Source of the DNA: Candidatus Nealsonbacteria bacterium
Lineage (GTDB): Bacteria > Patescibacteriota > Minisyncoccia > Minisyncoccales > JAGMDC01
DNA: 41,526 nt
Assembly: GCA_030612885.1 (NCBI GenBank)
Contig: JAUWMZ010000006.1
Span: 1-41,526, forward strand
Direction: 5' to 3'
In this document: piece by piece, positions 1 to 41,526 of the stretch
Numbering within the stretch: position 1 is the stretch's first letter
Layout of the letters: every line of letters starts with the position of its first letter
The notes under the pieces: generated by a model
What the model saw: the letters and a program-made list of their open reading frames with translations, nothing else
Database searches by the model: none
Told to the model about the DNA's origin: nothing
Translations under genes and position numbers: made by a program

Positions 1-357
1 GCTGGAACAGTCTATGATTCCCTAACAGACCTTTGCTGGGAAAAAGACGCTTCAACAAGCGGAAAAAATTGGAAAGCCGCTTTGCAGGAATGTAATGGTC
101 TGGATAGTATTTTACCTGGTACCGGTTGGCGCCTGCCAAAAACCAATGAGCTTGTTTCAATAGTAGATTACGGCTACGAAGGTTCATCTTATTGGCATAC
201 AACAAAATTTACCAACTATGAGGCTAACTACTATTGGTCCAGTACTACTAGACCTAGCAACACGAGCGGCGCCTACTTCCTGGACTTCAGCCTCGGCAAC
301 CTGCTCTACAGCAGTAAGACTGGTACTTATTATGTGGTTTGCGTTCGAGACAAATGA
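1..357 (+). CDS. DUF1566 / Lcl C-terminal (C-type-lectin-fold) domain protein, 5'-truncated by the window edge; putative DGR target
   Basis: Frame 1 is open from nt 1 (AGTVYDSLTDLCWEKD...). GWRLPKTNELVSIVDY and YWSSTT...YYVVCVRDK* are typical DUF1566 motifs. The last ~40 codons are unusually GC-rich and mostly NNC. Confidence 0.75.
   Translation, partial: AGTVYDSLTDLCWEKDASTSGKNWKAALQECNGLDSILPGTGWRLPKTNELVSIVDYGYEGSSYWHTTKFTNYEANYYWSSTTRPSNTSGAYFLDFSLGNLLYSSKTGTYYVVCVRDK
223..345 (+). other. Putative DGR variable region (VR) at the C-terminus of the DUF1566 protein; boundaries approximate because no TR is available
   Basis: Codon run aac tac..tcc..agc aac..agc ggc gcc tac ttc ctg gac ttc agc ctc ggc aac ctg ctc tac agc. 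In the 54-nt core I count about 63% G+C and 18% A, against an AT-rich background. This is the pattern expected for diversified AAC/AAT codons. Confidence 0.6.
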
Positions 358-389
358 TTCTCTGATTCCTTTCCTTAAAATAAAAATAA

Positions 390-1472
390 ATGTTTTCCTA
401 TAAAAACCTATACAATTATTATCTTAAATGCAGAAGAGGTAAAAGGAATACCATTAATGCCTTGAAATTTGAGCTTAACGCAGAGGAAAACCTTTTGAGA
501 TTGGAAGAGGAATTAGAAAGCCGCGCCTATAAACCCTCAAGATTGATTTATTTCATAATTGAAAAACCAAAACCGAGAGAGATATTCGCTTCTGATTTTA
601 GAGACCGCGTGGTTCATCATATTTTGATAAACCGCTTAGAACCAATCTGGGAACCGAAATTCATTTATGACTCCTACGCCTGCCGTCAAGGAAAAGGAAC
701 ACACCGGGCAGTTGCCAGATTGCAAGCTTTTACCAGAAAGATTTCTTTAAACGGAGAAAAACCAGCTTTTTTTATGAAGTTAGACATTAAAAGCTTTTTT
801 GTCAGCATTGACCGCAAGATACTTTATAATTTGATTAAAAAGGAGATTAAAGACGAAAACATTTTATGGCTTATAAAGGTGATTATATTCTATGAATGCA
901 CTAAAAATTTTGTTTTTAAAGGAAATGAAAAACTGAAAAAATTAATACCTTATCAGAAATCTTTATTCCAAAACGAAGGCAGCGGCAAGGGACTGCCCAT
1001 CGGAAATTTAACCAGCCAGTTTTTTGCCAATATTTATCTCAACCAGATAGACCAATTTATTAAGCATAATTTAAAATGCAGATATTATATTCGCTATGTT
1101 GACGACTTTGTATTATTGGATAGAAACAAAAATCAGCTGGTAAAATGGAAAACAGCGATAGACAATTTTTTAAAAAAAGAATTAAATATAGTTCTTAATC
1201 CCAAGAAACAAAGCATTTCGCTTATAACAAATGGAATAAATTTTTTAGGATATATTATAAGGCCTAATTATATTTTAGTTAGAAAAAGAGTGGTTAACAA
1301 TTTTAAAAGGAAACTTTTTGAAGCAGAAAGAAAAATAAAAAATAGAGAATTTTTAGATTGGGGTTTACTCCAAGCCACCTTTAATAGCTATTTTGCTCAT
1401 TTTAATCATGCCAATAGCTATGGATTAAAAGAAAAATTTACATTAAAATTAAATCAGTGTTATAATAATTAA
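390..1472 (+). CDS. Reverse transcriptase, diversity-generating retroelement (DGR) type
   Basis: 360 aa. FRDRVVHHIL, DSYACRQGKGTH, LPIGNLTSQFFANIYL (nt 999-1019; the [ILV]GxxxSQ motif distinguishes DGR RTs from the QGxxxSP of group II intron RTs) and the YVDD catalytic box (nt 1095-1106). Confidence 0.88.
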   Translation: MFSYKNLYNYYLKCRRGKRNTINALKFELNAEENLLRLEEELESRAYKPSRLIYFIIEKPKPREIFASDFRDRVVHHILINRLEPIWEPKFIYDSYACRQGKGTHRAVARLQAFTRKISLNGEKPAFFMKLDIKSFFVSIDRKILYNLIKKEIKDENILWLIKVIIFYECTKNFVFKGNEKLKKLIPYQKSLFQNEGSGKGLPIGNLTSQFFANIYLNQIDQFIKHNLKCRYYIRYVDDFVLLDRNKNQLVKWKTAIDNFLKKELNIVLNPKKQSISLITNGINFLGYIIRPNYILVRKRVVNNFKRKLFEAERKIKNREFLDWGLLQATFNSYFAHFNHANSYGLKEKFTLKLNQCYNN

Positions 1473-1475
1473 AAA

Positions 1476-2813
1476 ATGAGAATATCAAGAATTATTATTT
1501 TATTACTTTTCTGCTTAGCGGGACAGCTAATATCCACTGGTTTTGCTTTTGCCTCAACCACAGATGGCACTATTGATTCAACTTATAAATACGCTTGGTC
1601 TGAAAATGCTGGCTGGATTAATTTTAGCACCACTAATGGTGATGTTCACATTACAGATTCCGGGCTTTCCGGATATGCTTTGAGCGAAACTATTGGCTGG
1701 ATATATTTGGGCGATGTAACCAATGATGGCGAGGGAAATTTGTCCGGCTTTGCTTGGTCTGAAAATGCTGGCTGGATAAAATTCAATCCAACTAGCGGCG
1801 GTGTAGTTATTAATTCTTACGGTGAATTTACTGGCTCTGCTTTGGGCGAGAACATCGGCTGGATTATTTTTGACGGGGACTACACAGTCAAAACCGACTG
1901 GCGGCCGAGAAGCGCCAGACCTGCCTGCAATAACGCGACTGATGATGACAGTGACGGTAAAACTGATTATCCTAATGACCCGGGCTGTGATTCTTTAGAT
2001 GATAATGACGAAACAGATCCAAGCAGCGGTGGTGGTATGCCGCCAGCAGCGTATTCTCCTCCTTCCTCGCCTTCTCCTTCTTCTCAAAATCCTAAAGGTG
2101 AATTTAATATCCTAATCAATAATAATGATGAATATACAGATAAATTAGAAGTTAATCTGACCTTATTGGCTGGCAAAGATACCAAAAGAATGTCAATCTC
2201 TAATTTCTCTGACTTCAGAAATGCTTCCCAGATTCCTTATGAAGAAAAGATAAACTGGAATTTATGTTCAGAATTAGGAGGTCAGACCTCCCCTGACTCC
2301 TGTTCAGAAGGCGAATATACTGTTTACGCTAAATTCTATACTCAATGGGGTCAGTCATCGCAGATTGTTTCAGACAGCACTATTTATCAAGAAGAAGAGA
2401 AGAAAGAACCTGTCCCAGAAATGAACATTAGTGAACTGAAAGCCAAAATTGCTGAGATAACCGCTCTAATATCTGGATTACAATCTCGGTTAGCTGAAGT
2501 TTTAGGTAAAGTTAGTTATGAAGGTTGTGCTATTACCAGCTTTGACCGTAATCTTTCTCAAGGAATGATTGGTGATGATGTGAAATGCTTACAGATTATT
2601 CTGAATAGTGACCCTAAGACAAGATTAGCTGATTCTGGCGTTGGTTCTCCATGGAATGAGACCAATTACTTTGGTTCCTTGACTAAATCCGCGGTTATTC
2701 GCTTTCAAGAAAAATATGCTGATGAAATTTTATCTTACTGGGAATTAATTAAAGGAACCGGTTTTGTGGGTAAAACCACCAGAGATAAAATTAATGAATT
2801 TTTGGATCGTTAA
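1476..2813 (+). CDS. Secreted repeat protein with C-terminal peptidoglycan-binding domain
   Basis: N-terminal signal/TM (IIILLLFCLAGQLISTGFAFA). Repeated AWSENAGWI(N/K)F / GWI motifs, a D-rich CNNATDDDSDGKTDYPNDPGCD motif and a P/S linker. C-terminal PG_binding_1-like GDDVKCLQIILN...FGSLTKSAVIRFQEKY. Confidence 0.6.
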   Translation: MRISRIIILLLFCLAGQLISTGFAFASTTDGTIDSTYKYAWSENAGWINFSTTNGDVHITDSGLSGYALSETIGWIYLGDVTNDGEGNLSGFAWSENAGWIKFNPTSGGVVINSYGEFTGSALGENIGWIIFDGDYTVKTDWRPRSARPACNNATDDDSDGKTDYPNDPGCDSLDDNDETDPSSGGGMPPAAYSPPSSPSPSSQNPKGEFNILINNNDEYTDKLEVNLTLLAGKDTKRMSISNFSDFRNASQIPYEEKINWNLCSELGGQTSPDSCSEGEYTVYAKFYTQWGQSSQIVSDSTIYQEEEKKEPVPEMNISELKAKIAEITALISGLQSRLAEVLGKVSYEGCAITSFDRNLSQGMIGDDVKCLQIILNSDPKTRLADSGVGSPWNETNYFGSLTKSAVIRFQEKYADEILSYWELIKGTGFVGKTTRDKINEFLDR

Positions 2814-2847
2814 AAATTGTTGATGTCAAACATCAACAGTAGGAATT

Positions 2848-2872
2848 AAGACCATTAGGGTCTTTTCTTTTT
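2848..2872 (+). terminator. Rho-independent terminator
   Basis: aagaccattagggtctt hairpin followed by ttctttttt. It is preceded by a second hairpin, gttgatgtcaaacatcaac (2819-2837). Confidence 0.6.
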
Positions 2873-2896
2873 GATAAAATTTGATAAAATGAAGTT

Positions 2897-4669
2897 ATGG
2901 ATTCTAATAAACTACGCAAGAAATTTTTAGATTTTTTTAAAGAAAAAAGTCATAAAATCGTATCGTCTTCTTCTTTGCTGCCTTCTGATTCTACTGTTCT
3001 ATTTACTACTGCTGGAATGCAGCAGTTTTCCCAGTACTTGTCCGGAGAAAAAAACCCTTTAAAAGATTTCAAAACCAGACATTTAGTTGATTGCCAGAAG
3101 TGCTTTCGCAGTGATGATATTGAAGAAATAGGCGATGACACACATAACACCTTTTTTGAGATGTTGGGAAACTGGTCAATTGGCCAGGACGAGAAAGGAA
3201 ATTATTTTAAAGAAGGAGCAATTAAATATGCTTTGGAATTTTTAATAAATGAACTCAAGTTAGATAAAAATAAATTTTATATTACTATTTTCAGGGGGAA
3301 TAAAGATATTCCAAGAGATGGAGAGTCAGAAAAAATTTGGCAAGATAATGGAATTCCTAAAGAAAAAATAAAAGAATTCAGTGAAAAAGATAATCTCTGG
3401 GGTCCTGTTGGTAAAACAGGCGTCTGCGGTCCTAATTCAGAAATCCATTATGACAGAGGCGAAGAATTCGGCTGCAAAGAGCCAGATTGCGGACCTAATT
3501 GTTCCAGATGTCAGCGATTTGTAGAGATATGGAACCTTGTTTTTATCCAGTATTATAAAGATGAAAAAGGCAGTTACCAGAAACTTTCTCAAAAGAGTGT
3601 AGATACTGGGCTTGGGTTTGAAAGGGTAGCAGCGATTTTACAAGAAAAAACTTCGGCTTATGAGACAGATTTATTTTTACCTGTTATTCAGGAAATAGAA
3701 AAACTTTGTTCTAAAAAATATGAAGAAAACAAAAAATATTTCAGAATAATAGCTGACCATATTCGGGGTTCAGTTTTTTTAATTAGTGAAGGATTTTTTC
3801 CCTCTAATGTAGAGCAGGGATATGTTTTAAGGCGGATTTTGAGAAGAGCTATCCGTTATGGTAAGATAATAGAAGCAAAGCCAGGATTTTTAATTCCTTT
3901 AGCAAATAAAACTATTGAAATATATAAAGATGTTTATCCCGAAGTTTTTTCCAAGCAAGCAGATATCTTAACTGTTATTCAGAAAGAGGAAGAGAAATTT
4001 GAAAAATCTTTAGAAAAAGGACTAAAAGAATTTAAAGCTCAAAGCTCAAAATCCAAAGCTATTTCAGGTAAAGTTGCTTTTAACTTGTACCAGAGTTTCG
4101 GTTTTCCTTTAGAAATAACAAAAGAGATGGCTAAAGAAGAAGGTTTAGAAGTGGATGAGAAAGAATTTCAGGAAGAATTAAAAAAGCATCAAGAAGTTTC
4201 CAGAGCAGGAAGAGAAAAAAAGTTTGGCGGCGGGGGAAAGTTTTCTTCAAAACTCCACACCGCTACTCATCTTCTTCATGGTGCTTTGAGAAAAGTTTTA
4301 GGAGATAAGGTTAAGCAAATGGGTTCTGATATTACTTCAGAGAGATTAAGATTTGATTTTTCTTTTGAAAGGAAATTATCTCCAGAGGAACTCAAAAAAG
4401 TTGAGGACTTAGTTAATGAAAAAATAAAAGAAGATTTAGAAGTCAAACAAAAAGAAATGTCTTTAGAACAAGCGTTGAAAACAGGCGCCTTAGCTTTCTT
4501 CAAAGAAAAATATCCAGAAAGAGTAACAGTTTATTCAATTCAGGCTTTCTCTAAAGAAATTTGCGCCGGGCCTCATGTAAAGAAAACTGGAGAATTGGGA
4601 AAATTTAAAATCATAAAAGAAGAATCAAGCAGCGCTGACATTAGAAGGATAAAAGCTATTTTAGAATAA
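2897..4669 (+). CDS. alaS: Alanine--tRNA ligase, short form (590 aa, no C-Ala domain)
   Basis: N-terminus KFLDFFKEKSHKIVSSSSLLPSDSTVLFTTAGMQQF, WNLVFIQY, and editing-site HTATHLLHGALR and CAGPHV motifs. About 280 aa shorter than typical bacterial AlaRS. Confidence 0.9.
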   Translation: MDSNKLRKKFLDFFKEKSHKIVSSSSLLPSDSTVLFTTAGMQQFSQYLSGEKNPLKDFKTRHLVDCQKCFRSDDIEEIGDDTHNTFFEMLGNWSIGQDEKGNYFKEGAIKYALEFLINELKLDKNKFYITIFRGNKDIPRDGESEKIWQDNGIPKEKIKEFSEKDNLWGPVGKTGVCGPNSEIHYDRGEEFGCKEPDCGPNCSRCQRFVEIWNLVFIQYYKDEKGSYQKLSQKSVDTGLGFERVAAILQEKTSAYETDLFLPVIQEIEKLCSKKYEENKKYFRIIADHIRGSVFLISEGFFPSNVEQGYVLRRILRRAIRYGKIIEAKPGFLIPLANKTIEIYKDVYPEVFSKQADILTVIQKEEEKFEKSLEKGLKEFKAQSSKSKAISGKVAFNLYQSFGFPLEITKEMAKEEGLEVDEKEFQEELKKHQEVSRAGREKKFGGGGKFSSKLHTATHLLHGALRKVLGDKVKQMGSDITSERLRFDFSFERKLSPEELKKVEDLVNEKIKEDLEVKQKEMSLEQALKTGALAFFKEKYPERVTVYSIQAFSKEICAGPHVKKTGELGKFKIIKEESSSADIRRIKAILE

Positions 4670-4670
4670 A

Positions 4671-5906
4671 ATGAAAAAAATATTTGATATCATTCCTCCT
4701 AAAAAAAATAATTTAGATAATTCTTTATCTAAACAAAGAGAGGAATCTTTTAAACAAGAAAAGAAAAATATTTCTTTTCCTAAAAAGAAAGCTGTTTTCT
4801 TATTGTTCATTTTTATCTTTTTAGGTGTTTTTATACACATCACTTTTTCTAAAGCAGAGATAAGAATTTGGCCGGAAACAGAATTATTGAGTTTTGAAGA
4901 TGAGATTACTGTAAATTCAAAGGCTACTAAACCAGATTTTTCAGAAAATACTATTCCTGGAAAGACTATTGAGGAAGAAAAAGAAATTAGTCAGCAATTT
5001 CCAGCCACTGGTTCTGTTTCCAAAAAAGCCAAAGGCATTATTCAGGTTTATAACGCTTATTCTACTTCTTCCCAGGTTTTAGTGGCAACAACAAGATTTG
5101 TTTCTGCTTCAGGAAAGTTGTTCCGCACTCCCAAAAAAGTGACGATACCAGGCGGCCATTATGAGAAAGGAAAGTTAGTTCTAGGTCAAATTGACATTGA
5201 AGTAATTGCTGATCAACCTGGTGAAGATTATAATATTGAACCGACTACTTTTTCTATCCCTGGCTTTGCCGGAACAGCCAAATTTACTTTTTTTTATGCT
5301 AAGTCCTTTTCTAATATGACAGGAGGAGGGACAGTTGCTCAAGTTACTGAAAAAGATTTAGAAAGAGCGGAAAAAGTTTTATTAGACAGTTTAGAAAAAG
5401 CAGGCAATGACTCTTTATTAATGAAAGCGGGAGAGGGATTCATTTTACTAGATAAAGCCTTAAAGCAGGAATCTCAAGAATCGTCTTCATCAGTTGAGGC
5501 GGGAAGAGAAGCAGAAAATTTTAATTACAAAGTTAAGATAAAATCAAAGGTATTAGTGTTTAAAGAACAGGACCTTAAAGATTTTGCTAAAAACTATATT
5601 TCTTCTCAAATTGAAGAAGATAAGAAATTACATACTGAAAGCATTGAAACAAATTATTCTGCTAAAAAAATTGATTTAGAATCCGGCAAAATAAACCTCT
5701 TCTTAGAATTTTCAGGTGACATTTATTCTGACATTGATGTCTTGTCTTTGAAAAGGGCTTTGAGTAATAAATTGTTTGATGAAGCAAAAATACTTTTAGA
5801 GAACCAATTAGGAATCACTTCTTTTCAAATAGAACTCTATCCTTTTTGGCTTAAAAGAGTTCCAGACAATATAGATAAAATTAGTGTTGACTTAATAGTT
5901 GACTAG
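4671..5906 (+). CDS. Hypothetical membrane-anchored protein
   Basis: 411-aa ORF starting 2 nt after the alaS stop. Single N-terminal TM ([19 protein letters not shown]). No motif I recognise. Confidence 0.5.
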
Positions 5907-5934
5907 TTTCAAGAAATTTGTTAATCTTAACCAA

Positions 5935-6168
5935 ATGGGAGATTTAAATAATAAAAATTCACAGAAAATAAGAAAAGAGGGAATAGTTTTAGAAACTCTG
6001 CCCAGTTTAAAATTTAAAGTAAAGTTAGATGATGGAAAAGAAATATTAGCCCATTTAGCCGGTCGGTTGCGTATGTACAGAATTAAAATTTTAGCCGGAG
6101 ACAAAGTTACTATAGAAATGACCCCTTATGACGAAAATAGAGGGAGGATTGTCTATAGAGGAAAATGA
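5935..6168 (+). CDS. infA: Translation initiation factor IF-1
   Basis: [64 protein letters not shown] prefer the ATG at 5935 to the upstream TTG at 5899 given in the ORF track. Confidence 0.9.
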
Positions 6169-6254
6169 TCAACGAATAACTTATCTTTTACAAGTTTACG
6201 AGTAAAATTAAAAGTTGATTTTGAAATTAAAGATAATTTGAATATAATTAAAAT

Positions 6255-6479
6255 ATGGCTACTATTACTATTCCAAAAACAGAATATCAACAGTTATTAA
6301 AGAAAGCTCTTCGTTATGAGTATCTGCGGCAAACAATGGAAGAAGATATTTTTACATCTCCTCCTGTTCGTGATGTTGAAAAAATACTTCAAGAATTCAA
6401 AGAAACAAATTTATACAGCCAAAAATTTCTTAATAGTTTAAAACGGGGACTGAAACGATCCTCCTGTTTTGGGAAATAA
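6255..6479 (+). CDS. Hypothetical small protein, possibly an antitoxin-like partner of the following truncated ORF
   Basis: 74-aa ORF. Its stop is 1 nt before an ATG opening a 39-codon ORF, which is toxin-antitoxin-like gene packing. No motif identified with certainty. Confidence 0.35.
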   Translation: MATITIPKTEYQQLLKKALRYEYLRQTMEEDIFTSPPVRDVEKILQEFKETNLYSQKFLNSLKRGLKRSSCFGK

Positions 6480-6480
6480 A

Positions 6481-6600
6481 ATGAAGATTTTGCCTATTCA
6501 TTCAGAGATTGAAACATATTTGAAGAAGCATAATCTTGAAAGAAAATTTGAAAAACAAAAATTATGCGAAGATCAATTGAAAAAAGAGAACCGAAAATAG
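6481..6600 (+). pseudogene. Possible truncated RelE/YafQ-like toxin remnant
   Basis: MKILPIHSEIETYLKKHNLERKFEKQKL... resembles the N-terminus of small RelE/ParE-superfamily toxins but stops after 39 codons. Downstream DNA (6564-6839) holds further broken reading frames. Confidence 0.25.
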
Positions 6601-6977
6601 AAAAAGCAAAAGAAGAAGATTATGCGTCAACTGTAGAGGAATTAAGGAAAAAATATATTGCAATTGCCTGAGAGAGGCGAAAGAAAAGAGGATCGGACCC
6701 AGATGCTCCCCAGGATGAAAGGCAGATTAGAACAAATTGGGATTATCTTACGTTAGAAGAAGAAAAGGAATATGAGCAAAAGAAGAAAGAGATAGAAGAA
6801 AGAGAGGGGTTAGCAAAAGCGACAGAGGAAGAAAAATAATTTTTGGATTTTAATAATAAGGTAAAATTATTAAATATTATCGCTTAAGAGCGAAAGTTTT
6901 TGATTTAAATTTGATTTTTGTGAGAATTTATGATAAGTTATTCGTATATTCGTATTTATTCGTAATTCGTAGAGTTT

Positions 6978-7094
6978 ATGAAAGTTAGGGCATCGGTAAA
7001 AAAAATTTGTAAAGATTGTAAAGTCGTCCGAAGAAAAGGGCGAGTTTATATTATTTGTTCTAAAAATCCGAAGCATAAACAACGCCAAGGATAA
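6978..7094 (+). CDS. rpmJ: 50S ribosomal protein L36
   Basis: Not in the ORF track (<60 aa). Hand translation gives [38 protein letters not shown]. The 79-aa antisense ORF 6870-7109 is spurious. Confidence 0.9.
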
Positions 7095-7095
7095 C

Positions 7096-7188
7096 CTTTT
7101 GCTTCGCAAAAGGAATTTCTAATTTCTAATTTCTAATAAATTTCTAATTTTTTAATTTCTAATTGAAAATTATTAAATTGAAAATTTT
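7096..7188. repeat. GC hairpin plus AT-rich heptamer array (aatttct / ttgaaaa units) filling the rpmJ-rpsM spacer
   Basis: ccttttgc-ttc-gcaaaagg perfect 8-bp hairpin (7096-7114), then aatttctaatttctaatttctaat...aattgaaaattattaaattgaaaatttt running up to the rpsM ATG. No Shine-Dalgarno. Confidence 0.7.
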
Positions 7189-7578
7189 ATGCCGCGTATA
7201 GCAGGGGTTAATATCCCGGAAAACAAACAAATAGAAATTGCTTTAACCTATATTTATGGAATAGGTTCGTCTTTGGCTAGAAAAATTTTAGCAGAAGCCA
7301 AAATTGATCCTTACAATCAGGCTTCAAAGCTAACTCCGGAACAAATTAATTTACTTAGGGAAATTATTGAAAAGAATTATAAAATTGAGGGAGATCTACG
7401 ACGGGAGAGAATAGTGGCTATAAAACGTCTGAAAGATATTAGTTGTTTAAGAGGAATTCGCCACATCAAAGGTTTGCCAGTAAGAGGCCAAAGGACTAAA
7501 AGTAATAGTAGAACTATTCGCGGTAATGTGAGAAAAACAGTTGGTAGTGGAAGAAAACCTGCCCCAACACCAAAATAA
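7189..7578 (+). CDS. rpsM: 30S ribosomal protein S13
   Basis: MPRIAGVNIPENKQIEIALTYIYGIG... Confidence 0.95.
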   Translation: MPRIAGVNIPENKQIEIALTYIYGIGSSLARKILAEAKIDPYNQASKLTPEQINLLREIIEKNYKIEGDLRRERIVAIKRLKDISCLRGIRHIKGLPVRGQRTKSNSRTIRGNVRKTVGSGRKPAPTPK

Positions 7579-7579
7579 C

Positions 7580-8032
7580 ATGGGTAAGAAACGTATTATT
7601 CAAAAAACCGAAAAAGAGTTGATTGAAGAAAGAGAGAAAGTAGACGCAGCTGTAAAAAAAGAAGCAAAAATTCAACCTTCTAAAAAAGTGAAAGAAGGTA
7701 GAGTTTGTATTGCTTCCTCTTATAATAATACGATTATTAGTTTAACTGATTTAGAGGGAAATATTTTAACTTGGGCAAGCGCTGGTAATATTGGCTTCAA
7801 GGGAACAAAAAAAGCCACTCCTTTTGCTGCTTCAAAAGTGGCTGAGGCATTGGTTCAGCGGGCTAGAAAAATAGGGATAGAAAGAGTGCAAATAATAGTA
7901 AAAGGTATTGGCAGCGGCAGAGATTCAGCCATTAGATCATTAGCCAACAAAGGTCTTGATATTCTATCTATTGAAGATGTTACGCCTATACCTCATAACG
8001 GATGCAGGCCTAGAAAAGCAAGAAGAGTCTAA
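7580..8032 (+). CDS. rpsK: 30S ribosomal protein S11 (with N-terminal K/E-rich extension)
   Basis: GRVCIASSYNNTIISLTDLEGNILTWASAGNIGFKGTKKATPFAA...CRPRKARRV. ATG at 7580 chosen; the ORF-track start at 7541 overlaps rpsM. Confidence 0.93.
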   Translation: MGKKRIIQKTEKELIEEREKVDAAVKKEAKIQPSKKVKEGRVCIASSYNNTIISLTDLEGNILTWASAGNIGFKGTKKATPFAASKVAEALVQRARKIGIERVQIIVKGIGSGRDSAIRSLANKGLDILSIEDVTPIPHNGCRPRKARRV

Positions 8033-8093
8033 CCACTAATAAAATCACGAATAAAAATCACGAATATCCACTAATAATTATTCGTGATAATTT
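8033..8093. repeat. AT-rich imperfect palindrome (cactaat / atcacgaat units) in the rpsK-rpsD spacer
   Basis: ccactaataaaatcacgaataaaaatcacgaatatccactaataattattcgtgataattt. atcacgaata pairs with tattcgtgat. Confidence 0.65.
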
Positions 8094-8750
8094 GTGAGAA
8101 GATTAGTGAAAATATTTGTGGTAGTAAACAATAAATGTAAAATTTGTCGTAGAGCAGGAGTTAAACTTTTTTTAAAAGGGGAACGTTGTTTTTCTCCGAA
8201 ATGCGCAATGATAAAAAAACCTTATTCGCCGGGCAGGAAACTGAAAAGAAAAGTTCGGACTCTTTCTGAGTATGGAAAAGAATTAAAAGAAAAACAAAAG
8301 CTTAAGAATTGGTATAATTTAAGTGAAGAGCAATTCAGTAAATATGTAAAAAAGGCATTAGGAAAAAGAGGAAAAGTAGAGGATGCTGGAACTTTTCTTA
8401 TAAAAGAGTTAGAGAGCCGTTTTGATAATGTAATTTTCAAATTAGGCTGGGCTTCTTCCCATTCTCAAGCTCGTCAAATGATTTCTCACAAGCATTTTTT
8501 AGTTAACGGAAAAATAGTTAATATACCTTCTTATAGCTTAAAAAAAGGAGACAAAATCATTATTCGTCCTTCTTCTCTTAAATTAAATATTTTTCAGAAT
8601 CTTCCTACTACTTTAAAAAAATATCAACCCCCTTCTTGGTTAGAGCTTAATTTAGAAAGGATGGAAGGAAAAGTTAAAGAAGAACCCTTAGTAGAAGAAT
8701 CAGATTTACCAGCTGAAATTTCTATAATCTTTGAATATTACTCAAGATAA
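8094..8750 (+). CDS. rpsD: 30S ribosomal protein S4
   Basis: CKICRRAGVKLFLKGERCFSPKCAMIKKPYSPG and an S4 domain. Start uncertain: the GTG at 8118 gives a more canonical N-terminus than 8094. Confidence 0.9.
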   Translation: MRRLVKIFVVVNNKCKICRRAGVKLFLKGERCFSPKCAMIKKPYSPGRKLKRKVRTLSEYGKELKEKQKLKNWYNLSEEQFSKYVKKALGKRGKVEDAGTFLIKELESRFDNVIFKLGWASSHSQARQMISHKHFLVNGKIVNIPSYSLKKGDKIIIRPSSLKLNIFQNLPTTLKKYQPPSWLELNLERMEGKVKEEPLVEESDLPAEISIIFEYYSR

Positions 8751-8879
8751 AATTTTAAAAATTTTCAATTTTCAATTTTCAATTTTCATTCAATTTTCAA
8801 TTTAATAATTTTCAATTAGAAATTAAAGAATTAGAAATTTATTAGAAATTAGAAATTAGAAATTAGAAATTTAATTTGT
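8751..8879. repeat. AT-rich heptamer arrays ((aattttc)n then (agaaatt)n) filling the rpsD-rpoA spacer
   Basis: aattttcaattttcaattttcattcaattttcaattt...attagaaattagaaattagaaattagaaattt. Period 7; the two arms are imperfect inverted copies. Confidence 0.75.
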
Positions 8880-9677
8880 ATGATTTCTTTACCCGACAAA
8901 ATAAAAATTATTGAAAAAAAAGATAACTGGACCCATTTTCAAATTCAAGCCCTTTATCCAGGTTATGGAGTTACTATTGGAAATAGTTTGAGAAGGGTTC
9001 TTCTTTCCTCGTTACAGGGGGCAGCTGTTACGCAGGTGAAAATTAAGGGAGTTTCTCATGAGTTTTCTGTTATTCCCGGTGTCTTAGAAGATACAGTTTC
9101 AATTTTATTAAACTTAAAACAATTAAGATTTAAGGTTTACAGTGATGAACCACAGAAGGCGATTCTTTCGGTAAAAGGTGAAAAAAAAGTAAAAGGTTCT
9201 GATTTTCAACTACCTTCTCAATTGTCTTTAATAAACAAAGATGCTTTTGTAGCTGCTTTGACTGATAAGAAAGCGGAATTAGAAATGGAGATTGTAGTTG
9301 AGAAAGGATTTGGTTATGAACCAGTAGAATGGAGAAAAAAAGAAAAGTTAGAAATAGGCGAGATTCCTCTTGATGCTATTTTTACTCCGGTGAGAAAGGT
9401 TAGTTTTAATGTAGAGAATGTTAGGGTAGAGGAGAGAACAGATTTTGACAGTTTAGAGTTAGGGATTGAGACTGATGGAACCATTACTCCGGAACAAGCT
9501 CTTTTTCAGGCATCTGAAATTTTAGTTAAGCACTTTTCTTTATTTGTAGATGTCTTTAAAGAAAAAGAGGAAGCGAAGCCATCAGAAGTCGAAAAGCCAG
9601 TCAAAAAGAAGAAACCTGCAAAGGCAAAAACTAAAACTACGATACAAAAGAAGAAAAAGAAAACACAAAAGAAATAA
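8880..9677 (+). CDS. rpoA: DNA-directed RNA polymerase alpha subunit, N-terminal domain only, with lysine-rich C-terminal tail
   Basis: YPGYGVTIGNSLRRVLLSSLQGAAVT, EDTVSILLNLKQLRF, ERTDFDSLELGIETDGTITPEQAL. The protein ends KEKEEAKPSEVEKPVKKKKPAKAKTKTTIQKKKKKTQKK at 265 aa, with no recognisable alpha-CTD. Confidence 0.88.
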   Translation: MISLPDKIKIIEKKDNWTHFQIQALYPGYGVTIGNSLRRVLLSSLQGAAVTQVKIKGVSHEFSVIPGVLEDTVSILLNLKQLRFKVYSDEPQKAILSVKGEKKVKGSDFQLPSQLSLINKDAFVAALTDKKAELEMEIVVEKGFGYEPVEWRKKEKLEIGEIPLDAIFTPVRKVSFNVENVRVEERTDFDSLELGIETDGTITPEQALFQASEILVKHFSLFVDVFKEKEEAKPSEVEKPVKKKKPAKAKTKTTIQKKKKKTQKK

Positions 9678-9702
9678 CAGGTATTTAGAAATCTACAGTA
9701 TT

Positions 9703-10053
9703 ATGCGTAAACGAAAAGAAGGAAGAAAACTTTCAAGAAAAAAAAATCAAAGAAAGGCCTTATTAAAAACACTAGCTAGTGCTCTTATTTTAAATGAGAA
9801 AATAAAAACCACTGAAGCGAAAAGTAAGGAAGTTTCTAAATTTATTGAAAAAAAAATTACTAAAGCAAAAAAAGGTGATTTAACTGCGAGAAGATTATTA
9901 AATCAATTTTTTTCTCCTAAAATAGTCAAGAAACTTGTAGATGAGATTGGACCAAGATATAAAGGGAGAAAAGGAGGGTATACCCGGATTATTAAGCTAG
10001 GCCCAAGAAAATCAGATGGAGCAAGAATGGCAATAATTGAATTTGTAAAATAA
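9703..10053 (+). CDS. rplQ: 50S ribosomal protein L17
   Basis: MRKRKEGRKLSRKKNQRKALLKTLASALILNEKIKTTEAKSKE...GGYTRIIKLGPRKSDGARMAIIEFV. ATG at 9703. Confidence 0.92.
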   Translation: MRKRKEGRKLSRKKNQRKALLKTLASALILNEKIKTTEAKSKEVSKFIEKKITKAKKGDLTARRLLNQFFSPKIVKKLVDEIGPRYKGRKGGYTRIIKLGPRKSDGARMAIIEFVK

Positions 10054-10057
10054 TTTT

Positions 10058-10411
10058 ATGGAAAGAAACACTCATACCATTGATGCCACTAATAAAGTTC
10101 TCGGAAGATTAGCTACTCAGATAGCGGTGCTGTTGCGTGGTAAGCACAAACCTGATTTTGTTCCCTATAAAGATATGGGAGATTTTGTTGTGGTAAAAAA
10201 TGTTGATAAAATTAAAATTACTGGAAAAAAAATGGAGCAAAAAGTTTATTACCATCACAGCGGTTTTATGGGCGGCTTGAAAGAAACTCCTCTTAAAAAA
10301 CTTTTTAAAGAAAAACCTGAAGAAGTTTTAAAAAAAGCAGTTTTTGGAATGCTGCCTAATAATAAATTGAGGGCTGAGATAATAAAACGTTTAAAAATAA
10401 TCAACGAATAA
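10058..10411 (+). CDS. rplM: 50S ribosomal protein L13 (short)
   Basis: IDATNKVLGRLATQIAVLLRGKHKPDFVPYKDMGDFVVVKNVDKIKITGKK...YYHHSGFMGG. Confidence 0.92.
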   Translation: MERNTHTIDATNKVLGRLATQIAVLLRGKHKPDFVPYKDMGDFVVVKNVDKIKITGKKMEQKVYYHHSGFMGGLKETPLKKLFKEKPEEVLKKAVFGMLPNNKLRAEIIKRLKIINE

Positions 10412-10482
10412 CGAATCCTTTACGAATATGCGAATCTTTATTATCTATTCGTAAATTCGTACTTATTCGTAAATTCGTTGAT
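10399..10482. repeat. Long imperfect palindrome of acgaat/attcgt units spanning the rplM stop to 3 nt before the rpsI ATG
   Basis: Outer arms atcaacgaat (10399-10408) and attcgttgat (10473-10482) are perfect complements. The interior is made of cgaat...attcg units. Confidence 0.75.
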
Positions 10483-10484
10483 GG

Positions 10485-11051
10485 ATGATGCCAACTAAAA
10501 AAACAACCAAAAAAGAAAAGAAAAAAGAAGTTAAAAAAGTAAAAAAAGCGATCCCTAAAGCAGTTGAGAAGAAACCCAAACCTAAACTCAAACCCGAGTC
10601 CAAACCCAAACCCGAGTCCAAACCCAAACCCAAACCTGAACCAAAAGCCGAAACAAAAAAAGCTTCTTATATAGAAGCGATTGGAAGAAGAAAAACATCA
10701 GTGGCTCGAGTGCGGCTTTGGACAAAAGGGGAAAAAGAGTTTTTAGTTAATGATAAACCATTAGAGGATTATTTTCCCAACTTTGAGATTCAGAAAATTG
10801 CTGCTGATAGTTTAGATAAAATGAAAAGCCAGGACAGATTTAAAATCCAGGTTTTAGTGAAAGGAGGCGGTTTTCATTCTCAAGCTGAAGCAGTAAGGCA
10901 TGGGGTAGCCCGGGTTTTGCTTAAATTTAATCCTGATTTTAAAAAACGTTTAAAAAAATCGGGTTTTTTAACCCGAGATCCAAGAATGAGAGAAAGAAAA
11001 AAATTCGGTCTCAAGCGGGCCCGTCGAGCTCCACAGTGGAGGAAAAGATAA
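10485..11051 (+). CDS. rpsI: 30S ribosomal protein S9 with K/P-rich N-terminal extension
   Basis: GRRKTSVARVRLW...GGGFHSQAEAVRHGVARVLL...RDPRMRERKKFGLKRARRAPQWRKR. About 60 aa of KPKPE-type low complexity at the N-terminus. Confidence 0.92.
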   Translation: MMPTKKTTKKEKKKEVKKVKKAIPKAVEKKPKPKLKPESKPKPESKPKPKPEPKAETKKASYIEAIGRRKTSVARVRLWTKGEKEFLVNDKPLEDYFPNFEIQKIAADSLDKMKSQDRFKIQVLVKGGGFHSQAEAVRHGVARVLLKFNPDFKKRLKKSGFLTRDPRMRERKKFGLKRARRAPQWRKR

Positions 11052-11053
11052 TT

Positions 11054-11203
11054 CGCTCGGAAAGTAATTTTTAGGAAACGCTCGTTCGCCTCCAGCGAGC
11101 GAATTCGCTCAGCTCTCGGCAAAATTCGAGTACTCAATATATTGAGTACTCGACCAAGCAATTTTGCCTCGAGGTGCTCCATAAAAATTACTTTTCTCGC
11201 TTA
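11054..11203. repeat. Structured 150-nt repeat, family A, copy 1 (nested hairpins, MITE-like)
   Basis: About 91% identical by eye to 35117-35267. Outer arms gaaagtaattttta / taaaaattactttt, middle arms ctcggcaaaatt / aattttgcctcgag, terminal hairpin cgagtactcaatatattgagtactcg (11127-11152). Confidence 0.85.
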
Positions 11204-11214
11204 TATCTTAAAAT

Positions 11215-11447
11215 AAAAAAAAAGAGCTCAAGGACTGACTTACTCGTGTATGATAATTTCTTTTTGTTTGGGTATTACTCCCTACAAAAGAAGTACACTT
11301 TCAGAAAGTATGAGCTTTAATGGTATAAGGGGTATTGTTTCCCTTATACAAAGAACTGATGGTAGGATGCCCAAAAAATGCCATGGGGCGGGCTATTTGT
11401 GGAAAAGCTCCACTGAGTACAAAAGGTCCTACCACTCTCTTATACTC
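11215..11447 (-). ncRNA. Candidate structured ncRNA of unknown class (ends approximate)
   Basis: Minus strand has TTGACA-16nt-TATAAT, then about 230 nt of locally GC-richer DNA with several stems (gguagga/uccuacc, guauaaggg/cccuuauac, gugga/uccac), ending in a weak hairpin plus U9. The + strand ORF here (11250-11453) has no RBS and atypical composition. I saw no tmRNA, RNase P or SRP signature. Confidence 0.45.
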
Positions 11448-11453
11448 AATTAG

Positions 11454-11481
11454 ATTATATACCCATCAAAAAATTTGTCAA
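11454..11481 (-). promoter_or_regulatory. Sigma-70-like promoter for the candidate ncRNA
   Basis: Minus-strand reading: TTGACA (11481-11476), 16-nt spacer, TATAAT (11459-11454). Confidence 0.5.
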
Positions 11482-11588
11482 GGGGTATAAGCTCCCAAAT
11501 GGCGAAAAAGGTAATTTCATTTTAATATTTACATATAAATATCTTAATAATGTTTGAATGTTAGTATGTTAAAATGTTTAAATGACTT

Positions 11589-12263
11589 ATGTTAACAGAA
11601 CTTATAGATAAATTTTATTTGGAACAGCAAAAAAACAGAGAGCAGAACCATTTTTATATTACTGATGCGGGCAAATGTCCACGGGCAGTTTTTTTTAAAT
11701 TTAAAAACGCGCCCAGAGAAAAAATGGATGCGCGTATTCTAAGAATATTTGAGAGAGGGGAGTCAATGCATATGAATATTATTAATACCTTAATTAGATT
11801 AGGTATTGTGGTATCAGCGGAAATAAAAATTCCTGCTCAAGAAATCATTTCCGGCCGAGCCGATGTAATTCTTTCTTTAAATAACGAACTTTATGTCTTA
11901 GATATTAAAAGTATGAATAGTATGATTTTTAGAAATTTAACCGAACCAAAGCCAGAAAATTTACAACAGGTCCAACTTTACCTTCATTATTTTAAAATTA
12001 AAAAAGGGATATTGCTTTATATTGACAAAGACCAGCAGAACATAAAAGAATTTGTCTTTAATTACGACTCAAAGCTTGTCAAATCACTTTTAGATGGTTT
12101 TCAAAAACTTAAAACAAAAATTGATTCTGATACCATTCCCTCAAGATTATTAGATTGGCCTGAAAATTGGCAGTGTCGATACTGCCAATTTAAGGATATT
12201 TGTTCAGAGGCCGGAGAAGGAGGTATCCATTGGAACGATTTTAAAAATAAGTTAGAGGGATAA
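11589..12263 (+). CDS. PD-(D/E)XK nuclease, Cas4-like (4-Cys cluster), orphan
   Basis: N-terminal Cys (DAGKCPRAVFF), catalytic-type GRADVILS...LYVLDIKS (D..D-x-K), QVQLY, and C-terminal CRYCQFKDIC. No CRISPR array or other cas genes in the window. Confidence 0.65.
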   Translation: MLTELIDKFYLEQQKNREQNHFYITDAGKCPRAVFFKFKNAPREKMDARILRIFERGESMHMNIINTLIRLGIVVSAEIKIPAQEIISGRADVILSLNNELYVLDIKSMNSMIFRNLTEPKPENLQQVQLYLHYFKIKKGILLYIDKDQQNIKEFVFNYDSKLVKSLLDGFQKLKTKIDSDTIPSRLLDWPENWQCRYCQFKDICSEAGEGGIHWNDFKNKLEG

Positions 12264-13674
12264 ATTGTAAAATATTTTCTTCAGTAAGAATGTAAAGTTG
12301 TTTGAATTCATTATTCCAAGTGAATTTTTTTATTCCAAAACACAATTCATAATTATTTATTTTGTCACGGTCATCGATCTCAATGACTTTTATTTTACTT
12401 TCTAAATTAAATATCAGATAATGGGAATTAAACCAGATGACATTATTAATTTTTTCTGAGAAACGAATTAGAAATTGCTTGGTCATTGATTCTTTTTGCG
12501 GCTGTTCTGTTTGGCTTTCTAAAAATAAAATCCAGATTTCATGTTCGTTAAAATAAAGAATTTTTTTAGAATCAGGAGATATTTTAATTTCTTTTACTGG
12601 TTCAAAAATTTTTTCAAAATTTTTTGTTTTTGGATTAAATAAATACAACTTCTTATTTTCTAAAATAAAAATAGATTCCTGTTCAACTTTTAATTCATAT
12701 TTGGTTTCTTGCTTTAAAGGGAAAGGAGAATTGTTAATTTTTTCTTCAAAATCAAGAGATAAATTATTTTTAAAGATATAACCGGATTTATCAATATAAT
12801 AAATATTATTATCTAATATTCCGTAAGTCAATATTTCTTCCAAAACCTGTCGAGAACGGTTCTCGCCCGCCACAATTTTTGCCGGAGGCAAAATTTGGGC
12901 GGGCGAGGTGTGTTTTAACAAATCAACTTCAAATAAATCACTATCTTTAAAATAAAATATTATGTTTGGTTCTTGGGGATGAAAATCAAGTTTTTCAATA
13001 TCTGGTTCTAAAACCAAAGAATTAAAAGAAATCAATTTATTCGGACTTTCAGTTAGGTCTAAAATAAAGTGTTCTAATTGTTCTTTTAAACCAATCTTTA
13101 AGATTATCTTTCCTTTGTCAGGAGAAATTTTGAGCTCTAACAACTCTGGTTCTTTTTTAGAAATTTCTTTTTCACTGATTAAGTGGCTCTTAAGATTATT
13201 TTCTAAATCAAATATTTTTAAAGCCCATTCATCTTCTGTTATTTCTTTTAAAATTACTTTGCTTTCAGGCAAAATCCAAAAATCTTCTACTCCTTTATTT
13301 AAAATTTGGAGTTCTAAATTTTTAGGAATTAAAATTATATTTTTTGCTTCTACTACTTTTTTTTCTTTTACTTCTAAGTTTTTCTCCCAAATATTATAAT
13401 CCTCTTTTTGAACACGGATATTATATTTTTTTGGCAAAAGATTATTAATATAAACAGAACCAAAAAAGAAACTTGTTTTTTCTTTTAGTTTTCCGTCTAA
13501 AAATACATCAGTATTTTTGGGCGAAGCTTTTAAAAACAATCCACCGGTTTGGGTGATTTTTTTATTCTCAAAATCAAAACGATACCCTTGGGAATATAAA
13601 ATCAGAATAGGGGTAATCAAAAAAAACAAAGATATTAAAACAAAAATTAAAATTGTTCTGGTTTTTTTAGTCAT
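12241..13674 (-). CDS. Membrane-anchored PEGA-domain protein with probable beta-propeller region
   Basis: The only long minus-strand ORF (477 aa). N-terminal TM (ILIFVLISLFFLITPILILY), PEGA-like ASPKNTDVFLDGKLKEKT...YNIRVQKEDYNIWEKNLEV and TolB-like ISPDSKKILYF repeats. Its 3' end overlaps the Cas4-like gene by 23 nt. Confidence 0.55.
   Translation of the reverse strand: MTKKTRTILIFVLISLFFLITPILILYSQGYRFDFENKKITQTGGLFLKASPKNTDVFLDGKLKEKTSFFFGSVYINNLLPKKYNIRVQKEDYNIWEKNLEVKEKKVVEAKNIILIPKNLELQILNKGVEDFWILPESKVILKEITEDEWALKIFDLENNLKSHLISEKEISKKEPELLELKISPDKGKIILKIGLKEQLEHFILDLTESPNKLISFNSLVLEPDIEKLDFHPQEPNIIFYFKDSDLFEVDLLKHTSPAQILPPAKIVAGENRSRQVLEEILTYGILDNNIYYIDKSGYIFKNNLSLDFEEKINNSPFPLKQETKYELKVEQESIFILENKKLYLFNPKTKNFEKIFEPVKEIKISPDSKKILYFNEHEIWILFLESQTEQPQKESMTKQFLIRFSEKINNVIWFNSHYLIFNLESKIKVIEIDDRDKINNYELCFGIKKFTWNNEFKQLYILTEENILQFIPLTYF
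12851..12910. repeat. GC-rich double-hairpin element embedded in-frame in the PEGA-domain CDS
   Basis: cgagaacggttctcg (perfect palindrome, identical 15-mer at 31201-31215), followed by cccgcc-acaatttttgcc-gga-ggcaaaatttg-ggcggg. Encodes ...AQILPPAKIVAGENRSRQ... on the minus strand. Confidence 0.75.
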
Positions 13675-14013
13675 TGGTTTAATTTGAAATTTTCCTCAAT
13701 TACATTATATCCCGGCATTGACAAAAAGGAAAGAGTTTACTATGCTTATAATTCAGTGAGGGCTTGCTGTTTTTTTTCATTACCTAATTTTAGATGTGGG
13801 TGTGGGAGCAAGCCCGATGACCTATACATTTAGAAATAAAAAAGGAGAAAAAGTAAAGGGAGGTAAAAAGAAAGAAATGGAAGGAAAAAATGAGGGCAGA
13901 AAAGATAAGGGCTTAATAAGGACTGAACAATTTTTCGATCCTACGGTTTCTCTTGAAGAGAAACAGAAAGTCAAACGCGTAGTTTTCGAAAAATAGGAAG
14001 TGAGAAGAAAAAA

Positions 14014-14595
14014 ATGGGAGAAGAAAAGGTAACTCCAACTATTGGAGTATTCGCTGGAATTCTAACCGTAAATGGAAAACTACTTTTACGAAGAAGGGTA
14101 GAATCTGATTCTATTGTTCCGGGGAAATCATTTAAAGGAAATTGGGAACTTCCTGGCGGCGGAGTGATGAAAGAAGAGACATTTGAAGCAACTAATGAAA
14201 CGGTAATACCGAAAGCATTAGCAAGAGAAGTTAAAGAGAAAGCAGGTTTAGAAATTGAAATGACATCGATGTTAGCAATGTATCCGGCAATACTAGCGAA
14301 AGAATATACCAAGAAAGAAGTTGTTGACTTCGCTTTTGTGGTGATAATCCAACCCGATCAATGGAGAGGACAACTTAAGGGAGAGACAATGTGGGTTTCA
14401 CCAGGGGAGTTGTATAAGTTAGCAAGGAAATTTGAACCGGCTGACAGAAAAACAGGAAAAGATGGCAAAGGAATAGTTAGTGGTTATGGGAAAAGGATGC
14501 ACCGAATGGCACTAATGTCATTTAGTCATAGCCCAAACGAAGGATACAGCTTTGAAGCAAGAGATGCATTAGTGGCTATCCATTTTGATATGTGA
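14014..14595 (+). CDS. NUDIX-family hydrolase
   Basis: GNWELPGGGVMKEE...ALAREVKEKAGLEI resembles a Nudix box (GX5EX7REUXEEXGU) with an insertion. Confidence 0.55.
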   Translation: MGEEKVTPTIGVFAGILTVNGKLLLRRRVESDSIVPGKSFKGNWELPGGGVMKEETFEATNETVIPKALAREVKEKAGLEIEMTSMLAMYPAILAKEYTKKEVVDFAFVVIIQPDQWRGQLKGETMWVSPGELYKLARKFEPADRKTGKDGKGIVSGYGKRMHRMALMSFSHSPNEGYSFEARDALVAIHFDM

Positions 14596-14639
14596 GCTAA
14601 GATATACAAGCAGAAAGCTAATATCTAAAAAAATTTTAT

Positions 14640-14677
14640 GCAGAGAATTATATTTATATCTCTGCTTCTTTTTTTGG
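14640..14677 (+). terminator. Rho-independent terminator
   Basis: gcagaga-attatatttata-tctctgc followed by ttctttttttt. Confidence 0.6.
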
Positions 14678-14708
14678 AAAAATTTGAACTTTGTTGTAAA
14701 ATGAATCT

Positions 14709-15431
14709 ATGCAGTTCAAAATTTTTAAAAATAAAAACTTAATTCATGGAATTTCAGATAGTTCTTTTAGTTCAATGAGAACTAATAAGCAGGCAATAAA
14801 ATTTTTGAAATCTTTAGCTTACAAGAATATTAGTTCCAAAAATTTGATTTGGGCGCAGCAAGTTTTTAGTTCAAGAGTTCATATCTGCAAGCAGAAAGAT
14901 TCGGGAAAAACCGTGAAAAATGTTGATGGTTTAATCTCCAATATACCTGAACAGATTTTATCAACAATTTCTGCTGATTGTGTGCCAATTTTAATATATG
15001 ACCCAAAACAAAAAGTAATTGCTGCTTTACACGGCGGCAGGAAGTGTTTGGTCAAAGGCATTATTAAAAATGCTATTGATAAAATGGTTAGAAATTTTAA
15101 AACAAATCCAAAAAATGTTTTAGTGGGAATTGGACCTCATATAAGAGTTTGCCATTATTGGTTAAAAGAAAGAAGTTATAAAGAGCTCAAAAATACTAAA
15201 TTCAAGAAATATTTTATAAAAAGAAAAGAAAAAATATTTTTTGATTTAACTAAATTAGTTTTTGACAATCTGATAAAGTCAGGAATAAAAAGAAAAAATA
15301 TAGAGGATTGTAAAATCTGTACTTATTGTAAGTATAAAAAATACTTTTCAGCTCGAAAGCAGGAACAATCTCCGAAAATTTATAAAGAAAAAAAACCCAG
15401 ATTTGCCAGTTTTATCGGCCTAAAAATTTGA
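14709..15431 (+). CDS. pgeF: YfiH/PgeF family (laccase-domain / peptidoglycan editing factor) protein
   Basis: ISADCVPILIYDPKQKVIAALHGGRKCLVKGII and CKICTYCKYKKYFSARK match the family's conserved His/Cys/His site regions. Confidence 0.75.
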   Translation: MQFKIFKNKNLIHGISDSSFSSMRTNKQAIKFLKSLAYKNISSKNLIWAQQVFSSRVHICKQKDSGKTVKNVDGLISNIPEQILSTISADCVPILIYDPKQKVIAALHGGRKCLVKGIIKNAIDKMVRNFKTNPKNVLVGIGPHIRVCHYWLKERSYKELKNTKFKKYFIKRKEKIFFDLTKLVFDNLIKSGIKRKNIEDCKICTYCKYKKYFSARKQEQSPKIYKEKKPRFASFIGLKI

Positions 15432-15534
15432 CAAGCTTTAAAAAAGTGATAATGTTTATTTGATGGTGAAAAAAGAAGCCATCAGTACATAAGGATATAA
15501 ATAATAAAAAGAAAAGGAGGTGAGAAAGAAAAAG

Positions 15535-16161
15535 ATGACGATAGAAGTGAGAATAGAGGAAATAAGAGAAATAGTCGATGAAGCGAATGGGCTTTCGAAA
15601 AAAGGCGAAAATGAGGAAGCGTTACAGCTTTTGCGGGAAGCTTGGGACGAAGCAAATTTTTTGTCCGAAAGCAAGACAAAACTATTAAAGGGATTGATTT
15701 GCCATTACGAGGGTAGAGTGTTGCAGGCGATGGGCAAGTATAAGGATGCGGTTGAAAGTTTGCAATATGCGGCTGGGTTCAGGAAAGACGACTTAATTCA
15801 ACTTGCTTATACATGGTTTCAGCTGTTTATCTGCAAGGAATATGGCAATATCCCGATTTCAGGTGAAGAGGTAGAAGAAACAAAGATGGCGTTGATTGCG
15901 GCGATGGCAAATGACGCGGCGACCATTAAGGATATCGGAAATATGCTGCAAAATGTTGCGTATGTGGAACAAGTGAAAGGGGACATAAAGAAAGCTATTT
16001 TGTTTTACAAGATGACTTTAGACGCGCGACGAACAGCGCACGACGAACGCGGGGTAGCATTTGACGGAAGCGAGATTGGCAGAAGCGCTTTGGGAAATAG
16101 AAGGGACAGGTATAAAATCAAGTGCGATAACTTACGGAGAGAAAGCATTAGACTACTTTGA
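15535..16161 (+). CDS. TPR-like hypothetical protein, apparently frameshifted near 16058-16063 (probable true end 16219)
   Basis: Helical-repeat-like sequence. The +1 frame after 16063 reads TEARLAEALWEIEGTGIKSSAITYGEKALDYFENTGDIERIKQVKDIFGWE* without stops. ATG at 15535 follows aaaggagg. Confidence 0.5.
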   Translation: MTIEVRIEEIREIVDEANGLSKKGENEEALQLLREAWDEANFLSESKTKLLKGLICHYEGRVLQAMGKYKDAVESLQYAAGFRKDDLIQLAYTWFQLFICKEYGNIPISGEEVEETKMALIAAMANDAATIKDIGNMLQNVAYVEQVKGDIKKAILFYKMTLDARRTAHDERGVAFDGSEIGRSALGNRRDRYKIKCDNLRRESIRLL

Positions 16162-16301
16162 AAATACAGGCGATATTGAGAGGATAAAGCAAGTAAAAGA
16201 CATATTCGGCTGGGAGTAGCGCCATAATCGCAAATATTTGCTTAATTAGTGTTTGGCTAAAATTTAGCTGACACAATTAGGCAATTTTTTTTATGGTTCA
16301 T

Positions 16302-16330
16302 TTGACAGATGAAAAAAGAAATAGTAAAGT
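16302..16330 (+). promoter_or_regulatory. Putative sigma-70-like promoter
   Basis: TTGACA, 17 nt, TAAAGT, about 70 nt upstream of the GGAGG-led ORF at 16403. Confidence 0.4.
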
Positions 16331-16402
16331 TTATTTGATGACGAAAGGTTATCAAAAAGCACATTAAGAGTCTAATAATAGAAAAAAGGAGGATGATGTA
16401 GA

Positions 16403-17617
16403 ATGGGAAAAAAAGGGATATTTGACGTAGTAGTAGTTGGAGCAGGGCCGGCTGGAGCAATGGCGGCAAAGACAGCAGCGGAAAACGGGTTAGATGTTTT
16501 ATTGATAGAAAGACGTACCCAAATAGGTATTCCGGTTCAATGCGCAGAAGGAACAAGCGAAGAGGGATTAAGAATATTAAAAGATGTTTTAGGGGAGGAA
16601 ATAGATCCGCATTGGATAGCTAAGCAGATAGAAGGAGTTGAAATCATTACTCCTGACCGAACCATAGTAACAGTAGAGGGAAAGGGATATATTTTAGAGA
16701 GAAGAATTTTAGACAGAGATTTGGCAATAAGAGCAGTGAGAGCAGGCGCCGAAATAGTTAAGGGCAAGGCAGTTGGACTTGTCAGGGACAAAGAAGCGGA
16801 TTGTATGGTAGTTAATGTGGTTTCATCTGAGCAAAATTATTTTTTTCCTGCTAAAATTGTAATCGGAGCAGATGGTCCTGAATCCAAGATAGGCGAATGG
16901 GCAGGAATAGACACAAAACTAAACCTTTCTGACAAAATAATTGGTAAGCAGTATTTAATATACTCGCCCGAACTTGAAGGTTTAGATCGGGTTAGGTGTT
17001 TTTTGGGCGATAGAGTTGCTCCTGGTGGTGGTTATGCCTGGATTTTCCCAAAAGGAAAAAATGGTACCGCCAATGTTGGAATAGGAATGTTTAAGAATAA
17101 GCTTAAGGAGTATGGTATTCCTGTTCCTGATTACTTTTTGGACGTTTTTATCGCAAGGGTATTCTCAAAATACCAGATTATAGAAAAAACAGCCGGAAAA
17201 ATTCCAGGGGCGCCGCCGTCTGATACAATCGCAGATAATGTGGTATTAGCAGGGGATGCCGCAGGATTTGTTAATCCTATAACAGGAGGAGGATTAAGAA
17301 CAGGAATGGAATCAGGGAAAATTGCAGCTGAGGTAGCTGTCGCAGCTATTTCAAAAGGAGACACTTCTAAGCAAGGATTAGCTGATTACAAAAGAAGAAT
17401 TTCTTTAGCATTCGGCAAAGATAATGAACAGCTCCTTATAATGAGAAGATTTTCTCAAACCTTGAAAGATGAGGACTACGATGATTTAGGCCATTTCCTA
17501 CAGGGTATGCATCTTTCGTCGGAGACATCTAGCGTAACCCTGATAAGAAAACTGCTTTTCAGCAACCCAGGAATCACGGCGCGATTCGCTGCCTTTAAGG
17601 TAAAAAACAAATTATAA
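16403..17617 (+). CDS. Geranylgeranyl reductase family FAD-dependent oxidoreductase
   Basis: DVVVVGAGPAGAMAAKTAAENGLDVLLIERR (FAD Rossmann fold), IGIPVQCAEG, GADGPESKIG, VVLAGDAAGFVNPITGGGL. Strong SD aaaaaggagg upstream. Confidence 0.75.
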   Translation: MGKKGIFDVVVVGAGPAGAMAAKTAAENGLDVLLIERRTQIGIPVQCAEGTSEEGLRILKDVLGEEIDPHWIAKQIEGVEIITPDRTIVTVEGKGYILERRILDRDLAIRAVRAGAEIVKGKAVGLVRDKEADCMVVNVVSSEQNYFFPAKIVIGADGPESKIGEWAGIDTKLNLSDKIIGKQYLIYSPELEGLDRVRCFLGDRVAPGGGYAWIFPKGKNGTANVGIGMFKNKLKEYGIPVPDYFLDVFIARVFSKYQIIEKTAGKIPGAPPSDTIADNVVLAGDAAGFVNPITGGGLRTGMESGKIAAEVAVAAISKGDTSKQGLADYKRRISLAFGKDNEQLLIMRRFSQTLKDEDYDDLGHFLQGMHLSSETSSVTLIRKLLFSNPGITARFAAFKVKNKL

Positions 17618-17619
17618 TA

Positions 17620-17645
17620 AACGCTCCATTTGAGCGTTTTTTTTT
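17620..17645 (+). terminator. Rho-independent terminator
   Basis: aacgctc-cattt-gagcgtt followed by a T9 run. Confidence 0.75.
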
Positions 17646-17658
17646 ATCCCAAAAAAAT

Positions 17659-17687
17659 TTGACAAAGGACTGAAAGTATATTATGAT
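17659..17687 (+). promoter_or_regulatory. Putative sigma-70-like promoter
   Basis: TTGACA, 17 nt, TATGAT, 26 nt upstream of the ATG at 17713. Confidence 0.45.
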
Positions 17688-17712
17688 TATATTAGCAACT
17701 TAGAGGTAAAAA

Positions 17713-18081
17713 ATGGGAGAAAATAGAAATTATGACTCGGTGAGAAAAAGGATTAAAAAGCTTACACGCAGAGAAATCAGTGTTTGCTCGATTGATCCGT
17801 ATATAATTTTCTTTTCTATCGGCCGTGCTAAAAAAGAGCGAAAAGAACAGGCTATAGCCGAAGAAGTGGCTGAAGTTTTTAGCCACCCAGATAGCCAGAT
17901 ATGGATAAATTTTAGCATAGAGCAACAGAAATGGGTTATAAAGATTGAGGCGGATACGATTAAAGCCGTAGCGAGAAAAATAAAGGTTATTTTTGGAAAA
18001 TATATTCTTCCAGAGATGATAAAAGAATATAAAAATTGCTTGGCTAAGCCAAGCACTGTTTTTTTAACCTTGATAAATTAA
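17713..18081 (+). CDS. Hypothetical protein
   Basis: 122-aa ORF with SD (agaggt) and its own promoter. No recognisable motif. Confidence 0.45.
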   Translation: MGENRNYDSVRKRIKKLTRREISVCSIDPYIIFFSIGRAKKERKEQAIAEEVAEVFSHPDSQIWINFSIEQQKWVIKIEADTIKAVARKIKVIFGKYILPEMIKEYKNCLAKPSTVFLTLIN

Positions 18082-18110
18082 AAAAATTAGGATAAGATAA
18101 AATTACTAAT

Positions 18111-19373
18111 ATGCCAGAGAAATTTATTATTCAAGGCGGAAAGCCGTTAAATGGCGAAGTAGAAATTAAAGGATATAAAAATTCTGCCGGAGCAGTTTTA
18201 GCTGCTTGTCTTTTAACTAAAGAAGAAGTCATTATTGATAATCTTCCTTTAGTTAAGGATGTTTTTACCATGATTGATATTCTGAAAGATATGGGAGTAA
18301 AGATAGATTGGGTAGATAAAAGAAAAGTAAGAGTAATAGCGAATAAAATTGATGTAAGTAAGTTAGATCCTGAAAAGATTTCTAAGTCCAGGGTTTCTGT
18401 TCTTCTGATAGGGCCATTAGTGACTCGTTTTGGAAGTTTTAGATTTTCTCGTCCTGGCGGTGATAAAATTGGCTTAAGGCCCATTACTACTCATTTAGAG
18501 GCAATAAAAAGATTAGGCGTTCAAGTTGAAGAAAAAGAAAATTTCTATGATTTTAAAGCAGAACATCTTTCCCCGACAGAAATTGTTTTAAAAGAATTTA
18601 GTGTTACTGCCACTGAGAACGTAATAATGGCTGCTTCTTTATTAAAAGGTGAAACAATTATTAAGGGCGCGGCCTGCGAACCACAGGTGCAGGATTTGGG
18701 AGAAATGCTCAAAAAAATGGGAGTAGAAATTGAAGGATTAGGAACCCATACTATCATTGTCAGGGGTAAAGAAAAACTAAATGGAACTGTTCATACAATT
18801 ATTTCTGACCCGGTAGAAACTGTAACCTTTATAACAGCAAGCTGTATTACTCCTGGTCAAGTAACTATTAAAAATATTCGGCTTGACCATTTAGATCTCT
18901 TTTTGGATAAATTGGAAGAAATAGGAGTTAAGTTTAAAAGAGGTAATCAGTCCATTACCGTTGATTATTCTCCTGATTTGAAGCCAGCCAGGGTGCAAAC
19001 TTTTTTCTATCCCGGTTTTCCAACTGACTTTTTGCCTTTTACCGCTGTTTTATTAACCCAAACCCAGGGCAAAAGTTTAATTCATGACCCTTTGTATGAA
19101 TCTCGTTTTAATTATCTTCAAGAACTAAAGAAAATGGGAGCAGACATTGAAATAGTTGATCCACATCGAGCTATAATTTTCGGTAAAACACAATTACATG
19201 GTTTAGATATTGAAAGCTGGGATATCAGAGCTGGTGCTTCTTTGATTATCGCCGGACTTTTAGCCAAGGGTACTACAACTATAAATAATATTTATCAGAT
19301 TGATAGGGGATACGAGAAGATAGAAGAACGGCTGCAACAATTGGGGGCAGATATACGCAGGATACAAGTATAA
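18111..19373 (+). CDS. murA: UDP-N-acetylglucosamine 1-carboxyvinyltransferase (Asp in place of the active-site Cys)
   Basis: IIQGGKPLNGEVEIKGYKNSAGAVLAACLL, RPGGDKIGLRPI (canonical PGGCAIGARP), DRGYEKIEERLQQLGADI. Confidence 0.93.
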   Translation: MPEKFIIQGGKPLNGEVEIKGYKNSAGAVLAACLLTKEEVIIDNLPLVKDVFTMIDILKDMGVKIDWVDKRKVRVIANKIDVSKLDPEKISKSRVSVLLIGPLVTRFGSFRFSRPGGDKIGLRPITTHLEAIKRLGVQVEEKENFYDFKAEHLSPTEIVLKEFSVTATENVIMAASLLKGETIIKGAACEPQVQDLGEMLKKMGVEIEGLGTHTIIVRGKEKLNGTVHTIISDPVETVTFITASCITPGQVTIKNIRLDHLDLFLDKLEEIGVKFKRGNQSITVDYSPDLKPARVQTFFYPGFPTDFLPFTAVLLTQTQGKSLIHDPLYESRFNYLQELKKMGADIEIVDPHRAIIFGKTQLHGLDIESWDIRAGASLIIAGLLAKGTTTINNIYQIDRGYEKIEERLQQLGADIRRIQV

Positions 19374-19494
19374 AATTTTCAATTTCTAATTTTCAATGAA
19401 TTTTCAATGTCTTAATTTTCAATTATTAAAATAAATTATTTGAAAATTGAAAATTGGGATTTGATTGATAATTGATAATTGAAAATTATTCTTT
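19374..19494. repeat. AT-rich heptamer palindrome (ttttcaa / ttgaaaa units) filling the murA-mreB spacer
   Basis: aaattttcaatttctaattttcaatgaattttcaatg...tttgaaaattgaaaattggg...gataattgaaaattattc. No SD before the ATG at 19495. Confidence 0.75.
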
Positions 19495-20502
19495 ATGTTC
19501 ATAAAGAAAATCGGTATAGATTTAGGAACCTGCAACTCATTAGTTTTTTTACCCGGTAAGGGCATTGTTTTACAGGAGCCATCAGTAGTGGCTGTTTCTC
19601 TTGATGAAAATAAAATTTTAGCCGTAGGTGAAGAAGCTAAAAAAATGACTGGACGTACTCCGGATACTATTAGGGTTTACCGTCCTCTAAAAGATGGAGT
19701 GATTGCTGATTTTCGAGTAACTCAAGCGATGCTCGGATATTTTATAAAAAAAGTAGCTGGTCCCTTTAAATTTTTGAAGCCGGAATTAATGATTGCAGTG
19801 CCAGCCGGCGCTACTTCTACTGAGAAAAGAGCCGTAATTGAAGCTGGTATGAATGCTGGCGCTAAAGCGGTTTACATAGCTAAAGAACCGATTTTAGCTG
19901 CAATTGGCGCTGGTATTCCTATAAATTCCTGTTCCGGCAATTTAATTTTAGACATAGGAGGAGGAACTTGTGAGGTAGCCACTATTTCTTTGGGTGGAAT
20001 TGTTACTGTTTTTTCAACAAGAGTAGCTGGAGATAAAATGAATTTAGCAATATCTGACTATATTAAAAAGAAATATAATTTAGCTGTGGGTGAACAAACA
20101 GCCGAAGAGATAAAAATGAAAATTGGGACTGCCTTGTTGGAAAAAGAGCAAAGGCATCTTGAGATTCGCGGCCGTGATTTGATTTTAGGTCTTCCTCGAA
20201 CCATTAAGGTTTCGTCAAATGAGATTTGTGGCGCCATTTCCGGGGTTTTAGAAGAAATAATTCAGGTAGTTAAATTAGTTTTAAGAGAAACCCCTCCAGA
20301 GATTTCAGCTGATATTATGGATAAAGGAATGATTGTTTCTGGCGGCGGCGCTCTTTTAAACAATATTGACGAACTTATTACCCAAACTATAGGCGTTCCT
20401 TGTTTTATAGCAGAGGAACCGTTATTATGCGTAGCCAAAGGAACTGGAGTGGTATTGGAAAATTTAGAGGTCTATAAGAAGAGCATAATGTCGAAGAAGT
20501 AA
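19495..20502 (+). CDS. mreB: Rod shape-determining protein MreB, paralog 1
   Basis: IGIDLGTCNSLVFLPGKGIVLQEPSVVAV, DIGGGTCEVATISLGG, GMIVSGGGALL. Confidence 0.9.
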   Translation: MFIKKIGIDLGTCNSLVFLPGKGIVLQEPSVVAVSLDENKILAVGEEAKKMTGRTPDTIRVYRPLKDGVIADFRVTQAMLGYFIKKVAGPFKFLKPELMIAVPAGATSTEKRAVIEAGMNAGAKAVYIAKEPILAAIGAGIPINSCSGNLILDIGGGTCEVATISLGGIVTVFSTRVAGDKMNLAISDYIKKKYNLAVGEQTAEEIKMKIGTALLEKEQRHLEIRGRDLILGLPRTIKVSSNEICGAISGVLEEIIQVVKLVLRETPPEISADIMDKGMIVSGGGALLNNIDELITQTIGVPCFIAEEPLLCVAKGTGVVLENLEVYKKSIMSKK

Positions 20503-20504
20503 CT

Positions 20505-21452
20505 ATGATTTTGGGTCATCAAAAGCAATGGCAGTTTTTAAAAAATTCTCATAAGCTGGGAAAACTTTCTCATGCTTATTTATTTTCTGGCCCGGAATCC
20601 ATTGGTAAAAAAACTTTGGCTGTTGAGTTTATTAAATTCTTAAACTGTCAGGCAGAGAAATCTTCTCTTAAGCCCTGCCAAGGCTGTCGTTCTTGCAGAG
20701 ATATTGAGAAAGGGGCCTACCCTGATTTTATTTTAATAGAGCCGGAAGTATCTCCTTCTACTAAAATTTCCACAGGCAAAGAAGAAATTAAAATTGCTCA
20801 AATAAGGAAAATGGAAAACTATCTCTCTCTTTGTCCTTATCTTTCTTCTTTCAAAGTAGCGGTTATAGATAAGGCCCATTGTATGACCCAAGAAGCCCAG
20901 AATTCTTTTTTAAAAACTCTGGAAGAACCCAAAGGAAACACTCTTTTTATTTTGGTAACTGAATATCCTGAAACACTTTTAGCAACTGTTTTATCTCGAG
21001 TTCAAAAAATTAATTTTTATCCGGTAAAAAGAGAAGAAATTGAAGGCTATCTAAAATCAGAAAACGTTTCTCAAGAAAAAGCTAAAGAAATTACCGAGCT
21101 TTCTTTGGGAAAGCCGGGTAGAGCAATAGATTTTATAAAAAATCCTCAGAAATTAGAGGAGGTTAAAAATAAAATAAAAGAAATTGATAAAGTTGCTAAA
21201 TCTGCTTTATATTATCGATTTCAATATGTTAAAAATTTAACCGAAAGAAAAGAAAACTTAAGAGAAATTTTAGATATTTGGTTGAGATATTTTAGAAAGT
21301 TGTTGATAATCAGAATTAAAGAGCAAAAAGGGAGTTATTCTTTAACTAAATTAAAAACAATTATTGAAAATCTTTCTAAAACTCAACTTTTACTTTCTAC
21401 CACCAATGTCAATCCCAAATTAGCATTGGAAGTTTTAATGCTGGAGCTGTAA
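20505..21452 (+). CDS. holB: DNA polymerase III delta' subunit
   Basis: LSHAYLFSGPESIGKKTLAVEFIKFLNC..CQGCRSC, KVAVIDKAHCMTQEAQNSFLKTLEEP, ATVLSR. Confidence 0.85.
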   Translation: MILGHQKQWQFLKNSHKLGKLSHAYLFSGPESIGKKTLAVEFIKFLNCQAEKSSLKPCQGCRSCRDIEKGAYPDFILIEPEVSPSTKISTGKEEIKIAQIRKMENYLSLCPYLSSFKVAVIDKAHCMTQEAQNSFLKTLEEPKGNTLFILVTEYPETLLATVLSRVQKINFYPVKREEIEGYLKSENVSQEKAKEITELSLGKPGRAIDFIKNPQKLEEVKNKIKEIDKVAKSALYYRFQYVKNLTERKENLREILDIWLRYFRKLLIIRIKEQKGSYSLTKLKTIIENLSKTQLLLSTTNVNPKLALEVLMLEL

Positions 21453-21488
21453 TTGAATTTAATTTTTTTTCTGTTATTATATAAATAT

Positions 21489-22046
21489 ATGGAATACAAA
21501 GAAATTATTAATAGAATCAAACCGGAATTGGCAAAGACCATTGATTTTTTAGAAAGAGAAATGAGCAAGATTCGAACTGGTCGGGCCTCGGTCTCTTTAG
21601 TGGAAGACATAACAGTAAATTATCTTGGTCAGAAATTTCCCTTGAAACAGTTAGCAACAATATCAGTGCCAGAAGCGCGGAAGATTACTATTCAGCCCTG
21701 GGATAAATCATACTTAGAATCAATAGAAAAAGCTATTTCTCAATCTTCTATTGGAGCTGCTCCTATTGTTGACAAGGAAATGATTCGCATTGCTTTGCCG
21801 CCTATGAACGAGGAGTATCGTAAAAATTTTTTGAGGTTTATTTCTGAAAAACAAGAAGAAACAAGAAAAACAGTGCGGCGTTGGCGAGAACAAGCCTGGG
21901 ATGAAATCCAAGAGGGATTCAAAAATAAAGAGATTAGAGAAGATGATAAATATCGGTCAAAAGACGAACTCCAAGAATTAGTAGATAAATATAATGAAAA
22001 GATTGAGGAAATTGGAGAAAGGAAGAAAAAAGAGATTTCAGGATAA
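21489..22046 (+). CDS. frr: Ribosome recycling factor
   Basis: MSKIRTGRASVSLVEDITVNYLGQKFPLKQLATISVPEARKITIQPWDKS. ATG at 21489. Confidence 0.92.
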   Translation: MEYKEIINRIKPELAKTIDFLEREMSKIRTGRASVSLVEDITVNYLGQKFPLKQLATISVPEARKITIQPWDKSYLESIEKAISQSSIGAAPIVDKEMIRIALPPMNEEYRKNFLRFISEKQEETRKTVRRWREQAWDEIQEGFKNKEIREDDKYRSKDELQELVDKYNEKIEEIGERKKKEISG

Positions 22047-22048
22047 TT

Positions 22049-23155
22049 ATGTTTTTAGCTATTATAGTTTTCATTTTAATACTAAGTTTTCTAATATTTG
22101 TCCACGAGTTTGGTCATTTTATTTTTGCCAAAGCTACTGGCGTGAAAGTGGAGGAATTTTGTATTGGTTTTCCTCCACGGCTCTGGAAAAAGCAAAAAGG
22201 AGAGACACTTTATTCTATTGGTCTTATTCCTTTTGGCGGTTTTAATAAAATTTATGGCGAGATAGACACCGAAAAAACCAAAGATTCTAAAAGTTTTTCC
22301 AGTAAGCCAATTAGGATAAGGGCTTTGATAACTGTTGGCGGAGTAGCTATGAATGTGCTTTTGGCGGTGATTATTTTTTACTTTTTATTAGGGTTTAGCG
22401 GATTTCAATCTTATCAATCCTTAATTTTTGATTATCAGTTTCCTTTTGGCAAACAAGAAAATGTTATTATAATTGGGGATGTTGCCCAAAACTCGCCAGC
22501 AGAGGAACAGGGCATTGAAGCAAGAGATATTATTATTGAAGCCGATGGAATGAAATTTGAAAATTCAAAAGAATTTGTAGAGTTTATAGAAGAAAACAAA
22601 GGTAAAGAAGTGAGCCTGTATTTGGAAAATTTTTCTACTCAAGAAACAAAAAATATAACTGTAATTCCTCGCCTTGAACCGCCGGAAGAGGAAGGACCAT
22701 TAGGAATAGCTTTAGGCGATATCGCTAAAATAAGTTATTCTACGGTATTAGAAAAAAGTTCGGTGGGATTTTTGCATTCTTTTAATATTTTACATTATTC
22801 TTTTTTTGGACTTGGCCATATTATAAAAATATCTTTTCAGGAAAAAGACATTACACCTTTGAGATCTTCAGTGGCAGGGCCAGTAGGCATTCTCCATTTT
22901 ACTGAATTAACTATAGATGCAGGTATCGTTGCCGTTATTTCTCTTTTAGCTATAATTTCTCTAGCTTTAGCTTTATTTAATATCCTGCCAATTCCAGCTT
23001 TAGACGGAGGCAAATTGCTTTTTTTAGGAATTGAAGCGATTATAAAAAAACCAGTTCCTTCAAAAATTGAAGAAAAAATCACTGTCTTTTTCTTCTTATT
23101 ACTGATTCTTCTAATGATCGCTGTTACCATCAACGACATCCAAAGATTTTTTTAA
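22049..23155 (+). CDS. rseP: RIP (site-2) zinc metalloprotease, M50 family, with PDZ domain
   Basis: VHEFGHFIFAK (HExxH), multiple TMs, PDZ-like GDVAQNSPAEEQGIEARDIIIEADG, NILPIPALDGG. Confidence 0.88.
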   Translation: MFLAIIVFILILSFLIFVHEFGHFIFAKATGVKVEEFCIGFPPRLWKKQKGETLYSIGLIPFGGFNKIYGEIDTEKTKDSKSFSSKPIRIRALITVGGVAMNVLLAVIIFYFLLGFSGFQSYQSLIFDYQFPFGKQENVIIIGDVAQNSPAEEQGIEARDIIIEADGMKFENSKEFVEFIEENKGKEVSLYLENFSTQETKNITVIPRLEPPEEEGPLGIALGDIAKISYSTVLEKSSVGFLHSFNILHYSFFGLGHIIKISFQEKDITPLRSSVAGPVGILHFTELTIDAGIVAVISLLAIISLALALFNILPIPALDGGKLLFLGIEAIIKKPVPSKIEEKITVFFFLLLILLMIAVTINDIQRFF

Positions 23156-23298
23156 GCTATCCACAGACATTTTTCTAAAATTTTGTTATACTAATAAAAA
23201 ATAAAAGATATGTTTAATCCAGAGAAACAATCATCATTTGAAAAGGGACCAGAGAGAGACCATCTGCACAAGAAGAGAGGGCGGAGGAAAAAAGAAAC

Positions 23299-23499
23299 TT
23301 GGAAAAGAGACTTGAGAAATTAATTGGGAAAGAAGTTATTAGTTTTAAGGTAAATGATTTTTGTGATGTTGAAATAAAATTTAAAGATGGGACTGTACTT
23401 TCTTTTAACAACTGGAGTCCTCGCGATGATATACCAGATTTTGAAGATATAAAAGTTGAACTACCAAAAGAAAAAGAAAAACAGGAAGAACAAGAATAA
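23299..23499 (+). CDS. Hypothetical small acidic protein; start unresolved
   Basis: The ORF-track start is a TTG. An ATG at 23210 lies in another frame that stops at about 23320, so a 1-nt indel near 23240-23250 would fuse the two frames. Confidence 0.3.
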   Translation: MEKRLEKLIGKEVISFKVNDFCDVEIKFKDGTVLSFNNWSPRDDIPDFEDIKVELPKEKEKQEEQE

Positions 23500-23527
23500 A
23501 TAGCGTGTATTATACACAAAATAAATT

Positions 23528-23557
23528 TCACCGAGAATATTCTCGGTGATTTTTTTG
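23528..23557 (+). terminator. Rho-independent terminator
   Basis: tcaccgagaa-ta-ttctcggtga followed by a T7 run. Confidence 0.8.
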
Positions 23558-23590
23558 TTGATTATTTTTGGTTTTTAGGATAGAATAAAA

Positions 23591-23712
23591 AAATAAGAAC
23601 CTGCTTCGTTCCGCTTCCAACGGAACTCGGCAGAACCTTGATTCCTTCGTAAATAAGAACCTGCTTCGTTCCGCTTCCAACGGAACTCGGCAGAACCTTC
23701 TAATTCCTTCGT
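23591..23712. repeat. Tandem duplication (2 x ~60 bp) of an agaacc-flanked hairpin element upstream of proS
   Basis: aaataagaacctgcttcgttccgcttccaacggaactcggcagaaccttgattccttcgt is repeated immediately; copy 2 differs only near its 3' end (cttctaattcc). Internal hairpin gttccg-cttccaa-cggaac. Confidence 0.9.
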
Positions 23713-23762
23713 TCGGTTAAAACACAAAAACAAGTTTTTGTATTTTTTCCTCACTCACAATT

Positions 23763-25013
23763 ATGAGGCAATCGCAACTTTTTACTAAAACAATTAGAGA
23801 AGCATCGAAAGATGAGAAATCTCTAAACGCTCAACTTTTGCTTAGGGCTGGTTTTATTGATAAATTAAGCTCTGGTGTTTACACTTTTCTGCCTTTGGGC
23901 TTCCGAGTTTTAGAAAAAATTGAAAAAATAATTTCTCAAGAAATAGAAAGTATCAATGGCCAAAGAATTTTAATGCCAACCCTTGTTTCTAAGAAGAATT
24001 GGCAGCAAACTGGCCGCTGGAAAGCATTTGAAGAACTTTACAAAGTTAAAGGAAAAGGTGGTCAAGAATACGGTTTAGGTTCAACCCATGAAGAGGTGAT
24101 AGTGCCAGTGGTTCAGAAATATGTTTCTTCTTATAAGAATTTGCCTTGTTATGTTTACCAAATCCAAACAAAATTTAGAGATGAAATCAGAGTAAAGTCA
24201 GGAATTCTTAGAACTCGGGAATTTGATATGAAAGACCTTTATTCTTTTCATAAAGATGAAAAAGATTTAGATAAATATTACGAAAAAGTTAAAAAGACAT
24301 ATTTTGATATTTTAAAAAGAATGGGTTTAAAAGATAAAACTTATTTAACTTTAGCATCTGGCGGCACTTTTTCTAAATTTTCTCATGAGTTTCAAACCAT
24401 AACTCCGGCTGGTGAAGATATTGTACATATCTGTCAAAACTGCGGCTTGGCTGTCAACGAAGAAATCAAAAAAGACCATTCTAAATGTTTTCAATGCGGC
24501 AGAAGAGAGTTTAAAAAAGAAAAAGTTATTGAAGTAGGTAATATTTTTAAACTGGGCACAAAATATACCAAACCGTTTAATTTTCAATTTACAGACAAAG
24601 ATGGTTCAAAGAAATTAGTAGTAATGGGCTGTTATGGAATAGGTCTTAGTCGTTTAATGGGAACAATAGCAGAAGTTCATAATGATAAAAGTGGAATTAT
24701 CTGGCCCAAAGAGGTGGCGCCGTTTGATGCTCATTTAATCCAGATCGGAAATAGTAATGAAATTAATAAACAAACAAAAAAGGTGTATAATGCTTTTGAG
24801 AAACAAGGAATTGAAGTGTTGTATGATGACAGGGAGGATAAATCTCCTGGAGAAAAATTTGCTGATGCTGATTTGATTGGAATACCTTTAAGAATTGTGA
24901 TAAGCGAACGAACCTTGGCTAAAAATTGTGTTGAAATAAAAAAGAGAAGCAAAACTAAAACAGAGTTAGTAAAGTTAAATTTACTAAATTCATATATTTG
25001 TAAAAATTCATAA
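23763..25013 (+). CDS. proS: Proline--tRNA ligase, compact form without INS editing domain
   Basis: MRQSQLFTKTIREASKDEKSLNAQLLLRAGFIDKLSSGVYTFLPLG, YQIQTKFRDEIR. A Cys4 segment CQNCG...CFQCG sits where the INS domain normally is. 416 aa. Confidence 0.88.
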   Translation: MRQSQLFTKTIREASKDEKSLNAQLLLRAGFIDKLSSGVYTFLPLGFRVLEKIEKIISQEIESINGQRILMPTLVSKKNWQQTGRWKAFEELYKVKGKGGQEYGLGSTHEEVIVPVVQKYVSSYKNLPCYVYQIQTKFRDEIRVKSGILRTREFDMKDLYSFHKDEKDLDKYYEKVKKTYFDILKRMGLKDKTYLTLASGGTFSKFSHEFQTITPAGEDIVHICQNCGLAVNEEIKKDHSKCFQCGRREFKKEKVIEVGNIFKLGTKYTKPFNFQFTDKDGSKKLVVMGCYGIGLSRLMGTIAEVHNDKSGIIWPKEVAPFDAHLIQIGNSNEINKQTKKVYNAFEKQGIEVLYDDREDKSPGEKFADADLIGIPLRIVISERTLAKNCVEIKKRSKTKTELVKLNLLNSYICKNS

Positions 25014-26069
25014 ATGATGTTCAATAAACTTTTTAGATATTTATCACAAGATATTGCTATTGATTTAGGGACAGCTAATTCCCTGGTCTATGTCAGGGGT
25101 AAAGGGATTGTTATTTCTGAACCCTCGGTAGTAGCCTTAAACCGGAAAACTGGTCAGGTTTTAGCTATTGGAGATGAAGCAAAAAAAATGGTAGGTAGAA
25201 CCCCTGCTTACATTATAGCCACCAGACCTTTGGTAAAAGGGGTGATTTCTGATTTTGAAGTAACCGAGCAAATGTTAAAGTATTTTCTTGAAAAAGTTCG
25301 TAAAAGCAAGCTGTCTTTTATCAATCAACCCAGGGTAATTGTTGGTATTCCTTGCGGCGTTACTGAAGTAGAAAGGAAAGCTGTGCAGGATGCCACTAAG
25401 TCAGCCGGAGCAAGAAAGGTTTATTTGATTGAACAGCCAATAGCAGCAGCTATTGGAGCAAGATTAGCGGTGCAGGAAGCAGGAGGAAATTTTATTGTTG
25501 ATATCGGCGGCGGAACAACCGAAATAGCAGTGATTTCTTTAGGAGGAATGGTTATAGCTAAAAGCTTAAGGATTGCTGGCGACAAACTTAATGAAGACAT
25601 AATTTATTATGCCCAGGAAGAGTATAAATTGCTTATAGGAGAAAGAACAGCAGAGGAAATTAAAATTGGCATTGGCTCTGCCTATCCTTCAAAAGAAAAA
25701 AAAGAAATGCCAATGAGGGGAAGAAATTTAGTTACTGGCTTGCCTGAAGAGATTACTGTTTCTGACGAGGATATTCGCAAAGCATTGGAAAAATCAGTAA
25801 AACAAATTGTAGATGAGATAAAAGCTACTGTAGAAGAAACACCGCCGGAACTTTTAGCCGATGTTATGTCAAAAGGAATATATCTTGCTGGAGGCGGTTC
25901 ATTGCTTAGAGATTTAGATACTCTTATCACCAAAGAGACCAAAATTCCGGCTAAAATTATTGACGATCCTTTAACGGCAGTGGCTCGGGGGGCAGGAATG
26001 GTTTTAGAAAAGTTAGATGAACTTCAAGAGGTTTTAATAGAAACAGAGGAGATGGAACCGCCCCGTTAA
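25014..26069 (+). CDS. mreB: Rod shape-determining protein MreB, paralog 2
   Basis: IAIDLGTANSLVYVRGKGIVISEPSVVAL, DIGGGTTEIAVISLGG, GIYLAGGGSLL. Its ATG directly abuts the proS stop. Confidence 0.92.
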   Translation: MMFNKLFRYLSQDIAIDLGTANSLVYVRGKGIVISEPSVVALNRKTGQVLAIGDEAKKMVGRTPAYIIATRPLVKGVISDFEVTEQMLKYFLEKVRKSKLSFINQPRVIVGIPCGVTEVERKAVQDATKSAGARKVYLIEQPIAAAIGARLAVQEAGGNFIVDIGGGTTEIAVISLGGMVIAKSLRIAGDKLNEDIIYYAQEEYKLLIGERTAEEIKIGIGSAYPSKEKKEMPMRGRNLVTGLPEEITVSDEDIRKALEKSVKQIVDEIKATVEETPPELLADVMSKGIYLAGGGSLLRDLDTLITKETKIPAKIIDDPLTAVARGAGMVLEKLDELQEVLIETEEMEPPR

Positions 26070-26216
26070 AATTTTCAATTTTCAATTTTCATTAAATTGC
26101 AATTCTACGAGGAGTCCCGAACTTCGTTCGGTACAGCAATTCTAAAATTTTCAATTAAATAATTAGAAATTAGAAATTTAATAGAAATTAAATAATTAGA
26201 AATTAGAAATTTTATT
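26070..26216. repeat. AT-rich heptamer arrays flanking a central GC hairpin, mreB-gatC spacer
   Basis: aattttcaattttcaattttc..., then attgcaattcta-cgaggagtc-ccgaac-ttc-gttcgg-tac-agcaattcta, then ...attagaaattagaaattt. Confidence 0.75.
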
Positions 26217-26495
26217 ATGATCGATGTAGAACATATCGCAAAATTAGCAAGATTAGAAATATCTCAAGATGAAGTTGAAAAAATGAGAAATGAGCTTTCT
26301 TCTATTTTGGATTATTTTGATTCATTAAAGAAAGTAGATGTTAAGAAAGTTAAACCTTCCAGCCATTCTTTTTCAGTTGAGAATGTAATGAGAGAAGATT
26401 TACCTAAAAAACAACCAAAAGAAAAAAATGATAAATTATTAAAGGCAATGCCAGAGAAAAAAGGAAGATACTTAAAAGTGAAAAGCGTGTTATGA
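26217..26495 (+). CDS. gatC: Glu/Asp-tRNA amidotransferase subunit C
   Basis: IAKLARLEISQDEVEKMRNELSSILDYFDSLKKVD. 4-nt overlap with gatA. Confidence 0.9.
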   Translation: MIDVEHIAKLARLEISQDEVEKMRNELSSILDYFDSLKKVDVKKVKPSSHSFSVENVMREDLPKKQPKEKNDKLLKAMPEKKGRYLKVKSVL

Positions 26496-27937
26496 ATTTA
26501 ACTAATCTCACTATCACCAAAACCCATCAGGGTTTAATAAATAAAGATTTTTCCGCTGTAGAGCTAACTAAGGCCTATTTAAATAAAATAAAAAAAGAAG
26601 ATAAAAAAATTCATTCTTTTTTGACAATTTCTAAAGATTTAGCTTTTTCTCAAGCCAGGGAAATAGATAAAAAAATCTCTAAAAAAGAAAATATAGATTT
26701 ATTAGCTGGAATTCCCAGCGCTATTAAAGACAACATAATGGTAGAGGACATTAGATGCACAGCTGCCTCAAAGATTTTAGAGAATTATGTTGCTTCTTAT
26801 AATGCTACAGTGATAGAAAAACTAAAAAAAGCAGGAACAGTAATTTTAGGAAAGACAAATTTAGATGAGTTTGCTATGGGTTCTTCCTGCGAAAATTCTG
26901 CTTTTGGAACGACAAAAAACCCCTGTGATTTAAAACGAGTGACTGGCGGTTCTTCTGGCGGTTCAGCTGCTGCTGTGGCTGCTGACTTATGCGGTTATGC
27001 TTTGGGTTCTGATACCGGCGGTTCTATTCGCTTGCCAGCATCATTTTGCGGAGTTGTTGGTTTAAAGCCGACTTATGGAACTGTCTCTCGTTATGGTTTA
27101 ATTGCTTTTGCTTCTTCTTTAGATCAAATTGGGCCAATAACTAAAACGATTGAGGACTGTAAAATTGTTTTTGACGCTATTAGTGGTTGGGATGAGATGG
27201 ACAGTACTTCGGTAAATTCAAAATTCAAAATTCAAAATTCAAAATTACAATTCAAAATTGAAAATTTACGCATTGGTATACCGAAGGAATATTTTGTAAA
27301 GGGAATGGACAAAGAAGTTGAAAAGAAGATTAAAAAAGCAATTAAAAAATATGAAGCTCGGGGAGCAAAAATTATAGAGGTCTCTCTGCCTCATACAGAA
27401 TATGCTCTGCCAGTTTATTATATTATTAGTACTTCAGAGGCAAGCGCTAATCTGGCTCGTTATGACGGAATAAGATACGGAAAGTCAAAAGTCAAAAAAT
27501 CAAGAGTCAAAAGTTTATTAGATGTTTATTTAGAAAATAGGGGACAAGGTTTTGGAGACGAGGTAAAAAGGAGAATAATGCTTGGAACATATGCTTTATC
27601 TTCTGGTTATTATGACGCCTATTATTTGAAAGCTCAGAAAGTTAGAACCTTAATTAAACAGGATTTTGAAAATGTTTTTAAGAAAGTAGACGTTCTTTTA
27701 ACTCCGGTTTCTCCTACTACTGCTTTTAAGATCGGAGAGAAAACGGATAATCCTCTAACAATGTATCTTTCTGATATTTTTACCATTTCAGTTAATTTAG
27801 CCGGATTGCCTGCTTTGTCTTTACCTTGCGGTATGGTTGGAAAACTGTCAGTGGGTTTACAAATTATCGGTAAGCCATTTGAAGAAGAAAGAATCTTAGA
27901 GATAGGGAAAACACTTGAAAACATATTAACATCCTAA
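26492..27937 (+). CDS. gatA: Glu/Asp-tRNA amidotransferase subunit A
   Basis: Amidase signature GGSSGGSAAAVAADLC..LGSDTGGSIRLPASFCGVVGLKPTYG. Confidence 0.93.
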   Translation: MNLTNLTITKTHQGLINKDFSAVELTKAYLNKIKKEDKKIHSFLTISKDLAFSQAREIDKKISKKENIDLLAGIPSAIKDNIMVEDIRCTAASKILENYVASYNATVIEKLKKAGTVILGKTNLDEFAMGSSCENSAFGTTKNPCDLKRVTGGSSGGSAAAVAADLCGYALGSDTGGSIRLPASFCGVVGLKPTYGTVSRYGLIAFASSLDQIGPITKTIEDCKIVFDAISGWDEMDSTSVNSKFKIQNSKLQFKIENLRIGIPKEYFVKGMDKEVEKKIKKAIKKYEARGAKIIEVSLPHTEYALPVYYIISTSEASANLARYDGIRYGKSKVKKSRVKSLLDVYLENRGQGFGDEVKRRIMLGTYALSSGYYDAYYLKAQKVRTLIKQDFENVFKKVDVLLTPVSPTTAFKIGEKTDNPLTMYLSDIFTISVNLAGLPALSLPCGMVGKLSVGLQIIGKPFEEERILEIGKTLENILTS

Positions 27938-27954
27938 CATCTAAACATGTTAAA

Positions 27955-28470
27955 ATGGATTTTTCAAATCTAATTTCATATTTAAGTTCAAATAAAATAA
28001 GCGAAACATTGCTTCCTTTTCGTAATGTTTTTTTTCTTTTTTCTTTATTCTTTTTCATAATTATTCTTTCGCTATTTCTGAAAACAAGCTGGAAAAAATA
28101 CGCTTTTTTAGAAGATGTTGTTCATTTCTTCTTTTTTAGGCCTTATGGAATTAAGAAATTTACTAAGTCCTGGCAGAAAATTGCTAAAAAGTTAAGAAGC
28201 GGCGATGAGTCAGAATATAAATTAGCCATTATTGAAGCAGACGAGACACTAAATGATATTTTAGAGAAAGTAGGATATTCAGGAGAAACATTAGAAGAGA
28301 AAATAGATAAAGTGAGTTTGGTTGTCATTTCTAATAAAGAAGAAATTTTAAAAGTCCATAAAGTTAGGAATAGCATTGTTTATAATCCAAATTATAAAGT
28401 AGAGCTAGAAGAAGCAAAAAAATTATTAGAAATTTATAGAAAAGCGCTTACAGATTTAGGAATGCTCTAA
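27955..28470 (+). CDS. Hypothetical membrane protein
   Basis: 171-aa ORF, one TM (FFLFSLFFFIIILSLFL). No recognised motif. Confidence 0.5.
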   Translation: MDFSNLISYLSSNKISETLLPFRNVFFLFSLFFFIIILSLFLKTSWKKYAFLEDVVHFFFFRPYGIKKFTKSWQKIAKKLRSGDESEYKLAIIEADETLNDILEKVGYSGETLEEKIDKVSLVVISNKEEILKVHKVRNSIVYNPNYKVELEEAKKLLEIYRKALTDLGML

Positions 28471-28508
28471 ACACAAAAACCTTTGGGAAGCCATCCCGCA
28501 GTTTTGTG

Positions 28509-28537
28509 TTGACTTTAAGGACTAAATGAGATAAAAT
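28509..28537 (+). promoter_or_regulatory. Sigma-70-like promoter of the tRNA operon
   Basis: TTGACT, 17 nt, TAAAAT. The -10 ends 9 nt before the first tRNA. Confidence 0.55.
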
Positions 28538-28546
28538 GTAAAATAC

Positions 28547-28617
28547 AGCGGGGTGGAGAAGTAGTATCTTGCCAGCCTCATAAGCTGGAGACCCAGGCGC
28601 AATTCCTGGCCCCGCAA
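28547..28617 (+). tRNA. tRNA (anticodon CAT), initiator-like acceptor stem, non-canonical D and T loops
   Basis: Hand fold: acceptor GCGGGG/CCCCGC as I recall it for E. coli tRNA-fMet, with an A1xA72 mismatch; D stem GAGA/TCTT; anticodon arm ccagc-CTCATAA-gctgg; T arm ccagg-CGCAATT-cctgg. No encoded CCA. 71 nt. Confidence 0.6.
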
Positions 28618-28624
28618 CAAATTT

Positions 28625-28697
28625 GGCGGTGTAGCTCAGTGGTTAGAGCAATGCCTTCATAAGGCAGAGGTCGCTGGTTCAAATCCAGCCATCGCTA
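28625..28697 (+). tRNA. tRNA (anticodon CAT): elongator Met or Ile2 (lysidine)
   Basis: GGCGGTG-TA-GCTCAGTGGTTAGAGC-A-atgcc-TTCATAA-ggcag-aggtc-GCTGG-TTCAAAT-CCAGC-catcgct-a. Canonical D and T loops. Confidence 0.85.
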
Positions 28698-28768
28698 TAA
28701 GTTTTTTCAGAAAGCTTTTAGTCATTGGGGACGTAGATCAATTGATTAGATTGTTTCCTACCAAAAAT

Positions 28769-28843
28769 GCAGCGGTAGCTTAGTTGGTTTAAAGCGCCGC
28801 CCTGTCACGGCGGAGATCGTGGGTTCAAATCCCATTCGCTGCG
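28769..28843 (+). tRNA. tRNA-Asp (anticodon GTC)
   Basis: GCAGCGG-TA-GCTTAGTTGGTTTAAAGC-G-ccgcc-CTGTCAC-ggcgg-agatc-GTGGG-TTCAAAT-CCCAT-tcgctgc-g. Discriminator G73. Confidence 0.88.
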
Positions 28844-28850
28844 CAAGAGT

Positions 28851-28879
28851 ATACTGGACTTATAATCCAGTATTTTTTT
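28851..28879 (+). terminator. Rho-independent terminator of the tRNA operon
   Basis: tactgga-cttataa-tccagta followed by a T7 run. Confidence 0.8.
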
Positions 28880-28929
28880 GTTTTCCACAGTTGCTTTTAG
28901 TCATAAAATAAGTTAAAATAAGTATAACA

Positions 28930-29952
28930 ATGGATATAAAAGCAATCAAAAAAGAAGCAGAAAAAGACATAGATTCGGCTAAAAATTTAAAGGAATTAGA
29001 TGATATTTTTAAGAAATATCTGGGTAAAAAAGGAGAAATTACCCGGATTTTGCGTTCTTTAAAGGACTTGTCGGAGAAACAGAAAAAAGAAACAGGAATG
29101 CTGGCTAATAAAATCAAGAAAGAATTAGAAATAAATATAAAAGAAAAAAAATATGTGCTTCAATCATCTGACTGGCTGGCAAGTAAATTCCAGGATATTT
29201 TTGACATTACTGTTCCAAGCAAAAAACTATTAGTTGGCCATCTTCATCCTATTACTATTGTTAGAAGAAAAGTTGAGGAGATTTTTCAACAAATGGGTTT
29301 TTCCGTGGTTGAAGGCCCGGAAGTAGAAACTGAATGGTATAATTTTGACGCTTTAAATATTCCCAAAGACCATCCGGCTCGGGATGCTTGGGACACTTTG
29401 TGGCTAAAGCCTGAGAGTCAAAAGTTATTATTAAGAACTCATACTTCACCGGTACAAATTAGATATATGGAGAAAAATCAGCCGCCTTTGAGGATTATTG
29501 CGCCTGACAGGGTTTTCAGGCATGAAGCAACTGACGCCTCACATGATGTTCAGTTTTATCAATTAGAGGGATTGATGATTGGTAAAGATATTTCAGCAGC
29601 TAATTTTGTAGCTGTAATTCAGGAATTTTTTCAAAGATTTTTTAATAAAGAAATCAAGATACGACTTAGGCCTAGTTTTTTCCCTTTTACTGAACCAAGT
29701 TTTGAAATGGATATAAACTGTGTTAATTGCCAGGGTAAGGGATGTAGTGTTTGTAAACAAACTGGCTGGTTAGAAACTTTAGGAGCTGGCATGGTCCATC
29801 CTGAAGTATTTAAAGCTTGCGGATATAATCCAAAATTCTGGCAGGGTTTTGCCTTTGGAGTAGGGCTGGATAGATTAGCAATGATGAAATATAAAATCAA
29901 TGATATCCGTTTATTCTATTCCAGCGATTTGCGATTTTTAGAACAATTTTAA
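28930..29952 (+). CDS. pheS: Phenylalanine--tRNA ligase alpha subunit
   Basis: HPARDAWDT, LLRTHTSPVQIRYM, FRHEATDASHDVQFYQLEGL, FPFTEPSFEMD, GAGMVHP. Confidence 0.93.
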   Translation: MDIKAIKKEAEKDIDSAKNLKELDDIFKKYLGKKGEITRILRSLKDLSEKQKKETGMLANKIKKELEINIKEKKYVLQSSDWLASKFQDIFDITVPSKKLLVGHLHPITIVRRKVEEIFQQMGFSVVEGPEVETEWYNFDALNIPKDHPARDAWDTLWLKPESQKLLLRTHTSPVQIRYMEKNQPPLRIIAPDRVFRHEATDASHDVQFYQLEGLMIGKDISAANFVAVIQEFFQRFFNKEIKIRLRPSFFPFTEPSFEMDINCVNCQGKGCSVCKQTGWLETLGAGMVHPEVFKACGYNPKFWQGFAFGVGLDRLAMMKYKINDIRLFYSSDLRFLEQF

Positions 29953-29954
29953 TT

Positions 29955-34033
<4,079 letters not shown>

Positions 34034-34056
34034 TTGTTATTTTGTTATTTTAATTT

Positions 34057-34133
34057 CGGTGGCGGGAATATTTCCACCACCGGAAAGAACTTGCCCGAAG
34101 GGATACCCTGCCCTTTAAGGCAGGGTAGTTCAT
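34057..34133. repeat. Repeat family B, copy 1 (hairpin, then gaaaNaacttgcccg, then a 9-bp stem-loop)
   Basis: cggtgg...ccaccg hairpin, gaaagaacttgcccgaagggataccctgcc-ctttaa-ggcagggtagttcat. The related copy at 38809-38924 carries a ~30-nt internal insert. Confidence 0.65.
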
Positions 34134-34154
34134 AACGAAGCCCGCAGGGGCTGT

Positions 34155-34275
34155 TTTCAGACCACTAATAATTACTAATCTTCACCACTAATAATTCACT
34201 AATTTTAATCACAAATATTCACTAATAATTTATTCGTGATAATTAGTGATTCTAATTCGTGATATAATTAGCGGT
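34155..34275. repeat. AT-rich palindrome of cactaat / attagtg and atcacaaat / attcgtgat units upstream of secE
   Basis: accactaataattactaatcttcaccactaataattcactaat...tattcgtgataattagtgattctaattcgtgatataattagc. Confidence 0.7.
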
Positions 34276-34491
34276 ATGTTATTTAAATTCGTGATAAATA
34301 TTAGCGGTTTTCCAAATAAGATTATTACTTTTCTCAAAGAAGCAATGCTGGAACTGAAAAAAGTCAATTGGCCTACCCGCCAGGAAACTTTAAGATACAC
34401 TTTAATTGTTATTGGTATTTCTGTGGCAGTAGCTATATTTTTAGGCGGCTTAGATGTTATCTTCAGCAGATTATTAGAAAAATTATTGTAA
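34276..34491 (+). CDS. secE: Preprotein translocase subunit SecE
   Basis: FLKEAMLELKKVNWPTRQETLRYTLIVIGISVAVAIFLGGLDVIFSRLL. ATG at 34276 preferred; the GTG at 34246 lies inside the repeat. Confidence 0.85.
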   Translation: MLFKFVINISGFPNKIITFLKEAMLELKKVNWPTRQETLRYTLIVIGISVAVAIFLGGLDVIFSRLLEKLL

Positions 34492-34570
34492 TTTTTATTT
34501 TTGCTCTGTTATTTTGCATTTTGCATTTTACATTTTGAATTTTGCATTTGACCGAGCGAAGCGAGAGAAC

Positions 34571-35116
34571 GTGCCCAAACAACAAATTGCTCAAGAAAAA
34601 AATTGGTATGTATTACACACCTATTCCGGTTATGAAGATGCCGTGGCCAAAAGCTTGAAACAGCGCATAGAGTCTTTAGGTATGGAAGATAAAATTTTTG
34701 ATGTTATCGTTCCCAAAGAAAAAAAGATTAAAATTAAAAATAGCAAAAGAAAAACCGTTGAAGAAAAAATTTATCCGGGTTATGTCTTGGTCCAAATGAT
34801 AGTTACAGATGATTCCTGGTATGTTGTTAGAAATACTCCTAATGTTACTGGTTTTGTCGGCGCCGGAACCACGCCGGTTCCAGTTTCCAAAGGAGAAATT
34901 GAAATTTTAAAAAAGAGAATGGGCGTAGAAACACCTCAATATAAAATTGATGTTAAGATAGGAGATATGGTAAAGATTATAGACGGACTTTTTAAAGATT
35001 ATGACGGAAAGGTTTCAGAGATTGACCAAGAAAAAGGAAAAGTTAAAATCTTGGTAAATATGTTCGGCAGAGACACACCAGTAGAATTAGATTCATTACA
35101 AATTAAGAAGATCTGA
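34571..35116 (+). CDS. nusG: Transcription termination/antitermination factor NusG
   Basis: KNWYVLHTYSGYEDAVAKSLKQRIE..., PGYVLVQM, NTPNVTGFVG, KOW motif GDMVKIIDGLFKDYDGKVSEID. GTG at 34571 preferred; the ORF-track start at 34514 runs through a ttttgca repeat. Confidence 0.9.
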   Translation: MPKQQIAQEKNWYVLHTYSGYEDAVAKSLKQRIESLGMEDKIFDVIVPKEKKIKIKNSKRKTVEEKIYPGYVLVQMIVTDDSWYVVRNTPNVTGFVGAGTTPVPVSKGEIEILKKRMGVETPQYKIDVKIGDMVKIIDGLFKDYDGKVSEIDQEKGKVKILVNMFGRDTPVELDSLQIKKI

Positions 35117-35267
35117 CGCTCGGAAAGTAATTTTTAGGAGACGCTCGTTTACTTCCAGCGAGCAAACTCGCTCAGCTCTCGGCAAAATTCGAGCACTCAA
35201 TGTTTTGAGTGCTCGACCAAGCAATTTTGTCTCGAGGTGCTCCATAAAAATTACTTTTCCTCGCTTA
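35117..35267. repeat. Structured repeat family A, copy 2
   Basis: Starts 1 nt after the nusG stop and ends 11 nt before the rplK ATG. The terminal hairpin cgagcactcaatgttttgagtgctcg (35190-35215) shows a T:A to C:G compensatory change relative to copy 1. Confidence 0.85.
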
Positions 35268-35278
35268 AACATAAGTTT

Positions 35279-35698
35279 ATGAAAAAAATAAAAGCCATCG
35301 TTAAGTTACAAATAGAGGCTGGGAAAGCGACGCCAGCTCCTCCTATTGGTTCGACTTTAGCCCAATATGGACTAAATATTGCTGAATTTTGTCAAAAGTT
35401 TAATGATGCCAGTAAAAATCAAACCGGTTTTAAAATTCCAGTTGAAATTACTGTCTATGAAGACAGAACATATGATTTTAAGTTGAAACAGCCGCCAGTT
35501 GCCGAGCTTTTGAAAAAAGCAGCTGCCATTGAAAAGGGTTCTGGTACACCAAATAAAACAAAAGTAGCTAAAATTACTAAAACCCAGGTTCAAGAAATCG
35601 CCCAAAAGAAAATGCCTGACCTTAATGCCTTAGACATTGAAGGAGCAATGAAAATAGTAGAAGGCACAGCCCGCCAGATGGGAATTGAAATTGAATAA
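35279..35698 (+). CDS. rplK: 50S ribosomal protein L11
   Basis: [43 protein letters not shown]... Confidence 0.93.
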
Positions 35699-35703
35699 AT
35701 TTT

Positions 35704-36213
35704 ATGCGTCCATCAAAAGACCAATATTATTTAAATATTGCCCGAGAAGTTGCCCAACGTTCAACTTGTATGCGAATGAAATTTGGAGCAATTATTGTCC
35801 GAGACGACCAAATTATCGCTACCGGTTATGTTGGCGCGCCAAGAAACACTAAGGATTGCTTTGAAAGGGGAAATTGTCTAAGAGACCAATTAAAAATTCC
35901 TCATGGTCAAAGATACGAACTTTGTAGAAGCGTGCATGCTGAACAAAATGCTATAATTAATGCTGCTCGGGCTGGTGTAAGTTTACTCGGCGGTGATATG
36001 TTCCTTTACTGTGAGGACCAGAAAGGAGAAATGAAAAATGCTATTCCCTGTTTTATTTGTAAAAAAATGATTATCAATGCTGGCTTAAATAGAGTAATTT
36101 GCTCAAATGAAGAGGGAAAATATAAAATTTTCAATATTCAGGATTGGGTAAAAGATTGGCAGGAAAGAGACATTTTAGATGACCAGCATCAATACGGGAA
36201 AGACAGCGCTTGA
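35704..36213 (+). CDS. Deoxycytidylate (dCMP) deaminase, ComEB/CDA-fold
   Basis: Zinc-site motifs SVHAEQNAIINAA and PCFICKKMIINAGL. N-terminal KDQYYLNIAREVAQRSTC. Confidence 0.85.
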   Translation: MRPSKDQYYLNIAREVAQRSTCMRMKFGAIIVRDDQIIATGYVGAPRNTKDCFERGNCLRDQLKIPHGQRYELCRSVHAEQNAIINAARAGVSLLGGDMFLYCEDQKGEMKNAIPCFICKKMIINAGLNRVICSNEEGKYKIFNIQDWVKDWQERDILDDQHQYGKDSA

Positions 36214-36352
36214 CGCGCGGTCTTTATTTTTATAAACTGAAAATATAGCATATCAAAATTGAGAAAGGGAAAAAATGGAAAAAGAAAAAGAAAAAGTATA
36301 TGAAGAAATAAACTATTGTATAGAGATAGCGAGACAAAAGGAGCAATAGAGA

Positions 36353-36523
36353 ATGGGAGAGGAAATAGGTAAGGGTTCTGTGATAGTTTGGAACAAGGAA
36401 ACTTCTGAAGTGCGTGATGATATTTCAGAGAACGAATTAGACACTTTTCTTAACAGTGAGGAGGGCAAGGGTTTTAAACTTGTCTGTCAATATAGCAAGA
36501 AAGGAGTAGAGAGAGATGTCTGA
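36353..36523 (+). CDS. Hypothetical micro-protein (56 aa)
   Basis: Hand-found ORF MGEEIGKGSVIVWNKETSEVRDDISENELDTFLNSEEGKGFKLVCQYSKKGVERDV*, with SD aaaggag 8 nt upstream. Its stop overlaps the next ATG (ATGTCTGA). Confidence 0.35.
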   Translation: MGEEIGKGSVIVWNKETSEVRDDISENELDTFLNSEEGKGFKLVCQYSKKGVERDV

Positions 36524-36716
36524 GGAAAAAAGACCTAATGAACAGGAAAATCTTGCCAGAAAAATAGCACTAACACAAGGGGCAGAAAACATTAAACGAT
36601 TGATATTAGTGCTAAGAAGAGGAGAAAGAAGAGAACCAGTTTTTCAGCAATACTTAGAAGAAATAGAGATAAGTGTAGACACAACTATAAGAAATTGGGA
36701 AAGAGAAATAAAATAG
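36516..36716 (+). CDS. Hypothetical small protein (66 aa)
   Basis: ORF preceded by gaaaggag. Translationally coupled to the upstream micro-ORF. Confidence 0.4.
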   Translation: MSEEKRPNEQENLARKIALTQGAENIKRLILVLRRGERREPVFQQYLEEIEISVDTTIRNWEREIK

Positions 36717-37005
36717 GAAACAGAGAAGACATCTTGACAAACTTTTTCAAAGGAGTATGGTGGAAAGCACGGAGGAACAAATATGGATCATCCAGGTATA
36801 GTTGCTGCCAAGAAACTACGAAAGAAAACCGAGAATATAAGAAAGATAGTTTTCATTCTGCTTAATCCGGAAAACTAAGAGAAAATCGGTTTTTAAAAAA
36901 AATAAAAAAAACACACATGAGAGGATTTTCTTTTTTTTTCCTCATTTCTATTTTTTCCTCCTTTTTAGCTCTTTTCAGCACCTTTTTATAGTTTTCATAT
37001 CATTT

Positions 37006-37039
37006 GCGGGGTTTTTATTAACCCCCCTTTTATTTTTTT
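37006..37039 (+). terminator. Rho-independent terminator
   Basis: ggggtt-tttatt-aacccc followed by ccttttattttttt. Confidence 0.6.
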
Positions 37040-37179
37040 CAAATAGGGTCTTTTCTTAAACCTCTTTTTTCACTCTTGATTTTTGTCAGGGTTTAGAATA
37101 GTATAAAAAAAGGAGGTTAAAACAGAATATTAACAAAAGAAAATGGAAAGAAATGAGAAAAAAACAAGGAAGTAAAAAA

Positions 37180-37878
37180 ATGGAAATAGGAGAGATAGTG
37201 GAATGGGTGCGTATTTTTTTAGAGGGGGAGTACGCAACGGGCGAAATATACGATCAACTAGACAGAATAGCGATTATTCATTCTCAGACTGGTTCTTTGG
37301 CAAAATTTGTGTACCACGATAAGAAATATAATCCAAGAGCTCGAAAAGTTGGTACTCATAAAGACGAAACTTCAATCGCTGGCGAGGCAATGCTTCATCT
37401 GATAGCGCTGATGATTTTAAGAAGAATAGACATATACGATGCCTTGGAAACAGGAATGAAACGTTTGGAAGATAAAGATGGGGAAAAGAAAAAGGGTAAG
37501 ATTGTAAAGACAAAGAAGATTGTAACGCTTAAAGGGATTAGAGCGGCTTCTGGCATAGTCGAAGGAATAGCAATAGTAATGCAGTTTGTTTCAGAAAAAG
37601 AGTTTGAGAAGTTGCCAACGTATGTGAAAGATGAAGAGAAAATACTTGTGACAGAAAGTTTAAGCGCCGATTCAGTTTCAGTTGGTTTTTTGAGAGCAAT
37701 GAATTTGATAGGAATAGTGACAAATCAGGGAGGAAATACATCGCATGGAGCAATGGTTGCCAGAGAGTTCGAAATTCCTTGTGTTTCAGGAACAGAAAAA
37801 GCGACAGAGATAATTCATACCGGCGACAAAATTATAGTAGATGGGAATAAAGGGGAAGTGGTTTTAAGAAGGAGGTGA
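37180..37878 (+). CDS. PEP-utilizing-enzyme mobile (swivelling phosphohistidine) domain protein with unassigned helical N-terminal domain
   Basis: C-terminal GIAIV...VTESLSADSVSVGFLRAMNLIGIVTNQGGNTSHGAMVAREFEIPCVSG...IIVDGNKGEV matches PEP_utilizers (GGxTSH). The N-terminal ~110 aa (…ETSIAGEAMLHLIALMILRRIDIYDALETGMKRLEDKD) faintly resembles MazG-like all-alpha NTP pyrophosphohydrolases. I prefer the ATG at 37180 (SD aaggaag) to 37153. Confidence 0.6.
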   Translation: MEIGEIVEWVRIFLEGEYATGEIYDQLDRIAIIHSQTGSLAKFVYHDKKYNPRARKVGTHKDETSIAGEAMLHLIALMILRRIDIYDALETGMKRLEDKDGEKKKGKIVKTKKIVTLKGIRAASGIVEGIAIVMQFVSEKEFEKLPTYVKDEEKILVTESLSADSVSVGFLRAMNLIGIVTNQGGNTSHGAMVAREFEIPCVSGTEKATEIIHTGDKIIVDGNKGEVVLRRR

Positions 37879-37884
37879 TAAAAA

Positions 37885-38748
37885 ATGGAGATAGAAATAA
37901 AAATAGTCAAGCCCCGAATTTCAAATTTTGAGGTTGTGAAAGGAAAAAATACATGGGAGGAAGTGGTTTATTCAGCGAGAATGTCAGGAGTGCCGCCAGA
38001 AATTCAAGGAGAAGATGTTTTTCAGATGATGGTCAGCAATGATTACGGTTCAGCATTGGAACATATCATAATCAAGTTCGACTTGAAAATGACTAAGGGA
38101 AATGCCCCGGAATGGTTAGAACATCGGATAGTAAGCCATTCAGGATATTCAACTAGATTTATAAAAGCCAGTGAAGGAATAGACAAGGAAAAGCCAGTGT
38201 ATGAGATAATTTTGCCGTGGCACTTATTGAAGATGGAAAGTAATGACCAGCAAAGAGAAGCGTTTTGGGAAAGCGTTTTACAGAGCATAGAGACATATGA
38301 AAAACTTTTAGAATGGGGAGTACCAAGAGAGTCAACACGTTATATATTGCCTTTCTGTCAAGCAGTAGGGATTTATCATGTAACCATAAACCTGCGCTCT
38401 TTGCTAAATTTACTTGGATTGCGTCTTTGCGTGAGGGTTTCACCAGAATTTCGTTGCTTGGCTAGCCAGATGTATTTTGACCTAATAGAACAACTGCCAA
38501 TTATGAGAGAACTGGTAGGTTGCAGAGGATTTATGAAAAGTGTTTGTCCAGAAAGCGGAGTAACCGGCGTAAGGAAAGGCAAACAACATCCAGTATATCC
38601 ACCGTGCTTTTTCAGAAACTCAAAGACAAATATTTACATACCAACGAAAGAGGATATAAGAAATAAAAAGGGTAATTTGTTCAACGTACAAAAAGCAGTT
38701 GAAACCCAAGAAAGAGTTTTCAAGAAATGGGCTGATTGGAAAGGATAA
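37885..38748 (+). CDS. thyX: FAD-dependent thymidylate synthase ThyX-like, with Cys-containing C-terminal extension
   Basis: EHRIVSHSGYSTRF fits the ThyX motif RHRxxSxxxxSxRY. ESTRYILPFCQAVGIYHVTINLRSLLNLLGLR. Strong SD aaggaggtg. Starts 6 nt after the upstream ORF. Confidence 0.75.
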   Translation: MEIEIKIVKPRISNFEVVKGKNTWEEVVYSARMSGVPPEIQGEDVFQMMVSNDYGSALEHIIIKFDLKMTKGNAPEWLEHRIVSHSGYSTRFIKASEGIDKEKPVYEIILPWHLLKMESNDQQREAFWESVLQSIETYEKLLEWGVPRESTRYILPFCQAVGIYHVTINLRSLLNLLGLRLCVRVSPEFRCLASQMYFDLIEQLPIMRELVGCRGFMKSVCPESGVTGVRKGKQHPVYPPCFFRNSKTNIYIPTKEDIRNKKGNLFNVQKAVETQERVFKKWADWKG

Positions 38749-38778
38749 CTATAAAATAACAAAAAATAAGAAAAATAT

Positions 38779-38806
38779 AGGTCTCGTTGAGGCCTTCTTT
38801 TTTTAT
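38779..38806 (+). terminator. Rho-independent terminator
   Basis: aggtctc-gtt-gaggcct followed by tcttttttt. Confidence 0.65.
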
Positions 38807-38808
38807 TT

Positions 38809-38924
38809 CCGACAAAGTTCCGACTTCATCAGAACTTTGTCGGAAACAAACTTGCCCGCCCACTTCGCCGTAGCTTCAGCGAGGCGAGAAGGGATACACC
38901 GCCTTTTAAGGAGGGGTAGTTTAT
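38809..38924. repeat. Repeat family B, copy 2 (with internal insert)
   Basis: ccgacaaagttc-cgacttcatca-gaactttgtcgg (12-bp stem), gaaacaaacttgcccg, [insert cccacttcgccgtagcttcagcgaggcgag], aagggatacaccgcc-ttttaa-ggaggggtagtttat. Confidence 0.65.
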
Positions 38925-39010
38925 TTGCTAAAATGTGGTATATTAAAATAATATGATATTGGGAGTAAAAGAATTACTGAAATTAGTAAAAAAGAGAAAC
39001 AAATTTAATT

Positions 39011-39751
39011 ATGAAAAATATTGCTAAATTTACCCGCCATAATTTTTCTTTAGAAAATTTAGGCGGGTTAATTGACCATACTAATATCAAATTTGGTGCT
39101 ACTGCCAGAGAGATAAAAAAAACCTGTGACGAAGCGAAAAAATATAGCTTTCGGAGTGTTTGTATAAATCCAGAATGGGTGAAATTAGTTAAAAAAGAAT
39201 TAAGCGGAACAGAAATAAAAAAGGTGGTTTTAATTGATCCGCCAATGGGTTTAAGCTCTCATCAAGCAAGAGTAAAGATGTGCCAAAAAGCAAAGAAAGA
39301 CGGCGCAGATGAATTAGATATAGTGATGAATATCGTTGACTTGAAGTATGAGAAATATGCTCAAGTTTTAAAGGATTTAAAAGAAATTTGTAAGATTTTG
39401 CCAACAAAGGTAATTATTGGTTCCGGCTATCTGACTGATGAAGAAATAAAAATTGCTTCTCAATTAGTTAAAAAAGCTGGAGCAATTTGTGTCAAGACAG
39501 CTACTTTTAAAGATCCTTTAGAAAACAGAGAATTAGAAGAAAAAGCCAGGCATTTAAAAATTATGCGAAAGGCGGCTCCTGGTCTTTTAATCAAAGCAGC
39601 CGGAAAGATTAAGACCCTGAAAGACCTTAAAATGATGGTTAGGGCAGGAGCAGATATAATTGGGACAAGCAGCGGAGTATCAATTATAAGAACCTGCTCG
39701 CTTCGCTCGCAGAACCTTGAAATTAAAATTATAAAAGAACTTAAAAAATAG
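39011..39751 (+). CDS. deoC: Deoxyribose-phosphate aldolase-like (DeoC family)
   Basis: [59 protein letters not shown] (Schiff-base Lys context), [19 protein letters not shown]. Confidence 0.72.
39687..39720. repeat. agaacc-flanked element in-frame near the 3' end of the deoC-like CDS
   Basis: ataagaacctgctcgcttcgctcgcagaaccttga shares ataagaacctgc...gcagaaccttga with the 23591 tandem element. Encodes ..[11 protein letters not shown].. Confidence 0.65.
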
Positions 39752-39755
39752 TTGT

Positions 39756-41333
39756 ATGAGTTATTTTCCAACTGTCGGTTTGGAAATCCATGCCGAATTA
39801 AAAACTAAGAGTAAGATGTTTTGTAGTTGCGTCAATGACCCGGATGAAAAACAAGCCAATATTAATATTTGTCCAATTTGCACAGCTCATCCGGGCGTAT
39901 TGCCGGTTATAAATAGAGAGGCAGTAAGAAAAACAATAAAAACCGGCTTAGCTTTGAATTGTCAAATTCCTCAATATTCTAAATTTGATAGAAAAAACTA
40001 TTTTTATCCGGATTTGCCAAAAGGATATCAAATTTCTCAACTTTATATGCCGTTTTGTGAAAATGGATTTTTAGAAATCAATAATAGGAATATCAGAATA
40101 AGAGAAATTCATTTAGAAGAAGATACGGGAAGGCTAGTTCATCCAGAAGGGGTTGATTATAGTTTAGTGGATTTTAATCGAGCAGGTGTTCCTTTAATGG
40201 AGTTGGTTACAGAACCAGACATTCATTCAGCAAAAGAAGCGAGAAAATTTGCTGAAGAATTCCAATTAATTTTAAGATATCTTGATGTTTCTTATGCCAA
40301 TATGGAAAAGGGACAATTACGTATTGAAGTGAATATTTCACTTCAATGCAAATCCAAAATCCAAATGACAAAATCCAAATCAAATCCAAAACCCAAAACC
40401 CAAAACCCAAAACTTGGCACAAAGGTTGAGATTAAGAATTTAAATTCATTCAAGGCAGTGGAGAAGGGGATTGAGTATGAAATTGAGAGGCAATCAGAAA
40501 TTTTAGAAAAAGGAGAAAAAGTCATTCAAGAAACGCGTGGCTGGCATGATGCAAAACAAATAACAATAAGCCAGAGAGAAAAAGAAGAAGCCCACGATTA
40601 TAGGTATTTTCCAGAACCAGACTTGACGATGATAAAAATAGATATTAATAAGAACATTTCACTTCGTTCAAGAACCTTGATTTCCTCGCTTTACTCGGAA
40701 AATAAAATTAAATCAGAGATTTCTGAACTGCCTCAAGCTAAAAGAGAGAGATTTAAAGCAGAATATGATTTGTCATACAATGAGATAGAAGTTTTTGTTC
40801 AGAATAAAAACTTTGGAGAATATTTTGAAAAAGTAATGTCAGAGCTAAGAAACTGGATAAAAGAAACAGATATAAAAAGAAAAGTTGAAAGAGAGGAATT
40901 TTTAAAACTAGCAAAAATTTGCGCTAATTATACTATTACTGATTTACAGGGATTATTAAAAGGTATGGATATTAAGAGTAAAGATTTTTCAATTACTGCA
41001 GAAAATTTTGCTGAATTTATTACCTTGCTTTATAAAAAAGAAATTTCATCAAAGATCGCCAAAATAGTTTTGAGCGAAATGTTTAAAACCGGCGCTGATC
41101 CATCACACATTATTAAAAATAAAGGACTAAGCCAAGTAACCGATGAATTAGAAATTGAGAAAGTTATAAAGGACATAATTTCAAAAAATCCTCAACCAGT
41201 TGAAGATTATAAAAAAGGAAAAGAAAACGCTTTACAGTTTTTGATAGGCCAGGTAATGGCAGCTACCAGAGGCAAAGCCAAACCAGAGACAGTGAACAAG
41301 ATTTTAAGGAAAAACTTGACCCCGCACCTTTAG
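39756..41333 (+). CDS. gatB: Glu/Asp-tRNA amidotransferase subunit B (with two in-frame low-complexity/repeat insertions)
   Basis: [82 protein letters not shown]-terminal GatB/YqeY domain LQFLIGQVM. Confidence 0.92.
40648..40698. repeat. agaacc-family element in-frame in gatB
   Basis: aataagaacatttcacttcgttcaagaaccttgatttcctcgctttactcgg shares aataagaac, cttcgtt and agaaccttgatt(t)cct(t)cg with the 23591 element. Encodes [18 protein letters not shown]. Confidence 0.65.
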
Positions 41334-41453
41334 TGGATAAGCGAATTCATAAAATGAATTCGCAAAGTGTAGCTTTTTAGCAAAGATTAACTGAATTTAT
41401 GAGGATTAACTGATAATCATCATTTGAGATAAAAATAATCCACTAAAGGTGCG
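41323..41453. repeat. 16-bp perfect inverted repeat enclosing a 10-bp hairpin and a direct repeat, downstream of gatB
   Basis: cgcacctttagtggat (41323-41338, overlaps the gatB stop) and atccactaaaggtgcg (41438-41453). Inside are gcgaattcat-aaa-atgaattcgc (41341-41363) and gattaactga x2 (about 41386 and 41404). Confidence 0.7.
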
Positions 41454-41526
41454 AGGTTGACATAGTTTTTAATAGTGATAAGTTGAAGATAGAAGTTTAA
41501 GTAAAAAATAGGAGGTGAAAAAGAAA

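Follow-up and report, generated by a model that had tools for sequence, protein, structure and literature searches.

A diversity-generating retroelement fragment without template repeat or avd at the edge of a Nealsonbacteria contig, probably reflecting repeats merged during assembly

Diversity-generating retroelements (DGRs) act through a reverse transcriptase (RT) that, together with Avd, copies the RNA of a template repeat (TR), and the resulting cDNA replaces the variable repeat (VR) of a target gene (PMC3240598, PMC5703328, 10.1101/2023.10.23.563531). The avd gene is present in approximately 74% of DGRs and absent in 26% (PMC5758913). One of the target domains, DUF1566, has a CLec fold (PMC11661182, PMC5758913). 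The described class that is closest to the locus presented here consists of the Architecture B1 DGRs, which have the order avd-TR-RT and DUF1566/CLec2 targets of category 'd', as in the Legionella pneumophila DGR (Wu et al. 2018, PMC5758913). DGRs are also known from the DPANN archaea (Paul et al. 2015, PMC4372165) and from CPR bacteria (PMC5758913).

The DNA analysed, referred to below as the window, is a stretch of 41,526 nt (41.5 kb) from Candidatus Nealsonbacteria (contig JAUWMZ010000006.1). The DGR genes lie at its very start and are found among housekeeping genes, i.e., alaS, infA, an S13-S11-S4-rpoA-L17-L13 cluster and three tRNAs. The closest named matches of RpoA are from Nealsonbacteria and the Patescibacteria group. 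The features are as follows.

1..357, + strand: 3' part of the DGR target gene, 118 codons and stop (PF07603 profile match, translation)
220..348, + strand: variable repeat (VR), EANYYWSSTTRPSNTSGAYFLDFSLGNLLYSSKTGTYYVVCVR (collinear with the TRs of relatives)
354..408, + strand: putative exact repeat of at least 55 nt, spanning the target stop, the spacer (32 nt) and the RT gene up to its nt 19 (contig breaks)
358..389, + strand: A/T-rich spacer of 32 nt from target stop to RT start (position of the TR-to-RT linker of relatives)
390..1472, + strand: DGR-type RT, 360 aa, apparently intact (motifs, Pfam RVT_1, alignment)

The RT starts with an ATG at position 390, carries the motifs GLPIGNLTSQFFAN and RYVDDF, and matches Pfam RVT_1 with an E value of 2.4e-23. 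It has all 94 invariant columns of a 22-sequence alignment. The best match in the PDB is 8ub7_A, a chain of 328 aa named 'Reverse transcriptase' that is accompanied by eight sister entries, with an E value of 5.5e-46; judging from its length and from the 2023-24 cryo-EM work, we take this chain to be the Bordetella phage bRT. The best group II intron RT in the same search has an E value of 2.7e-15, which is approximately 30 orders of magnitude worse. Homologues of the RT number in the thousands. Those with 39-59% identity are flanked by TR/VR pairs in which at least 80% of the mismatches are at the adenines of one copy, and this genomic context provides the strongest argument for placing the RT in the DGR clade. 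There is hardly any probability that the RT belongs instead to a retron, a group II intron or a defence system and merely lies beside a lectin-like gene. Weak NCBIfam and PADLOC matches to group II, Drt and UG RT models would speak for such an affiliation, but the NCBIfam scores are far under their cut-offs (129.5 bits against 300 for the group II model TIGR04416, 54 against 235 for Retron St85, 66 against 200 for Drt3a and 47 against 390 for Drt2). PADLOC ranks a generic RT model and UG17 highest, and the neighbouring genes include no partners for them. Rfam at the gathering threshold gives only the three tRNAs in the window and no RNA domain of a group II intron. The PDB comparison and the repeat pairs of the closest homologues are further points against this affiliation. 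The next open reading frame (445 aa) begins at position 1476, 3 nt past the RT stop.

The target gene is in frame 1, is open at the start of the contig and ends with a TGA at positions 355–357. The fragment matches Pfam Lcl_C/DUF1566 over positions 1–117 of the 117 positions of PF07603 (E value of 1.9e-25), so that a complete DUF1566/Lcl_C C-terminal domain is present. A homologue search with the 118-aa fragment gave a single match, at 45% identity, and an exact look-up found the fragment on record nowhere else. The VR is within the last 45 codons of the gene, at the C-terminus of the DUF1566 domain. Its diversified core is at approximately positions 250–333 and includes a run of NNC codons at 256–312, where 16 of 19 codons are of this type compared with 17 of 78 upstream. 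The G+C content calculated over 54 nt peaks at 63% (positions 261–314), and the remainder of the window has 28–40% in 1-kb steps.

An earlier note on this DNA, made from the letters and the open reading frames, had described a 360-aa RT with DGR motifs, a DUF1566 C-terminus directly upstream of it, a distance of 32 nt from target to RT and of 3 nt from RT to the next gene, and a 54-nt core of about 63% G+C in an AT-rich genome. These descriptions agree with the profile matches, coordinates and base composition given above. Its further statement that the last ~40 codons of the target form an NNC run is overstated, as 19 of those 40 codons end in C and the run itself is confined to the 19 codons at 256–312.

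The VR aligns collinearly with the TRs of related loci, the translations of which read ..NNYWSSTTNANNT.NAWNVN.NNGNVNNNNK.NNNYV..VR. The window copy is mismatched at approximately 48% of the adenines of these TRs, whereas TRs of different species are mutually mismatched at approximately 10–15%, and the mismatches of the window copy are concentrated at adenines. It has four Asn codons compared with 9–24 in the TRs of relatives. Upstream of the repeat the window reads into a bona fide DUF1566 domain and not into avd. With the collinearity to TRs and a level of adenine mismatch far above that found between TRs, the NNC-rich stretch exceeds what chance would give, and the alignments identify the window copy as a VR and not a TR. 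A diversified copy with adenine-centred mismatches implies that a TR must exist or have existed recently.

No such TR is found in the window. A search for a second copy of positions 1–389 in the window by blastn (word size 7) on both strands was negative, as was an ungapped scan of both strands that forgives mismatches at template adenines. An HMM made from the Avd sequences of 30 relatives was searched over every stop-to-stop segment of 30 aa or longer in the six frames of the window and reached an E value of 0.13 at best; Avd homologues elsewhere number in the thousands. The window has neither a TR/VR pair differing almost only at TR adenines, which is the mark of a DGR, nor the accessory gene avd, and it contains no further DUF1566 domain. 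The earlier note's reports of no second VR copy and no Avd-like reading frame in the 41.5 kb are thus borne out, and its description of a DGR fragment with neither TR nor avd on the contig stands. Secondary structure was also considered. RNAalifold analysis of 26 aligned regions from the TR end to 130 nt into the RT gene gave no consensus pairs, and inverted or direct repeats at window positions 150–520 are not convincing, those around 365–495 being weak inverted repeats.

The usual arrangement of these genes can be seen in related loci. The 160 loci compared comprise 80 from species-representative genomes (GTDB) and 80 from metagenomes, taken among the matches listed, and each was searched for A-biased repeat pairs; among the matches listed, the GTDB relatives have RT identities of at most 57%. 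The main layout is target(VR)-bAvd-TR-RT with approximately 500–900 nt between VR and TR, which corresponds to Architecture B1 with a DUF1566 target of category 'd'/CLec2 (PMC5758913). This interval contains an open reading frame of 113–145 aa, and two examples match the Pfam family bAvd (PF22296). An Asn-codon-rich TR lies directly against the RT start in 97 of the 154 usable loci among the 160 examined, a count that combines loci with a detected pair and loci that show only an Asn-rich segment, the VR being off the contig. In 111 TR/VR pairs from relatives the end point of the TR homology relative to the RT match has a median of -15 nt and ranges from -135 to +13. Many of the best homologous RT open reading frames are longer than that of the window and have an N-terminal extension that matches the last 42 positions of Lcl_C. 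In the RT open reading frame P0004, the N-terminus 'VQSNNYWSSTTNANNTENAWNVNMNDGNVNNNNKSNNNYVWPVRGDNDALQLFSYENIY' is the Asn-codon-rich TR translated in frame.

A neighbour-joining (NJ) tree places the window RT in a clade of 78 leaves, and in 68 of the 77 other leaves the TR abuts the RT. The RT pairs in this tree with an archaeal locus (L073), which is taken as long-branch noise because its nearest neighbours by distance are all loci in which the TR abuts the RT. All four loci on long contigs of 0.4–5.7 Mb (L010, L017, L049 and L052) have the canonical layout. A minority layout, target-RT-TR, is found in L015, L016, L092 and L096. It has a gap of 125–420 nt between VR and RT and a TR after the RT, and neither feature is present in the window. 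A TR that is detached from the RT and located on the far side of the target is not found in any of the 160 related loci. Since no relative places the TR beyond the target, a TR upstream of nt 1, as considered in the earlier note, is not retained as the leading reading. The other possibility in that note, a non-canonical or remote TR arrangement, is also the less likely one.

An identical RT protein is encoded on further contigs from two independent assemblies of the same organism. One of them, Logan contig SRR12623518_10522 (L001), matches the window with 100% identity, its first base being window position 379. Logan contigs are assembled from 31-mers with Minia3 (PMC12424806). ENA contig ERZ4220366 NODE_1748 (L162), with a coverage of 5.2, starts at window position 354. 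It is collinear with the window except for 2 SNPs in 13.6 kb, which shows that it is from a different data set. Positions 1–353 of the window are in neither contig. The final k of metaSPAdes is 55 by default, and k = 55 is assumed for L162 from its SPAdes-style name and these defaults. When a de Bruijn contig leaves a branching repeat, its start precedes the first unique base by k-1 bases in a node-centric graph and by k bases in SPAdes. Both starts fit a branch at position 409, i.e., 379 = 409-30 for k = 31 and 354 = 409-55 for k = 55. As the starts track k, positions 354–408 at least would be an exact repeat, the copies of which diverge at 409. A divergence to the left of the junction was considered as another cause of the breaks and rejected, because it would give a start that is independent of k and the two starts differ.

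The segment at 354–408 therefore probably has a second context in the samples, which may be within this genome or in a close relative that occurs alongside it, and the VR-to-RT join of the window would run through this repeat. The window itself has no second copy of 354–408. The scans of IMG/VR with the constant region of the target and with 354–408 gave no matches, and an exact-DNA scan of JGI metagenome contigs with the 5' end of the RT gene gave none either; the organism is not represented in these collections. The Logan assembly also has a coverage break further downstream, where L001 ends at 7143 and the next contig begins at 7157 with no overlap. We also discarded the possibility that 354–408 marks a site of cDNA priming that had been copied to the flank of the VR, since in BPP-1 the spacer is not reverse-transcribed.

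The same region is fragile in related contigs. Fourteen of the 160 related contigs stop within 171 nt upstream of the RT, N-run gaps are beside the RT start or the TR in L035, L043 and L060, and in L056 a truncated TR is fused to RT residue 30. Two contigs show the same type of junction as the window. The first, L094 (Ga0315275_10212757, 2.2 kb), has a chimera of VR (5') and TR (3') that abuts the RT. The 5' half is target-like and adenine-diversified, and the 3' half shows no difference from the Asn-rich TR of L089, a locus that is 95% identical to L094 and has a pure TR. A further relative, L091 (85% identical), has a full target-avd-TR-RT-target2 cassette, and L094 aligns to both its VR side and its TR side through one shared copy. 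In the second contig, L157 (SESD01013906.1, 2.8 kb), a fully diversified copy abuts the RT and is followed by the linker that comes after the TR in L159. Both contigs are short, low-coverage metagenome contigs and resemble the window in having a single repeat copy against the RT with a TR-type linker, no avd and no second repeat. They differ in the position of the crossover, which is mid-repeat in L094, where the 3' half is still Asn-rich, and at the 3' end in L157 and the window. In total, three merged VR/TR cases are present among the approximately 160 related loci.

The window thus lacks exactly one repeat period, consisting of the VR flank, avd and the TR interior, which is the outcome when a pair of direct repeats becomes a single copy, either in assembly or through recombination. 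The TR of relatives lies against the RT, the VR of the window occupies that slot and contigs break in the junction; together these point to a place for avd and TR between positions 357 and 390, and not upstream of nt 1. The reading that we favour, at a probability of roughly 0.57, is that the DGR is canonical and that assembly fused VR with TR, leaving the avd-TR loop out of the contig. The skipped loop would be present in the genome. In this model the organism would carry a target gene (DUF1566, with a C-terminal VR) followed by bAvd, TR and RT, and VR and TR would share an exact stretch that includes at least positions 354 to 408. On reaching the shared repeat, the assembler would pass from the VR straight to the downstream flank of the TR, which leads into the RT, and the path would omit a loop of approximately 0.6–0.9 kb with avd and the TR interior. 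In the resulting contig a diversified VR would stand where the TR is expected, separated from the RT by 32 nt. By analogy with studied DGRs, the RT and Avd would reverse-transcribe the TR RNA and misincorporate bases opposite its adenines. Replacement of the VR by this cDNA would then alter AAY codons that encode the ligand-binding face of the target.

Assembly merging is favoured because relatives have their TR against the RT and avd in the interval from VR to TR, because independent assemblies break in the junction and L094 and L157 show the same merge, and because the spot is fragile in assemblies, long contigs are canonical and the RT is intact. Several points weigh against it. At approximately 5x coverage, contig ends could also mark coverage gaps. 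The proposed repeat reaches +19 in the RT gene, slightly beyond the maximum of +13 in relatives. The graph signature would be the same if another strain or a relative in the sample diverged at 409, and an assembler with larger k may have had reads that truly link VR to RT. An event in the cells themselves would give the same DNA. Homologous recombination between VR and TR, which are direct repeats, may have excised avd and the interior of the TR in part or all of the cells. A frozen target allele fused to the downstream flank of the TR would then remain with an orphan RT, and the DGR would have died recently. Such a deletion is unlikely, though credible, and it is less likely than collapse in assembly. 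It yields exactly the observed sequence, exact repeats of at least 55 nt are long enough for RecA-type recombination, the intact RT suits a recent event, and L094 and L157 could be hybrids that arose by this event in lineages of their own. A population-wide loss, however, would leave 354–408 with no second context and would produce no branching at 409 in two assemblers. The branch at 409 would restrict a deletion to, at best, a sub-population beside intact cassettes. In addition, all three hybrids are on short or low-coverage contigs and none is on a long contig.

The other alternatives accept the contig as deposited. As a group, they describe a natural DGR in which the VR abuts the RT with no local TR or Avd, which is templated by a remote TR or by the VR-RT transcript and which recurs independently in L157 and L094; this we consider improbable. 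One version, a non-canonical layout in which target and RT are genuine neighbours and the TR, alone or together with avd, is elsewhere in the genome with a copy of 354–408 as its downstream flank, is decidedly unlikely. The deposited contig does read in this way, relatives with the order target-RT-TR demonstrate that other layouts occur, avd is missing in 26% of DGRs (PMC5758913), and the probable second context of 354–408 has no located place in the genome. The target-RT-TR relatives are nevertheless a poor precedent in view of their VR-to-RT gaps and their TR after the RT: the RT stop of the window is 3 nt from the next gene, and there is no TR in the 40 kb downstream. Moreover, none of the 160 relatives has a TR detached from the RT beyond the target, the window RT sits in the clade where the TR abuts the RT, and it is hard to see why the flank of a remote TR would extend to a copy of the opening 19 nt of the RT gene. 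The other version, a single-repeat DGR that templates itself from the VR-RT transcript with no separate TR and no Avd, is very improbable. It has in its favour the bare anatomy, with a VR in the TR slot and an intact RT, which recurs in L157. But a self-templating repeat should lose its adenines, and adenine makes up 23% of positions 223–345, which include AAC, AGC, TAC and GAC codons. The pristine Asn-rich 3' half of the L094 copy likewise suits a crossover and not self-mutagenesis, and the branch at 409 is left unexplained. In addition, reverse transcription in known DGRs depends on Avd and on RNA elements that flank the TR at both ends (10.1101/2023.10.23.563531).

With merging in assembly as the preferred reading, the locus is most probably an ordinary DGR at a contig edge, and the anomaly is probably an assembly artefact and not a new build. 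Its biological weight is small, in that DUF1566-target, avd-TR-RT DGRs are already well catalogued, CPR genomes included. The pairs of repeats in DGRs form loops in assembly graphs, so that short-read contigs may merge VR and TR and make a DGR appear to be TR-less and Avd-less. Surveys of metagenome-assembled genomes should check for such merging when they report numbers of orphan DGR RTs or suggest architectures with a remote TR. Should the arrangement be real after all, it would be relevant to the question of whether a DGR RT can function with a remote template or in the absence of Avd.

In comparison with known systems, the CPR and DPANN DGRs are from AT-rich hosts with small genomes and lie among housekeeping genes, as here, and the only difference in the window is the missing TR and avd. 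The Architecture B1 DGRs share with the window an RT with [ILV]GxxxSQ and YVDD motifs and a DUF1566 target with a C-terminal VR of NNC/NNT codons, and close relatives of the window RT have the bAvd and the TR abutting the RT. The differences from this class are that the window contig has neither avd nor TR, that the VR is in the TR slot, and that the host is a member of the Patescibacteria/CPR. The DGR of Bordetella phage BPP-1 (bRT-Avd-TR RNA, with mtd as target) would provide, with the chain taken to be bRT, the best sequence match to the window RT among solved structures, and its mechanism is presumed to be the same. The target domain of the window is DUF1566 and not Mtd, and the window has no TR or Avd. 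A further difference from BPP-1 is that in the clade of the window RT the TR ends approximately 15 nt before the RT, and thus the downstream cis-RNA would overlap the RT coding region in this clade.

The open reading frame (ORF) that begins 3 nt past the stop codon of the window reverse transcriptase (RT), the RT of a diversity-generating retroelement (DGR), is presented here with two other landmarks of the window:

1476–2813, + strand: 445-aa ORF
7189–10053: ribosomal protein/rpoA cluster (S13, S11, S4, RpoA, L17, L13)
28547–28843: three tRNA genes in tandem

The 445-aa ORF has a hydrophobic, signal-like stretch at its N-terminus, a repeat of the pattern [AS]xSE[NT][AI]GWIxF that occurs four times, and an acidic/Pro-Ser linker. 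PG_binding_1 is weakly matched at the C-terminus, below cut-off (E = 5.8e-4), and there is no match to NCBIfam. A repeat resembling the variable repeat (VR) is absent from this ORF, and it was therefore rejected as a second DGR target.

The nearest named relatives of the window RpoA are from Nealsonbacteria and the Patescibacteria group, with 68–76% identity. At 265 aa, the protein as called is short; for most of its close homologues, no match to PF03118 (the C-terminal domain family) was obtained. Comparison of the window with the ENA contig L162 (ERZ4220366 NODE_1748), which is from a different data set, shows differences at only two positions over 13.6 kb, 10305 (T/A) and 12988 (A/T). This near identity indicates that the same, nearly clonal strain occurs in at least two data sets.

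Words resembling TTTGATTATTT occur at least twice in the first 85 nt past the VR in 6 of the 111 VR flanks of related loci, compared with 0 of the 111 flanks of the template repeat (TR). These are located as follows:

L004, 9138, + strand
L014, 9206, + strand
L017, 13961, + strand
L106, 3246, + strand
L107, 1750, + strand
L143, 247, + strand

A G+C-rich hairpin often comes after the words in the VR flanks. The words may represent a target-side recognition element or a terminator element. They are not present in the window. A different element, a (GA)n tract that is translated as RERERERE, lies immediately 5' of the RT in many relatives with the target-RT-TR order or with the TR on the opposite strand (L015, L020, L024, L032, L090, L096, L099, L114, L120, L123 and L144). 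It was not found in the window or in loci where the TR abuts the RT.

Further damaged DGR cassettes are present among the relatives:

L056, 5159–5217: TR remnant of 59 nt, joined to RT residue 30
L060, upstream of the RT: duplicated RT start, N-run and TR, in that order
L035 and L043, upstream of the RT: N-runs adjoining the RT start

The window RT, at 360 aa, is without a C-terminal extension of approximately 130 aa that is seen in many RT homologues of about 490–566 aa (P0014, P0015, P0004, P0082 and dozens more). The extension matches Pfam MutS_I (PF01624), with E values as low as 1.6e-07, and is common among the best 120 RT homologues listed, of thousands. In Wu et al. 2018 (PMC5758913), a MutS_I extension is described for three RTs only.

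Follow-up and report, generated by a model that had tools for sequence, protein, structure and literature searches.

Why does a protein-coding gene in a small AT-rich genome carry a GC-rich, palindromic block within its open reading frame? The question is raised by positions 12851-12910 of the window, by which we mean the whole 41,526-nt stretch of DNA analysed here, from a Candidatus Nealsonbacteria bacterium. The features at this locus are as follows.

12241-13674, minus strand: host gene, 477 aa, with an N-terminal transmembrane helix, a PEGA-like beta-sandwich and a beta-propeller
12851-12865, no strand assigned: core of the first repeat (module 1), CGAGAA-CGG-TTCTCG, which the coding (minus) strand reads as E-N-R-S-R
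12866-12907, no strand assigned: second repeat (module 2), 14 in-frame codons TSPAQILPPAKIVA, a 42-nt insertion found at this site in this genome only
12862-12907, no strand assigned: long hairpin with a 10-bp GC clamp, CTCGCCCGCC/GGCGGGCGAG, which dominates the minimum-energy folds

The GC-rich block and its folds

The initial annotation described the block as far richer in GC than its surroundings and open in frame, and both descriptions hold: it is 60% GC against 24% in the remainder of the host gene, and the ORF reads intact through it (...HTSPAQILPPAKIVAGENRSRQVLEE...). We likewise verified both positions of the identical 15-mer, CGAGAACGGTTCTCG, at 12851-12865 and, inside pheT, at 31201-31215; the expected number of matches is 0 (100 dinucleotide-preserving shuffles). 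The 15-mer had been called a perfect palindrome. It is palindromic as 7+1+7, and since its centre base is unpaired, its reverse complement is off by one base. The second stem-loop, put at about 38 nt, is present and proved longer, with the stem and extent given above. The CTCG in the 15-mer's right arm also serves this long hairpin, so that the two hairpins are partly mutually exclusive, and the long one is retained in the minimum-energy fold of both DNA (-25.1 kcal/mol, z -5.7) and RNA (-38.9 kcal/mol, z -5.8). An Rfam scan of the whole window returned three tRNAs only at gathering score and left the block unmatched, and a terminator/promoter scan of the host gene found no terminator-like site at 12851-12910 on either strand.

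Orthologues and the predicted loop

The block had been read as one 60-nt insertion of about 20 codons, an idea of which a part survives alignment to orthologues. Three congeners (G001, G002 and G003) lack exactly the 42 nt of module 2 (14 codons) and keep the 15-nt core in the DNA alignment, and the protein alignment agrees. The core itself adds no length: each of the four species in the genus has it at the codons found here, with nothing gained over more distant orthologues. Since the junction repeats CGAG/C, the boundary of module 2 can be placed only to within 1-4 nt. Judged from these sequences, the GC-rich block combines two repeat families that are unrelated and differ in age, and is not a single element.

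The host protein scores 18.7 bits against Pfam PEGA, under the cut-off of 20.8, and its Foldseek matches are 8-bladed, WD40 and BamB-like propellers. In its AlphaFold model (pLDDT 87.5) the sole segment below 50 comprises residues 256-271. The 14 inserted codons are residues 256-269, coinciding with this only low-confidence segment, a loop. The insert, for which the initial annotation had proposed checking a surface-loop location, is accordingly predicted to sit in a floppy or disordered loop between two propeller beta-strands of a membrane-anchored protein. The host-protein peptide at the insert region includes HTSPAQILPPAKIVAGENR.

The 15-nt core and its palindrome family

A palindrome of 23-29 nt, AAATYAA-CGAGAA-NNN-TTCTCG-TTRATTT, has the 15-mer as its core and AAATYAA as its flank consensus. 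When the whole 693-kb genome was searched for CGAGAA-N3-TTCTCG, the palindrome was strongly over-represented, with 21 exact and 26 near-exact copies compared with 0-1 for reversed-pattern controls. Counts of the same pattern are 21 in this genome (G000), 22 each in G001 and G002, 19 in G007 and 12 in G004; other families of the order mostly have 0-1 copies. Beyond the core, module 1 units show a mean of 4.7 further paired bases, as opposed to 0.39 at random sites, and comparison across genomes shows the loop variants to be genome-specific.

Eleven of the 26 units lie between genes in a genome that is 10% non-coding (about 4-fold enrichment, p = 1.9e-5). Many of these lie 6-28 nt past a stop codon, and they have A/T runs on both sides, several with T-runs. 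Some 12-15 of the 26 fall within ORFs and are translated in frame (pheT and leuS, two each, thrS, pth and others); they occupy all three frames, and the TGA or TAA of the flank is replaced by TGT, TGG or CAG. Most units are singlets. Tandem pairs occur in G001, and a leuS doublet (C6:7946 and 7974) with opposite loop bases forms a 43-nt palindrome that is imperfect at its last base only; it adds 13 aa and is found in G000 and G001 only. The GTAG or CGTC tag is absent from the listed units, whose flank reads AAATYAA and then CGAGAA. In the host gene, at pheT site A and in ComM minus its module 2, the core replaces codons with no change in length, as presumably does the core in thrS. Simple cut-and-paste insertion fails to explain these three or four length-neutral coding sites.

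Two further features of the window lie in pheT.

30929-30943, no strand assigned: degenerate core AGAGAACAGTTCTCG, a third copy, which reads R-E-N-S-S-R-W
31196-31220, no strand assigned: perfect 25-nt palindrome CTCAACGAGAAC-G-GTTCTCGTTGAG, centred on the 31201 copy, which reads N-S-T-R-T-V-L-V-E

The degenerate copy has TGG in its flank where TGA would be expected in this frame, and brings no net length change relative to distant orthologues. The perfect palindrome makes pheT 2-3 codons longer than orthologues without the unit; it is present in G000, G001 and G002 and absent from G003, which is without the pheT units. In the pheT tree G003 is sister to G000 (support 87/90), yet the pheT and leuS units of G001 are missing in G003; across these four genomes the distribution fits loss, parallel gain or recombination equally well. 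Identity in pheT is 87% in the core versus 77% in the remainder. Selection on the unit codons at the DNA level was set aside: a synonymous-site test in pheT, among three species, gave no support for extra constraint (identical codons 6/8 in the unit versus 57/100 elsewhere, p = 0.27).

The proposal that a palindromic family is tolerated and translated inside coding sequence is borne out by the genome-wide excess, the partial absence from congeners and the predicted loop. No orthologues were found that share the same residues without the repeat family, and the 15-mer is in excess.

The second hairpin

Module 2 belongs to a separate low-copy hairpin family, CCCGCC-YAARTTTT-loop-AAAAYTTR-GGCGGG. 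This genome carries three copies: in the host gene, in ComM and on the DeoC side.

39033-39067, no strand assigned: third module 2 copy, CCCGCCATAATTTTTCTTTAGAAAATTTAGGCGGG, in frame within a DeoC-like ORF (39011-39751), close to its N-terminus; also present in G003

The ComM copy is also present in G003 and the host-gene copy is not, so these two copies are of different age. We considered the ComM and DeoC-side copies as donors of the 42-nt insert and rejected both, each being identical to the host-gene copy at only 30/38 positions (~79%). Two of the three copies (host gene and ComM) have an identical junction, directly against a module 1 core; by our own arithmetic, the chance that two of three random landings fall at the ~52 core edges in 693 kb is roughly 1e-8. 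A MITE would have terminal inverted repeats together with a constant target-site duplication. Here the flanks are direct CGAG...CGAG at the ComM copy and inverted CTCG...CGAG at the host-gene copy. Among 12 module 2 copies there is no consistent target-site duplication, and other genomes show no common flank. This genome has five Y1 genes, none of them with module 2 at its flanks. In G024, one match to the module 2 pattern was seen ~0.5 kb upstream of a Y1 paralogue.

A Y1/HUH transposase gene linked to module 1

On another contig, the product of a Y1 gene (C5:11034-11768) matches Pfam Y1_Tnp (PF01797; E = 1.7e-12, 48 bits, cut-off 23). Its best-scoring family is NCBIfam NF047646 REP_Tyr_transpos (equivalog), at 45.9 bits and so under the cut-off of 80; because of this score below threshold, we regard the transposase as a member of a divergent clade. 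Its motifs PNHIHLL (HUH) and GGRYK (Tyr) align with MPDHVHLL and NPSYC of ISDra2 TnpA; a PDB sequence search gave weak matches (E about 0.1), which served only to place HUH and Tyr. Module 1 units stand at C5:11005, 11227 and 11769, that is, before the gene, in frame inside it and at its stop codon. The orthologous Y1 loci in G001, G002 and G007 have 2-4 exact units each, and the G003 locus has a compensated variant, CAGAGAAC-N-GTTCTCTG, on both sides. These neighbourhoods show a positional association of module 1 with the Y1 gene in five genomes. Two further Y1 paralogues (C2:97977-98756 and C4:129733-130476) each contain, and are adjoined by, hairpins of a family of their own.

Discussion

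We consider it probable, at about three chances in four, that the block consists of two REP-type hairpin repeats in a nested arrangement, with module 1 cognate to the RAYT-like Y1/HUH gene and module 2 a later arrival. This reading draws together the repeat family and its excess, its link to Y1, the empty site in three congeners, the presence and absence of units, and the predicted loop location, each documented above. Module 1 would be the cognate repeat of the C5 gene in a ‘REPtron’ layout, and its units would accumulate just past stop codons. Within the genes of a 90%-coding genome, surviving copies would be those that had an open frame and fell in a tolerant protein segment. The ancestor shared by the genus would already have carried the module 1 unit in the host gene. 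Module 2 would have entered later, in this lineage only, at the precise point where the module 1 core has its foot (...GCGGG|CGAGAAC), giving 14 extra residues in a presumably disordered propeller loop. The Y1 enzyme may cut and join single-stranded DNA at the hairpin foot, and this cut may create the entry point of module 2.

REP and REPIN repeats and their RAYT (TnpA-REP) enzymes are known as ‘REPtrons’ (Nunvar 2010, PMC2817692; Bertels & Rainey 2011, PMC3116915; Di Nocera 2013, PMC3733652). Like them, module 1 is a short, GC-stemmed, dispersed palindrome enriched just past gene 3' ends, it occurs as singlets and inverted doublets (leuS), and it flanks a Y1/HUH transposase-like gene whose paralogues each have a hairpin of their own. 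A GTAG or CGTC tag is the hallmark of REP superfamilies (PMC3733652), whereas module 1 has neither and numbers ~26 copies, which is low for a REP family, about half of them intragenic. It also differs in that one unit lies in frame inside the transposase gene itself, the C5 transposase is under the NCBIfam RAYT cut-off, several coding units take the place of codons instead of adding any, and the host is a 0.69-Mb CPR-type genome. Intragenic in-frame REPs have already been described, including in tRNA synthetase genes, and the intragenic Rickettsia RPE-4 and RPE-6 have been equated with short CGTC-tagged REPs (Di Nocera 2013, PMC3733652). Our literature search found no REP/RAYT report for ultra-small CPR-type genomes.

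The initial annotation had likened the block to Rickettsia palindromic elements (RPEs), and the analogy is apt as far as in-frame, translated repeats are concerned: here too palindromic repeats in a small AT-rich genome supply extra loop residues of conserved proteins, and both the 42-nt insert missing from congeners and the 13 aa added by the leuS doublet are of this kind. Classical RPE-1 elements measure ~100-150 bp, and the present units, at 15-29 nt and 35-42 nt, differ from them in length. RPEs are not known to us to have a transposase of their own, whereas module 1 stands in physical linkage with a Y1 gene; this link to a RAYT-like gene makes REP/RAYT, rather than RPE, the closest known system. 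IS200/IS605 elements (IS608 and ISDra2 TnpA; PDB 2XMA) resemble the C5 enzyme in fold, HUH motif and Tyr, all of which align, and module 2 stands at the exact foot of a module 1 hairpin, beside CGAG, in two independent events, a placement that hairpin-foot cleavage and ligation would give. In contrast to IS200/IS605, however, neither a full insertion sequence nor TnpB is seen, module 2 is without subterminal asymmetric hairpins and elsewhere in the order is not consistently beside CGAG, and the Y1 activity is in this case a predicted one.

The palindromes could instead be functional sites under selection (bidirectional terminators, mRNA-stabilising hairpins or the operator of a dimeric protein), with the link to Y1 incidental or autoregulatory. 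The many intergenic units closely following stops with A/T runs on both sides, the several coding units that leave length unchanged, and the core kept at the same codons in four species would all suit such a role. We nevertheless think it unlikely: the coding units have no T-run and the present locus drew no terminator-like call, congeners differ in unit presence with changes in length, each Y1 paralogue has its own hairpin family, units at gene 3' ends and inside genes are not in operator positions, and the unit codons of pheT showed no extra synonymous constraint. A LexA-box or parS-like operator was rejected on spacing as well as on these positions. Slightly more doubtful to us is a transposase-free origin, in which seeds spread by short-patch gene conversion are extended by fold-back (template-switch) synthesis and the Y1 genes are mere targets. 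This would account for codons ‘overwritten’ at constant length, for an insert in the host gene that starts with CTCG, the complement of the following CGAG, as though stem synthesis had run on over the junction, and for compensated differences at paired positions between module 2 copies. Growth of module 1 by fold-back from local sequence was nonetheless rejected, since its flanking extension is the conserved AAATYAA and not locus-specific DNA; the unit was therefore copied whole rather than grown locally. The layout before, inside and after Y1 genes, repeated in five genomes, also speaks against mere targets.

Uptake signals such as the Haemophilus USS and Neisseria DUS also occur in frame within genes and as inverted pairs after genes. 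A motif of this type, spread by biased uptake and recombination, would be length-neutral in genes, form terminator-like palindromes after them and be common to related species, as seen here. We find the idea highly improbable, as the half-site CGAGAAC is not in excess outside the palindromes (68 on both strands, ~60th of 210 same-composition 7-mers), the link with Y1 transposase genes is tight and loop variants are specific to each genome. Chance resemblance or an assembly artefact is scarcely credible given 0 matches in 100 shuffles, a core that four genomes, each assembled independently, share at this site, and the intact reading frame.

The nested composite of two REP-type repeats allows a bolder and rather speculative extension, to which we give low odds: enzymes of a divergent RAYT clade, specific to CPR, may still process DNA at the core foot, where a nick at |CGAGAA would admit module 2 and also allow overwriting by the core. 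The 15-nt cores would then be written over codons with length unchanged, by short-patch ‘overwriting’ and not classical insertion. If this is true, protein loops would be the main habitat of the repeats in a 90%-coding genome, and a source of steady loop variation in essential enzymes.

The element is of a known kind (REP- or RPE-like); what is new is a family with no GTAG tag, about half intragenic and nested, in a CPR-type genome. The host locus, empty in three congeners and filled here, is a clear and datable case of a hairpin having moved recently in a bacterium that is ultra-small and uncultivated. In gene-dense genomes of this type, REP-type repeats lie largely within essential genes (pheT, leuS, thrS, pth) as translated loop residues. 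GC-rich ‘low-complexity’ peptides of CPR proteins can accordingly be repeat-encoded, which matters for annotation and bears on alignment-based phylogeny of these lineages, as well as on the persistence of RAYT-like enzymes and their hairpins. That the second hairpin has landed more than once exactly at the first one's foot suggests a cutting position for the enzyme.

Two elements of different age in one gene

The GC-rich block at 12851-12910, taken in the initial annotation for one in-frame palindromic element, is made up of two elements of different age: module 1, a REP-like palindrome with a 15-nt core, and module 2, a separate low-copy hairpin. The host gene encodes a membrane-anchored protein of 477 residues; as originally described, its frame stays open across the block, and the block is far richer in G+C than the remainder of the gene (60% versus 24%).

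Features of the block and copies of its core
12241-13674, reverse strand: host gene
12851-12865: CGAGAACGGTTCTCG, the 15-mer core of module 1
12862-12907: stem of the second hairpin, CTCGCCCGCC...GGCGGGCGAG
31201-31215: the identical 15-mer, within pheT
30929-30943: degenerate copy of the 15-mer with two mismatches, also in pheT

The recurrence of the 15-mer in pheT was confirmed, with a match count of 0 in 100 dinucleotide-preserving shuffles. The 15-mer is palindromic, although not perfectly so as had been stated, having a 7+1+7 architecture with the centre base unpaired. The second stem-loop had been drawn too short, and since its stem takes in the final four bases of the 15-mer, the two hairpins compete; the long hairpin is retained in minimum-energy folds of DNA and RNA alike (z about -5.8).

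Orthologues of the host protein were found in 37 of 41 relatives, and aligning them showed, as anticipated, that part of the block is absent from congeners. Three congeners lack exactly TSPAQILPPAKIVA and retain (A/I)EN(G/S/C)S(Q/R). In the DNA alignment, which leaves no ambiguity, CGAGAA(C/T)-N-GTTCTC stands at the same codons in all four species of the genus, and the extra 42 bases (12866-12907), directly 5' of the core on the coding strand, occur only in the present genome (G000). More distant orthologues carry unrelated residues of equal length at the core position, so the core adds no length. The initial interpretation was right in substance and wrong in anatomy, the insertion comprising 14 codons instead of about 20. 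In a confident AlphaFold model built on the orthologue alignment (mean pLDDT 87.5, pTM 0.79), the sole segment with pLDDT below 50, residues 256-271, is the insert, flanked by strands 246-251 and 274-278. Over its C-terminal two-thirds, the protein is similar to propellers of the 8-bladed, WD40 and BamB types; the N-terminal Pfam PEGA match falls under the cut-off.

Module 2

The proposed search for the cccgcc...ggcggg module returned three copies in G000, of the form CCCGCC-YAARTTTT-loop-AAAAYTTR-GGCGGG.

Copies of module 2
12866-12903: in the host gene
39033-39067: in the window
C2:121038-121072: on another contig, within a ComM-like gene

Elsewhere in the order, other genomes yielded about a dozen clear copies, whose stems differ in a compensated way and whose loops vary. 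The ComM-like copy, also present in the congener G003, makes the protein 11-13 residues longer than other orthologues; without it the gene reads I-Q-R-E-R-F, the conserved Q-x-x-R-F of its family. Because this copy, like that of the host gene, directly abuts a module 1 core, two module 2 insertions of different age have hit the same junction (...GCGGG/CGAGAAC). By simple arithmetic (52 core edges, 693 kb), the chance of both falling at a core junction under random insertion is of the order of 1e-8. Neither a consistent target duplication nor a donor copy was found for module 2.

The C-terminal 224 residues of this ComM/YifB-like protein (C2:120792-122012) share 95% identity with G003, 68-79% with other families and only about 50% with the congeners G001 and G002, a pattern that suggests a gene replacement or paralogue swap within the genus.

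Module 1 as a repeat family

The genome (693 kb in 10 contigs, the window being contig C10; 34% G+C; estimated completeness 98.6%) holds 21 exact copies of CGAGAA-N3-TTCTCG, and 26 at up to one mismatch; in this search, also proposed initially, the half-site alone was not over-represented. Further complementary bases flank the core (mean 4.7 in units versus 0.39 at random positions), and because this flank is conserved the complete unit includes its arms, reading AAATYAA-CGAGAA-NNN-TTCTCG-TTRATTT, with loops of type A (C-S-G) or B (ATG/CAT). Intergenic units make up 11 of the 26, against a non-coding genome of 10% (p = 1.9e-5; coding fraction about 90% by crude longest-ORF tiling), and many lie 6-28 nt past a stop codon, several beside A/T runs. 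The remaining units are intragenic and in frame.

Genes with in-frame module 1 units
pheT (two units)
leuS (two units, an inverted doublet)
thrS
pth
MltG-like gene
PHP-domain gene
ComM/YifB-like gene
large membrane protein gene
host gene, 12241-13674, reverse strand
a transposase gene

Units are translated in all three frames, as STRTVLV/LTRNVLV, RERFSL and ENGSR; in the third of these, the flank-derived TGA or TAA is swapped for TGT, TGG or CAG. At C5:100150 a MurJ-like gene ends inside a unit, taking its stop codon from the TAA in the unit's TTAA flank (...NENTSR*).

Among genomes of the same family the pattern is abundant, and exact copies number 21 in G000, 22 in each of G001 and G002, 19 in G007 and 12 in G004. 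The pattern is sporadic in the rest of the order (0-7 per genome, with genome-specific loop variants), and a reversed-pattern control gave 0-1 in every genome. The leuS doublet, a net gain of 13 residues, is present in G000 and G001; G002, G003 and six more distantly related genomes lack it and keep an ancestral-looking GGDI(F/S)-KEAF in leuS. Both pheT units are carried by G000, G001 and G002; G003 has unrelated AT-rich sequence instead, despite adjoining G000 in the pheT tree. This varying presence among congeners shows that units undergo turnover, and a sample of four genomes does not tell loss, parallel gain and recombination apart. Simple insertion does not account for the length-neutral core seen at three or four sites. 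Unit codons in pheT had no extra conservation at synonymous sites (p = 0.27), and we therefore claim no selection on the hairpin.

Also in pheT, a GC-clamped hairpin at 30186-30211, CCCGCCTTCGTTAAAACTACGGCGGG, encodes PAFVKTTAG in frame; it is shared with G003 alone, other orthologues having a longer unrelated segment, and similar hairpins, encoding ...A(K/T)A/TAGK peptides, are found at three or more other genome sites. Three tRNA genes (Rfam RF00005) stand in a row at 28547-28843, just upstream of pheS.

Association with a Y1 transposase

The 244-residue product of C5:11034-11768 matches Pfam Y1_Tnp above the cut-off (E = 1.7e-12); its best NCBIfam match is the REP-associated tyrosine transposase (45.9 bits; cut-off 80), and its HUH motif (PNHIHLL) and one tyrosine align with their counterparts in ISDra2 TnpA. 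Type-B units lie just upstream of the gene (11005), inside it in frame (11227) and at its stop codon (11769). Orthologous loci in G001, G002 and G007 hold 2-4 exact units each per about 3.3 kb, where genome-wide density predicts about 0.1, and at the G003 locus the flanking hairpins are a compensated variant, CAGAGAAC-N-GTTCTCTG. REP/RAYT systems show this same arrangement, the REPtron layout.

There are five Y1 genes in G000, of which at least three each have a hairpin family of their own, both within the gene and next to it. The paralogue at C4:129733-130476 has GGGCGAAG..CTTCGCCC before, inside and after it, and that at C2:97977-98756 has GGGACAGGGGAGGGAC-A-GTCCCTCCCCTGTCCC upstream and inside near the 3' end; since each carries its own hairpin, one hairpin family per Y1 paralogue looks like the rule in this genome.

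Other palindromes in the window

Inside gyrB (33731-33768), a GC-rich imperfect palindrome, GCCTCCGCTTCTGCTAAAGCTTTAGCGAAGGCGGATGC, encodes an in-frame Ala/Ser/Lys-rich stretch of 15 residues. The 28-nt perfect palindrome TCGAGTACTCAATATATTGAGTACTCGA at 11126-11153 is spacerless and unrelated to modules 1 and 2. A hairpin at 38802-38850, TTTATTTCCGACAAAGTTCCGA / TCAGAACTTTGTCGGAAACAAA, about 160 nt upstream of a DeoC-like ORF, has 22-nt arms that are 91% complementary and a 5-nt loop. In another repeat family the ends, CCCCGCACCTTTT...AAAAGGTGCGGGG, are conserved and the interior, of 5-40 nt, varies; its 28 arms (about 14 elements, mostly intergenic) include sites at 41321 in the window and elsewhere in the genome, e.g. 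C1:51415-51477 and C5:145555-145617, and it may represent a structured RNA or a further family of the REP type.

Relation to known systems

Our literature search found no paper tying REP/RAYT to Patescibacteria or Parcubacteria. REPs inside genes, tRNA synthetase genes among them, have already been reported (Di Nocera et al. 2013, PMC3733652). The Rickettsia palindromic elements first invoked as an analogy point the right way, because the short RPE-4 and RPE-6 were equated with CGTC-type REPs in the same paper. The closest match to the elements of the block is the REP/RAYT systems, from which they differ in that module 1 has no GTAG or CGTC tag and a low copy number, about half of its units are intragenic, one unit lies within the transposase gene itself, the transposase belongs to a divergent clade, and a second hairpin, module 2, is nested at the foot of the first.

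Follow-up and report, generated by a model that had tools for sequence, protein, structure and literature searches.

The stretch of DNA analyzed here, referred to as the window, is 41,526 nt long and corresponds to contig C10 of a Candidatus Nealsonbacteria genome of 693 kb, 34% GC, and 10 contigs, labeled G000 below. Gene calls are our own longest open reading frame (ORF) calls. In the window, the aminoacyl-tRNA synthetase gene proS is preceded by the intrinsic terminator of an upstream unit, by a sigma-70–like promoter placed directly after that terminator, and, between promoter and start codon, by a tandem repeat (Table 1). TRF resolved positions 23591-23712 into an array of period 60 with 2.0 copies and a score of 223, in agreement with an earlier note on this DNA that had described a tandem duplication of a 60-bp hairpin at these positions. 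The two units are 60 and 62 nt long and share 49 nt at 100% identity. Each unit runs from TAAGAACC through TGCTTCGTTCCGCTTCCAACGGAACTCGGC to AGAACCTT, and its middle part forms one hairpin inside another. The pairing of CTGC..GTTCCG with CGGAAC..GCAG that the earlier note reported, with AGAACC at both flanks, is present in each unit. The units diverge after AGAACCTT, where unit 1 has G and unit 2 has C, and the latter junction form is found wherever a unit is fused to the segment designated module P. A CRISPR-like array was considered and rejected, as the spacers between units are only ~13 nt long and are not unique.

Table 1. Features of the proS locus and copies of the element inside genes of the host genome; positions refer to the window unless a contig is named
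Feature	Position	Strand	Description
Intrinsic terminator of upstream unit	23528..23556	+	TCACCGAGAATATTCTCGGTGA then T run; context, outside the element
Sigma-70–like proS promoter	23558..23586	+	TTGATT-17 nt-TAGAAT, directly after the terminator
Unit 1 core	23594..23640	+	Left box TAAGAACC 23594-23601; right box AGAACCTTG 23632-23640
Unit 1 hairpin 1	23602-23631	+	Nested; GTTCCG/CGGAAC within TGC..GCA
Degenerate second hairpin and inter-unit junction	23641..23653	+	ATTCCTTCGTAAA; typical copies have ATTCC-TTC-GGAAT
Unit 2 core	23654..23700	+	Matches unit 1 through AGAACCTT, then C (AGAACCTTC)
Module P	23701..23762	+	TAATTCCTTCGTTCGGTTAAAA, AT-rich hairpin (ACAAAAAC/GTTTTTGT), then CCTCACTCACAATT abutting the proS ATG
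proS	23763..25013	+	Class II aaRS core and anticodon-binding domain
Copy in DeoC-family gene	39690..39734	+	45-nt insert (15 codons), sense, ten codons before the stop
Copy in gatB	~40650..40705	+	54 nt (18 codons), sense, diverged, left box AAGAACA
Copy in 120-aa ORF	C1:10054	antisense	42 nt after codon 6
Copy in gene for conserved 354-aa protein	C5:90696	antisense	~63 nt

The segment between the −10 box and the proS ATG, ~170 nt (23594-23762), is made up of unit 1, unit 2, and module P, and it places the start codon ~176 nt from the promoter. In genomes G003 and G006 and in the metagenomic relatives L101 and L102, the insert is absent and the proS ATG stands 6 nt after the −10 box of the same promoter; the terminator upstream of proS is kept in G003, G006, and L101. 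None of the ~50 proS relatives carries the insert. The spacing suggests that the arrangement in the relatives is leaderless-type and ancestral to the proS insertion, and the proS locus is evidently a three-module composite insertion (unit–unit–P) that landed in the 6 nt separating the ATG from the −10 box. No strain-level proS alleles were detected in metagenome contigs, where the best match reached only 74% identity. Module P constitutes a repeat family of its own, which ends in ...CACTCACAATT followed by ATG at several gene starts in G001 and G003 and which is often fused to an AGAACC-box unit through the variant junction of AGAACCTTC with TAATT. In a single case, at G001_C4:109147, module P is inserted alone, and a duplication of ATTATG restores the start codon. 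At proS, the insertion would convert a leaderless-type mRNA to one with a structured leader of ~170 nt, in which the AUG after ...ACAAUU could still serve as the start. A Shine-Dalgarno–like motif is present in only ~10% of the genes of this genome, and the upstream regions are A/T-rich with T at −1; such sparse use of Shine-Dalgarno sites would probably allow the ~170-nt leader to be tolerated.

A loose regular-expression scan of the whole genome detected ~19 copies of the AGAACC-box unit at ~16 loci. Matches were also counted with a strict pattern, TAAGAACC-N3-33-AGAACCTTG, for which the reversed pattern served as control. The strict pattern gave 16 matches in this genome and the reversed pattern gave none in any of the 41 genomes of the same order, and the family therefore exceeds chance. 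The strict pattern occurs in 18 of those 41 genomes at up to 40 copies per genome, the richest being G003 and G030 with 40 each; tandem arrays with a period of 43-46 are frequent in the order, with many copies placed at contig ends. The phylum was sampled evenly with 401 genomes, of which 16 have the strict pattern; these 16 are scattered over many families and have identical boxes, although approximately three of the singleton matches resemble chance, the reversed control there giving stray single matches at a similar rate. No true family copy was recognized among the first 120 pattern matches in viral contigs, a number close to chance expectation by our rough estimate; three of the 120 have a paired inner segment, and these are near-identical copies of a longer sequence unlike the family. 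A full-text literature search found no published description of an AGAACC-box element.

The general plan of the unit is (A)ATAAGAACC, a variable hairpin (hairpin 1), AGAACCTTGA(TT), often a second AT-rich hairpin (hairpin 2), and ...AATAA. Units range from 45 to 60 nt over the whole family and are typically ~45-50 nt long. The proS copies, which the earlier note regarded as the prototype, turn out to be an atypical variant whose hairpin 1 is nested and longer, and they are part of a composite insertion. An identical long hairpin 2 (e.g., ATTTTCACGGCTACGCCGTGAAA) is common to subfamilies at unrelated loci in two genomes, indicating that hairpin 2 travels with the element. Copies occupy intergenic spacers, stop codons, start codons, and, in frame, the interior of genes, and they are found in both orientations. 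Relative to the flanking genes their orientation is mixed, with 23 loci co-oriented and 14 anti-oriented, which argues against an orientation-dependent mRNA signal.

To describe how the boxes and stems vary, we aligned 22 copies of the same length from 10 genomes. Every box position is invariant in the aligned copies, and all four variable stem pairs exhibit compensatory double changes, amounting to 17 cells versus 4.8 in shuffles. The proportion of paired cells is 96.5%, compared with 89.8% in shuffles and 15-51% in slid registers, and none of 500 shuffles reached the observed value. The boxes are therefore constrained by sequence and the stem by structure. If G.U is counted as a pair, AGGUUCU (the complement of AGAACCU) is complementary to itself, and the boxes flanking hairpin 1 pair only on the complementary strand, forming seven pairs that include two G.U, together with one U.U. 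On that strand the box pairing extends hairpin 1, whereas the written strand gives a 3x3 A/C loop. The earlier note had described the boxes as direct AGAACC repeats; a wobble palindrome of the complementary strand is the better description.

The two strands also differ in predicted stability. With RNA parameters, 57 of 61 copies fold better as the complementary strand (mean −10.6 versus −7.0 kcal/mol), and with DNA parameters that strand is favored in 53 copies versus 5. In the symmetric register, mismatches within the stem of the written strand comprise 70 C.T/T.C versus 2 G.A/A.G, and the C.T/T.C mismatches of the written strand are tandem G.A pairs on the complementary strand. The central loop is TTC or TTT in 32 of 53 distinct copies, so that the complementary strand has GAA or AAA at this point. 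Exceptionally stable hairpins of single-stranded DNA and RNA are typified by C-GAA-G triloops and by tandem sheared G.A pairs. The calculated stabilities and the types of mismatch suggest that what is recognized is probably one folded single strand.

Filled and empty flanks were compared with two genomes of the same genus, the whole of G001 and ~70% of G003. At more than 20 loci in G000, G001, and G003, a filled site in one genome corresponds to a clean empty site in another, and the copies are therefore insertions. At one gene end, two independent insertions lie a few nucleotides apart (G000 C2:36601 and G003 C56:82229). A few copies are orthologous between G000 and G003 (e.g., C5:91257) and most are lineage-specific; the family has thus been active since the divergence of these species, and we infer that it is active in the present population. 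The target is duplicated, being repeated on both sides of the copies over 6-27 AT-rich nucleotides, and the preferred target word is ...(A)WTAA. The repeated target is typically 8 nt long and ends in TAA, as in GGAAATAA, AATTATAA, and AAAATTAA; longer forms of 12 nt (TTTGATTGTAAA) and ~20-27 nt (G003 C23:186134) are also found, and the duplicate is in many cases imperfect. In most copies the TAA of TAAGAACC comes from the target, which is why copies often begin on a stop codon. In hairpin 2, the 3′ arm overlaps the right-hand target copy and the 5′ arm is complementary to that copy, with arm pairs such as TTCC/GGAA, TTAC/GTAA, TTTC/GAAA, and TAATCAAAC/GTTTGATTA. Empty sites resemble the head-to-tail junction of arrays (e.g., GTAATTATGAAA at an empty site versus GTAATTAAGAAC in arrays). 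In one copy, at G003_C23:171743, the left junction lies within the box and reads AAAAACC.

We conclude that the proS repeat probably represents two head-to-tail copies of a miniature, gene-less mobile element, the AGAACC-box hairpin element, inserted together with module P. The element may spread in a copy-and-paste manner in the form of a folded strand, which is most likely single-stranded DNA, with a trans-acting protein that would read the boxes by sequence and the hairpin by shape, and with short homology or pairing between the element end and the target guiding integration. A sequence-reading factor is called for by the conservation of the boxes. The variable, imperfect duplications and the junction-like targets point to integration that is coupled to replication and guided by homology or pairing, as opposed to a fixed staggered cut, and the tandem arrays would be explained by the element's own right end being a good target.

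The same junctions could in principle be produced with no dedicated enzyme, by template switching (copy-choice) during replication at short homologies beside stable hairpins: a nascent strand would stall at an AT-rich site, jump to a copy already present through a homology of 6-12 nt, copy one or more units, and return to its first template. The variable length of the repeated target (6-8, 12, or ~20-27 nt) and the frequent imperfection of the copies fit such a process, as do the resemblance of targets to the junction of right end and left box, the single left junction inside a box, the abundance of tandem arrays, and the lack of any transposase that correlates perfectly with the element. Slippage, however, is not known to copy efficiently between distant loci, and it needs no conserved sequence-specific factor, whereas boxes that are invariant across the order and the scattered families beside freely varying stems imply one. 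We consider template switching unlikely, though it is the strongest of the rival explanations.

The AGAACC-box element has also inserted within genes. The earlier note had pointed to versions lying in frame in the deoC-like gene and in gatB, and both are insertions. The DeoC-family insert consists of 37 nt of element and the repeated AATTATAA, lies near the C terminus of the protein, and is not present in the G001 and G003 orthologs. The gatB copy falls in the linker between GatB_N and GatB_Yqey and is an insertion relative to G003. Two further intragenic copies bring the number to four of the ~16 loci in this genome, and all four preserve the frame (42, 45, 54, and ~63 nt), as expected if only such insertions survive. 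The G003 ortholog of the gene for the 354-aa protein contains two units, and its ORF is still open. With copies throughout the genome, filled and empty sites, compensatory changes, and these in-frame insertions, the note's suggestion of a small-hairpin family that invades spacers as well as ORFs is supported. Rickettsia palindromic elements (RPEs) behave similarly in that they are selfish palindromic repeats found in frame inside conserved genes of a reduced genome. RPEs, as described from Rickettsia, are a size class of ~100-150 bp and presumably unrelated in sequence; the present units are 45-60 nt long and belong to another phylum, and we know of no RPE with the design of invariant boxes and a hypervariable stem.

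Proteins that could mobilize the element were sought among the 41 genomes of the order. Transposases of the Y1 HUH type (Y1_Tnp, PF01797) are encoded in 15 of the 18 element-positive and 8 of the 23 element-negative genomes, an association of roughly p = 0.003 by our own estimate, uncorrected for kinship. There are exceptions: G028 has 17 copies of the element and no Y1 match, and G001 has three Y1 genes and ~2 copies. Five Y1 genes are present in G000, and their best model is the NCBIfam REP-associated tyrosine transposase (RAYT), at 35-46 bits, below the cut-off of 80. Ten RAYT-like genes in G000, G001, and G003 are bracketed by their own unrelated palindromes and not by AGAACC units. Thirty-eight genes are shared by G000 and G003 and missing from the copy-poor G001, and there is no transposase or recombinase among them; this set includes secreted DNase I-like and PD-(D/E)XK-like proteins, named by eye from motifs. 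No longer autonomous element with the same ends was seen in G000, G001, or G003. An IS91-type Y2 transposase, an idea that came from the GTTC and CTTG words in the box, was rejected, as PF04986 is found in none of the 41 genomes. On this evidence the RAYT-like Y1 HUH transposases, acting through a single-strand hairpin mechanism, are the best candidate for the mobilizer, and a tentative one.

In several respects the element resembles the REP/BIME/REPIN sequences of Proteobacteria, which are mobilized by RAYTs. Both consist of imperfect hairpins of ~30-50 nt whose stems vary and whose foot bears a conserved single-stranded box, both occur in many copies, dispersed and clustered, in both orientations, and with strand-specific structure, and in both cases the genome contains RAYT or RAYT-like genes. 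Unlike REP sequences, which have GTAG/CGTC at the foot, the units carry AAGAACC and AGAACCTTG (GGTTCT when read from the opposite strand) to either side of the hairpin. In addition, the target is repeated, four of the ~16 loci are inside ORFs rather than extragenic, no RAYT-like gene is bracketed by the units, and the host is a member of the CPR. Miniature elements derived from IS200/IS605 (PATEs) likewise have subterminal hairpins, here hairpins 1 and 2, and no terminal inverted repeats; an AT-rich target word and a hairpin 2 whose 5′ arm is complementary to the target copy recall the guide–target logic of IS608, and one strand appears to be active. The duplications of 6-27 nt are unlike IS200/IS605, which have fixed cleavage words and no duplication, and, to our knowledge, target duplication is not a feature of the known Y1 elements (IS200/IS605, REP). 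Bacterial MITEs (Correia/NEMIS, ERIC, RUP, BOX) resemble the element as small gene-less repeats with insertion polymorphism that may carry promoter parts, the right box of the element holding the local −35 word TTGATT, and that may be cotranscribed or translated. The element differs from them in having no Watson–Crick terminal inverted repeats, no target duplication of fixed length, and a shorter unit (45-60 nt).

A Xer-like tyrosine recombinase (Phage_integrase family) is encoded by one gene in 39 of the 41 genomes, the element-rich G028 included, and near-universality makes this gene uninformative on association. The folded strand could nevertheless be a substrate for this single host recombinase at pseudo-sites with a short core, in the manner of attC sites or IMEX. 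The likeness to integron attC sites is structural: conserved short end boxes, here ending in AAC/GTT, enclose a hairpin that is conserved in structure and not in sequence or length and that has strand-specific mismatches. A near-universal enzyme would explain conservation of the boxes across lineages, and the resemblance of targets to the junction of the element is compatible with a requirement for core homology. Yet the boxes (TAAGAAC/GTTCTTA) do not follow the R″/R′ consensus of attC, RYYYAAC/GTTRRRY; there is no cassette gene and no integron integrase, and it is the units themselves that multiply. No dif-like site for comparison was found in this genome by similarity to four known dif sequences, a universal enzyme leaves the patchy distribution unexplained, and duplications of up to 27 nt are unexpected from tyrosine recombination. 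We therefore regard Xer-mediated movement as improbable, more so than template switching.

Retroposition of a small structured RNA, as for SINEs, would have a reverse transcriptase carry out target-primed synthesis at nicked AT-rich ...TAA sites. It would accommodate the variable duplications, the AT-rich target, and the microhomology at the ...TAA/GAACC junction; the G.U-bearing strand gains far more stability under RNA than under DNA parameters, and a reverse transcriptase gene lies in the window at 390-1472. There is no poly-A–like tail, and there is no systematic one-sided truncation. The reverse transcriptase domain RVT_1 (PF00078) shows no association with the element, being encoded in only 9 of the 41 genomes (5 of 18 positive and 4 of 23 negative) and missing from the richest, G003 and G030, as well as from G031, G034, and G026. 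Reverse transcriptase was accordingly rejected as mobilizer, and retroposition is very unlikely. Our ranking of mechanisms places RAYT-like HUH transposition first, though as less likely than not, followed at decreasing likelihood by template switching, Xer recombination, and retroposition; the remaining weight falls on some other factor.

A cis-regulatory RNA of proS (T-box, attenuator, or leader) in place of a mobile repeat would suit a position downstream of the promoter and ahead of the start codon in an aminoacyl-tRNA synthetase gene, and would suit the strong structure (fold z-scores of −4.1 on the + strand and −5.8 on the − strand), but it is refuted as the primary explanation by the absence of any such sequence upstream of proS in the relatives examined, by the occurrence of the unit at ~16 unrelated loci in both orientations and inside ORFs, and by Rfam, which gave no match to the proS repeat at gathering thresholds and only far sub-threshold noise at permissive ones. 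A secondary effect of the insertion on proS expression is possible.

For the AGAACC-box element as a mobile hairpin, one may speculate that it represents an undescribed class of ultra-small (45-60 nt) CPR mobile element with no inverted repeats and no gene. Such an element would act as a folded single strand that presents wobble-palindromic GGTTCT boxes and a G.A/GAA hairpin, pairing between the hairpin 2 arm and the target would guide its integration, and it would be moved by a RAYT-like HUH protein acting on repeats that do not flank its own gene or by the host Xer recombinase; we put this forward as a possibility that is more doubtful than the mobile nature of the repeat itself. The combination of invariant boxes, a hypervariable paired stem, strand-specific G.A pairs and GAA loops, and variable duplication falls outside the rules of REP, MITE, and IS200/IS605 elements. 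New here are the wobble-palindrome reading, the quantified strand asymmetry, the targets that mimic the junction, the negative reverse transcriptase and Y2 tests, the neutral Xer test, and the unit–unit–P anatomy at a leaderless-type promoter.

Few known genomes are as small and streamlined as those of CPR/Patescibacteria. The element has colonized their promoters, their stop and start codons, and the reading frames of essential genes such as gatB and an aldolase gene, suggesting that active selfish DNA is present even in genomes of 0.7 Mb. The element naturally supplies in-frame peptide insertions and rearranged promoters and, if the proposed reading is correct, it routinely rebuilds gene ends, promoters, and protein loops in minimal genomes. 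Because many copies lie at contig ends, it also breaks metagenome assemblies. Finding the box-reading protein could reveal a new mode of moving DNA or a compact programmable integration signal.

Three other segments of the window that the earlier note had counted as relatives do not belong to the family. The gyrB segment (33724-33790) is a variable, low-complexity Lys/Ala/Glu-rich linker between Toprim and GyrB_C whose match to the element extends over only ~8 nt; all three genomes of the genus have this linker, with two 6-nt indels as the sole difference. At 34546-34560, the CGAGCGAAGCGAG core is part of a heptamer-repeat insertion shared with G003. The hairpin at 26110-26135 represents another, 30-nt insertion, which lacks AGAACC boxes and is flanked by an 8-bp duplication of its own (CAATTCTA). 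What the three segments have in common, in place of the family boxes, is a GC-TTC-GC mini-hairpin motif (GAA on the other strand).

Module P, the third repeat module, which is fused 3′ of the two AGAACC-box hairpin units before proS, is a repeat family of its own, with copies in the source genome and in the same-genus genomes G001 and G003 (see table). The module includes a terminator-like AT-rich hairpin, and the end of the module coincides exactly with start codons (...CACTCACAATT|ATG). In G001 the module was inserted by itself, and duplication of ATTATG restores the start codon.

The linker between GatB_N and GatB_Yqey is an insertion hot spot, because the AGAACC-box family copy of the source genome occupies the same position at which gatB is interrupted in both same-genus genomes by a stop, with a new ATG after it; the G001 linker carries an additional GC-rich hairpin insert of ~110 nt. 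The tiny hairpin insertion at 26107-26136 of the window (30 nt, core CCGAAC-TTC-GTTCGG) lacks AGAACC boxes and represents a second type; it is bordered by an 8-bp duplication, CAATTCTA, and is missing from G003 and G001. Directly 5′ of a GTG/ATG start, positions 34511-34565 hold (ATTTTGC)n heptamer repeats followed by GAGCGAAGCGAG, an insertion with a counterpart in G003 that has a longer GC-rich part and with none in G001.

Five RAYT-like Y1 HUH transposase genes are encoded in the 693-kb source genome, three of them framed by matching, gene-specific inverted repeats of 15-22 nt. One RAYT-bracketing palindrome of G001, ACGAAGGTCGGGCCTTCGT, is present in seven genomic copies, which suggests that REP/RAYT-type systems exist in CPR bacteria. 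One ORF of the window encodes a reverse-transcriptase (RVT_1) domain; RT genes are present in just 9 of 41 related genomes.

Coordinates of module P, transposase and RVT_1 genes, gatB and repeat arrays
Feature	Genome	Location	Remark
Module P	Source	window 23701-23762	
Module P	G001	C4:109147-109212	
Module P	G003	C23:167294-167362, 170698-170765	
RVT_1 ORF	Source	window 390-1472	
RAYT-like Y1 HUH genes	Source	C4:49544-50275; C4:129733-130476; C5:10917-11768; C2:97977-98756; C7:2973-3707	
gatB	Source	window 39756-41333	single ORF
gatB	G001	C2:~158630-158990	split
gatB	G003	C23:~220660-220700	split
7-nt repeat arrays	Source	window 7114-7164, 8760-8871, 19374-19487, 26070-26211, 27214-27266	

Across the whole source genome, an SD-like motif lies no more than 20 nt from the start in only ~10% of ORFs, T occupies −1 in 54% of start contexts, and positions −3 to −5 are A-rich. 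Together with the proS arrangement in relatives, where the ATG lies 6 nt past the promoter −10 box, these features suggest that SD-independent or leaderless initiation is widespread. Further upstream of proS, ~370 nt (23156-23527) separate the end of the rseP-like M50 protease gene (23155) from the intrinsic terminator at 23528; this interval contains a short plus-strand ORF ending at ~23499 and lacks a counterpart in G003, which has just ~60 nt at that place.

Many intergenic 7-nt repeat arrays (AATTTCT, AATTTTC, ATTAGAA, AAATTCA) are found in the window, frequently as mirrored pairs about gene boundaries, and are probably the "family A" of the earlier sequence-only note.
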